In this document: in pieces, positions 1-64,000 of the stretch
How the letters are laid out: each line of letters begins with the position of its first letter
Position numbering within the stretch: position 1 is the stretch's first letter
Assembly: GCA_964035545.1 (NCBI GenBank)
Contig: OZ037769.1
Location: 12,616,633-12,680,632, forward strand
From: Bugula neritina
Taxonomy: Eukaryota; Animalia; Bryozoa
Reading direction: 5' to 3'
DNA: 64,000 nt
Position numbers and translations under genes: made by a program
Notes under the pieces: generated by a model
Database searches by the model: none
What the model was told of the DNA's origin: nothing
Seen by the model: only the letters and a program-made list of their open reading frames with translations

Positions 1-1169
1 CAATTTTTAATAATACCACCAATCGAAAGGCAATTGTCAAGTATAATAGCACAACTCAGCCAGTAGGCCCTGTAAGAGTCTACACCCCACTGATAACACA
101 TTGCTTTTTAATCATGAAACCACAAATGAGTGGGCATTAACCTTTGTCCCCCCCCCCTTAATTTCAATTAAAGTAGTTTTTTGCCATTGGCACACTTGAT
201 ACTACAGGAGAGAGGTGTCCGATTTCTTCAACTTCTCTTTCCTTGACCCCGGCTTTGGCATTGGCTCAATGATATAATTAACATCTGTACTTCTTTCCGA
301 ATGCTTACCGAAAAGCTGCAACAACAATATAAGGATAATAAGCTATAATTTGCTAATAAAAATTCATTTTTCATGCTAGACAACAAAACAAAACTTTCTT
401 AGGCTTTGTTATATTTGGCGCTAATTCTACAATTCATATTGGTATTCCAGGTGCTTTATATTGCAAGACATTCTCTTTTTTATTAGTATCAAAACATTAC
501 GCCATTTTTCTGTCTTCAACAAAACTTTAATGCAACTGGCGTTTTTTGTAGTTTTGCTTAAAGTACAATTTTCTTGATGTTATTTTTAGCTGATTTTTTA
601 TAAACCTGATAAGTAGAATGCATGTCCTGTTGGCTTTTAAAGGTAGTTTAGATGCAGTTGGTGTGGCATTGATTGGTCTATGGTGTCTCTTACGTTCTGT
701 GTTGTGGCTTAGCGACTACTTTTTTTTAACAAACCTGAGTCATTAATCCCAGTTAGTTTCATCTGTAACCTCAATTGTGGAAGCAAAAAAAATTAGTCAT
801 AATTTTACTGGCTCAACATTTAAACATAGTTCAACTACTACAGCCCAGGCTGCTATAAAAACAAGTTGACATCATGTGTTGTGAATAGCTGTATAGTTTA
901 GAAGTTATTTTGCACTGCCTGCCTGTTTTAATTGCTCTATATCTCTACAATAATATGAAATTGTATAACATATATACTCTCATAACATGTAAATGAACCA
1001 TCAAATTACATTATTCCTATAATGTTTATTTTGCTAGCTTATTCAGTTTTGCTCTCAATATTTTTAAGTATTTTTAAACGTTTACCTGCTGAAATGTAGT
1101 CTTCTATTAATTATAATTTTTTATATTTTTGCAGTTAGTTGAAAAGTTTTATTTATTTATATTTTACAG

Positions 1170-1316
1170 GAAGCTTACAAAAATACCGTGGACTCCTCTA
1201 CAGACACTGATTCTGAGGACTTTGTGTTAAATAAGTTAGCCAAAGCTGAAGCCAGTATTCAAATAGTTGAACCTTTGCCTGCTGAACTCTATGATAATCG
1301 ATCAGGAAATTCCTAG
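1170..1316 (+). CDS. Terminal coding exon of a gene starting left of the window (EAYKNTVDSS...YDNRSGNS*), product unknown
   Basis: T-rich tract + TACAG acceptor ending 1169; 49 codons ending in TAG at 1314-1316; AATAAA at about 1774. Confidence 0.55.
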   Translation, partial: EAYKNTVDSSTDTDSEDFVLNKLAKAEASIQIVEPLPAELYDNRSGNS

Positions 1317-1479
1317 CGGGTAGCAGCTAACACCCACTGGATTTATAATACATATCTGTTTTATGATTGCAGTCTAAACTGTGAAACGTGTCTATCCAAT
1401 TACTGTAATGTGGCCGCTTTTTCAAAATGGCTGCACTTGACTCAATCAAAATGTATCTTCTGAAGCTTAACCCTGTCAG

Positions 1480-1595
1480 AATAATTTCTCCATAAGCAGC
1501 TCAGAGTTGGGGGTGACTGAGTGCAATAGTTTGGGGTTTCGGGTTTGGAGTTGGGGGTTCAGAGTTCCAACCTAAACCTCCAGTCAAACTGCTAC
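1480..1595. mobile_element. Partial copy of Mutator-like MITE family A
   Basis: ATAAGCAGCTCAGAGTTGGGGGTGA matches the TIR of copies at 11116, 13436 and 36862. Confidence 0.65.
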
Positions 1596-2329
1596 TCGTT
1601 TTGTTACTAACTATGAGAGTCTCTTTTAACCTTGACCCTGCCAACAACTCATTTTAGAGCAGGTCACAACGTTTAGGTGTTTTCATATCACTTTTGTTTG
1701 AAATTGATTCAATGTTTTAGCATCTCTTGTTTGTTAACTGCTGTATCTGGTGTTCCATCCATTTATTTTAGTCAATAAAACTAATTATGACAACCAACAT
1801 TTGTTTTTCCCTGTATCTTCATGTATCTCACAGGAGAACATGTTTATACTAATGATCTAACCCTGTATAAGGAAAATAGTTTTTTGCTAATACTTTCTTG
1901 GTATAGTGTGTCAAAATATTGTCTCTTTTTATCATTTGAACTTTTGACTGGTGAAAAGGAGCATATTAGTCCATTAGCACTTGACAAAGGTAGCCTAGTA
2001 GGTATAAATCCGGGTCCACATTCTTAGATTTCCTCTATACCTGCTCATAAGAAACATTTTGAGGTTATTTTAGGCACAGTGGTAATAAAACGTACCCACA
2101 TATTGACTAAATATGTATAGTCTTGTGTTACACTAAATCTGAGCCTCTTTTAAACAATTTTTTGAAACTTATATAAGCATTAGTTTGAACCAATCAAAAG
2201 GTTTAAATGATTTCAAAACTTACATAACTAGCAGCTCGGTTTTATGGTTTTTCACTGAATAAAAGCTGCATGTATATATACAACCATTTTATGACAGCGA
2301 TCTGCCCGCACCATTACTCATAATAATAG

Positions 2330-2770
2330 GAAGTAGGTAATAAAAAACCCTCCTCCAATGAAATCAGCTGCCGAAGAACATTTCAAGAGCATGGTTCATT
2401 TGCTTGGCGATAATGGGCGGAAGAGCTATATTTAGCTATATGGCAATGATTACCTTTTTCATGGTCACAGCTACTGCCCCCTGACAGTTCCTATATACTT
2501 AAACTAATAGTTTAGCTTTACCAGGAACTTTGAAATACATTCAGTGCCAGCATGGTGCCTGAATGTCTTGGGAATAGTATAGTTATAACTTGTTATACAA
2601 TCAAATTTAATGCCAATTGACGTTATAAAACCCGACATCTTTGGCATGTCTGACCATATCGAAAATTGCTAGACCTGAATCATAGATGCAACACCAGGTG
2701 ATGGGGGTCAATATCGAGTGCCAATGTAAAAAGGTATTGGAGCTGGTTTTTTTACTAATTATTATAATGC
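2330..2770. mobile_element. Old degenerate inverted-repeat element (MITE-like)
   Basis: TAAAAAACCCTCCTCCAAT (about 2341) mirrors ATTGGAGCTGGTTTTTTTA (about 2736-2754). Confidence 0.35.
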
Positions 2771-3416
2771 AACAAGTTTTGTTTTAGACAAAGTACTTTT
2801 GGAGTCTTTACCAATTTGTTCCCATCAATTTAATATAGGAGGTAAAATGTTTATGAGTTTGTAAAATAACCTAAAACTACTAATCATTCACTTTAAAGTT
2901 TTTTTAAATGGATATTCTAATTTTAGCTGTGATTTCAGCCATAAAGGAGACATATTTTACAGCTTGCATTCCTGCGACTTTTTCCTTATTATTATAGTAA
3001 TTACCAAGATTATGTTTTTAGTCAACAGCTTTTCACTTATTATAGATCATACTAAATCTTAACTTGGTGTATGCGTAAAGGAGCAAATATAGATAAATGT
3101 GCTTTAAATAAATCATAAATAAAAAAATATATCAATGTTATATATTATAGACCCATCCATAAAAACAATGATGTTTTATATTGGAGTGAAATGATGATTT
3201 TGTAATATTATAGGATATAAATATTAAAAATAGTAGGCAACCTGTCACAAAAATGTTAAACTCATTTATTCTGTACCAAAAATAGCAAAATGTGATCTAA
3301 TATGATGGGTCAACAAGATTTTAAAATGGAAGATAGGCTGATTTAACTGAACAGTCTGTGTATAATGAAAAATCACCAATAAACAACAAAAAGCGCCTGT
3401 TCTTCTTCTAAAAAAA

Positions 3417-3628
3417 GACTCACACAAGTTTATAGTTGCTATTCCTGTGAGAAACTCTTGATGGAAAGGGTTTATGTTAAAGCGGGCTAAGGACTTATTT
3501 AAATAAGGCACAGGAAAAATTATGACTGGATGCTCTTTCCAACATCACCAATGGTCTTTTGTCGGGGTTCGAACCCATGACCTCGTGTTTACTAGGCAAA
3601 TGTTCTAACCCCCAGACCACGGCTGTTC
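3417..3628 (-). mobile_element. tRNA-derived SINE family 1 (about 210 bp)
   Basis: Minus-strand A/B boxes (GTGGTCTGGGGG, GGTTCGAACCC) and a body shared with six other copies in the window. Confidence 0.85.
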
Positions 3629-3740
3629 TTTTTTAAGAGTAATGTATTTAATTAGTTCTAATCAAAACTATAAATTAGTTATTTTAATTAACATAATGAA
3701 ATTGCCGACTAATTTATTTAAGTCATTTAGCTAGAACATA

Positions 3741-4013
3741 TATCATCATCATCTTGCTGTCTGTCTAGTCCGACTATGACTTCTGGTGTATCATTTGTCT
3801 CCATTTGGGTCTGTCAAGTGACAGCATTTGCCATTTGCCGAGAGATATTCCCTTGCCTTTAAGGTTGCATTTAATGGTATCTTTGTAACGGAGCCTCGGT
3901 CTGCCAATGTCACGGGAGCCTTCTGTTAGCTGTGAGTATAAAACCTGTTTTTGGATCCTGGTGTTGTCTAATCTGTTGATATGTCCGGCCCATATATAAA
4001 CCAGCCTAAACAA
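3741..4013 (-). mobile_element. 5'-truncated RTE-clade LINE, 3' end
   Basis: WAGHINRLD...KQVLYSQL.EGSR.IGRPRLRYKD...W....DR..WR is the typical RTE ORF C-terminus; followed by a (GAT)n tail. Confidence 0.85.
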
Positions 4014-4693
4014 TTATTTCGTAAGCATTTTTTCCCAGTTTTCAATCATATCATGTAATAGTACTATAATAAACTCTTGAAAGCAAACATTTATGTTGCA
4101 TAGTATTTTTGTTGCATGCGTCTAATGATAACTACTGAGGTTATGGACTATAATGTAGCATGAGCTTCAAGCATGCAGTCAAACGAAAAGTTAAAATACG
4201 ACTAAGCAAAGACCTATACTTGCAAAATGCAACTGAAACAAGCTAAAACAATAATTTTTCATAGAATGGAATTCTATAGAATTATATTAGCATTCTTTAT
4301 AGACTATATGTGCTTCTAATGTTATGTATATGATGCATTGAGATTCAAATAAAATATTACTGCAGAGGTCAGGCTATTCCTCATCAAATGTTAATATGCA
4401 AAATAAAAACTTATTATCCACATTTTCTATTGTTGCTTTAATTCTGATAATATTGTTTTGCTGTTATATATATAAATACTAACCAGGATATGCGCTTCTC
4501 ATGCTTTGAGAAATTTTACATATTTGGTTGAACAACACATGCAATCTTATTGTATATCAAAATCCTGTTTTCCATTCTGGCAACACTGCCAATCTAGTAT
4601 AGATGAACTTGGGACATTTTTTATAAAATAAAAAGTATATAAGAAAGAGATAGGAACTCTCTTTCTATACATTGGTTAGCCTGTTTAGTCACC

Positions 4694-6848
4694 ATGTCTG
4701 TTTACATGTTCCTGATCGTCTTTATCGTTATGGGTGATCAAATTACAGCCTGCTTGCCAACACCGACGGCAGCGAAGGCAGCAAGAGCGAAAACATCACC
4801 AACATTGAAAACATCAGCAAAAGATGATTTGGCTTTACTGGAGTCTATTCCACACGAGGAAACAAGAACCAGGTATAAATCTATAGTTAAATAAGCTGTT
4901 GGGGTGTCTGTTTCTAGATAATACGTTATTCTATCACAGTTGCAACTTTGGGGAATGTTTTGTTTAAATGTACTTTTAGCTTGCAACAGAGCTATTGCAC
5001 TTTATATAACTAAGAATACAATTATTACTATAAAGAAGTTCAAACTTGTGTATAAAATATTATAGTGATGTCAATCTCGGGAATTGCATCAACATAAAAT
5101 AGATGATTGCTGTGTCACTTATCAAGAGTCTAGGATAGTTTGGAGAGCAGCTTTGGAGTAAAATACTATTTTACTAAAATACTATACGGTTCAATACATA
5201 AATATGTTTGATTGGTGCGTAAGCTAATTTCATAAAGTTACTATAAGATCTCATGTGGTAATGATTTCATGGAAGTATAATAAAAATTTGTATAACCCAA
5301 CTAAATAATAATGACTTGCTCATTGTCTTTTTTATCTTTTCCTAAAGCTGTACATGCACAGCTGTTCATTGGAGCCAAATAGTAAAAAAGTAATATTAAT
5401 TTCCTAATGTGAAGTACTTGATATATAAGAAAAAAACCTATAATTTAAAATTTAACTTTAGTTTAAAATTGTTAGATTTTATTAAAATAGCTATAAAACA
5501 ATTTGCAAGAAACTGAAAGTTGCGTGAATAAAAATTGTTTGAAAAGATATACGTTTTAGTGCTAGCAAAACTGAAATATATATAGTAGTCTATTATACGC
5601 TTTTACCCTTTTTTTACAGAGCAAGTATTACTTAAATATATTATTGCTTTTATAGTGCTTATATTATTATATAAAATTAAATTAATGGAATGAGAATGTA
5701 AATTATAGATTGAAAAATTATAATTTGATCACAAATACTTTTTTGCAAATAATATACAATATAAAACACACAACCATAAATGAATAACTACTCCAGAAAG
5801 AGAAAATAATTAAATAGCATTACGGTTTATTAATTTTACACAGGATTGATCATTCTAGAACTCAGTTGCAGTAAACTTGTCTTGTGTAATACACATGTCA
5901 TCAACTGGTGAAAATATTAAATCAGACTTGGTAATGCCTCCTATCAGTTTATCTACCTGGGTTTTATTTACAAAATGCTTATCAACTCACTATAATATGA
6001 CAAATCATCCTCCATAACTCAACATTGAAATGAAACATATATTAAATGTCTGCAGTTATTTTCACCAGTTTGATTTATTGCATTTTATTTTGTAGAGAAC
6101 CAAGAAAAAATCCGTTTACCGGCTTTGACTATTGTGAGGAAGGGCAGACTTCATGCTGCCTCCACCCATTTGCTAAAAGGGCCTCAGAACTTGAGCTACC
6201 TTATGTTTTTCCTCAAATCATACCTCTCAACTACTGCCAAGGGCACTGTAAGTTCTTGCAACATAAAGGATGTTCTGTCTATAAAATTGCAGTATTGATA
6301 AATTCTACTTTTATATTTTTATCTGAAAAATTATTGCCTTCACTGGGGTTCGAACCCGAGACTTCCGGCTTGCAAGCAAGTGTGCTAACCATTACACCAC
6401 GGGAACTACTGGGAAAGCACGACACTACACCATCGTTATTCAGCTACACGTCTCTCACTGATGTGCTATAATCTCGTGTCGTTGTCTCCTCTGAGACTCA
6501 AACCTCAGGCTTAACCAACTAGCTTAAGTGAGCTTGCTAACCGCTACACTATATAAAGTCTACTAAAGAACCTCAAAGCTACAGTCTGTTTACTATTAAA
6601 TATATTAAATTTTCACAGAACTTTTTTTGTTAAATTATCTCTAAAAACAATGCCCGGCATTATTAGATGTCATGTGTTTAACAGGTCGCTTAGAAGGCAG
6701 CGTTCATTCTCAGCTGCTGAGCAAGGACTCCTCTTGCTGCCACGCCACAGAGTTTGAGCCTATCATGGTTACGTACTACGACGGCAACGGTGTACTGCAA
6801 TCAGAGTGGCTGGATGGAGCTGTCGCAACCAAATGTGCATGTTCATAG
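4694..6848 (+). CDS. Compact TGF-beta superfamily ligand, about 164 aa; exons 4694-4872, 6096-6247, 6685-6848
   Basis: Hydrophobic signal peptide; phase-compatible GT-AG introns; C-x6-CC...CQGHC...CC...CAC-S* nine-cysteine knot pattern. Confidence 0.85.
6334..6407 (-). pseudogene. tRNA-like element family 2 (tRNA pseudogene or SINE head, TTGCAA loop)
   Basis: GTGGTGTAATGG A box and GGTTCGAACCC B box; poor stems; related copies at 28067 and 32022. Confidence 0.65.
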
Positions 6849-8176
6849 ATAATCCTTGGTTATACAATGAAGGTGGTTGCGGACAATATTTTCGCTATAT
6901 AATTATAATTATATATAAATAATTATAAATATATAATAATTATAATATTATTATGAAAAAATATCAACTATTGTTTATGTTGTTTGAATGAATAAATATA
7001 AGAAGTTTCTATAAATGATAATATAAATAATTCCTATTTCTTGGTTTTTTATACAGAAATGCTTATCTTCCAGATGTTGTGTTTATTTGGGAAACTTATT
7101 GTCTCAACCGCTATCTGTTTAAGCTAGAGAACAACATGAGTAATAAAAGGAGCTAAAAATACTATTTCTTAGAAATTAAAGGTTTATCTTGTATACTTTT
7201 TTTACTAACAAAGGGATGTGCGTATCATTCCCTTTAATTACCTGAAATATCACTACTTGGATTTGCTTTGCAATTCAAACTTGTGATATTTTTAATCAAC
7301 ATATATAAAAATATCTGCTTATATATTTAGCAAATACAATAATTTATACAAATACAATATAATGAGCTTACCATGATAGATAATAGCTAATAGCTAATAG
7401 TCCTTATTGCTGTATCTAATGCTTTTTACAGAAGTCTGTTAGAAATCTTAGCTTAGGCATTCTACTGGCAATATATACTTAGGCATGTACTATATGCCCA
7501 TATTTATGATGCTGTTATGGTAAAATCAACACATATACCTATAATAGTTTCTATAATACAGTCTTTACATCAGCCACCTCATTGGCTGAACCTTTCTATA
7601 TAATACACATAAAGTCATTAATTAAAAGTCACATAATTGAAAGCAATAATATTTTTCTGATTTGTTGCACCTGCTTGATTTCAACAACTAGGAAGTTATT
7701 CTTATAAAACATTTACATTTATTGAAATGGCATTTACTGCAGCACAAAACAACAGAATAGATTACACTAAAATAGCTGGCTGATGCTGCCTGTCACCATG
7801 TTTGGGGTGATGTTTGTCATGCTGTCCTGTTTTTGCTGCTGTTAAACCAAGCGTTCCCACACCTTTACTTTTATCTCAGTGTCTTTCATTTTATTTTTCA
7901 GCTAAAAATAGAGCTTCAATAAAAAATGTGTCAGAAGATAACTTCTTAAATTTATATTTTGCTGATTCTACTGGGCAAACTATTGTTACAGTACACAAAC
8001 TATATCTATTAATTGTTACACAACCATGTACATGATGTGTTACTGCAATATATTCTATAAAATTCTTAAATCGCTTAATTCTTAAACAGTAATTATTTTT
8101 ATAATATTATTATTTTTTATTATTATTTATTATAAATTTAGAATTTTTTACGGAAGTTTCACACCATAAGAAGTAT

Positions 8177-10146
8177 TCAGAGAGTATTAACACCCATGCC
8201 GACAGTCATAACGTTCCCATAACATTTTCCAGGGGCTTTATTCTGAAACCCTTTCTATTATTATACTCAACAAGCACACAACTACAAATCACACTATAAC
8301 CTCAAGTATAATTACCATATCGTAGGCAGCATGAAACAACTGCTGCTGCTCCTTGCCATCTTTCCCAATTGGTTTATAAGTGTGGAGCTTCTTATTAATC
8401 TCTTCATATTTCTTACGGATGTCCTTCATTATTTTTTTGATTGGAGTTCGAGTTGGCCTTCTGCCAAAAATATCCTCCAGGTGTTTCCTGAAACCCTCCA
8501 CATGTGGGCCATAGGCTGAGCTGTATATTATGTATACGATGTATATTATGTATATTATGTATTATGTATACTATGTATATTATGTATACTATGTATACAT
8601 GTATATTATGTATATTTTATTATATATTTTAACACATGCAAGTTTAAAGGATTGCTCTATCTTGTCTAATAAATGGCCATTTAGGTCAAACACACATAAT
8701 ATTGTGTTTTTCTAAGCATGCATTGACAAAAAGCATTTGACCAAAGGTAGAAAAAGTTAGTTGAAGTTGAGGGTGTAGATTGGTAACAGCCAAAACGCCG
8801 ATTTTGAAATGAGCTGGGAAATGTGACGTAACAGCGCCAGCATTCCTGCTGGTCACGTGACTATACAAATGAATAACTATAGAAATATGACTGTGAGATG
8901 TGATCTTTCAGCTCGAAATTTGTATATTCATAGAAGTGCAAATGTGAATTATCTCAATCTATAGTTTTTTGACATTTTAAATAACATGTATGTGATAACA
9001 TTAGGCCATATTTTGCTTGTAAGCATAGAAAAAAGCATTGCAAAAACATGCATTCTTTAGGATGAATGCCTGCGATCGATCTAAACTAGGTCAGATTGTG
9101 CAATATTACGGGCACACCAAAGCTGACCTATATAGCGCACTGTAACTGCTTGAGCGTTATTGGTTGATGTTGTGCTCAGCAACCTTGAATACTAGCGTTA
9201 TAGTTAGCACGTGCAGCATAGTTACTGGCGTTCACACGTCACGTATTAGGCTATTCTTTTTCATGGCTGAAAATTTTACCTCCCTCAAAATTGGAATTTT
9301 GAAAAGCTGTTTTCTAGGCACATATCCCTTTGCAAAGTCACAATTGTTTGCATACACATTAGATTATAGTTCATAATTATAATGTGATTGTAATAAACTA
9401 AGATTGAGCAATCCTTTAAATGAGTTTATTGATCTATAATCATCAGTGCTCTCAACACAAGTAGTGCGTTATTATATATATATTATATTATATTATATAT
9501 ATATATATATATATGCAAGTTATCTATGTTGTAGAAGATTAGTCAATGTCTTACACAACAGCTTCAGTCTCATCAGCATTGCTGCCGTCAGCAGCTAGCT
9601 TAGCATCCTGGGACAGTTTCTCAGCCCATTCTCTCAGATCAGTCTGAGCTTTCCTGAAGTTTGAGTGCAACTAAAACATATCCAGTTATATAACACAACT
9701 TAAGTGAACAAAAAGGTATATTTCATCACTTTCTATATGGAAATAAACCATGCAACAGAACACCATTTTCTCCTTAATAAGTTATTGCAGTTATACATTG
9801 CCTATAGTTTATACACGGTCTTGTATAGACAAAAGTAAATAGTATTGTGCTTTATTGTGTTTAGAGTTCATAGTTGTGCACAGAGGTCCAAAATAATTAG
9901 AGTTTAATTCAAACAATCAAATGGTTTAATTCTTTATTATAATAAACAAGATGCAAATGGTTATAAATCTTAGCCTCCAGCTACTGGCTTTAGGTTAGAG
10001 CTGTTAAACAAATCACCATAGCAACAATGTTGTTATTCTTTTCATCTTTACTAACCACCAATACTTGGAATTATCCCCCTCTACATTGCTTCACTTAGTA
10101 CTTACCGCCCAGACAGCGTGTATTAAGCAAGTGTCAAGACATCTCA
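8177..10146 (-). CDS. Uncharacterised protein, 5' end not found; exons 10146-10106, 9670-9555, 8520-8316, 8254(or 8242)-8177
   Basis: Four GT-AG exons with compatible phases join into an open frame of about 145 aa; no recognisable domain. Confidence 0.5.
8522..8625. repeat. (TATGTATAY)n minisatellite
   Basis: Visible tandem array of 9-14 bp units. Confidence 0.85.
8648..9415. mobile_element. Non-autonomous DNA transposon with TTAA TSD (Kolobok-like)
   Basis: TTAA|AGGATTGCTCTATCTT ... AAGATTGAGCAATCCT|TTAA. Confidence 0.75.
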
Positions 10147-10840
10147 CTGTACCATCAATATAATTTATTATAATATAAAATAATGCAACATAATGTAATG
10201 TAATATAAATAAAATGTAATATAATATAAGTACAATGAGTGCAACAGACCACTTAATGTTAAAACGAATGTACATTATTATGAATTAAAATCTGGGCTGA
10301 AAAGCTATTAGTAAATTGATAAAGAAGTATTATATAGTTTTGATTAGGAAATCATCTAGTATAAATAAGGTGAAGTAATACTCATTATAAACTAAATTTA
10401 ACGTCGAGACCTGTGCAATGCTTTATTTGATAAAATAGCTTTCTTTACAGTTGCATAAAAGGTATTTAATTAGTAAATTTAAAAAAGTTACGAGATTGTA
10501 GACAATTCAGCAACTATGAAGTTGAATCATATTCTTATACAAACTTCATAAAATTAAGAAGTAATAAATTTTTTTTATCAGTTTTCATTTAATAGTATTT
10601 AATAATTAGTGAAAAATGGTTTCATCATAATTATTACACAAAAATGATTCGATCTTTCCAACAGAATGATTTTCTTTTACATGAAACAAACACCATAGGC
10701 TCAAAAAATGCACCTAAGACAATCCTTCTTGGTCAGCAAGTGTTTATGTTCGACAGGTACGACAGATCATATTGCAGTCCGTTACAGCCATACTGAGTAG
10801 TGCTAATTGATCTACACTAGATATAGTCTGAGCACAAATT

Positions 10841-10991
10841 CTACGCTTTCTCCACGAGATCTTTACTGGAGAAGTCCTGTTTCCACACAAACTCCGCAGC
10901 ATAGCCCTAGATTTCCCAAGACTCCTCACAAGTGTATACTAGCAGTGTACCCTAGTCTAAGCCGTCTTTCACATTGATCACGTGGAGATAA
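10841..10991 (-). pseudogene. PDCD2: PDCD2 C-terminal exon pseudogene fragment
   Basis: After a TTTAG acceptor: YLHVINVKDGLD*GTLLVYTCEESWEI*GYAAEFVWKQDF, matching the PDCD2_C motif DWGTL.VYTC...EFVWKQD with two internal TAG stops. Confidence 0.75.
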
Positions 10992-11115
10992 CTAAAAGTT
11001 TGACTCATGATTTACAAGAGCACACATCCATAAAGACTGTTTGCAACTGGAGTGTTTTCAATATGATTTGAAGTTTCAATACAGGTGATCATTGTACAAG
11101 CTTCTATACTATCAA

Positions 11116-11291
11116 GAATCGTTTTACAAACAGCTGTGAGTTGGTGGTGACTAAGTGCAACAGTTTGGGATTCTCGAGTTTAGAATGGGGAGGGGGAAAA
11201 ATTCCAACTTAAACCCCTCAACTCTAATCTCAAGGATCCCAAACTACTGCACTCAACCACCCCCAATTCAGAGCTGCTTATAGAACAGTTC
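11116..11291. mobile_element. Mutator-like MITE family A
   Basis: Long imperfect palindrome carrying the family TIR. Confidence 0.75.
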
Positions 11292-13126
11292 TATTGCCAT
11301 ACCATGATTATGTAACATGTATAAACAACAATTGTTATTGTAAACATCACAGCAATGGCATCAAAATAACACAATCTATAAAACAGATGATGATGCAATT
11401 CTACAATTTAGATATACAGCAGAGGAATTCGTGATTCCTTTTACTATAAAAAAGCTTATTTACGTTATCTTCTGATGTGCATTTTATCAAGCATTTACTA
11501 ACTTTAATCAGCGATTTTACCTTCAAGGACTCTAGATTTATTTATTTTTAGGTCATATAACTAATCAGCTGCTTCTAATTAAAACCTAAAACTTCCCCAG
11601 TTTAAACTATTCCAATAATCAACATTATACTATTACACATGGCTGTAATTATACAGTTGTATAATGTATTCTTGATTACTTTTTTAGTTTATGTACTGCA
11701 AGAGATAAAAACACACGCCAATTACGACAACATAATTAATTATCCACTCTTTTATATATATATTCTTTTTTAATTTTCTTGACGATATTTTATCATAAAA
11801 TCTATAATTTGCTCAATGCTCGACACACTCAACATATCAACCGTTGAAGAGTTTTCAAACACTTCCAATCAAATTTTAGCAAACATCCATAAATAAACAT
11901 TTCTTCCGTGAAAAAGGTCTGCCAAAACTATTTAACAAACGGACACAAATTAATACAATGCCGGATGAATTTAAAATCTTTGAAAGCATTTGTAGAATAA
12001 CTTGCTGTGTTTAGCAACATATTTGATGAATTCAGCAAAGGAAGTTTTTACTCTGATATGAAGTAGTGACTAGAAGTCTAAGCAGCTGTAAAAGTGTTCT
12101 TTGGTTCTGATTAATGGTGTCATCCCACTTAGACGATTTCCAGTTAAACGATATTTATATATTTTAGTGTAATATATGTATTTTATGCTATTATTTAGCA
12201 CATAATAGCAAGCAAAGAAACCACCAGCAAGCCACTTATAACAGTAACAATGCTTTTATAAGAAGCCATCTTGCATACATCTTAAACTTTAAGGTAAAAG
12301 ATAGATAAAATATAATAAGAAAAAGTTGTAATATAGCAGTATGCGATATACTATGAAATGCATTTGTGCATTTTATTCTGTTATTCTGAATATAAAATAA
12401 ACTGTAGCTAAATTAGTATTGAGTTAAAGCAAATAGCTGGCTTGGTACCTTATTTCATGTTTAGCAGTAAATGCGACAGTTATATTTGTATATTACTATA
12501 TATATTGTACCAAAATTAAAAACTCGTTTAAGTGGGATGAAATACACAGTCATTCTTGCAGATGAAGTATCTAAAAGCGATAAGAATTTACTATACAAGG
12601 TCTTAAATTTCAAATATTTCCTGATTCTCAGTCATCAGTTTTATTTGGTAGATAATTTATTGGCTACAATTTATGACGATGGCCTCTTCGTGTGATCCAC
12701 AGACTGCCATATTTGATTATAAACCCGTAAATCCGATCAATAAATATTTTCCAAATTCCAGAGAAGTTTATCCTTTAATTTTCAGTTACCTTTATTAATG
12801 CATGCTTATGTATTGATAAGATAATAAACTTATCAATCTAAGTTATGTAAAGAAAATCAGCTTCATATCATTCTGCATTTGTTCAAAACAGCATAGTAAC
12901 CTTGAGTGTTGTGTTCGCATGCATGCACTGTTCACACCAGCAACTGACTAATTGAAAATATACCAAAAAAGTGTTACAAAAGTCATAACTTCTGAAGACT
13001 GGATGCAGAGTAATTTATACTCTTGAAGATCATACTGACATCTTTGATGAAAAGTGACTTCCTTCAAAAGATTATAAAATACTTGTTAGGCAGACGACTC
13101 GCTCTTGAGAAGCTTAATCCAATACA

Positions 13127-15283
13127 ATGTCAAGGTCACATGATCAAGAGTTGCCAGTAGCCCGTTTCAAAGGGCTAAGAATAAAACAGGAAGAAGAAAC
13201 AGTAACTGATAAACTGAAAAGACTTAGCTCTCGAAGACAAAACACATCTTCCAATAGAAGGGCTAGCGATCGCCAGCGCCACTACTCCGCGCCGGACTTA
13301 TCATTTGGAAGAAACATAGACTTGAGTTTGCTCCAGACAGCTAACAGTGACTTGCCGGAAACCAAGAGCAAAGTACTTGAAAAGTTTAGTAATGAGACTC
13401 TTGTGAGGCCTGTAGGTAAGCGGCACATAGAACACGAATTGTTCTATAAACAGCTCCGAGTTAGGAGTGATTAAGTGCAGTTGTTTGAAATTCAATAAAC
13501 CTCAACTCCAAAATTGAGAATCCCAAACTACTGCACTCAATCACCCGCAACTCGGAGCTGCTTATAGAACAATTCATAGAACACAGACTATAATGTAAAA
13601 GATGTTGTTCCCTTACTAAATACATGTAATCTCGTCTGTGTATAATATGACAGGAACACATGCTGGGGTTGATAGAGCTTAAATATGCTTATCAGTTTTG
13701 TTTTCTGGTGCTATGCTGTGTAAGGGAGTTTGTTACAAAATCACATGCTATGCTATGAAGTACAGAAGTTATGCAAGTCATTAAAGTCTGCTCATTATTA
13801 TAGGGCAACCTGCAGTTGTCTACTTGTAAAAAACTGCCCATTTTACTCTATAGAAACGACATTGTAGCTAAATGGTGACCTTTTCCAACTTTGAGTTTTA
13901 TGCTGTGTGCTGTTTTGATTGCATTTGAAGTACTTCAGAACATTGATTTGAGTTAACGAGGCTGGATGTTAAGAGCTATGATATATTCATATAATGAAAG
14001 GTAACTGTGTTTAAAGAAATAGTATGGAATAGATTGGTGCCTTATCTAGCCTTACTGTTGAGAATATTGGTTTGACTTCGCAGCCGTTCATACTTCTTTA
14101 CCTGTGAAATGGCAGATTGAATAACCAGCTATCTGATAACATCACCTTAGATAAGCAATAACTACATTTATGTAGATCATTTTAGTTATACTCCACTATG
14201 AGGTACAGCACAGCATACACTGTGTATGTGGAAAATATTGAAGTTCCTATAAGGCTTACAGCTTCTCTACTCTATCAGATCTGTGCTTAGAAAACGTATT
14301 AACAGTTGGACAGATAATTTAATATTTGCCCGAAAATGCTTTTAATGTCAGCTCAAACGCCGCATAAAGTTTTACCATTTTCTAAAGTGAAAGTGTGTTT
14401 AAAAATGCCAAAGTAGTAGGAATCATAAAAATATTAACTTTAAATAACCAAAACACTTTCTCTTCTATGGTTTAGAACAGGGCTGTCCAACAGGCGGCCC
14501 CAGGGCCGGATGTGGCCCCCAGCCTAAATTTATGTGGCCTTCAAAAACATACAACTAAAATTATGTTTGACAGTATACATATATTAGAGTGAAAAACCAC
14601 TTTTTAAATATCTTATTTATACACATGCTATAAAACAAGCAGCCTGCATTTATTATTGGAACTTTATTATGCCATGAGTCATAAGAATTTGGAATAAAAC
14701 AATATGAAAATACTGACGTGACCCCCAGCTCAAACTAAAGTTTACAATACGGCCCTCGCCACAAAATATTCATTGCTCTGAGAAGGTTGGATACCCCTGG
14801 TTTAGAAGCTTTGCATGGTAATTGGCCACTCACTCAGCGGTCTCAGCCCTTTCTACATTCCCTTTTGAAGGCGTAGCATTTTGAAAACTTGATAACGTAT
14901 ATCAATAAAAAAAAATCGTTGCATAAAGTTGCTTTATAATGTATCCGGTTAGAGTTATACTTCCATAGTCCTTTGTGAGAATCAATAGAGTTCATGCATT
15001 TATTTTCTCATCTGAATTTTCCCTAGTGAGACGGGCATCTCTAACCACCAGCCCTAATTTAGAGCACATCAACGAGATTGCTGAGGGTATAGAAGATGGT
15101 AAACAGCAGTCTGTGGATTCAACTAAATTAGTTGAAGAAGAAGACATCATTTCAAATTTACCTCCAATCTACGAGAACATGAAGTCCTTACCACCAACTG
15201 CTTCAAGCACACGTCAGATGAGACACATTAGACTGAAACGAGCTACTTCTGGAGATGATACTTCTAGAAGGAAGTCCACCTAG
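13127..15283 (+). CDS. Uncharacterised disordered Ser/Arg-rich protein, 181 aa; exons 13127-13415, 15027-15283
   Basis: ATG ORF, phase-1 G|GTAAG donor and TTTTCCCTAG acceptor give a continuous frame to TAG. Confidence 0.7.
13436..13575. mobile_element. Mutator-like MITE family A with 9-bp TSD
   Basis: TIR GAATTGTTCTATAARCAGCTCCGAGTT; ATAGAACAC on both flanks (13427-13435, 13576-13584). Confidence 0.85.
14478..14799. mobile_element. hAT (Charlie-like) MITE
   Basis: CAGGGCTGTCCAAC...GTTGGATACCCCTG ends; perfect 8-bp TSD GTTTAGAA. Confidence 0.9.
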
Positions 15284-15320
15284 TCGCTAGAGTTTAAAGG
15301 TAAAGTTGTTTAGGATTGTA

Positions 15321-15475
15321 TCATTGCGTTCCACGACTTCGAATGAATGCTCGTACGAATTAGTTTGTGTTTGTGATTTGCATTAACTTATGGTTGCGGT
15401 TTCCTTCGATGTAACTACTTCCACTAGGCAAATGAAAACTCTATTCGCATAATGCAATTGGTGGAAACTCCGTGT
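15321..15475. mobile_element. MITE family B (about 155 bp)
   Basis: Core TTTGCATTAACTTATGG shared with 40521 and, reversed, 44391; TIR CACTGCGTTTCCA. Confidence 0.65.
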
Positions 15476-16233
15476 ATTTAATACTTATATTGGAACTCTT
15501 TTAAAACTGATACTAAAACTTTGTACTTATGGTAACTCTGAGAAAACTGTCTTATCAATGCATAAATTATAGTTTCATGCATGAATGAAGAAGTTACCAA
15601 AATACTTCTATGCTGAGATAAAACTATATACTTACATTAATTTGTAGACTGAGAAACAAGAGCAACATGCAAAAACACAAGCCATATCTTCCAGGGTATT
15701 CTTTAGTACTGAGACTAAAAAGAGAGTTTCAGCAAAAAATATTGTAAATAATTTTATAATTTAAATGCTAACAATTGACTCAAAATTCTTTTGAACAGAT
15801 TAAGCAAGAAAGGACGATTCTTTATTGATGATGCAAACGTTTTCAAATGTTTTATGTGATTTTTGTTTTATGTTCATGTTTTGAATTGCAGCTTTAAAGT
15901 GTCTTTTTTTTTACAAAAGATTATTAATTTTTATAATTTCACTATAATATAACATAATTTTGATAACATTTTCACAAATCAAGATTCTTTCTGCAAACTT
16001 AGAGATGAATAATTGTCAACTGCTTATGTGTAAGACCCTAGATATGAACTCATAAGTTATTTGGAACATTATAAATTAGCTGCTACGACTTGTGACTGAT
16101 AGAATTTTAAGTTTTCTCATTTAAAGGAAGTATAACTTTCTCTAGAACATCATAAAAATATAACCCAATGTCATTATAATGGCAATAGTAATATTTCCTA
16201 AATTTTAAACATTATGCTAATAATCTTATATAT

Positions 16234-16268
<35 letters not shown>

Positions 16269-16544
16269 CATATATAGATATATTAATATTTTATGTTTTT
16301 TCATCAGACTATAACCGAATAAATAAAAGTTTCACAACAATCTATTTTATATGAATGCAAAGTAATTACAAAAAGAAAACAAATACAAATATTTTTTTAC
16401 TGAAAATTTTATTATATAGAAAAAACAGAAAAAATAAACATGATAAAATCATTATTATTTGAATTTCAAAGTTCAAAGAAAAGAAGTATATATTCAAAAT
16501 ATATAGCTATCAACGCTAATAACTTTATTCAGTTTTTTTGGACT

Positions 16545-16642
16545 ATATAACAACTATATAGCAACTATACAGCAACTATATAGCAAATATATAGCAGTTA
16601 TATAACAACTATATAGCAACTATATAGCAACTATACAGCAAC
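16545..16642. repeat. 11-bp tandem repeat (CAACTATATAG)n
   Basis: About 9 visible units; absent from the paralogous region near 26640. Confidence 0.85.
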
Positions 16643-17049
16643 TTTCAATAATAGCAACTGCGTTGTTAGCTTTACTAAATACTTCTGTTATAGTATATAC
16701 TTTGTAGAAGCCATCATATATATGGCTTATATAATGTACATATTATTACAGACAAAAATGAAATAAAGTTACTTAAACATTTTAAGCTAGAGTTTTAAGC
16801 AGCAAGTTTTAGAGGCACATATGAATAAGTGGAAACTGGAAAGTCGTAAAAAAACAATTTTTGCAGAATTTGCAGAAAATATTGAAGCCAAACACAGAAT
16901 AAAACTGCTTTCTTTAATAATTTTTTAGAAAATTGTGCTCAAACTGACAAATAATAAACATTACTTTGATTGAAGCATACAGAAACATTAATTTACTATG
17001 TATTTCACACATATAACATGACACATCTAAGAAATACGTCTACAAAGAT

Positions 17050-20000
17050 TTATCTGCATAGAATTAGAAAGAGTGACATCATAGCCAGCAGTGCTGACTG
17101 ACTCAGGCCACTGGCTGCATTGTCTAAATATTCGTAGTAGTCGAGTATCTCACACTCGTCATAAGAGCCATAACTGACGCACGACCCTGTGCCTTTCTCC
17201 ACGGGGTAGTAGTTCATGAAACCGTAACACATCTCATCCTGTATCAATGCAACTCTGTTTTTTTTGGCTAGTATGACACTTATAATATGCGGAATTATAG
17301 GTTTCATGTTACCATTCTTAAAGCTTCAAAAAATAATTAATTCAGGTTAAAATAATCATTCTAGGGGTTTGGCTAATTGGCCATATGTACAAGATAATAT
17401 TGCCAGCCTTGAATTAAGAATTTCTATACATTTCATGTCAGCAGTACACAAAGCATAACAACATTATTATGCTATTTGAGTCTTAATATTTCTACTGCCA
17501 AGCTGTCTAATGTTGAAGATATAGAAAAAATCTTATTTTAAAAACTTTATCATCAATCTATTATCAAATAATTGAAATAAGAACTTATATTTTTAGTTTG
17601 ATTAAATTTTGAAAAATTTAGAAAATTTACTCTAGTAATTGTCTCTAACATATTGTTTTAAGGCTTTTGGAATATGATTTAGTTAAACAATGCTAACGGA
17701 ATATATACACCAATTCTATAGCTATATATCTTCATATGTTGCTTAACATTATTAAACACACTATTAAATTTTGCATTGTTTATTAAAAACCAGAATCTAA
17801 ATTTCTTGCGCATTTTTAGCAGATCAACTACCGAGTAAAGGCCTGGCCACACACTCGCGAGAATCACACGAAATTGTCTATTTGACACGAAAAAACAATC
17901 GTGCGAGAAAATTTGAGGGAATTCAAACAAAATTGTCTTCGTTAGGTGTACACAACAACGACGATGGACGAAAAATCACAATCAACAATAAGCACCATTT
18001 GATTGGTTAATAGAATTTTAGCAACAGTAATTACCTATTTAATTTCTACCAAGTTTCTCTATTTGCCAATTTTCTGCTGTTTGTATCTTGTGCAAGACTC
18101 ATACACGGACTATTTATTATGTGTTTCATCCGACGAGTGTGTTGCTGGTCATAACGAGAGGATAACTCATGAAAATCGTCACAAGATTTCGTGTGATTAT
18201 CACAAGCGTGAGGCCAGGCCTTTAACAAATGAACGAAGCTGCAGCTCTGTGATATAAGCTCATAACTTACTGAAGTTGCCGCACCATACTTAGTATCTTC
18301 TGATTGGTCTAGACTTTGGAATGTGCATGTTGTGACAATTTTATCATTTGGCTTCAACTCTATTGGTGGATCAAACCTGCAAATAAGCATCAGTTGTGTG
18401 TTTATGTATGCAGATATTTATTGCAATGTTTGATTTTTAATGTTGGAGATCTCAAAGACTTCCATATTAATCCCAACAGCTTTACCACACTTTCCTATGA
18501 TCATGCTGAATGGAGGCAAAACCTTCATACCGGACAGACATTCAACTCAGAGAACAACATCAAGAAACTTATGGCTAGACGTGCAAGACACCAGCACTGA
18601 AGATGCCATGCATTTTCAACACTGACAGAGGCTTGCCTCTCCAATATTGGAGAAGATTTGCATCCACCAGGGATAAAGTATGGGTTTAGAGATTTGCTAG
18701 AGTAAATGTCCATGGTCTATTAGTATTATAATGCATGTAGTCACGTTATAAGATCATTCGGGAAATTGAATTCGATTGTTTTGCTGAAAGTGCAACTAAT
18801 TTCAGAAGACTACGCAATCTAAAATTGAGTGATGGGTAGATTACCACCGCATATCGATTTACCAGTTTGTAGAATTTAGAATTGTCGACTATTGCATTTT
18901 TAGAAATGAGGTTAGAAATTTTCTTTCCCAAAAGTTGTTTGTATGTCAATTTACTTAGCAACTTGAGATAGAAACCTAAACATACTCAGTAAACACAGGC
19001 AGGTCATAGCTGTACGAGGCCACGTCAAACCAGGTGTTGATAACTTCACCATTTCTATAGTGTTCTATCTTTCCCTTTGCACCTGCAACATTTTATACCA
19101 AAGCAATCATATTTAGAAATGCTTTACCCACATTAGTTTAAAGTTTTGTTATGCATATGGATCTAAATATATAGTTGTTTGGCCGTATGTGTGCTACATT
19201 ACGCGCAACATTGATACAATTCTAGTTGAATTTACTCATTTAATAAAATGATAAACCTTTTTTAAATACTTAAACAGTTGGACAATAAACAACTTTTAAT
19301 TTGATCAATAAAAGCATTAAATTTTGATTAATAACTTAAACAAAGAAAGAGCAGGGTAACAAAATTAACTATATGCATATATAATGCGGTTTGACTTACC
19401 AAGATAGTGCATATGCACATGGGCACTTGTGATATAAATGGAATCAGTTAGTTTTCTCTTGAGACAAGACTCGGGGCAAGTTCCAGTAACAGTGTAAGCC
19501 GACTCCTTTGGGGGAATAACAAAATCTTCCTGACCAGTGAGCAAATAACCCATGTTGTACTTACGCAGGTTTGGCGTGAGATAGAACGTCATTCCAGATG
19601 AGTCACTGGAGAGAAACATACTTGCAATCATTGTCTGCTAGAATATTAGTATTAAAATATGTGAAAATTATGTGGGTAATTAAAATTTAAAATTAGATAA
19701 CTATCTTAAAAAGTCTATATAAAGATATAATTAAGTTTTAATTTAAACATGATGGTATTTAATAATTAGTTATTTACATAGTGTAGAATAGTTAAATATA
19801 TTGAAAAGGTAAGTCTTAACCTACCATCATATGCTTTAATAAACAATTAGAATATTAAATATAGTTATATTTATAATGACAGAACCAACATTTGTGGTTA
19901 AAAAAATGGATTTGAAAAATTGAAAACGACAGATTCAACAGTAGGCTATAATAGATAAGGTTCTGCCTAAGAATGCAATATAAATGAGAGTGTAGCATGT

Positions 20001-23000
20001 GTTCTTACTAATAATCCGCCACCAGCAGAGGGTTGTTCCAGTGCTGCTCCACAATAATATACGTGTAGTGACCTTTACCGACAAGGAACCCTCTATCACT
20101 GGTCTGACATTCACCCGCTGATCCAACAGTCCAGCCTCCAAGCATATCCTCGCAATCTTCATTGTACATTCCACATTCTACTGGCCCGTCAAAACCTTCT
20201 GTCAAACATAGACGAGGCACATATTAAGAAAACTACTTAACAGAAATAGCGCTCTGAAGATAAATATTGCAGGTGATTAAATTAGTGATTTCAAACTTTC
20301 TTTTTTAGACACCATCTATTGATCTTTGGAGAATCATTTCAATCAGAGGTAGGTGCAGTAATGAAGAAGTTAAGAAAAGCCTATGTTCTAGATTAGAAAT
20401 TTAGCGCAAGAAGTTATGTTCTCACAAAAACTTTAACCCGCACGCCCCAACCAAAATTTAATAAAGAAATAAAAGAACTTGGGCTATCTCAATTTCTCCA
20501 CATCTGTTCCTAAGTGTTCAGTCAATGATGACTGCAGTAAGTATTACACAGGTTTTAGGATCATGCGAAGGGATTGTAGCACGTTGCTTTGTTTTATAGA
20601 GAAACACTAAATATTGCCAGATATCTAATTAATGATTTTCCGGCACTATTTGTGGCTCCTCATTCAATTATTTCTACCATTTTGTACCACTATACAAAAA
20701 TATTGTAACAAGTTGCTTAGTAAAATTACTGTTCTATAGAAGAAGAAGTCGTAACTTATTTAAAGTCACATATTCAGAGCAGCCCCAAATTTCTTTGAAT
20801 AACCTTGGTACCCTGACTTACCAATTTTTGTTTTGCACCCATAAACTATAGTGTGATGCATAACATAGGCATTGTCTATGACAGGTTTCACTGCAAAAAG
20901 ATGGTACTCCTTGTCAGATGGCAAAGAGAATCCCTGGCACATGTATGTAGTCTCCTGTGTAGGTACTTTTGTATTGTCTAGTCTCACCGTATGAGCCACA
21001 GTGTCTGGTTAAATAGTAAAATTAAACAAATAAATGTAAGAATATATAAGGCTGTATTGGGTCAAAAAATCACATACCTAACTGTACAATCTGTTTTGTG
21101 AGCTTGAGGTAGGTGCAGTAATCAAGAAATGAAAAAAGCCTGTGTTCTAGATTAGAAATGTAGGAAAAGAAGTTATGTTCTCATAAGAATTTTGTCCCAC
21201 ACCCTAAACCAAAGTTTAATAAAGAAATTATAGAGCATAGGCCATTTCAGTTTCCCCCCTATGCTGCTCCTGAATGGGGAGCATGAACTAAATAAGCGCA
21301 TACAAAATAGCTGATTGAAGAAAATAAAAATTTGTGAATTATTTCTATATTTTCCATCTGAAAGTTGCGTCAGGTTGTAAAGACATACAATAACTTACCT
21401 TGGTCATCCACACCTTCACACCAGAAGTCATCTCCCTCTGAACAATCTATTTCCCATGCATTTTTCGCCTTACAATCATCTGAGTCAGTCGGCTCGCATA
21501 TTCCAGGGTGAGTTATGTTTTCTGTTCTTGAAGGAGTGTCACCTGGAGAGGAAGCAGAAACATTAGAATGACTTTAGTATAGACAGAGACATAACTCTCT
21601 TGAGTTGAACTTTGACCTTTGACATGAAACTCCGACTTTGAACTTTGACCTTTTGAAATTTACTGCTTCTATGAGTTTCAATCATGATTTTGTCTTACTG
21701 CAGTCTGCCTAAAATAAAATGTTAAGTAACATAGCGCGTTTTTTAAAAGAAAATGGTTTTGCAGCGTTTTAGTGAAAAAATGCTATGGGAGTTTCGCCTG
21801 TGGATGGGCTGCTTTGGTAGCTTCAGAATTGAAACTACTTCTAGCATTGACTAAAATACTTAGTGCTTATTTTATTTTAAAAGTGACTGCAAAATCGATA
21901 AGTAGAAAAACTTGTTGTATTTGATTGATATTAGGAAATTTATAATATGCAACTTTTTAGGCAGCCAATGCTGTCCACCTTTGCAACAGGCAGTCGCTTA
22001 ACATGAACATATTATATAAGAGCTGAGCAAAATATATAATATAAGATAACACTTAAACTTAATTACAGCAAAGTATAGTGAAATATATAGATTCAACATA
22101 ACATAGAAATAATACAGCAGACACATATAGGTTAGGGATGTACGTATGTACATATGCATTGGGGGGGGGGTTTAGGCAGCCTACCTGTGGTCCAGGTACA
22201 AGATGGATCTCCGAGTTCCTCGCCATTAGTTCTACCATCTCCATCTGAATCATCTTGACAGAGGACATTGGTCCAGGTCTGGAACCAGAAACATTAGTGA
22301 AGTAAAGTCACTCACTAACTTCAGCTTTATCAAAGAATCAATTAAGCCTCAAAAGATGCTTTTAATTCAACTATAGCCACTAGTGGCTAGTCACACAAGA
22401 CTCCTACAAATTTATAGTCGCTATCCCTATGAGAAAACCCTGATGGAAAGGGTTTTTTGTTAATTCGGGCTAAGGACTTCGTTCGATGGGGCACAGGAGC
22501 TATTATGACTGCATGGATGCTCTTCCTAACATTACCGATGGCCTTAATTTACAGGGAATCGAACCAATGACTTCATGAATACTAAGCAAGCGGTCTAACC
22601 CTTAGACTATGTTTAATTCAACTGGTCATTAGGGTTGCTAGTCAACACAATTAAGAAACTGATGATATGCAGGTCATATACACCGGCTTTCCATGGACCG
22701 ATCTCAGATCGATCTCGGCGAGATCGATCCATGGAAAGACGCCAAAGATCGATCTCAGTCGATCTGAGCTGGTCGGTCTGTGGAGCTCGAACTCAGATCG
22801 ATCTCATGTCAATAAGACCATGGAAAGACGCCAGATCGATCTGAGAAGCAGAAAAAGACTGCACGCTACAATGTTGTCTGCTAATAAAAATGATAACTCG
22901 TTGATAATTACTAAGCAAAGTATTAAATAATTATGATAGCCACCTTTTTAGATGCCAAAACTTTGACTTTCAGTACAATGATTAAGAAAACTCAATTATA

Positions 23001-25202
23001 TGCAGTAGAAGGTTGAAAAAAATGGGAGAATTTAAATTGAATTTAAATTACTATTAAAACTTGGTTTCATTAGCTATTTTCTTTGTAATTTTAAGCCTAA
23101 CAGTCCTGTAAGTTTATTAATAATCTGCAAGACAGCCATTAATTTTATATAAGCTGTCAAGCTAAAAAATTAAAATTAATTATTTTAAATTGGCCAAATT
23201 GTCATACACTGAAAGCTTTGCTGCGTATAGTTTATAGCTGGGATTAAATTTTAGACTACGACCATCTTGTTTTTAACAGTAGTAGCTTTAATCACCCAAA
23301 TAGGTGAAAAAATTATACTTTTAAAGTATCCTTCACTTAAGAGGAGGCAACTTCGCGAGATCGATCTGACACTCTCATGGAAAAACGATCGATCTGAGCA
23401 CATTTCTCAGATCGATCTCAGCGAGATCGATCTGAGATCGGTACATGGAAAGCCCGTGATAGATATATGGGGAAAAATTTGGCTGTATTGCATGTTATGA
23501 ATGACATACCATCAATAGCTTCCTTATGCAGGTAAATTATTAAATATATACTCATGATTTGGGAGTAGCCGTGGTCTAGGGGTTAGAGCGTTTGCTTAGT
23601 GAACACGAGGTCATGGGTTCGAGCCTGGAAAAAGGAGATTGGTGATGTTAGGAAGAGCATCCAGTCATAATTGCGCCTGTGCCTCATTTAAAATAAGTCT
23701 TTAGCCCGCTTTAACAAAAACCCTTTCCACCAGAGGTTTTCTCACAGGGATAGTGTCTATAAACTTGCATGAGTATTTGGGAATTATAAAACTTAGATAG
23801 TTTAAAGTCTATTGTCGGCCCAGTAAAATTAAATGACCTCCTAATACGCATTTTTTATATGATTGAAAGTGAATGCCTAATCTTGGCACACTATTTCAAC
23901 GAATCAAATAAAGCATGCTGCCTCTGTGTGCTGCCACAGTTTTTATTTGGGTACTGACATGTGATTGGTCTGCAAAGTCTTCACCGAATGGATTTCTCTT
24001 TCCACCTCCCAACATGAACTCATGTCCAACTCCTTGCCAGACGAGGTTTTCCTTGCAGGGGTGAGTCACCGCATCACCATTTGGTATGTTTGTCTGATAG
24101 TTCTTGTAACATGTGCCTAGTGCCAGCAGGCTGAGGGCTAAGACCAGCCTGTAACATTTACATAAGAGTTATGTGTGCTCGTGATTATAGAATAGTATAT
24201 TAGGCAGATAGAATAGTATGCTAGGCAGATAGAATAGTATGCTAGACAGATAGGATAGTATGTTAGACATATAGAATAGTATGTTAGGCAGATAGAATAG
24301 TATGTTAGGCAGATAGAATAGTATATTAGGCAGATAGAATAGTATGTTAGGCAGATAGAATAGTATGTTAGGCAGATAGAATAGTATGTTAGGCAGATAG
24401 AATAGTATGTTAGACAGATAGAATAGTATATTAGGCAGATAGACTAGTATGTTAGGCAGATAGAATAGTATGTTAGGCAGATAGGATAGTATGTTAGGCA
24501 GATAGAATAGTATGTTAGGCAGATAGAATAGTATGTTAGGCAGATAGAATAGTATGTTAGGCAGATAGAATAGTATGTTAGGCAGATAGAATAGTACGTT
24601 ACTACAGCAAGTATTGCATAGTTTAGCGTTATTAACCCCTCTCAGAAGATGACTACAACTCAGTGGCTAAGCTTACTATATACTGAAACAAGTAAGATTC
24701 ATCCTTCTGAGTGTTAGTTTGCAAGACTAGAACTGTTTTCAGCAAAACAAAATGCAATTGCCTGTGTCGGTAATGTATACAAGTTTCTCAACTATGATAA
24801 ATTGGTAACAGTGTCTGATGATAGAAGTAGAATGTATAGTAGACAAGCAACTGTAAAAGGCTAACTCTAAAATATGGTACCAACTGTAAAATTTTAGAAT
24901 GAGCTATAGTTGTGCTAAATACATGCTAAGTTATACAGCTTGAAATTTTCATTTTGCTTGTAAATTAGCATTGAAGACTCAGCAATCTCAGCACATATTA
25001 TACACTTATGTAATTTGTCCCACTAAAAAGATGGCCTAAACTATGTAATTAATTATATTTTTTATAGCTTTCCCATAAGTCTAACAGTTTTACCTGGTTC
25101 TAGATACATACAGCAGTAACTGTACTATTATTTTATACTTGAGTTCACGCCGTGGGAATTATATTCAACTACGTAGACTCACCTAAACAGTGCCTGAGCC
25201 AT
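17050..25202 (-). CDS. Temptin-domain copper type II monooxygenase (DBH/MOXD1-like), paralogue A, 472 aa; exons 25202-25183, 24148-23959, 22278-22185, 21542-21399, 21004-20822, 20198-20009, 19605-19400, 19082-18986, 18376-18271, 17238-17050
   Basis: Signal peptide; temptin motifs IPNG..V..PC, GVGH, RNPFGEDF, DSDGDGRTNGEELGDP.C.W; copper ligands HH, H(WNNP), HMH, DEMC; hydrophobic C-tail; all ten exons phase-compatible (1419 nt). Confidence 0.93.
17839..18221. mobile_element. PIF/Harbinger-like MITE (paralogue A only)
   Basis: AGGCCTGGCCACAC...GTGAGGCCAGGCCT TIRs with TAA/TTA flanks; absent from the paralogue B intron. Confidence 0.75.
18440..18670 (+). mobile_element. Degenerate RTE-LINE 3' fragment
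   Basis: DLKDFHIN......DHAEWRQNLHTG followed by a decayed Cys/His-finger-like segment. Confidence 0.6.
20350..20512. mobile_element. MITE family C (about 160 bp)
   Basis: Family TIR TAGGTGCAGTARTGGAGAAATTGAG; five copies in the window. Confidence 0.8.
21110..21271. mobile_element. MITE family C (predates the duplication)
   Basis: Same family; counterpart at the equivalent position 30287. Confidence 0.8.
22398..22612 (-). mobile_element. SINE family 1 (paralogue A only)
   Basis: Similarity to 3417-3628. Confidence 0.85.
22681..23458. mobile_element. Non-autonomous CAC...GTG DNA transposon (CMC: CACTA/Chapaev-like) with GATCGATCT subterminal repeats
   Basis: About 40-bp TIR CACSGGCTTTCCATGKACCGATCTCAGATCGATCTCG; ATA on both flanks; absent from paralogue B. 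Confidence 0.8.
23563..23774 (+). mobile_element. SINE family 1 (full length)
   Basis: GTGGTCTAGGGG A box, GGTTCGAGCC B box, family body. Confidence 0.85.
24188..24600. repeat. 21-bp minisatellite (TAGAATAGTATGTTAGGCAGA), about 19-20 units
   Basis: Direct inspection; only about 4 units at the paralogous site 32629-32710. Confidence 0.95.
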
Positions 25203-27034
25203 GATTAGCACAACTAGCTGAGAGTGTAAGGAGAGGATTTGTGCTGAGAGACCTAGCTTGGTTAAGTGTTTGTCTCAAAGTAAATTCACTAATGGCAGGT
25301 TTACTCAGTTATATCATATTGCATTCCCTTTCATCAAACTATTTTGTTTGAATTTTTATATTGCGTCAACGAGTATAGTATGGCATTATTGCAATTGTAT
25401 ATAAGTGCTTTGCTATTGATATTAAGCATACAAGTTAAGGGCTTATAGAATGACTAAATTGTATAAAAACCTATTGATTCGTTGAATCATGCAGGGTAAC
25501 AGGCATTTGTTTATAATGTTTGCTCAAAGCTAGACATCGACTCGATAGGAATAAATATTTGAACAATTAATAGAACCAGCCCAGAGTATTAATCTACATT
25601 ATGCAGAAAAGTATTTTTACCCACTAGTTTTCACAACAACATGATGTGATAAATAATTAATGAACTGGCTCACCATTTTTAAAACTAAAAATATGTTTTA
25701 AAACTTGTATTATACTCAGCATTTTCTATAGATATTATAGCAAACATAGCATGCCGGTCTGTGTTAATGTAATATCAGGAACATTATATTGGAAGAGTTA
25801 CAATAGACTGCCAATACAAAAGAGAGGGTACTATTTTATTGTGACAGTGTGCAGAGTAACAAATGTAGTAGGAAAGTTTTAATTAGTCACTATAAGAAGA
25901 GTCTAGACTAGATAATTGCAATGAAACTTACAAAATTGCGTTTTAACCAAATTATAAAGAATGTGAACAGAATCTGAAGAACAGAAAAAGAAAACCCACC
26001 AGGAAACGTCAAGTTATAACTTTCATGCATTTGAGCTCAATACCCAAGACTGTGGCAGTAGCAGTAGATCAAACGGAGTGTGAACTTTTACTTATTATAT
26101 AACAACTTTTTTAAAAAAAATATTTAGAAAAAGCAGACAATATATAATTGAAGAAGAAGTCGAGAGCTTTCATTTGCGGTATGATTTGCCATGATGGTGT
26201 GAAGACTATTCAATCTATCCCTGGGAAACTGTTGATACATAACATAAAGCAATGCCTTAAACTAGGAAATGTGACCTTAAACTAACTGTGTAACTGCTCG
26301 GATGCAAGGCCTGAGATATGAACCCATAAGTTACTAATTGAAACAATATAAATTAGCTGCTACGACTTATGAATGATTTAATTTTAAGTTATTTTTATTC
26401 AAGGGAAGTATAAATTCTTCTGAAATTATCTATTATTCATCCCAAGAACATCATAAAAGCAACCCAATATAATTAGGCAATAGTAATATGTTTTAAATTT
26501 TAAATATTTTGCCAACAATCGGATATATTTATATTTTATATTTTGATGCATCAGACAACCAAATAAATAAAATTTTCTTAAAAACTTATTTTATGAATGT
26601 AAAGCAATTATAAAAAAACTAAAAAATTAATTGTTGCTGGATGGTTAGCTTTAGTTGATACTTTTGTTATAGTATATGTAGGCTACTTTATATGAACGCC
26701 ATCATATAGGCTTATTTGCACATAATATTATTACAGACAAAACCTAAATAAAGTTATAAACATTTTAGGCTAGAGTGTTAAGCAGCAAGTTTCAAAATCA
26801 CGTATAAATAAGTCGAAAAGTAAAAAAACATAAACAAAATAATTTTTACAGAATTTGCAGAAAATATTGAGGCCAAACACAGAATAAAACTGCTTTATTT
26901 AATAAATTTTTAGAAAATTGTGCTCAAACTGACATATAATAAACATTACTTTGATTGAAGCATACAGAAACATTAATTTACTATGTATTTCACACATATA
27001 ACATGACACATCTAAGAAATATGTCAGCAAAGAT

Positions 27035-30000
27035 TTATCTGCATAGAATAAGAAAGAGTGACATCATAGCCAGTAATACTGACTGACTCAGACCACTGGC
27101 TGCATTGTCTAAATATTCGTAGTAGTCGAGTATCTCGCACTCGTCATAAGAGCCATAACTGATGCATGACCCTGTGCCTGTCTCCACGGGGTAGTAGTTC
27201 ATGAAACCGTAACACATCTCATCCTGTATCAATGCAACTCTGTTTATTTTGGCTAGTATAACACTTATAATATGAGGAATTACGCTCTGGGTTACTGTTG
27301 CTAAGGCTCCAAATAAACAATTCAAGCTAAAGTACTCAGTCTAGGTGTTTTGCTAGTTTTGATATATGTAGAAAATAAAATGTGAATCTATTTATGCGTT
27401 GCATGACAGCTGTGCGCAAAGCATAGCAAAATATTATTATGCTGTTTGGGTCCTGATATTTTTACTGTCAATCAACTTTATGTTGACATATGAAGACTTC
27501 TATTTTGAGACTTTTCATCATCTTATTAATCATCAAATGGGCATAGGACATTATATTTTTAATTTGATTCAATTTTGAAGGTGTACTTTCGCTTTTCCTA
27601 GCATTATTCTGATTTTTTTAGAATAAAAGTTATATACACCAGGAATTAATGAAATATATACGTCAATCAAATCAATTCAAACCATATATTTTAATGTTGC
27701 TTAAGAACATTGAATATTATTAAATTTTTCATTGCTAAATAGAAATGTTACTCCAAATTTTTAGCAGACCAACTACTGAAGAGACAGATGAATATATAGA
27801 GCTATAGATCTGTGGTTTAAAGTCATAACTTACTGTAGTTGCCGAACCAAACTTAGTGTCTTCTGATTGCTCCAGACTCTGGAATGTGCATGTTGTGACA
27901 ATTTTATCATTTGGCTTCAATTCTATGGGTGGATAGAATCTGCAAATAAGCATCAGCTTATTCATACTATGGTATTTATTGCAACATTTATTTTTGAATA
28001 TTACAAAGGCTTCCTAATAACATTGAATAAAATGTAAAAGTTGTTGTAGTGTTGAATTTACCCAGTGGCCCCGTGGTGTATTGGTTAGCACACTCAGTTG
28101 CAAGCCAAAGGTCTCGGTTTGAATCCCAGTGGGGGGCAAGTTTTCTATAACTGTATAGGTTTAAATATTTGCTACAGCAAATGCTCATGGTCTATTAGTA
28201 TTAGTATATAGTCAAGTTGTAAAATTCAACTACAGTATATAACTCAATTAATAATTTAGTTTTGGATCTTTTGTAGGAACTTTTGCTTAACTTATCTTGG
28301 GCTACGCACTCTAATTGGTGATGGGTGGATAACTACCATGTATATTGATTGCCAATTTCCGGACTTAGAAATTGTTTACTAATACATTTTTAAGAATGAA
28401 GTTAGAAATTTCCGCCATTGAAAGTTGTTTGTATGTCAATTTACTTAGCAACTTGAAATAGAAACCAAAACATACTCAATAAACACGGGCAGGTCATAGC
28501 TGTAAGAAGCCACGTCAAACCAGGTGTTGATAACTTTACCATCTCTATAATGTTCTATCTTTCCCTTTGCGCCTGCAACATTTCATACGAAAGCAATCAT
28601 ATTTAGAAAAGCTTTACCTACATCACTTCTGTTATGCACATTATAGAGCTAAATAAGTTCATATCCCCATATGCCAGTGCTACAATTTAAGAGCAACCTT
28701 AAAATTTCAGTCGAATAATTTATTTAACAAAATGAAAACAACGATTTTTAAAAATCAAGGAATTCAGATTGATCATGCAATGCAATAATAAAGTTTTAAA
28801 TAATTACTTAAACAAAAATTGAATAAGGTAATGAAACAAAGTACATAGATAGCTCCACTTACCAAGATAGTGCATATGCACATGGGCACTTGTGATATAA
28901 ATAGAATCAGTTAGTTTTCTCTTGAGACAAGACTCGGGGCAAGTCCCAGTGACGGTGTAAGCCGACTCCTTTGGAGGAATAACAAATTCTTCCTGACCAG
29001 TGAGCAAATAGCCCATGTTGTACTGACGCAGGTTTGGTGTGAGGTAGAACGTCATTCCAGATGAGTCACTGGACAGAAACATACAAGTTGGGTAATTTTA
29101 CTTAATTTAGTCTGCTAAAATATTAATACTAAAATAACATACGCACTATAATCCTTATGGTGGGAGATTTAAAACATAAAATATATTTGCATTAAAAAGC
29201 CTTTACAAAGATATATAATTACGTTTTAATCTAAAACATAATATGGTATTTAATAGTTTCATATTAACTTCTGTTAGACAATTTAAATAATTATATTGAA
29301 AAAGTGAAATGTAGCCTATTATTTTACTTTATTAAGCAATGAAAAATTAAATAATCATATTTATGATGACAGAACCAACACTTGTAAGTAAAAAGAGCAT
29401 TTTGAAAAATTGAAAAATTAACACATAGATACATGCCCAAGAATACAATATTAATCAAAGTGACTTATTAAAGTTTAGCATATGTTCTTACTAGTAATTT
29501 GCCTCCAGCAGAGGGTTGTTCCAGTGCTGCTCCACAATAATATACGTGTAGTGACCTTTACCGACAAGGAACCCTCTATCACTAGTCTGACATTCACCCG
29601 CTTGTCCAACGGACCAGGCTCCAATAATATCCTGGCACTCTTCATTGTACATGCCACATTCTACTGGCTCGTCAAAACCTCCTGCCAAACATAAAATAGC
29701 AACATTATAACTAAACCACTTCAACAATAGCACTCTGTAAGCAAGCATTGCAGGATATTAAATTGGTGGTTTTCAGACACCATCTTTAGCTACTTGGTCA
29801 ATCATTTCAATCAGTGATGTTGATGGCTTTTAGGATTTTGTACCATCATACAAAATATTTGTAACAAGTTGCTTAGTGAAGTCACTATTCTGTAGAAAAA
29901 CAAGTTGTAACTTTTTTAGAGTGACATATTTGGAGCAGCCCCAAATTTCTTTGAATAACCTTGGTACCCTGACTTACCAATTTTTGCTTTGCACCCATAA

Positions 30001-33000
30001 ACCAAAGTGTGATGCATGACATAAGCGTTGTCTATGACAGGTTTCACTGCAAACAGGTGGTACTCTTTGTCGGATGGCAAAGAGAATCCCTGGCACATGT
30101 ATGTAGTCTCCTGTGTAGGTACCGTTGTATTGTCTAGTCTCACCGTATGAGCCACAGTGTCTGGTCAAATAATAAAATTAAACAAATGAATGTAAGAATA
30201 TATAAAGTTTCATTAGGTCTAAAAATTCCATAACTGTATAATAAGAAACTTGTGCTAAGTAGCTCAATCTTCATGTGAGCTTGAGATAGGTGCAGTGATG
30301 GAGAAATTGAGAAAAGCCTGTGTTTCAGATTAGAGATGTAGCAAAAGAAGTTATGTTCTCACAAGAATTTTAATAAACCAGAGTTCAATAAAAAATTAAA
30401 GAACTTAGGCCATCTCAATTTCTCTACTACTGCTCCTGAGTGGTGAGCTTGAACTAAATAAGCACATACAAGACGATGACTGATTGAAGAAAATCAAATT
30501 TGTGAATTATTTCTGTATTCTCCATCTAAAGGTTGTGTCAGGTTGTATGCAATAACTTACCTTGGTCATCCACACCTTCACACCAGAAGTCATCTCCCTC
30601 TGAACAATCTATTTCCCATGCATTTTTCGCCTTACAATCATCTGAGTCAGTCGGCTCGCATATTCCGGGGTGAGTTATGTTTTCTGTTCTTGAAGGAGTG
30701 TCACCTGGGGAGGAAGCAGAAACATTAGAATGACTTTAGTATAGACAGAGACATAACTCTCTTGACCTTGAACTTTGACTTTTTTAAAATTTACTGCTTA
30801 TATGAGTTTCAAAAAGTCTGTCTTGCAATCTACCTATTAAAAAGGTTATTAACTTAAATAGTTTTTAAAAGAAAATTGTTTTGCAGAGCTCTAGTGAAAA
30901 AATGTTATGAGTTTTTGCCTGTGGATGGGCTGCTTTAGTAGCTTCAGAATTGAAACTATTTTTATTATTGACTAAAAAATTTAGTGTTTATTTATTCTAA
31001 AAGTGACGGCAAAATTGATAGCTAGAGAAACTTGTTATTTTATTGAAGCCAGTAAACATCTAATATTCAACTTTGTAAGTAATACTTTCCGTCATTGCAT
31101 TTACCCCCAAGCTTCATTGCAACACATGGCCACTAAACATGAACATAAGTAATATAAGAGCTGAGCAAAATATATAATATAAGATAACACTTAGCCTAGG
31201 GCCACACGGTGCGTATTTTCGCATGCGAAAATTGAAATCACAAGTAGCAAAGGTGTCCACTGTGCGCGTTGAGAAAACGTTCGCACTTGTCGCTCTGCAT
31301 TTTCAACGCAAGTGCGAATCGTCTCTGTCGTCGTCACCTGATTGGCTGGTAGTTATTCAGCGAGCCCAATTTCTTTATTTTAGTGCTACATTCCAGTAAA
31401 TTGCGTTTTATTGAAAGCGAGTGCGATTTAAAAATGAAAGCTTTGTTTATCACGCATCACTGACGCTACAGTGGACACCTTTGCTACTTGTGATTTCAAT
31501 TTTCGCATGCGAAAATACGCACCGTGTGGCCCTAGGCTTAAACTTAATTACAGCAAAGTATAGTAAAATATATAGATTCAACATAACATAGAAATAATAA
31601 AAGAGACACATGGGTTAGGCATGTACGTATGTACGTACATATGCATGGGGGGGGGGGGAGCATAGGCAGCCTACCTGTGGTCCAGGTACAAGATGGATCT
31701 CCGAGTTCCTCGCCATTAGTTCTACCATCTCCATCTGAATCATCTTGGCAGAGGTCATTGGTCCAGGTCTGTAACCAGAAACATTAGTGAAGTAAAGTCA
31801 CTCACTAACTTCAGCTTTATCAAAGAATCAATTAAGCCTTAAAAAGATGCTTAAATTCAACTAGTCACTGGCGGATACTATTCAACACGAAACTGTTGAT
31901 ATGGAGGTTGTATACATCTCGAAAATTCTTTGACTGTATTGTATGTTATGAATGATGTACCATCAATAGCTCCTTGAATTTATGTAAATTTTTAATTATA
32001 TACCTATTCTGTTAAAATAATTGCCCCCAACTGGATTCGAACCACAGACCTTCGGCTTGCAAGCAGGCACTCTAACCAATTACGCTACAGGGGCTTCGGG
32101 ATTCCAAACAACATATTCATGATTTGGGATTTATAAAACTCAGATAATTTAACGTCATATATAAACATTAAAGCCATTGTGCACCCGGTAAAATTAAACG
32201 ACCTACTAAATATTTAAAAATCAGTAGCATTCTTTATATGATTGACCCGCCAGCCACGATCCTGTAGTAAAAGGTGACCATGCTTTATATGATTGAAAAT
32301 GCATGCTTAATTTTGGCACAATATATTATTGAATCAAATAAAGCATGCTGCCTCTGTAGGCTGCATCAGTTTTTTAAAAGACTGCGAGATTTGGGTACTG
32401 ACATGTGATTGGTCTGCGAAGTCTTCACCGAATGGATTTCTCTTTCCACCTCCCAACATGAACTCATGTCCAACTCCTTGCCAGACGAGGTTTTCCTTGC
32501 AGGGATGAGTCACCGCATCACCATTTGGTATGTTTGCCTGGTAGTTCTTGAAGCTTGTGCATAGTGCCAGCAGACTGAAGGCTAAGACCAGCCTGTAATA
32601 ATTACATAAGAGTTATGTGTGCATGCAATAGAACAGTATGTTAGGCAGATAGAATAGTATGTTATACAGATAGAATAGTATGCTAGGCAGATAGACTAGT
32701 ATGTTAGGCAAACTTTGTGATTTTTGACCTGCATGCTTATACCTGAACTTCCAGATTGACATTAGAAGACAGTAGGCTAAGGTTGTCAAATATTATTGTA
32801 TGTTAGTACAGCAGCTAGTGTATAGTTTAGCTTCCTTTGCCCTTCTTAAAAGATTACTACAATTCAGTCATGCCTAAGCTTCTTATTCTATAACTAAGAA
32901 GAATTTATCTTCTTAATTGGTGGTTTACAAAACTTAACATCTAACTACTATTATTCTCTGCAATTGTAATGAATTAAAAATAATATACAATGGTAAGTAT

Positions 33001-33436
33001 AGAATGCAACTGTAGACACGTAACTATAGAAAGCTAACTGTAAAACATGGTAGCTGTAGAAATGTAGAGACTAGAGAGTGAGCTATAATTGGGCTAATTG
33101 CATGTTGAGTTATACAATTTGAAATTTTAATTTTGCTCTTTTAGCAATTATTACGCAACAATCTCAGCACATTTATTGCATAGGAATATTACACGCTTGT
33201 TAGAATTAAAGAAATATTAAGAAATATAATAATAAAAGAAATATATATAAGAATAAAAAATGAAGATATAAGAAAAATACAATTGAAGAAATACCAACTA
33301 TACAACTGTTTATTTATTATTCACAGCTTTCTCATAAGTCTAACTTCTAGGTATGTACAGCAGTAACTGTACTATTATTTTATAGCACAGAGTAGTATGA
33401 AGGTTTATAGACTAACCTGAAAAGTACCTGGATCAT
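27035..33436 (-). CDS. Temptin-domain copper type II monooxygenase, paralogue B, 472 aa; exons 33436-33417, 32592-32403, 31768-31675, 30704-30561, 30160-29978, 29681-29492, 29068-28863, 28572-28476, 27939-27834, 27223-27035
   Basis: Same exon sizes, phases and copper ligands as paralogue A. Confidence 0.93.
28067..28139 (+). pseudogene. tRNA-like element family 2
   Basis: GGCCCCGTGGTGTATTGGTTAGCAC...GGTTTGAATCCC; degenerate B box. Confidence 0.65.
30287..30437. mobile_element. MITE family C
   Basis: Same position in its intron as the 21110 copy. Confidence 0.8.
31194..31537. mobile_element. Young PIF/Harbinger-type MITE
   Basis: 70-bp perfect TIR, TTA TSD; the empty site GATAACACTTAAACTTAATTACAG is present in paralogue A at about 22045. 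Confidence 0.93.
32022..32095 (-). pseudogene. tRNA-like element family 2
   Basis: Minus-strand A/B boxes, CTTGCAAG loop as in the 6334 copy. Confidence 0.65.
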
Positions 33437-34062
33437 GATTAGCACAACTATAGCAGAGAGGATTTGTGTTGCTGAGACCTAGCTCGGTCGAGTGCTTGCC
33501 TCAAACTAACTCAGCCAATGGCAGTTTTACCTAGCAATATCACATTGCATTATGCTCCGTTGAATTCTTTTTGTTAACTTTTTTATATTGCATCAATGAG
33601 GAGTATTGCATTATTGTATTGTATTTATGCGCTTTACTATTGATATTATGCGTACAAATTAAAGCTTTATAATGCAATTACTTTTCACACCAACATATTG
33701 ATTCGTTGACATCGATGCTGGGGAACTTGTGTATTTAAACAATTGAAGAATGCAATTCTATATTTTTTAAGTATTTTTAGAAACAGTCTGCTCTGAGCTA
33801 GACCTCGGATGAATAAACTAATTTAGAAAAAATGAGCCCAGAGTACTAGAGAAGAAGTATTTTCACCAAATAGGTTTTCATAATATGACACAGAAAAGAG
33901 TCCAAGGTACTTAATTAATGTTTCTATTATAGCGTGACCTCGAGGCTTACATTTGACAGAACCAGAACAATATGTTGCAAAACAAGTTATTATAACCTTT
34001 TAGAAAGTTTAATTGATTACCTATGTAGATGTTTTTATGTTTCTCTTTCCATATATTCATTT

Positions 34063-34245
34063 ACTCGTGGGTGCTTATAGTCGTGAGAACTCCTGATTGA
34101 AAGGCTTTTTAGCAGGCTGACTTGTTTGATATTGTTGAGTTATGATTGAATGCCTTTTCTAACATCTCCAATGGCTTTTACTGAGATTCAAATCGCTGAC
34201 ATTGTGTTTACTAAGCTAGTGCTCTAGCCACTAGATCACTGCTGC
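34063..34245 (-). mobile_element. SINE family 1 (old, degenerate)
   Basis: Similarity to the other copies. Confidence 0.7.
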
Positions 34246-34916
34246 TGTAGTTTTTCATTCAATATATTCACTGGTAATTTGGTTTTATTTCTGATACAAT
34301 TGTAATTTTTGATAAAAATAAATAAAGCTAAGGTTTAAAGTTGATATTTTACTGAGTTAACACAATTCAAAATTACCCATGATGAAGGTAAAAAATAATT
34401 TTGGTGACTATATTATGTCAATTTTATAATTTACATCTTTTAACTAAACAGAAAACTTACTTTTTTATTTTTCAGATCTAATCAAAACATCATTACCACT
34501 ACAAAAACTGATTACAAAGCTGATGGAAACTGTGTGTTCGTATTCAGGATATTAAGTTTGCATTGTGATGTTTTTCTAAAAAAATTAACTTGAGTAGCAT
34601 TTTATTTTAGCAGTTGTCTGTCCAACAAGATATGTTGTGGAAACCTAATAAAGCAGTATGAGATGTTTTGAGGTCAAAAAAAACTTTTTTATTAACAACT
34701 ATTATATCTAGTTTAACTAAGTTTGACGAAGTGGTAGCAATTTCACTGTGAATAATATGACTCTAACGAAATTGTTAAGTACATATGTACCTGCAGATAA
34801 CATAATAAAATTACTTGAAACTTTAGGCAGAACTATAAGAACTTGTTTGCATGGTTTTTAATACAATTTCTACAACCAACTCAGTTATTATGAATTATAA
34901 TATAACTAAAAAAAGG

Positions 34917-35474
34917 GGGTTAGAACGCTTGCTTATTGGTAAACATGGAGTCATAGGTTTGAACCCCAACATAGGCCACTCGTGATGTCAGGTGTTGAGA
35001 ATTTGTGCTATTCACTACAGTCGTGAGTATTTATGTCTGAATACTGATAGATCACCAATGTAGAGTATAGAGTATAGATAAAATTTATTTAGCACAAATG
35101 ATGCAAGAGTGAATAAAATAGCATGAGTGAGAATAACTACATAACTTGATAATATCTACGCAACAACTTAACTAGACAAGCACTCCTATTCAACTGGTGC
35201 AAGCTGCTAATGATGATTATGATGATCGGATGATCATTAGCTTAAGATCCGAGTTGGTTGATCCTATCCAATACCATGGGAGATAGCGTAGCAGCGTACG
35301 TTGGCATTAGGATGGTAGCAGAGTGAAGTATTGGAGTTGTCCCTTCTGATGCGCCATAATTCATTACACAGGAAGAGCATTTAGTCATAATTGCTCCTGT
35401 GTCTGTCTAAATAATTAGTCTTTTCCATCAGGGGTTTCTCACAGCTTAATGGCGACTATAATCTATCCTGAGTT
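34917..35474 (+). mobile_element. SINE family 1 interrupted by a solo LTR
   Basis: Head at 34917-34992 and body at 35369-35474 rejoin into the family sequence GTGATGTYAGGAAGAGCAT. Confidence 0.8.
34993..35368 (-). mobile_element. Solo LTR (376 bp; Ty3/Gypsy-like by 4-bp TSD)
   Basis: TGT...ACA ends; CAGG duplicated at 34989-34992 and 35369-35372; AATAAA on the minus strand. Confidence 0.8.
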
Positions 35475-36861
35475 TACAAAATTGCAACGTACATATCTGC
35501 AAATAACTGATTATAAAATTACTTAAACATTTAGGCAGCACTATAAAAACTTGCTTGCATGGTTATATCAATCTATCTTTTACAGCCAACTCAATTACTA
35601 AGGATCATATAGGTAAATTAAACATTTATTCTGCAATGAGTCATCAAGAACTACTTATAAAATAACAATTATAATGTTGTATTATTGACTTAATCGATGC
35701 CCTGGTGCGTGTTACATTAAAAATGTATTGAAAAAATATTTTATATTTAATTGCATGACTGCATTATAATGTCTTGTAGTTTTCGGTGTTCAATTAAAAA
35801 TTAGCACGCATATATTTTTTTAATAAGCTCAGAGTTGAATAGTGCATTACTACTACTATAGAATTGCTTAACCAGTTTTTAAAAGATGCAAGTCAATATA
35901 ATATATAAAGATACCACTTGAATCACCAAAGAGCTAGCTAGCCTATTATGTTATACCAACTACTGCATACCAGAACTGAGGCTACAAAAGTATGATATCC
36001 ACCAAACTAATTAGTAACCTGAGAACTAGTAATGTGATTAGGTTGTTTATCATGAATATATAACATAAATATAGGTAAGAAAGTAGGCTCGATGGGCATA
36101 CTTGGAAAATATCAATGTACTGCAGAGGTAATATATCTATATATATATATATATAATATATATATATATATTGAGGATATTTATATGCACTTATAATTAT
36201 TATGTAATGATAATGCATATACTTATACCCTATTTATCACCTTTGATTTTAATCCAACCTTTGACCGCTGACCTCAGCCCGGGTACAAACTACTCAAAGA
36301 TGATCAGCAGCTATAAATAGACCTGTAGATATTGTACTGTTGTTATTCTAAACGTGGATAGTAAACTGTAACTATGTTATAATATTATATTTACTTAAAA
36401 TAAACCTATTCGAGGAGTGCCTTGCTATATTGGAGTTGCCTTGATTGGAAAACATACATTACATTGGAGTTGTATTCCACTGAATAGTAAGTTTGGATAT
36501 CTAGAGCAGAAAATATTGTTATATATACGTAATGCTATATTTACTATAATATTATGTACTGTAGATTTTGCAAGGAAAATGTAAATTAATGAGTTTAGAT
36601 GCCAATATAATAACAATATATAATATACACAGACAAAATTGTAACAAAAACAGTAATGTTAGTATAACATAATGATTATTATCATATAAAGTTCAACAGA
36701 TGGTGGAATTAGAGGATGAAAATGTACGCAATCACTTATAAATAGCGAGAAGTCAGCATATACTATATTCAATCGTAAAATATTTAAATTTTGATGCTTC
36801 TTTAAAGTTTTTGAAGCTGGAATTTGTGCTATGTTTAAGTTTGCTATGAGGCCCTCTGCTA

Positions 36862-37014
36862 GAGTTGTTCTATATAAGCAGCTCCGAGTTGGGGGTGATT
36901 GAATGCAATAGTGTAAGGTTCTCAAGTTTGGAGTTGGGGTTTGTTGACACTCAAGAACCCGCAAACCTCTGCACTCAGTAACCCCCCAACTTCAAGCTGC
37001 TTATAGAACAATTC
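36862..37014. mobile_element. Mutator-like MITE family A
   Basis: Family TIRs; degenerate 9-bp TSD CCTCTGCTA/AGTCTGCCA. Confidence 0.8.
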
Positions 37015-37259
37015 AGTCTGCCAATTATTTTTCTAGACATAGTATATCATTATACTTATAGTGCTTATTACTTCATAATTATAATATATACTTCTACTCA
37101 CTTAAGTGGTCTAATTTCTACAAATTACAAAACTTATTAGGTTAATTTTACCAACAATGTTTTTTGTAATCTTTTTATGGAATTTTTAACGTAGTCAAGA
37201 TGCTATAAAGTATCAATTATGAAACTTTATACAATATAACAATTGTACCCGCTTTAAAA

Positions 37260-37470
37260 ATCAACCAGATTTTGATTGGCTGATCGAGGCTTGATACTAA
37301 AATGTAGCGAGCCAAACGCAATTTTTTTTCAGCTTTCAATTTAGAAACAATCTGACTCGGAGGCTATGTGTTTGTGAATTGCATTCAGTTTACTTTTAGT
37401 CAACTTTCAAATGGAGGATTACATATTTTGTCGAAAAAATAGTTTGAACGTGCTGAATAATGACTGCTGT
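37260..37470 (+). promoter_or_regulatory. Putative TMEM68 promoter and non-coding first exon
   Basis: Local CpG enrichment, inverted CCAAT (GATTGG), TAGCGAGCCAA motif shared with 55865, possible donor near 37469. Confidence 0.35.
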
Positions 37471-39220
37471 AAATTTTTATATTTTAAAATTATATAAAAT
37501 AGCTTTAAACATGTGCAATCTGTCTACCCCAAAGTATTATGATAATATTCATATTGATATTCATATTGACTATTGAGTCATATTGATTATTGATATTCTC
37601 TTACCCTTACTCGTAGTCATATGTCTTATCAGTTAATGTTATCATCATCACTATCAGTATCAGTTATAAGTTAATGTTATCAGTATGAGCATCACTATCA
37701 GTACGACTATGAGTATAACTATCAGTATCAGTTATATCATAGCAGTTAATGTTATGTCTTATGACCTAAGGCATTTCTTATGAGTTGTGAGACTCATGGC
37801 TCAGACTGAGCAGGCTATGATATTGATATTGAAATTGAATATGAGTATCAGTATGAGTATCTCTTAGTCTCTCACTTCAGCTTGAGTTTCACAATCACAT
37901 TCGCTGACAGTGACGGATTTTTATTTTAAAGTTAATTATAAAGATAATCATAATGATAAAACTAAAACATAACACTTAATCTTAACACTAACACCAACCG
38001 GGATAATGATTATGATATATTTTTATGTTTAAAATTATTTTTCTAATAATAGTTTTAGTTAGCTATTACTGACACAAACAGAAACGAATTGTTAAAACTA
38101 ACAATTGATTTTATTTTTGTTACCATTGCTATGTATTTATACTGTAGCCTACATATTATGTTACCTTGGTTTATTGTATGCAATTTATTGACTAACTAGA
38201 CTTATGGCTAAGAAGGCAGGTTTTCTGTTGTATTTAACTCTGCCTTAGAGAAAATTTAATTTTGTTGCACTCACAATTAATGTAAGTACAAGTAATAGTT
38301 GAAGTTTACAGTATATTAGTATGTTATCAGTTTCAAGATTAATGAAGCGTATTAGCGTTGTTATATTACCATATTATGGAAGCTTATTAAGGAACACTCA
38401 ATGTTGGATTAGAGATGTTCCAGTTTTTGTTATAAATCATAATTAATATTAAAAAAGTTTACTAGCCTATAGTTGTACTAAAAGAAATTGAAACCGGCAC
38501 GTTTAAAATGAAACTTTTTCAATAAGGTTTATTTAAAAGAGCTTTTTAAAAGTTTTTCATAATTTATTTTAAATTTTGTATTTTGTTAATATTCTGGTAT
38601 GCGTCTGAGTACCATCTTGAGAGCAGATAGTTTTTCTCATACAATTTGAGCTTGCTAGTAGCTAAATATTTATGAAATTACAAAATCATAAATGAACAAC
38701 TGCTCAACATTTTATTTTTTTTCTCAGTGTGAACTAACAGGATGTTTTTGTTTGATTCATTAGGAATGTAGGGCGTTACAGTAAAAATTTCCAGTGTTGA
38801 AAAAAATTAGTATGATTTTATCATTAAGATGAGTTTTGTTGACGTGCTTTAATTGTCAGCTGTAGAGCACAATAGATTGATAAGGTTGTTTTTGCTGGTA
38901 TGATGGTTATTTTGTTTAGCCACCTAGTGGATAAGGGTTAATTTTGCTAAGTGAGTTGGTACTGTAACCCAGTGATAGTATACACAGTTACTTTTCGTTG
39001 TGTATATCTAACATTAAGCAATTTCGTTGTGTATATCTAACATTAAGCAATTGCATGCATAATTTTTTTGGCCTTTGTCAAACCTTATCAGCATTAAAGG
39101 GTCATTTATTTTAATTGTTTTTACTACCAAATTAAGTTCTCGGTTTTAAAGGCTATTGCGATTTTGACCAACTTTACTCCTTTCTGGAAAGTTCTTCATG
39201 TATTTCTGTCAGTTATCCAA

Positions 39221-42200
39221 ATGAGTCATTGCTGCAATGAAAGCTTGTTAACTGAGAAGACCTTGAACTCTGTGTGCATGCAGATAGTTGAGAATATGAT
39301 GGAATCGATCAGCTTGCTGTATTATTTTATATTAGGTAAGTTGCTGCTTTTATCTATTATGAAGCTCAATCATAGGTAGGTGTAGTAATGGAGAAATTAA
39401 AAAAAGCCTGTGTTCTAGATTAAAAATCTATCAGAAGAAGTTATGTTCTCGCGAGAATTTTAACCTGCGCCCCAAACCAAAATTTAATATTAAAATTAAA
39501 GAACTTAGGCTATCTCAAGTTCTCCACTACTACTCCTAAATAGTTTTTACAACAAATAAACATTCACGTGGATTTATAGTCACAATCCTTGGGAGAAATA
39601 CTCATGGAGCATTTTTTTTGTCAAGCAAGCTAAGAACATGTTTTATATAATGGCAAAGGAACAATTATGACTGGATGCACCTCCTAACATTACCGATAGT
39701 CTTTATTGGGATTCAAATCACTGACCTCATGTTTACTAAACCAGTGCTGTAACCACTAGGCCACAGCTGCTCTCTAGGTTATACAATAAATGATTAACAT
39801 GTTTCGGTAAACTATAATTACCGTGTTGGGCTGGTCATAGTGATCGTATTTTATTTGTCATCTTTGCTGTTGAGTCTTTTTATTATTTTGTGAATTATAC
39901 AAACTAAAACTAAATAATGTTTTTGTGTTGGTTTAATTTGACGAAATGTTCATTTGATGTGCCTTGAATTGTAGGCACACTTTTAATTAAATTTTCTAAA
40001 AATCGGGTTTTATATGAATTTGCTGAACAAGTTTCTATTTTTCATCACTTATTGCACTCATGTGAGGATAAATCTACTTCTCTTTTTATTAAACATTTAA
40101 GAAAATAGTTAAGTATATTTGTTATGTAAAACTATCTGTAGATGAGACACATTCCCATTACACATGGTTGGTAGGAGACGTGTTGGGGCTCGACCCAAAC
40201 CTCATACTTGAGTACCTGTCGCTAATATTCTGGCCTGCGCTCATCTTCCTCATACTTCCTGTCGTGATGCTCGTCTTGATATACGCCTCCGCACTCTTTC
40301 TCACTGTCTACAAGTGGAGAAGTAGGCTACATGAAGCTTATCATAAAGATTTCTGGGACGGGGCTAGACACACCCTCGCTGTGTTGTGGGAGGCTCAAGC
40401 TACAATATGGCATGGTACAAAGGCTAAACTGTGTTGCCTAGTAGTTATTTCGACTGCTGATTTATGTATAGTAATTTGAGAATAAGTTGACCAATAATTT
40501 GCCTAAGAGAGACTGCAGGTGACTGCGGTTCCATTGTCTCTGCGAGTGGATGCTCCTACGATGAATTTGTGATTGCGGTTTGCATTAACTTATGGCTGTG
40601 GTTTCATTTGATGCAACTGTTCGCAAACATTGAAGGAAAAATCTATTCGGGTAATGCTAAGTAATGGAACCGCAGTGATAGAAGTTCAATTTGATTTCAT
40701 TTGTTGCTATGAGTTTTTCAGCTTCTCTTTACTCTTTACTGTATGTTTACTATTTAGATTTAGGTAGAGTGCAGCTAACTTTCTGGATACTCAATATACC
40801 GAACTCGTGTTTCGTGCACTGTCACAGTTACTATTTACTCTTCTGTCCAATAGGATATGATGTCATAGGCCTAGAAAATATCCCCAAAGATGGTCCAGCA
40901 CTTCTAATATACTACCACGGCGCAATTCCACTGGACATGTACTATCTTATCGCTAAAATATACCTTTATAAAAAGAGACTTATTCATCCAATAGGAGACA
41001 AGTGTTTGTTTTATATTCCTGGTGAGTGACAGCTGCTATATGAGTGGTGATTGTTTGGTAAGTGACAACCTTTCTCTATACTATGTAGTAGGATTTATTG
41101 TGTGTAGAACTTATTTTTTTCATTTTTGAATATTCATACTTTTGATGGAATTTAAAAAAAAAATATTTGAAAATATTTAAAGTCCTGTCTCACCTAACTT
41201 GAGATCTATTCAAGTGTGACTTGAATAACTCAGATAGGACTAGGATACCTCAGATCTATTCAGGTACTGCTTAAATGCCTCAGGTCTATTTAGGTGTGAC
41301 TTGAATAACTTAAGTATACCCAGATATGACTTTAGTACCTCAGGTTAACTCAGGTATGGTTTCATTTCTATACCTTTTGCTTCAGGTTTCCAGTTGCTGA
41401 TGAAAGTGTTTCAAGTCCAGCCTGGCACCAGGGAAAGCTGCACAAAGTTATTGCAGGTGCTTTCTATTCATTACACAGTGCATTGTGTAGAGTTGTGTGG
41501 TTGTGAGAATTTACTTTCCGACATCTCATTATGTAACCTACTCCAAATATGATGCTTCCCTTTAACTTTCTTCAGTCTTTACATAGCACCAGGCAGCACC
41601 CAATCAAACTAATAAAAAAAAAATACTTTTGATTTTTTAACTATTAAATTGTTAATGTAAGTCACATTTGATAATTTATCACCTAAATTTTAGATGTAAA
41701 TTGTTTTGATTAGTTTTTTGTTTTCTTTGAGAAGCATCAACATATCTCCAGCTAGCTTAGCCTACTGATCTTAATTTGGGCAGTGAATATGATCAGGGTT
41801 GATCAGTATTACTCTCTCATATTGGTTAGGTCTAACTAGAACCTCATATTATTATATTGTTGTGAACTGTTTCACAAGCAGTGCTTATTTCTGTAGTTTC
41901 GTTGCATAACGTTGATTTGTATTGCTTTAGGAAGGGGAGATAATTTCTATAGCACCTGGAGGTATTCGGGAAGCTCTATTTAGTCATAACTATGAACTGA
42001 TGTGGAACAGGAGAGAAGGGTTTGCTAAAGTAGCTTTAGACAGTAAAGCTGTGAGTATACGTAATAGTCTGTATATTTGTCTCTAATTTATACAAGGAAT
42101 TCTCATCCCTTTCAAAAGAGCTTTATCAGCTTTATAATTTTCTTAAATAAACTTTCATTTCAAGTAATGTTTGTCTTAGTAACTGGGGAATATTAAAAAA

Positions 42201-45200
42201 GTTTTTTTTTCTTAAAATTGAGTCATTCCTTCAGTTTTCAAAGTAGTGGGCGTGTTAATTTTTTCTCAGTCTGTACAAGTACGTGATTTAGTCCAACTGA
42301 GTTTAAATAATAATATTCCTTATCATATACCATATGCCAATTATTATTGTATATCCTATAGTTACGCTAATTATTGCCATGTTATTATCTTGTTACATAA
42401 TATAGCTTGTTATTAGGTTTGTATCTGATATGTTTTGTAGCCTATAATCCCAATATTCACTAAAAACTCCAGACAAGCCATCAACACTTTATCCTATGGC
42501 CACAGTAAGTAACACACACTATAATAATCAGTTCACTGCAACAAGCCGGCCACGCTGTTTACATGTTTGCCTTCTCCAGCATATTCCACACAACTACCTA
42601 GCAACGCCAGCCAGCTCTTGTGTGTGGTCACTTGGCTATTATTATACAGGTAGGTGCAGTAATGGAGAAATTGAGAAAAGCCTGTGTTCTAAATTAGAAA
42701 TGTAGTGAAAGAAGTTATGTTCTCGCAAGAATTTCAACCCACGCCCAAAGCGAAATCTATACAGAAATTTGAAGAACTTAGGCTATCTCAGTTTCTCCAC
42801 TACTGCACCTAAATGTTATTATAAAGGTCTGCAGGATAAAGCCACCAGTTAAGGCTACTTGCTGAGGAATTGAAACTTTTTGCTTTCAATTTAAATGCTA
42901 AAACCTGCCTTTTATCGTTACTTTTTCCTTGAGAAATAGCAGTTTTAAGTTTTCTTACCTGCTTGTCACGTTATCCCATTCTGTTTTCATTATCTAAAGT
43001 ATATTCCACAATACCTCATGGTTAATGCTGTCGATGTTGTAACAGGTATTTGTATACCGGCAGCTGATCAACTGTGAATCTCAAACTCAGACTAAGCTAT
43101 TGTTATTAGTTACATAGTCACTTTGAATATGCTTTCACTGTAAGGGTAACATACTAATTGTAATAAGTTGAGCTTTGGAGTTGCTCCCCCTTCTTAGGGT
43201 GCTACTGCCATTACAGAGTAAGCGTAGGGCCACTTGACGAGTTCTTACACATTTGTGACGTGCGAGAAAACCCGTTTAGACATGCCACACACAATGCGTG
43301 TGTTGCGAGTAAGGAACTTTATTAGCTAATGATGTTAGCGTTAAACTTTACTGCTCGCCTACAGACGTTTATTTATAAAACTACGTCATCGGCAAAGTGA
43401 CTTTAGATATTATAAAAGCGGAAATGCAAAATATATGAAACTGTTTTAATTCCGTTTGCTAAAAGCTAAAACGTAAATTGAAATAAAAAAAGTGTGCTCG
43501 CTAAATGATAATGAGCCAATTAGATCAAACACGCACAAGCTTGCCGCACTTCTCGCTCAGCATGTTAGAAGCGTGAAAATCCCGCTTATGGCGTCCCATT
43601 TTCGGGCTAAACGGGTTTTCTCGCACATTACGAACGTGGCCCTACAATTATGCTTTATATTGTTTATTAAAATCTAAATTAGTATAAATAATTCTTTTCT
43701 ACTTTTAGACATACTTCGTAGTTTCTATGAAAAGACCAGATGGCCACTAGCAATATATTACGGACTTTTTCCAGTCAAACTAAAGTATGTATGCAGTAGT
43801 TTATTATGAATGGGCAATGCAGTAGTTGTAGTATTATTGACAACATTAGCTGAAGTAGCTGAGAGACATGAATAGTTTATATTTGTTTACCTATATGGTA
43901 TATAAAAGTTTTGGGTATGGGGACTGATTTCAAAACTTTTTTGCGAAAATGTTTCGTCAGAACACCGGCTTTTTAAGTTGTCTGCACTTTCTTGCGATCT
44001 TCTATTGTTGTATGCTTAGCATAAGTAACCTTTAAGTATTATGTAAGTAGGTAAGTAAGTAGTAAGTATCCAAGTAAGGAAGTATTAAGTAAGTACGTAG
44101 TAAGTTAATAGTAGGCAGATGGCAGTAGAGTAAGGCCTTGAAAACCAGCTTTCAGTATGATTATTGAGTGCATGAATTCAGTAAAAGGAACTGGTAGCTA
44201 ATTGACTGAAATTTGGCCAATTGGATTGCATTACACACATTAGGTTGGTCGACAGTCTAAGCAATGTGAACAAATGAGTCCTTGTGGGAACAACTCCAAC
44301 ATTGGTGTATTAAAACTGATTGAGATATGGGGGTTGAGTTATTAAGGCAACTTTGTCAAAGTCAACTGCAGTCATTATTCTTATAGTAATACACTGCGTT
44401 TCCAAGCTTCAGGTTAGGCGAATGGAGTTTTCGTTTTGGTTAAAAACAGTTGCTTCAACTAATACCAAAACCATAAGTTGATGCAAACCGCAACCACAAA
44501 TTCATTCGAATAATGTGAAGCCATGGAAACGAGGTGATAAAAATGAAAACTCAAAACTTAGAAAAGTTTTAAAAGACAAATCATTTAAGTTATATATCTG
44601 ATTGAACCGTGTGTTATATCCCATCCTCTACTTCACTGTTAGACAGTTCAATCTCGTAGCTGTTGTAGAACATATATTGGTAAACCCATCCTCACAGAAG
44701 ATTCCGGAATGTCTCCTGCTCAGCTCTCTATCAAGGTCAGCTTTGTTTATATAGTTGTCATTTTCTCATTGTGCATGTGCTTTAGAAACAGAAAGTAGAA
44801 TTGCCCATTTAGCATCATGTTGCTAAATGATACCTAAATTGTAAATAATACATATTTTTGATATTTTGCTTTCATGTATCATAGTATTGTTTTTTGGAGC
44901 CGAAAGTTTCTTTATAAAGTAAAACTGTTGAAGTCGAAAAATCTTTAGATGGAAATACATTTCCTGTTATAATATGTAGCCACTGTAACTGTATTCAAAC
45001 CTTTCACATTTTAACATATTTGTGTAAGTTTAAAGAGTCTTTGATACGGTCAATTAAGCAATGTTAAATTATTCACATATATCTTGGCTATCAGCTAAAT
45101 ACATTTTTAGGGCAGTATGCTCAAGCATATTAGTTTTATAATAATTCTTGTGTATAAATGTTTTGAATTAACTCGAGATGACGGCTTTCTTGCTGATAAT

Positions 45201-45433
45201 GTTGCCGTTATACTCCATGTCGGAGGTATTATAGACTGATACTAATTATTGTGACAAAGACTAAAAGTATTCATTCGAACCATCAGCCTTTATACATCAA
45301 ATCAAAATACTCTAAACTGACTTTGTATTATATTTATATTACACAGGTGCATGAAGCTGTAGAGCTACTTATATCTAAACATCAAGGAAATTCCAATAGT
45401 ATCCTAATGGCTTTACTAGAAAGGTTTTTATAA
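39221..45433 (+). CDS. TMEM68: Transmembrane protein 68 (acyltransferase, DIESL), about 346 aa; exons 39221-39335, 40142-40414, 40854-41021, 41386-41456, 41931-42050, 42441-42504, 43709-43784, 44669-44735, 45347-45433
   Basis: DFWDGAR, IWHGY, GPALLIYYHGAIPLD (HxxxxD), APGGIREALF, GFAKVA, PIIPIFTKN, FPVKLKTYIG, ALLERF; all phases fit. Confidence 0.93.
39377..39538. mobile_element. MITE family C
   Basis: Family TIR and body. Confidence 0.8.
39563..39772 (-). mobile_element. SINE family 1
   Basis: Family similarity. Confidence 0.8.
40521..40678. mobile_element. MITE family B
   Basis: ACTGCGGTTCCATT...AATGGAACCGCAGT TIR. Confidence 0.75.
41198..41360. repeat. Degenerate minisatellite, unit about 30 bp
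   Basis: Recurrent CTCAGRTCTATTYAGGTGTGACTTGAATAA. Confidence 0.65.
42647..42815. mobile_element. MITE family C
   Basis: Best-preserved TIR: TAGGTGCAGTAATGGAGAAA / TTTCTCCACTACTGCACCTA. Confidence 0.85.
43222..43647. mobile_element. PIF/Harbinger-like MITE related in its ends to the 31194 element
   Basis: GTAGGGCCAC...GTGGCCCTAC ends; internal inverted GTGCGAGAAAACCCGTTTAG; TAA/TTA flanks. Confidence 0.7.
44391..44537. mobile_element. MITE family B (reverse orientation)
   Basis: Reverse complement of the 40521 core. Confidence 0.7.
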
Positions 45434-46840
45434 CTCTGATGAATGGCTTTGGGATAGCCTCGATAATCTAAATTCACAGTTGGATGAAGGGGGCAGGGTA
45501 TTTGCCTGAAACATTTGTGTGAATTATAAATTTATACGACTTCATATCTGACAACTCATTACTGTTAAGTAATGACTTGAGAGTGCAAAATCATCTGCTG
45601 CCTTCAAAGTGTTGCTTCTACTTTTCAGATTGATTTGTGTAGCACTTTTTCATGTGTAGGCTTTAACTTTATCACTATTTCAAATCTTTGTTAGTAAAAT
45701 GGTGTTGAAAATGTTGATATTAATTAAAGGTTAGAGTTGCATTGTGTTCACACATGAGTGTATTATTATGCATGTTGAGGTAATTTAAAAATAAGTTTCT
45801 GATTTATGATGATAAAACAGGTGCACTGGATATCTTTTAATACTACCAAATCATTTTTTGTTACTAGTTTATTGTTGTAGCTGTATTTTGACTATCACTT
45901 ATGTTATATTTTCTCTATTTACTCAATCTTATCTGAAATTTTCCAAAGTCAGCAAGCTGTGCTTGAATAACTGTACTCTTCTTTTCTGATGTTTCTTTGC
46001 TGCAAGTTATACAATAACATACAATGTTAGGTTCCCAATTTTTTCTTCAATTTCCTTCTCAAGGTCAAAGGTAATCCCACTGTATTGCTATCATCCTACT
46101 AAAATGGAATATTGCAGTTATTTTTATCTAGTCGAGTTATTGCTAATCCTCACCTTCACTATTTATATATACAATCTCGGTTTATTTATTTATTTGTATT
46201 TATTTGTTTTTGTATACTTTCCTGTGACGTATATTTGATATGTGAAATAAACTAGGCAGAAAGAAGATATCGTGTTTTGTTTTCTGCCGCTTCAGTGATA
46301 TTTAACTACAAAGCTGTAATGATCTTTAATCCCTTTTAATTTAAATTTTTCATGTTTTCAGCTTTATCAACATGAGATGACATTGAAGCCAACAGTGCGC
46401 TATGAAACAGCAACATCTCTGTTTTGTACAATACTAACAAATACAAGGTCTTAAAGTATAGCATACCATTATTGCTTTAATTATTGCTACACTGATTCAA
46501 ATAGATTAAATCTCAACTAACTTGTATATTTACATGAACTTAGTGCTATCATGTATTATATAAACCTAAGCAATTGCCTCAACATGCACAAATTGTTCCA
46601 ACATTTACAAGAAAAAAATATTACAGGTATAACTTTATAAAAACCTTATTCACCATGACAACAGATGATAAATAAGTTACTTTCCAAAAAATGATTTTAA
46701 AAGGCACATAATATTTTAGTTTGCCAAATTGGGAAACCTGAAAGAAAGCATAAATCCAAAAACATGAAATATAATTACAGAGACAAGGGAAGACAACACT
46801 ATATACAGATTGCTTAGTAGTGAGAGTGTTAGAGTATAGA

Positions 46841-49800
46841 TTAGGTATTGGCATCTCTCCTTGACCTTTCGGCAGCATTTCGTCTCAACTCTTGCCGAGT
46901 GACACGCCTGCTCCCTGATTGGCTAGGACCAGTAGCAGGTGGCCAAGTGATGGTAAAAGGATTGGCTGTTGCAGATGACCTTGATGGAGGTCGAGAAGCC
47001 TGAGATCTAGAGCGTAAAGGTGAAGGAGTGGGTGACATCGCAGATGAGTGCAATGTGTTGTCTGGTTGGCAGGATTGCCTACGCTCCAGCAAGTGTCCTG
47101 GTCCTGTAAGAAAGGAACTCAAACTATATAAATTTCTGAGAGTAGAGACTGCAAGACTAGGTCTATCCTCAACAGACACCTATTGATAAATATTGCTAAA
47201 ATCTTAAATTTTGTCAAAGTGGTCAGCTTTAAACTGTAAAGATAGTTAATAGCTTTACACAGCATGTAGCCTTGTCTAGACCTACAACTATCGTCATTGT
47301 ATTTTGAAGACAGAAAATGACTCCAATGACTACACATTCAGTGAAAATGCTCTTGCTGTGTCACAAGGCATTAGCAAGTACAAGTATTGTTCAAAGTATA
47401 AGAATGCTGTGGCATTCATCATTGATCATTACAGAACATGTACAATTCAAAGATTTCCCATCATGTTATCAGGGTAAAATACAGTAATGTTCATGTAGTA
47501 CAAATGTAATACTATCATAATCACATGTCATTTCACAAATTGAGAAATGACAATTATTTGTGATCGCCAAGCATCTTCTTAAAGTTCTGCATATAATACT
47601 TTGTCACTCTAAATATTATATACCCTATGCTCTCAAATTGAGAAAAAATAGCAGATGTGATTTAAAGTTATTGCAAAAATCTAGGAAACTTTAGAGATAA
47701 TTAAAGTAAAGACGTACCTGCTGTAGAGAGATTTCTGATTGACTCAGTTTGAGTATTAGACTGAGAACTAGAGCCCAGAGTGAGACCAGGAGCCTGGGCT
47801 ACATTGAGTTCACTTGTTGAAGAGGAAGGAACTTCCCCGCTCGTAGTTCTAGTACCAGAATCGAGGCTATGTGAATTGGAAGCACTGGCAGGTGAGTTAC
47901 TAGGTGAAGGGTCATTAGTGACCCGGTCAGAGATCAATAGGTCAGTAGCCAGGTCAGTATTGGTTGTCTGGTTGGTAGCTAGTCTGTCATTGCTCAGTTG
48001 GTTTCGTGTTGCAAGGGGATTGGTGCGTGAGCTGTGTGCAGTCTGATCATTGGCTGATGCAAATGAAGAGTTGAGAGAAAGTCTAGCATTTTCTGAACTG
48101 AGACGAAAGAATCGAGCCCTTCTTACAGGACTTCTGGGCTCTTCTGCAGATGACCGGATAGAAGTGGGAGGAGCTAAAACAAAAGGAATAAAGTAACACT
48201 CGAAAATTTAATTTAAGTTCTGAAATTGAAAGCAATGAATCAAAAAGTTTCTTCAAACACAAACTGGTTTATGCATCATTGGTAAATTAATTTAAATGCA
48301 GAGTTTGGACTGCAAACATGTAGCAAATTTAAATTTGATTGTTGACAATAAAAACAACCAATTAGTAGTAAAAAGTTTCAGTATATTTCTGCTCAACCTG
48401 GTTGCAAAGTAGTGGGATTATTAATGGAGTATACAGGTGAGGTGAGTGGAGGTAACTCCCATCTCCTCAGCCTGTGAGCCACATCATCCACATCGTTATT
48501 CACAGCTGCAACAGAATACAGGATCACAGGCTGCAACTCAACAAGTGATGATATTGTAGCCAATTGTTACATAATTTGAAAGTTTGAAGCAAGCTGTTAG
48601 AACTAGAATCCAAGGTAATTATTTACACCTATTCATCCAAGTTTATAGTCGCCATCCCTGTGAGAAACCCCTGATAGAAAGGTTTTTTTTAAACAGGCTA
48701 AGGACTTATTCAGATGAGGCACAGGAGCAATTGTGACCGGATGTTCTTCCTAACATTAGTAATGGCCTTTACCGGGATTCGAAACCTAGTGCTCTAACCT
48801 TTAAAGTCTAGACCATGGCTGCTCCAATAGATTTGCATCTACTGCTGTGCATTATATAGTTATGGAATGCATAACAAACACAAATGAACAGAAAATATAA
48901 TAAATGAGCATATTTAAAAAAAACTTGAAAAACATAGCTGCTTTGCCTTGGAAAAACAATTGATAGCTACAAAATATTTAAAACACAATATTGTTATTTT
49001 TATACACTTGAGATAAAAGAACTTGTTTTAATTAAGTAATACAGCTTAGAAGTACGGTTTTGCTTTAAATAGATATGGAAAAGTTATAACCATCTAGAAG
49101 CCCGACTAAACTTAGACGAGAAGACAAGTATGGCAAGACAGAGCTCAGTCTACAACATGTTTTTGTAGTAATGCTTAACTCCCTTTAGTATGACTGGGCA
49201 ATTGTTCAATTCTAAATTAAATTTTTGTATCACTTTTTCTGTTTGATTGCACTCGGCCGTCACTGAAATTATGGTGAGTATTTTAGTTTTTCAACAGTTC
49301 TAAGTTTGAATTGAGTTTGTAAAGCCAATTAAAGTAGTGGGTTTAATACAACTTCTATTCATAACCCTAACAACTGAATTACCAATAATGGAAATTCATA
49401 ACTACGACTTTGTTTTCATGTTTATAAAAATACCATTAATATGAAATACAGTACCCCTGCGTTAGGGTAAAAAATAATCTATATACTAGTGATATAATGT
49501 CTAGTGTAATGTTTATAATATTTTATTAATCTTTGGTCGACGACGAAGTTGTAACTCAAAACATTTTGTTTGTTCCTTCGCAGGCAGCCCTATGTTTTGG
49601 TGCATTCACTCCCAAGTTGGAACCATCTCCACTTTTATTCAACAGGTAACACATGCTAGTAGGTACACGTTATAGTTACTAATTTGCATGGTTGAGTTGC
49701 TTAATGTTTCCTGAATTGACTTAATTTCTCTAGTTTTATGGAATAGCATTATAAACACAATTTAAAATTGTGCTGCAATGTATGCAGGTATTGCACATGT

Positions 49801-52800
49801 GTGTTTTTCATATTCACAAACACAGCATTATCAACAGGTTTCAATAAGTTATTATAACCTCACTATTAAATTATTGCTATATTATAACGTCATGTCAATC
49901 GTCAAACTGATAATATTACTTTTGCAAGATGAAGATAAAACTGGAATATTATAAGTATCCCAAGACTTGAAGTTTTAATATAAACCAATCTAGTTGACAG
50001 TATGTGGTGCCCAAATCTTAGTCTAATCAACATCGAGAACTTTATTTTTTTTTGCTATTTGTTAGAACAGTATTTACTAGTTTTGAAAAATTATGTAGTT
50101 GCAATTTTTCTGTAGATAATAGTAAATAGCTGCTGTTGGAATTTCCAATTGTTGGAATTCACAAAAACTTGTGAAGCCATAACTTAAATACGCGAATAAC
50201 TTCACTGAAACCTCAGAGTGACGGTGGCCGAGTGGGTAGCTGCGCAGTTTGATAATATCCGGCAAGCGAGGGACAGGCGGTTCGAGCCCAAGAGCGCGTC
50301 TGAATTTCCTGCGCCCTAAATAGCTGCCCACCAGGTGCCGGAAGCCACCGGATCTCGGATTTTTGTTTTTCGAAAATTGTGTAACACAGCCTTTAAAATA
50401 CGAGCTAAGTTTGAAAATATGAATACAGATTTTTTTAAGGCAAATGGTATAATTTATCTTTAATAAATGATTCAGCAGATTGCGCTGTGCACATTCTGCA
50501 AGCTGTACTCCTATGGGCGAAACCCTTCTTCACGCCCAGCCATTGACGTAAAACCAAATAACCCTACAGATCTTCCATATCCAGCCATGTCTGGTCTCCC
50601 TCTATCAGAGTACAAGGCGTGAGTTCTGCATCTCTTCAATGCAATAGCATGTTCTGGTATCGAACTGTGTAGAAAAAAGTCTATAATTGAAAACCATACC
50701 ACCATCTTCTCTAGCTATTTCTACATTCAACTAATCATGATGATAATATGCATGAGGTGAAAGTAGACTCATATTGAAAAGTTGTACTGATGCAGCTATT
50801 AGTTATTTGTATTGGTCAGTGATGTCTAAACTTTCGTGATATTCAGTTTAAATCAAACTGGTTATAAATATCAACATCTGTCTCTATAAGGTTCCATAAA
50901 GTCAACTTTTTACATTGCCTTGCCAACCCTTATAGCATTTAAAGTTGTCATATAAAGTCATTTTTCAACATATGGACGTACTAAGTGGTTGTGATCCGTA
51001 GATAGTTGGCAGAGCTGTGCAGTAGATGCGGCTGATTTATAATACGTTGGTTACTATAGTAGACGTTGATAGTTCATGACTGGACTGTTGCTGAAGCCCG
51101 ACTAAACTTAGACGAGAAGATAATCGCAAAAGGGTATTTTTAGACACCTCAAGGATTTGGCAGGGCACTTTAATAACTAAATTTCACCATAATTATATAT
51201 ACTGTACTTACTAGGAAAGTTTTCAAAAGCTCTTAAAAATGTTATTACCCGTCTGATTGTAAAACATACACTCATACATAAACCAGAAAAATAATTATTT
51301 TTCCTGAACCACAACCTTTTACAAAACTGACTCTTTCATTGTTTTTTAAAATTTAACCGATGAAACACACACAGTTTAGTTTAAAATGTGACCTTCACCT
51401 TCTATTAAGTTGTTGAGAGTAACTGTCACCTCCCCTAATTCATTCTCAAACCGTCTAATCTCGCTGAGTTGCTCTCGGTTGTACCTCCTCTGAAGGTTGA
51501 CCAATGAAGTGAGATTATCTCTGTGCCTCTGTAAGTCTTCCTCAAACATGTCCAGTAGAAACGCCAGCCGGTTCTGCCCTGAACAAAAATAACCAGATAT
51601 GTACACCTAAATACGGAAAACTTTACTTTTTAAATGAAGCATTTCTTGATTTTGTGTGTTTCAAGTTAGATTCTAAGCACCTTCAATGAAGGCTAGTTGC
51701 GTATTCATATAATTCCTTTGATGTCTTCGACGAGACTCCTCCACCGTGTGTTCAAAATCTACTGAGCTGCAGAGATCTGGGAAGACAACTTCACCACTTC
51801 TAGACCTGCACAATGGAAAACTATTGTTGGATTTTTACATAAGCTGGGAAAGCTTTTCCCTAATACATGATAGCTTTTCCCTAATACATGATAGCTTTTC
51901 ACATATCATCTTAGCTATATTATGCTTTTCCACTATCATTATAGCTAATACACAAAAGCTAACTTTTTTATTACTATAAGGACCCAGCAGTTTTTTCTCT
52001 TATCCAGACTTGTATCTCGCACTTGTACTTGTTACTTATAACTCATGAGATAACCTTTTCATTTACACATTGCTGTTTCTTTCAGTCTGCTATAAACTAT
52101 TACAAATATTTACTTCTCTAACTCAAAACACAACTTTTATAGAGCATAAAAAATTTACTAGTCTTCATCTCCAAGTAGCTACTCGGCAATCTGCTACAGT
52201 TACCATATCTGGGCTTAGTTAATAGACACTGCATTTTGCTCAGTCGTTTAATTGGTGAACAACTTGTCTTAACACATGCTATAGGTCAGCGTGTTGTTGT
52301 TACCTAATAGTGGGAAGATAGGCGTGTCTCAGATCAACTCCAGCATCTTCAAGCCCATGAGAATGACATCTATAGTCTCCTAATTGACCCTTCCACTGAC
52401 ATCTAACGCATCTGGTACATAGAGGCAATACTAAATGGTGTGCCAGCACTGGTAGAGCAACATGTACAAGAATAAGATGCATGTATATTCCGTTTTGTAG
52501 GATTGAGTATTTTAAAGCAGGAAATCAGTTATTTTAGCAGTAGTGACTAATGAAAGACAGCCACAAATAAAATTCTCAAGTAAAGTGGTCATTTGTATAG
52601 TGTGGACTGAGTGGTTTTTTCAATTAACCGGACAGTGTAACAGAAAATGACCCAGTCACTTTATGACTAAATAATTAGAAAAATACTGAAAAGGATTTTT
52701 TAAAATGAGCTAAAATATGTAAAATAAAAAATAACATCCACTGATTGAGCGCAGTTAAAATCCTTTGAATTGGGTTAAATTTTAAATATTTGCTGTTGAT

Positions 52801-53796
52801 AAAAAACAGTTTATAAATCAAAACTTCCCTAATAATATATTTATAAATTAATTGGGAGTAAATGAAAAGTAATGTAACCCATCATAGCAGCATACCTAAC
52901 TGGCATGCTATTAAGCTGTGATGTGGTGATGTCATCAGAAGAGTAAGTGCCAGAAACTCTGCAGACAGGGCACCTGTCAGTGTTACTATCACTTGTCAAA
53001 GACCATGCATATATACAGCTGGCACAGAACAGGTGCTTGTTGGTACATACATGAGCATCTTTGGCCAGCATATAACTACAACAGAAAGACATGAACCAGT
53101 TATAAACTTCTTTATTACTTCATTTATTTACAAATTAACCGAGCATCCACAAAAATCTAAATAAATGTTTAATTTTCATTGAAAAGACTACAAGACTAAT
53201 GAAAAATAATTTTGATTAAAAAATGCTACTGCTAGCATTACATGTATATAGAAAGATATCACTCGAAAATTGTACTTGGTGTCATTATCAAAGTTTTGCT
53301 ATGGCTTTACTAACCGATTAAAGATCCTAATAGAGCACATAATTAATAAGCAATAAAAACGTTTAAATTTCAAAAATCTGCTACCTTCATGCGATTAAAA
53401 ATGGCATTCAATCTATACTCAAGTAGATTTGACTTAATCAATAAAAACCTAAATAACAAAACTCGAAGACTGGTCTGCAATTATATGTTCATAGGCCTAG
53501 AGCAGCAATAGAGCAAAAATTCTTTTACATTTTGTGTGATTTGACCTCATCAAAATGAGAACCAAATAGTAAAATTTGGACGATACAATATAAATTCTAC
53601 TGTGTAAATTATCTTAAGGGTTTTAACAGCAGAAGTGAGTTGAAATAGCCAGCGGTGATTACCATATTTGACAGCACAGCTTTTCTCTTTCTTCTTCACA
53701 GATTTTTTCAAAGATTTCATCTTTGTATCCACCAACCTTGACACCGTGGGGCTCTAAAATATCTTGGCACACACTTTTAAACACTCCAGATGCCAT
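46841..53796 (-). CDS. RING-HC E3 ubiquitin ligase with TRAF/RNF151-like N-terminus, coiled coil and Ser/Thr-rich tail, about 517 aa; exons 53796-53663, 53075-52896, 52411-52304, 51805-51681, 51578-51399, 48505-48398, 48173-47718, 47103-46841
   Basis: GGYKDEIF...CQIC-x9-CTNKHLFCASC-x14-CPVC, then PVRCVRCQWKGQLGDYRCH; eight phase-compatible exons. Confidence 0.85.
48632..48825 (-). mobile_element. SINE family 1 (deletion in head)
   Basis: Family similarity. Confidence 0.8.
49125..51092 (+). pseudogene. Duplicated intron-containing MPND fragment (copy of about 59682-61860) inside the RING gene intron, flanked by 28-bp direct repeats
   Basis: Colinear match including pseudo-exons 49584-49645 and about 50493-50609; GAAGCCCGACTAAACTTAGACGAGAAGA at 49097-49124 and 51093-51120. 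Confidence 0.88.
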
Positions 53797-55574
53797 CTTC
53801 TGCTTGCTTTGCAATTATTAAATAACAAGAACAATAAATATAACAATGAATGCAAATATATGATTTATAGATTTCTTATTTGTTTAAATCTAATTTTTTG
53901 AATACAGTTTTAACTACCATTTAAAACAATCACTATAAAGTTGTTATCATTCAACAGGAAGTTGCTTCAGAAATAAGTTTCTGGCTAAAATATAAAATAT
54001 TTTACTTTATTTTTAACATAGACTCGCAATTTTATTAATAAATTATTGAAAATTAAACTGCTTTAATTAGAAATATTTATTATTTATAAAGCTTATGACT
54101 ATTTGTAATGTAAATAGTTGATGCAATTATATAAAATTAAATATGACTACAAGTAATAATGAATATTGTTACAATTTTTTAAAACTATACTTCTAGTTGT
54201 ACATATAGTTTCATATCACCAAGTGTTTTGCTAATAAGCATTAAGGTTATTCATTATATTAGTCAGGAAACTTGAGTTTTGACTTGGTAAATCAAAATGA
54301 GAACTGAAAAATCACAGCGACAGTGTTATTTTCAGTGCAACAATAGTTGTTATTGCCATTGTTTGGCTATCAATGCATCAATAATAATAATACTATAAAA
54401 ATTTTTAATCATATATAACTATTGTGAAGTATTTTTCCTTGAGCTAGACTGGGCTTGGGGACTGCACTTCATCTGGGTCGCTGTCCGTGCCTGTTCCACC
54501 ACTAATTCTTATTACTAATTTCATTGCAGAGCTAGAATGACTCAGCTTGACTTAGCTATATAGCTGGCTACTGTTAGCTATTACGCTGTCACATTAGAGA
54601 ATAACCGTTATTTTAAGCTATTTACGACAAGATGACAAATACAGTTAGTAATCAGTATTCTACTAGGCATAGACCAATAAGGTTGGTCAGTTGGTAATGA
54701 TCGGTAAACCATCAGTTGCTGATTGATTCCTGGTTATACATTAGAAATAAAGATGAAATCCAACCCGTGCACCTCTCTGGCATCATAGTTTATTCAGTAG
54801 TAAATGAGCATCACACTCTACTTACGCACCACAATTGGTCATAAGTCTTGAGAATGTGAAGTGAAAACTTCATAACTATGTTATGGTATGATGATATGAT
54901 TACATACATGAAAAATGTTAAACTTGGTAAGTTAAAATAGCGAGCACTTTCAGTACAAGACAATTAATCGGAGCAAATGCCAAACCACGAGAATCAGGAG
55001 CCATGCATTTTAACATTACTGCAAGACTTGAAGTTAGCTCTAACGATTATGATAATTTTAGACAAACCCAATGATAATTTTTTATAATCATAATGATAAT
55101 AGTTAATATTAATAGCAAAATCAAATCTCGCACTCAGATTACCATCATCATTAAGACTGAAGTCATCATCATGGTTTTTGATATTATAATTATCAGGATG
55201 ATTTTCCTTTGTAATTATACTTACTTATATAGTGCCTTAATCATAATGACTAATGAGTAATGACTATCACTATGAGTATGACAATAATATCAATATTAAT
55301 TATCATTGGTTATCATAATCATTGTCAATTGTAATTTACTGATTGATACACTAATACTGGTTGAATTGGATCATCTATTTTGAATTTGATTATTCATATT
55401 CATATCACAATATTTTTCTCTGTAATTGTTGTCATGATGACGATTATTATTATGAATATTCATCATTATGATTGTGATGTCGATTATTATAATTAATAAT
55501 ATTTTAATTTAAATTTTATTTGTTTTAATTTGCAATATAAAACACATTATGATTATTCAAAATTAGTTTTGTAC

Positions 55575-55954
55575 CTTGAAAATAAACTATACTAATTGAA
55601 AATAACAAAAAATAGAACTTTGTCCTCAGCTAAACTAGGGTAAAAAAATCTTGATCAACATCAATATGAATCTGGTATCTTTAGCAGAAACTGAAACTCA
55701 AACTTTAGGCAGTAGCAGCGTGATTTCTGTGATGTACCTTCAGCATAGAGGTTGCTACCGAGCGCATAGCCTAAAATATTAAAAGTGATACGGCGAGAAC
55801 TATTTTCTTCTCAGGTTGAAGCTTTTTTAAGCTTTTTGAAACTATACTAAGGTCGAGAAGCTTTTAGCGAGCCAATGAACATAAAAATGCATTTCTATAA
55901 ACTTTAACTTTCAAGAATTACACTCATTAAATGAGGACATTTAATTTTATCATT
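55575..55954. promoter_or_regulatory. Putative bidirectional promoter and first non-coding exons of the RING gene (-) and MPND (+)
   Basis: Head-to-head genes; CpG-containing core; CCAAT at about 55872; outward-facing donors at about 55574 (-) and 55955 (GTAAGT, +). Confidence 0.45.
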
Positions 55955-57741
55955 GTAAGTTCTATAGCTACACGTTTAAGTACATCTAATTTTATGTGCT
56001 CAAACTAATATTAAACTATTAAAGGGTATTATTTTATTATTAATCCTCTTGTTATTAAGGTGATCTTCCAGTCCCAGCAGCTTTAAGTACAGTAGTCAGT
56101 AGACCTTCACCTTGGTTATTTGTGAGTGTCACAAATTCTCAGTCCAAGTCTCAGCCTGGCATTCCATGTCAAAGTGAGACACAAACATTTTTGATTTTAT
56201 CTTATATTTAACTTGATTTCAGTTTCACTTTTAATATTGCTCATTACTGGCTACTGAGTACTGGATCTCTGTCTAGTACTAGTAGCACTAGCAGTGCCAG
56301 TAGATGTACTTGTAGCTCAAGTTCAAGTTGTAGGCTTTAAGTTCAACTTTTAAATTTAGTCTAACTTTTAATTAAGTTTATAATTATTATCAATTTAATA
56401 TCAATATAATTATTTATATTTTTAGCAATTAGTATTGCTAAAAGTGACAATATTATAACTGTAGGCCTAGGGCATTTGTGATTTGATGAGTCGCTCATCA
56501 TGAGTGTGATAGTGATACTGATACTGATTATCATAGTGAATCAGAATGTGATATTCATCAGTGACAATCAAAGTGACAGTGGTGTTAAATGTAGCTAATA
56601 GTAATACTATTACTTGTAGTCATAAAAAGTTGAAACTGTATCTATGACTATAATTTAATACTTTAATAATCATAATGTGACACTGACTGTATCTGATTTT
56701 TATCAATGTTTACTTTTAGTTATGATTTTGATTATCATTATTATGCCACTGAGAATTGTAAATAATTTGTTCCCGAGACAAGTAATTTTGATTCATATTG
56801 CTTAACTTTAAAAACTGCAGTTTAGGTAAAAGCTACTCAAATAGTAATTTATTGTTAATAATTATTATTTTTATTTTACCTTCTGCTACAAACAAAAATA
56901 TACAAATTATTATTATTGCTGCTAGCATAATTTATAACTTGGTAGCAGTACTAGTTATGCTAGCAGTATAGTTGTTTTATACCTTATAGTTGATATTACT
57001 TTGTCCCTGTGAATAGTGAATAATTACTTCAATGGGAATGTCAACCCAAGCAATCACAATAAGCATGAAAGTAAATGTTATATAAATATTCTTCAGAACG
57101 CTAATTTTAATTTTTGACAGTTTAGTCATTATAACTTGCAATGAATATTTTGATACTTTGAGTGTAAGTCTAGAAACCTAATTGTTGTAACTTACTGAAT
57201 CAAAGTGTCAAAGCCTAACATTTACACTTTAGCTGTGACTGTAATTGCGAGGCTACAGGCTTAAAAATCAGACATTTTTTTCATTATCTTCTGCAAAAGA
57301 GATAGATGAAAAGCATTGCATGGAACTTTCTGCATTTTTAGTGCTAATCTGGACAGACCTACCTGGGTAGAGTGCAAAACTTGTTGAAACACTTTGCTAA
57401 AACACATTGCAGCTGGGATTTGAACCCCATGTGTTTTATCTACTATGTCATTCTATCATCCAATGTTTTAAATGAAAACATCAATAAGATTTACACAGTC
57501 TGAACATTATAAGACATGATGAATTTGTTTTTATTTGTGGAAGTCAGTTGATATTTTATACAAACAGCAATTATTACTATGTTTAACATCACCGCCAGGA
57601 TTGTCTCCATTTCTTAAGGATTTACTGTTGAAAGTATGTCAATCACCCATCAATGTGAAAAATAATCATTTTGACAAAAACAAACAGATTTTAATTACTG
57701 AAAACATTGTGCTTTACTTATTTCAGGAGATAATCAAAGGA

Positions 57742-60700
57742 ATGTCAGAGGTAGAAAAAACAATTCAGAATTTGCCTGCTGGGAATATTGATAACGGTAG
57801 TAAAGAGAAAAACAGTGCAGCAGATAATACAGTAATCCAGCAAGATGGCCTTCCCACGTATAGCACTACGGTACTACATGCATGGTGTTTTAACTTTTAA
57901 TAATTTAGGAATAACCCATAACCCCAACTTTTATTATGAGCCATTATAAGTTCAACTCTCTTGAAAGTATATAAATGTGCTCTTAGAAGTGTGTTATGTT
58001 TAAATTTAAATATTAGCAAATCAAGTTGCTTTTAATTATTCTGCTAGGTCTATATAATAGTTTTTAGTGTTTGTGAAAAGTTTTACCTGACTTTATATTA
58101 TGTAGAAGCTCATATATGTGTTTTTAATATTTGTCTAATGCATAGGATGGTTTATTCTATACAACAGTTGGTTAATTGTATTAGTGCACATACACTAACA
58201 GGCTGTGTTGTATTATTTGATAGATCAATACATATAAGATTTCACACTGCATATAATACATAGAAATTTAATGTTTATATATGATCAGTAGTTAGCATTC
58301 ATTATTTTATACAGTATTATGGTAATGTACACAGCTTTACATCATATGAAATTATGTCAGATGAATATACTGTACTTTACTTTCTATTTAATTAAAATAA
58401 ATTTTCTTGTATTCAATCCTATACTCTATTGTATTATATCGAATACCCCCTTTTTTATATTATATACCCCACTGTATTACATGCTATACTTCGCTGTATT
58501 ATATTTTGTACTCTATTGTAATATATCTTATTTTCTATTGTATTATATTGTATACTTTGCTGCATTATATCCCATATTGTAAATTATGTCCCTTGTATTT
58601 TAATGAATGCTTCACTACATGACATTCTATAATGTACTCTACTGTATTATAACTTATTCTCTGTTATATTTTATACTATACTGTATTATATCTTGTACTC
58701 TATGTTATTATGCTTGTTTCTTCTATAGACTGAGATCACCCCTGAAGTTGGTTATCCGCCCCTGTCTACCAAGTCATTAAAGAGTAAAAGTATAACGTTG
58801 GATCTACTTATTAGAGATGGAGTTATGCAGCCTGGTGACAAAACACTTTCTGTCAAATATCTTGTAAGTCTCTCATCTTCACATTTTACTGAGTCTCTCA
58901 GATTCACATTTTACTGAGTCTCTCAGATTCACATTTTACTGAGTCTCTCAGATTCACATTTTACTTGGTCATTTTCACATTTTACTTGGTCATCTTCACA
59001 TTTATTTTAGTTTACACCAAATCGGACTCTAAAATTATTCTTTGAGAAAACCAATTTTTATTTTTTAGTTTACTTTTGTTTTCTTTCAATATCTGTATTA
59101 TTTGCATAACAATATATGTTTAATCAGTTGCCTTGGTATATTTATATTTCACTTTTATTAGATTAAAAGTTTATTTAGTCAATAATAAGACTATATGTGC
59201 ATGTTTAATGAGATGTTGCATATTTCAGTACTTGCACCCTGTTCGACCTGTGAACAGTAATGCTCAGTGTTATTTACTGACTCTGTATTTCCAGGGTATC
59301 ACTGTCACAGCTGACCTGTTACCAAATGGTAAAATTCGCTCTACTGATTCGGGAGAAATATTCAGCACGCCGAGCAGCTGGGCTATTTCCTGTAAGAAGA
59401 ACATCAACCCTACCAAGTCGTCTGGGTGTGGGTGGAGCGCCGTAAGTTGTTTCGTAATAAACTGGTAGCTGAGGCTAGCCAGGTTCTATGCATTTTTTTA
59501 TTGTCTCGCTGCTCACCCAGTGCTGTTTGGTATTCAATTCTTAGTACACTTCAATATGGTTTTGACTAGTCTGTCTTTTCTCAATAGATCAGGTATAAAG
59601 GTAAACCTTTGGACACGTATAAAAGTAAATGGATGCGAGAAAATAACGACTCTGCACGAGGTTCTCCAATTTCACTTCCTGTAAGTATGACTAGACAGAG
59701 CTCAGTCTAAAGTGTGTAATCAAATTAGTACTTGACTTCCTTTAGTATGGCTGAGCAGTTTGACATAGAAGTGGATTTGTAATTGTTTTTTTTAATTTTA
59801 TATATAATTTTCATATCGTTTCTTCTGTTTTAACTTGGCCATCATTCAAATTATGGCAAGTATTTTAGTTTTTCATCAATTCAAATGTTGAGGCTCAAAT
59901 GCAAAACCAATTAAAGTAGTGTATTTAATACAACTTCTATTCATAACCCTAACAACTGAATTACCAATGATTGAAATCCGTAGCTATGATTGAGTTTTCA
60001 TGTTTATAAAAATACCATGAATACGAACTTTAGTGCCTCTTTGTTAGAGTAAAAAATCATCTATATAAGAGTGATAAAATGTATTGTTTATAATTTTTTA
60101 TTAATTTTTGGTCAGAGCTAATGTTGTAACTCAAATTGCTTGTTCCTTGGCAGACAGCCCCATCTTCTGGTGTATCCACTCCCAAGTTGGAACCAGCTCC
60201 ACTACTATCCAGCAGGTAATACATACTACACGTAGTTATTACTTTGCACACTGCCTAGTTGCGTTCTATTCTCTGTTAAAAAGTGTAGATTATTTGATTT
60301 TTGTAATTGCGTCAGTCATCTTGTTTCTGAATTTTGAGTCGTTTATAGCATTTTATTATTAAAGATTATAATTATAGTTTATTATAAATACAATTTGAAA
60401 TTGTGATGTAGCACATATAGAGGCATTGCACATGTATGTTTGTCGAATTCACTCGCATAGTAATATTATCCATCAACAGGTTTAAATAAGTTATTCTAAC
60501 CTCACCATTAAATTATTGCTTTATTATAACGTCATGTCCATAGTCAAACTGAAAAATATTGCTTTTGCAAAATGAAGATAAAACTGGAATATTATAAGTA
60601 TCTCAAGACTTGAAGTTTTAATATAAACCAATCTATTTGGCAGTATGTGGTGCCCAAATCTTAGCCTAATCAATGTTGGGAACTTTATTATTTTGCTATT

Positions 60701-63700
60701 TGTTGGAGCAGTATTTATTAATTTCGAAAAATTATGTAGTTGTAAATTTTCTGTAGATAATAGTAAATAGCTGCTGTTGGAATTTCCGATTGTTGGAATT
60801 CACACAAACTTGTGAAGCCATAACTTAAATACGCGAATAAGTTCACTGAAACCTCAGAGTGACGGTGGCCGAGTGGGTAGCTGCGCGGTTTGATAATATC
60901 CGGCAAGCGAGGGACAGGCGGTTCGAGCCCAAGAGCGCGTCTGAATTTCCTGCGCCCCAAATAGCTGCACACCAGGTGCCGGAAGCCACCGGATCTCGGA
61001 TCTTTTGTTTTTCGAAAATTGCGTAACACAGCCTTTAAATTGTGAGCTAATTTTGAAAATATGAATACAGATGTTTTTTAAAACAAATGGTAATTTTTTT
61101 AATAAATAATTCAGCAGATTGCGTTGTGTACATTCTGCAGGTTGTATTCTTATGGTCGAAACCCTTCACCCCTAGTCATTGATGTGAAACCAAATAACCC
61201 GACGGATCTCCTATACCCAGCCATGTCTGGTCTCCCTCTATCAGAGTATAAGACGTGAGTTCGGTGTTTCTTCAATACAATAGCAGTGATATGGTCATTG
61301 CCTGTTCTGGTTCCAAACTGCGTCAAATTTAATTGCCATGAAAAATTATATAGTTTAAAGCCATACAATCATCTTCTCTAGCTATTTCTACATTAAACTA
61401 TTCATGATGATATTATGTATGAGGTGAAAGTAGACTCATATTGAAAAGTTGTACTAAAACAGTAGTTCTTTTTATTGGTCAGTAATGTCTAAACTCGGGT
61501 AATATTCGGTGTGAATCAAACTGGTTATAAATATCAATATCTGTCTGTATCAGGTTCCATAAAGTCAACTTTAAGCATTGCCTTGCCAACCCTTATAGCA
61601 TATAAAGTCGTCATATAAAGTTGTTTTTCAACATAATAAGTAGTAAATATATATATTCCCTGAGGTTTCACTATTTTGCAGCCATATTGGAACGCAAGTC
61701 CGGTGCGAAGGGATTGAGTTCTCGGTTAGAGTACTGTTTACCAGAAGCGTGTGTCTCAGAATGGTACGTACTGAGTGGTGGTGTTCTGTAAAGAGTTGGC
61801 AGAGCTGTGATTACATTTGCTATAGTTGATATTGAATGTTCATGATTGAACTGCTGCTGCTGCTGCTGCAGTGGTGGCAATGGCAACAGCAGCAGCGGTT
61901 TTAGCAGTATTAGAAAATGACTATCAAAGAACATTGTATATTTTGCATATCTGATTTTGCTAGTTGACATTTTAGCTAACCCAAGATACTGAGTGAAATT
62001 AAATAAATCCTTTAAAAATGGCTAAAACCTATCCACCTTTTTATGCATGCATACTTCATTTTTTGCTATTTTATAGTTGCTCTTCTTTATTGAAATATAT
62101 GTTTATGCTGTTATGTATAATGTAGTATAATTATATATTGTATCATAAAAGTATATGTTGTATATTGTTAGTATATTATACTTTATATTTGTTCAAGCTC
62201 ATTTTATTATAAAGTTATTATACAGTTAACACCATGCATGTCATTCTGTTTCTTAATTGATCAGGCAGAGCTTAGTAGAAGTTCCAAAGAGGAGGTATCT
62301 GGGTATCTAGCAGGGACATACAACTCCCTCAGTAATTGTGAGTTGACAGTCAAAGTATTCATTCTATATAATCAACTGTAGCATTATGGAGTTATATTCT
62401 CCTTAAGTGATCAGTTTTATTAATAAATGTTCGGAATCACTGCTGGATAAAATTCATTTCCTTCTATCTCAGTCATTATCTAGTGATCAGAGGCGATGCT
62501 AAAGAATTATACCTGACACTAAGACTATCAGCTAGACTATTGGTGATGTCAGACATAGCATTTAGTCATAAGTTGCGTTTATACCCTCACGATTTTCAGT
62601 CAGAAATTCAATTTGGCCGTGTTGAATTTTTTTCCGAGTTGCATTGCATTGTAAAAGCCACGGCCGAGTTCAGGATAATACTCAAAAGGAGTAATAACTC
62701 CTTGTAAACATCGTTATTTAATTATGACTTTGGCGATTAGATGACGTACTTAAATGTTGATAATTATATCACCTACGCCTTCTCAATTATCGCTTTTATG
62801 CTGTCAACTTTACTAATTCATGATGTTTTCAAAGGGCATCAACAAGTGATTAGGCGAATCAGATTTTACTTTTAGAAAGTAAGGTTTCTCATCAATATGA
62901 TTTCAATGATTTTCAGTTTGACTATAAAGGACAAGCATTGTGAACTGAAACTCGGTACTTTATTCAGTAGAGGTATAAACGCAACTATAGTTACTCTTAT
63001 GCAATAAAAACTATTTCAGGTCATGTCACTAGCATGGCTTGAGGTGAATTTCATTGTCAATTTTACATACTTTTATCATTGACAGTTCTTAGAAAGTAGT
63101 ATATTTAAAAAATTGTGTGTAATTATACCTATTCTTTTAGTGGTGCCAAAACATCGTTCAATATTATACCGTCATATGTTGCTTGCAATTTAATTATTGG
63201 TTACTGATATTATTGTGTAACTGAACTGATTTTTGTTTTTGTTTTTCTGAATTTAGTACTGAATGTGATTCAAGTCTTTGATAAGTCAGAACCTCATACA
63301 AGACAGAGAGTGTTGCAGAGTGGTCTGAAACTGGTCGGGTGGTTCCACAGCCACCCTAACAAAACATACTATCCCTCAGTCTATGATGTGGAGTGTCACA
63401 TGAACTATCAACTGAGACTGAGAGAACAGCCGATAGTTTCGTGTATCATAGGTGATTGCTAGTAGCTAGTAGTAATTGTACTGACTCTTAGTAGTTAGTA
63501 GCTAGTAGCTAGTAGTTACTATACTGACTCCTAGTAGCTAGTAGCTAGTAGTCACCAGTCTAATGAATAATTTTAGTAACCAATACCAATAAAGCGAGAG
63601 AGATTAGTTTCTTTTCATATAGATTTTTTCTTTTGATAGCAGACAAATCTAAATTTAGTAAGAGAGAACTAAGAATTTAACGCCAGTATTCCTATGACTA

Positions 63701-63944
63701 AGTATAAGGTTTTTACATTCAGTTCAACATAGTTAGACACATTTAAGGGTATTGTAGTGATGCATACATCATGAGGTCCGCAAAGTTGTTTAGTTTATCT
63801 CATTCTACTTTTCCTTTCAGTATATGCATTTGGTTACAAGCAAGTTTTTTATTTATTTTAATTTTGTGTTTTGCAGGAAAAAAGCACGAAGATGATGACA
63901 GTTCTCTATCTATGTTATGTTACACAGTTTCCCCTCCTAAACTG
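57742..63944 (+). CDS. MPND: MPN domain-containing protein (RAMA + JAMM), 3'-incomplete; exons 57742-57870, 58729-58863, 59295-59441, 59588-59680, 60154-60215, 61141-61254, 61682-61763, 62265-62337, 63257-63451, 63877-63944
   Basis: RAMA: ITLDLLIRDG..QPG...LS..YLG...DLLPNG...FSTPSSWA..CKK.INP.KSSGCGW.AIRYKG; JAMM: EVSGYLAG...LVGWFHSHP-x5-PSVYD; phases fit. Confidence 0.9.
58868..59003. repeat. 25-bp minisatellite (TTCACATTTTACTGAGTCTCTCAGA) x3 plus two 21-bp variants
   Basis: Direct inspection. Confidence 0.9.
60720..61038. mobile_element. Repeat with an internal tRNA-Ser-like Pol III cassette (second copy at 50078-50396)
   Basis: TGGCCGAGTGG A box, GGTTCGAGCCC B box; right end CACAGCCT|TTAA. 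Confidence 0.5.
62571..62986. mobile_element. MITE with AGTTGCGTTTATACC TIR
   Basis: 15-bp perfect inverted ends; ATA on both flanks. Confidence 0.75.
63459..63552. repeat. (TAGTAGC)n simple repeat
   Basis: Direct inspection. Confidence 0.8.
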
Positions 63945-64000
63945 GTTAGTACCCTCCTCTATACACTATACATTATATTATATTATATATATATATTATA

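Follow-up and report, generated by a model that had tools for sequence, protein, structure and literature searches.

The window analysed here (the whole stretch of 64 000 nucleotides, C5:12616633-12680632, in a host genome of 216 Mb from a Bugula-type bryozoan) contains a three-exon gene that, on the sequence evidence, is real and unusual. It is probably an intact gene that selection maintains, encoding a very small secreted TGF-β-family precursor that is processed to a ligand acting non-canonically. We refer to the predicted product as the mini ligand. Its mature part has the nine cysteines of the TGF-β/activin/myostatin group, a shortened heel and almost nothing in front of it that resembles a prodomain.

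Gene structure

The gene is on the plus strand. Its exons total 495 nt (164 codons plus the stop), and the introns have GT...AG ends and are in phases 2 and 1. This model was obtained by direct reading of the sequence, and it agrees exactly with an earlier sequence-only reading, which had proposed three exons and about 164 aa at 4694-6848. The features are listed below, with a slash marking exon boundaries.

4636..4643, plus strand: TATA-box-like TATATAAG, some 50 nt before the ATG, retained amid diverging flanks in the C5, C9 and GenBank copies
4694-4872, plus strand: exon 1, ATG at 4694, donor AG/GTATAA, ending in phase 2 (AG/)
4873..6095, plus strand: intron 1, GT...AG, 1223 nt
6096-6247, plus strand: exon 2, acceptor ttttgtag/, donor CACT/GTAAGT, ending in phase 1 (T/)
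6248..6684, plus strand: intron 2, GTAAGT...AG, 437 nt, holding a C5-specific tRNA-like insertion
6685-6848, plus strand: exon 3, acceptor aacag/, stop TAG at 6846-6848

Exon 1 encodes a signal peptide, predicted to occupy approximately residues 1-19 (hydrophobic core FLIVFIVM, boundary ...ITA/C), and then a pro-segment rich in A, K, T, S and P. Exon 2 completes R60 and encodes E-P-R, the N-terminal arm and finger 1 as far as the C-Q-G-H of the knot. The remainder, namely the last cysteine of CxGxC, the short heel, the second CC pair (interchain plus knot cysteine), finger 2 and the terminal C-A-C-S, is in exon 3. Two codons are split. The R60 codon (AG/A) is interrupted by intron 1 and followed by E61-P62-R63, such that R-E-P-R spans the exon 1/2 junction, and the final CxGxC cysteine (T/GT) is interrupted by intron 2.

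R-E-P-R is a predicted furin-type R-x-x-R site, with the cut after R63 (6103-6105). A furin site with Pro at P2 and Lys at P1' is sub-optimal. Between the signal peptide and the mature part, where related precursors carry a prodomain of 200 residues or more, there is a low-complexity pro-segment of about 44 aa, in line with the pro-region of about 45 residues, ending in R-E-P-R across the exon junction, that had been read from the sequence earlier. The mature part, K64-S164 (101 aa), has the arrangement C-x6-CC-x25-CxGxC-x16-CC-x31-CxC-S. We note that a tenth cysteine, C20 (4751-4753), lies just past the predicted signal-peptide cleavage site (..ITA/C-L-P-T-P) and is found without exception in the copies that have exon 1. 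Possibly it is unpaired and serves to tether or dimerise the pro-segment; otherwise it may belong to the signal peptide.

The element TATATAAG is the likely core promoter. Identity between the C5 copy and a duplicate on C9 (see below) is 90-92 % over 4601-4750 and 59-76 % farther upstream, over 4251-4500.

Copies of the gene and evidence for selection

Searching the host genome with KAF6021565.1, a GenBank protein of the same family, revealed exactly two three-exon loci, the one in the window on C5 and another on C9. Apart from about 15 ordinary TGF_beta domains, a Pfam search found two weak matches, one at each of these loci. Both loci are within a segmental duplication shared by two chromosome-scale contigs. 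It covers at least 87-9479 of the window, extends more than 3 kb upstream of it (C5:12613322-12616618) and is matched by C9:6188230-6201999, making it at least about 13 kb long. Within the duplicated unit, the mini-ligand gene is accompanied by the 3' part of a DnaJ-like gene and, downstream, by a gene on the minus strand.

The two copies share 80-86 % identity in non-coding sequence and 93-97 % in the exons. Their coding regions differ by 20 synonymous and 6 non-synonymous substitutions (dS 0.21, dN 0.016, dN/dS 0.078, Fisher p 2e-9). Mismatches in the three exons cluster at one codon position, among them 7 of 9 in exon 2 and all 5 across exon 3. The coding differences in exon 3 are synonymous (3 by codon count), and the protein that it encodes is identical in the two copies. 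The central part of intron 1 (about 5060-6057) is not represented in the C9 copy, where intron 1 is much shorter and is largely filled by a long CA/TG microsatellite (L016, 587-948), to which the intron 1 sequence in C5 is unrelated.

Three further copies were found in Bugula sequences, one in GenBank contig VXIV02003003.1 and two in JGI contigs. All five copies retain the open frame, the splice sites, REPR, the nine cysteines and the stop, and REPR is kept despite synonymous changes within it. Substitutions in the recurring exons are biased towards third codon positions. Across the five distinct, intact copies, pairwise omega for exons 2 and 3 is 0.05-0.68, mostly 0.2-0.35. The sequence-only reading had named a neutral dN/dS, combined with a lack of expression, as grounds for doubting the gene, and the values are instead well below 1 in these comparisons, including that of C5 with C9. 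Judged from these alignments, the gene is intact and is kept by selection.

In VXIV02003003.1 a unit of about 12.8 kb, the counterpart of the C5/C9 duplication, is tandemly repeated. This contig is only about 76-87 % identical to both C5 and C9 at the nucleotide level, and no match above about 90 % identity to it was found in the host genome. Hence, either the host lineage differs from that represented by GCA_010799875.2 or the GenBank locus is a further paralogue. One of the JGI copies (3300002729) is a mosaic: the finger 1 part of its exon 2 (ELELPYVFPQIIP) is of the C5/C9 type and its exon 3 of the GenBank type, a pattern that points to recombination or gene conversion between members of the family.

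Two further segments distinguish the C5 copy. About 700 nt upstream of the gene, a 79-aa ORF on the minus strand (3774-4013) is similar to the C-terminal tail of a protein from non-LTR retrotransposons, and as nothing corresponding to 3744-3990 occurs in the C9 or GenBank copies, this looks like a C5-specific insertion. In intron 2, a tRNA-like element on the minus strand (6335-6406) scored 23.3 bits against the Rfam tRNA model, below the threshold of 29 bits, and ARAGORN found no tRNA gene at this position. As neither the C9 nor the GenBank copy contains 6292-6436, the element is probably an insertion of a tRNA-derived SINE or pseudogene.

Family membership and predicted fold

The curated cut-off for the Pfam TGF_beta family (PF00019) is 27 bits. 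Exon 3 of the window copy alone scored 26.9 bits (E 9e-6, profile positions 65-104), and neither exon 1 alone nor exon 2 alone had a Pfam match. The full-domain Pfam and structure results were obtained with KAF6021565.1 (154 aa, about 85 % identical) as a full-length stand-in, and apply to that protein. It matched TGF_beta with 41.8 bits over profile positions 2-104. Its best sequence matches in the PDB were GDF8 and GDF11 (E 2.6e-5 to 5e-5), and all nine cysteines align with those of GDF8. The cystine-knot cysteines with CxGxC, the C-terminal CxC and the interchain cysteine are present and conserved in the five copies, all of which also have the R60-E-P-R63 convertase site upstream of the mature domain. 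The nine-cysteine pattern of the activin/TGF-β/myostatin type that the sequence-only reading described is thus supported by the cysteine spacing, read directly, and by these PDB matches.

An AlphaFold2 model of KAF6021565.1 was built on an alignment of 19 rows that included the other ligands of the host genome. Over the mature domain (residues 56-154) pLDDT is 66-90, and the heel helix, which lies between the knot and the second CC, is reduced to six residues (107-112). The best 50 Foldseek matches listed for this model all belong to the TGF-β family (probability 1.00), and there were 140 matches at E<=0.001. Among the matches listed, the tightest superposition was with the heel-deleted engineered protein mmTGF-β2 (5tx4_B, TM 0.78, rmsd 2.5 Å; 5tx2_A, TM 0.74; rmsd range of the pair 2.5-2.7 Å). 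The heel spacer is 16 residues long in the mini ligand versus 22-34 in the other ligands of the host genome. In the alignment, the near-universal Trp-x-x-Trp of finger 1 is replaced, and aromatic residues (Y/F) persist close to the lost Trp positions. A homodimer prediction using two copies of residues 54-154 of KAF6021565.1 gave a score of 0.20 (mark 0.32), which weighs neither way on dimerisation.

The description of the ligand as miniature holds for the precursor. It does not hold for the mature domain, which at 101 aa is only about 10 aa below the usual length, a difference due mostly to the heel helix.

In a phylogeny of the mature domains, the branch leading to the mini ligand has a length of 5, and its grouping with an activin-like protein from Schistosoma bovis is weak (83/83). 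By this analysis there is no reliable sister. The host genome also contains divergent nine-cysteine ligands at C4:20921593-20925955 (L006 and L007) and C5:5933251-5933565 (L009), in which the heel spacers are 22-24 residues and Phe replaces the Trp pair. L007 and L009 are the nearest matches to the mini ligand in the genome (28-32 % identity), and L006 and L007 have normal propeptide matches upstream. It is possible, from these sequence features, that the three are relatives of the ancestor of the mini ligand.

Absence of a recognisable prodomain

No match to TGFb_propeptide (PF00688) was found in exon 1 or in KAF6021565.1 at E<=10. In the whole-genome Pfam search there were 12 matches to this family, every one on C1-C4 and beside another ligand; C5 and C9 had no such match. 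Residues 1-55 of the AlphaFold2 model of KAF6021565.1 have pLDDT below 50 and are modelled as disordered, with no predicted helix. The features of a latent procomplex of the TGF-β/GDF8 type (alpha-1 helix, latency lasso and arm domain) were not found. These results bear out the earlier claim that the precursor has almost no prodomain.

The pro-segment differs between copies by indels, with a 6-aa insertion in the C9 copy and a deletion in the GenBank copy. It therefore behaves as a linker would, unlike a folded chaperone domain. When the whole genome was searched with residues 1-52 of KAF6021565.1, only the C5 and C9 loci were matched.

Extra exons that could supply a prodomain of normal length were also sought, and the sequence gives no sign of additional coding exons upstream. 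A TAA stop at 4640-4642 is in frame with the ATG, 18 codons upstream of it, and the hydrophobic, signal-like core comes straight after the ATG. The blocks conserved between C5 and C9 in the 4.6 kb upstream show no codon periodicity and carry indels. The GenBank annotation has the same three exons as the model for the window copy.

Distribution and previous records

A phmmer search with exon 3 against 1.84 billion representative proteins recovered one close cluster, from Bugula, and generic family members. The cluster includes KAF6021565.1 and KAF6021568.1, each 154 aa and recorded as 'hypothetical protein EB796_020126/EB796_020123 [Bugula neritina]' (UniRef A0A7J7J6B2). The gene family is therefore already deposited in GenBank, as an unnamed hypothetical protein. 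Outside this cluster, the sole significant match to a true family member was the S. bovis activin-like protein (E 1.3e-4). Hits P0002-P0010 of the exhaustive search with exon 3 were repeat proteins that match a Y-Y-D-G-N-G-like motif and were dismissed as noise. The finger 2 stretch at 6757-6792 (Y-Y-D-G-N-G-V-L-Q-S-E-W) resembles bacterial repeat motifs and produces about eight spurious multi-stretch matches, a trap for automated annotation.

A word search of proteins with exon 2 (as a 141-aa ORF) found no candidate. The same type of search with KAF6021565.1 found nothing at E<=10, its own cluster being represented by a 58-aa ORF that is outside the length range searched. A metagenome scan with KAF6021565.1 produced 86 pattern matches, none of which was confirmed, and the full-length product of the C5 or C9 copy was not found in the protein collections. 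As the short exon ORFs of unannotated eukaryote genomes are scarce in such collections, absence from other bryozoans is only weakly indicated. Within the representatives searched, the mini ligand looks specific to the Bugula lineage, as the sequence-only reading had suggested.

A search of one literature library found no paper discussing this gene family, and no description was found of a nine-cysteine ligand of the TGF-β/activin type that has both a pro-segment of about 44 aa and a truncated heel.

Comparison with known ligands

The mini ligand shares with the nine-cysteine TGF-β/activin/myostatin (GDF8/GDF11) group the pattern C..CC..CxGxC..CC..CxCS, an RxxR site before the mature domain and the monomer fold. 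However, its pro-region is about 44 aa compared with approximately 230-270 aa in that group and lacks a TGFb_propeptide signal, its heel spacer is 16 residues rather than about 30, WxxW is lost and identity is only 24-30 %. KAF6021565.1 and KAF6021568.1 belong to the same three-exon family (about 85 % amino acid identity, with REPR and the nine cysteines in common) but are annotated from the second Met, and their pro- and N-terminal segments are shorter than those of the window copy.

The engineered protein mmTGF-β2-7M (PDB 5TX4, 5TX2 and 5TY4) is a domain of about 92-101 residues in which the heel helix is removed or reduced, as it is in the mini ligand, and at 29-30 % identity it gave the best superposition among the Foldseek matches listed. 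It is man-made and cannot dimerise as it carries C77S, whereas the mini ligand retains the corresponding cysteine. Engineered heel-deleted TGF-β2 binds TGFBR2 but not TGFBR1 and is an inhibitor. According to a 2026 preprint (10.64898/2026.03.23.713733), even an engineered mini TGF-β fails to fold correctly in mammalian cells when no prodomain is provided.

The GDNF-family ligands (e.g. persephin) and fish GSDF resemble the mini ligand in having precursors of about 150-220 aa, and ligands of both types manage with short pro-regions. Clusters of proteins of 151-213 aa that contain only TGF_beta also exist in the atlas. The absence of a large prodomain in GDNF-type members argues against a 'canonical precursor' but not against membership of the family. 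GDNF-family ligands have seven cysteines, compared with nine here, and the match of KAF6021565.1 to neurturin (E 0.097 over residues 66-108) is far poorer than that to GDF8 (E 2.6e-5 over the whole domain). GSDF, which is also an orphan ligand, lacks the Gly of CxGxC that is present in the mini ligand (PMC12989411). No specific sequence relationship of the mini ligand to GDNF-family ligands or GSDF was found.

BMP3, inhibin-alpha and Lefty engage type II receptors or partner subunits but do not productively recruit a type I receptor, and are possible functional analogues of the mini ligand. All three have full-length prodomains, Lefty lacks the interchain cysteine, and no sequence affinity of the mini ligand to any of them was found.

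Proposed mode of action

The segmental duplication that gave rise to the C5 and C9 copies would have carried the upstream DnaJ-like gene with it. The precursor is expected to enter the ER co-translationally and to be cleaved after REPR by a furin-type convertase. The ligand released could not then be held latent in the canonical, prodomain-dependent way, and the earlier suggestion that it is not latent is plausible on this basis. It would probably be a disulfide-linked dimer, joined via the retained first cysteine of the second CC pair. As the heel helix and the Trp pair, the usual builders of the type I receptor site, are both remodelled, canonical receptor assembly is doubtful; the ligand is unlikely to bring type I and type II receptors together in the standard complex used by BMPs and activins, and would act as a modulator or a non-canonical ligand. 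Since the engineered protein misfolds without a prodomain, the folding of the mini ligand needs explaining. By analogy, it may be intrinsic, as in the short precursors of the GDNF or GSDF type, or borrowed from a partner.

Alternative explanations

Two of the alternatives question the gene itself, and both are considered very improbable. If the gene were mis-modelled, exon 1 would be internal and exons farther upstream would supply a normal prodomain. A pyrimidine-rich stretch containing AG does lie between the upstream stop and the ATG, but the GenBank copy has not kept this candidate acceptor, whereas it has kept the TATA box. The signal-like segment right after the ATG, the upstream in-frame stop, the lack of codon-periodic conservation over 4.6 kb, the lack of a propeptide match on C5 or C9 and the three-exon public annotation all count against it, and from these sequence features it is largely refuted. 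The other is that the gene is a decaying or non-functional duplicate, a pseudogene in waiting. It belongs to a young multicopy family, the copy number differs between assemblies and omega reaches 0.68 in some pairs. However, none of the five copies has lost its open frame, a splice site or any of the nine cysteines, and the C5/C9 omega of 0.078 was obtained at a dS of 0.21. The dN/dS values largely refute decay.

The remaining two accept the gene and differ on what its product does. As the engineered heel-deleted TGF-β2 is an inhibitor that binds TGFBR2 without TGFBR1, a natural antagonist is a serious rival, even if we regard it as unlikely. Such a protein would keep the type II receptor surface but be unable to recruit the type I receptor, and would titrate receptors as BMP3 or mmTGF-β2 does. 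The geometry of the model, which among the Foldseek matches listed is closest to this engineered antagonist, favours it, as do the receptor preference of the design, the heel spacer of 16 rather than 22-34 residues and the replacement of the Trp pair. Against this, the interchain cysteine is kept, unlike in the engineered monomer, and Y/F aromatics are still found near the lost Trp positions. Moreover, antagonism overlaps with the main explanation and does not exclude it. We consider it improbable that the product is instead an obligate heterodimer subunit, which would fold and dimerise in the ER only beside a family member of full length, or beside a distinct protein resembling a prodomain, and borrow the prodomain of its partner, a possibility raised in the sequence-only reading. 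The interchain cysteine is conserved in all copies, and according to the literature prodomains drive both folding and heterodimer formation, but Pfam found no orphan propeptide in the genome and short pro-regions suffice for GDNF-family and GSDF-type ligands. An intact, selected gene for a small secreted precursor, processed to a non-canonically acting ligand, remains the preferred explanation.

Significance

Prodomains are held to be necessary for the folding, dimerisation, latency and targeting of TGF-β-family ligands. A nine-cysteine ligand that is under selection and has essentially no prodomain and a truncated type I receptor site would test how far the prodomain and the wrist are dispensable. 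More speculatively, and with rather low probability, the mini ligand might be a natural counterpart of the engineered mini TGF-β, one that folds and is secreted without a prodomain chaperone and, lacking the heel helix and WxxW, acts as a receptor-titrating antagonist or uses a non-canonical receptor. Its gene family would be a young one whose copy number is in flux within Bugula. The protein might also serve as a template in the design of small ligand antagonists. For bryozoans, in which the TGF-β toolkit is poorly known, the mini ligand would add a lineage-specific element.
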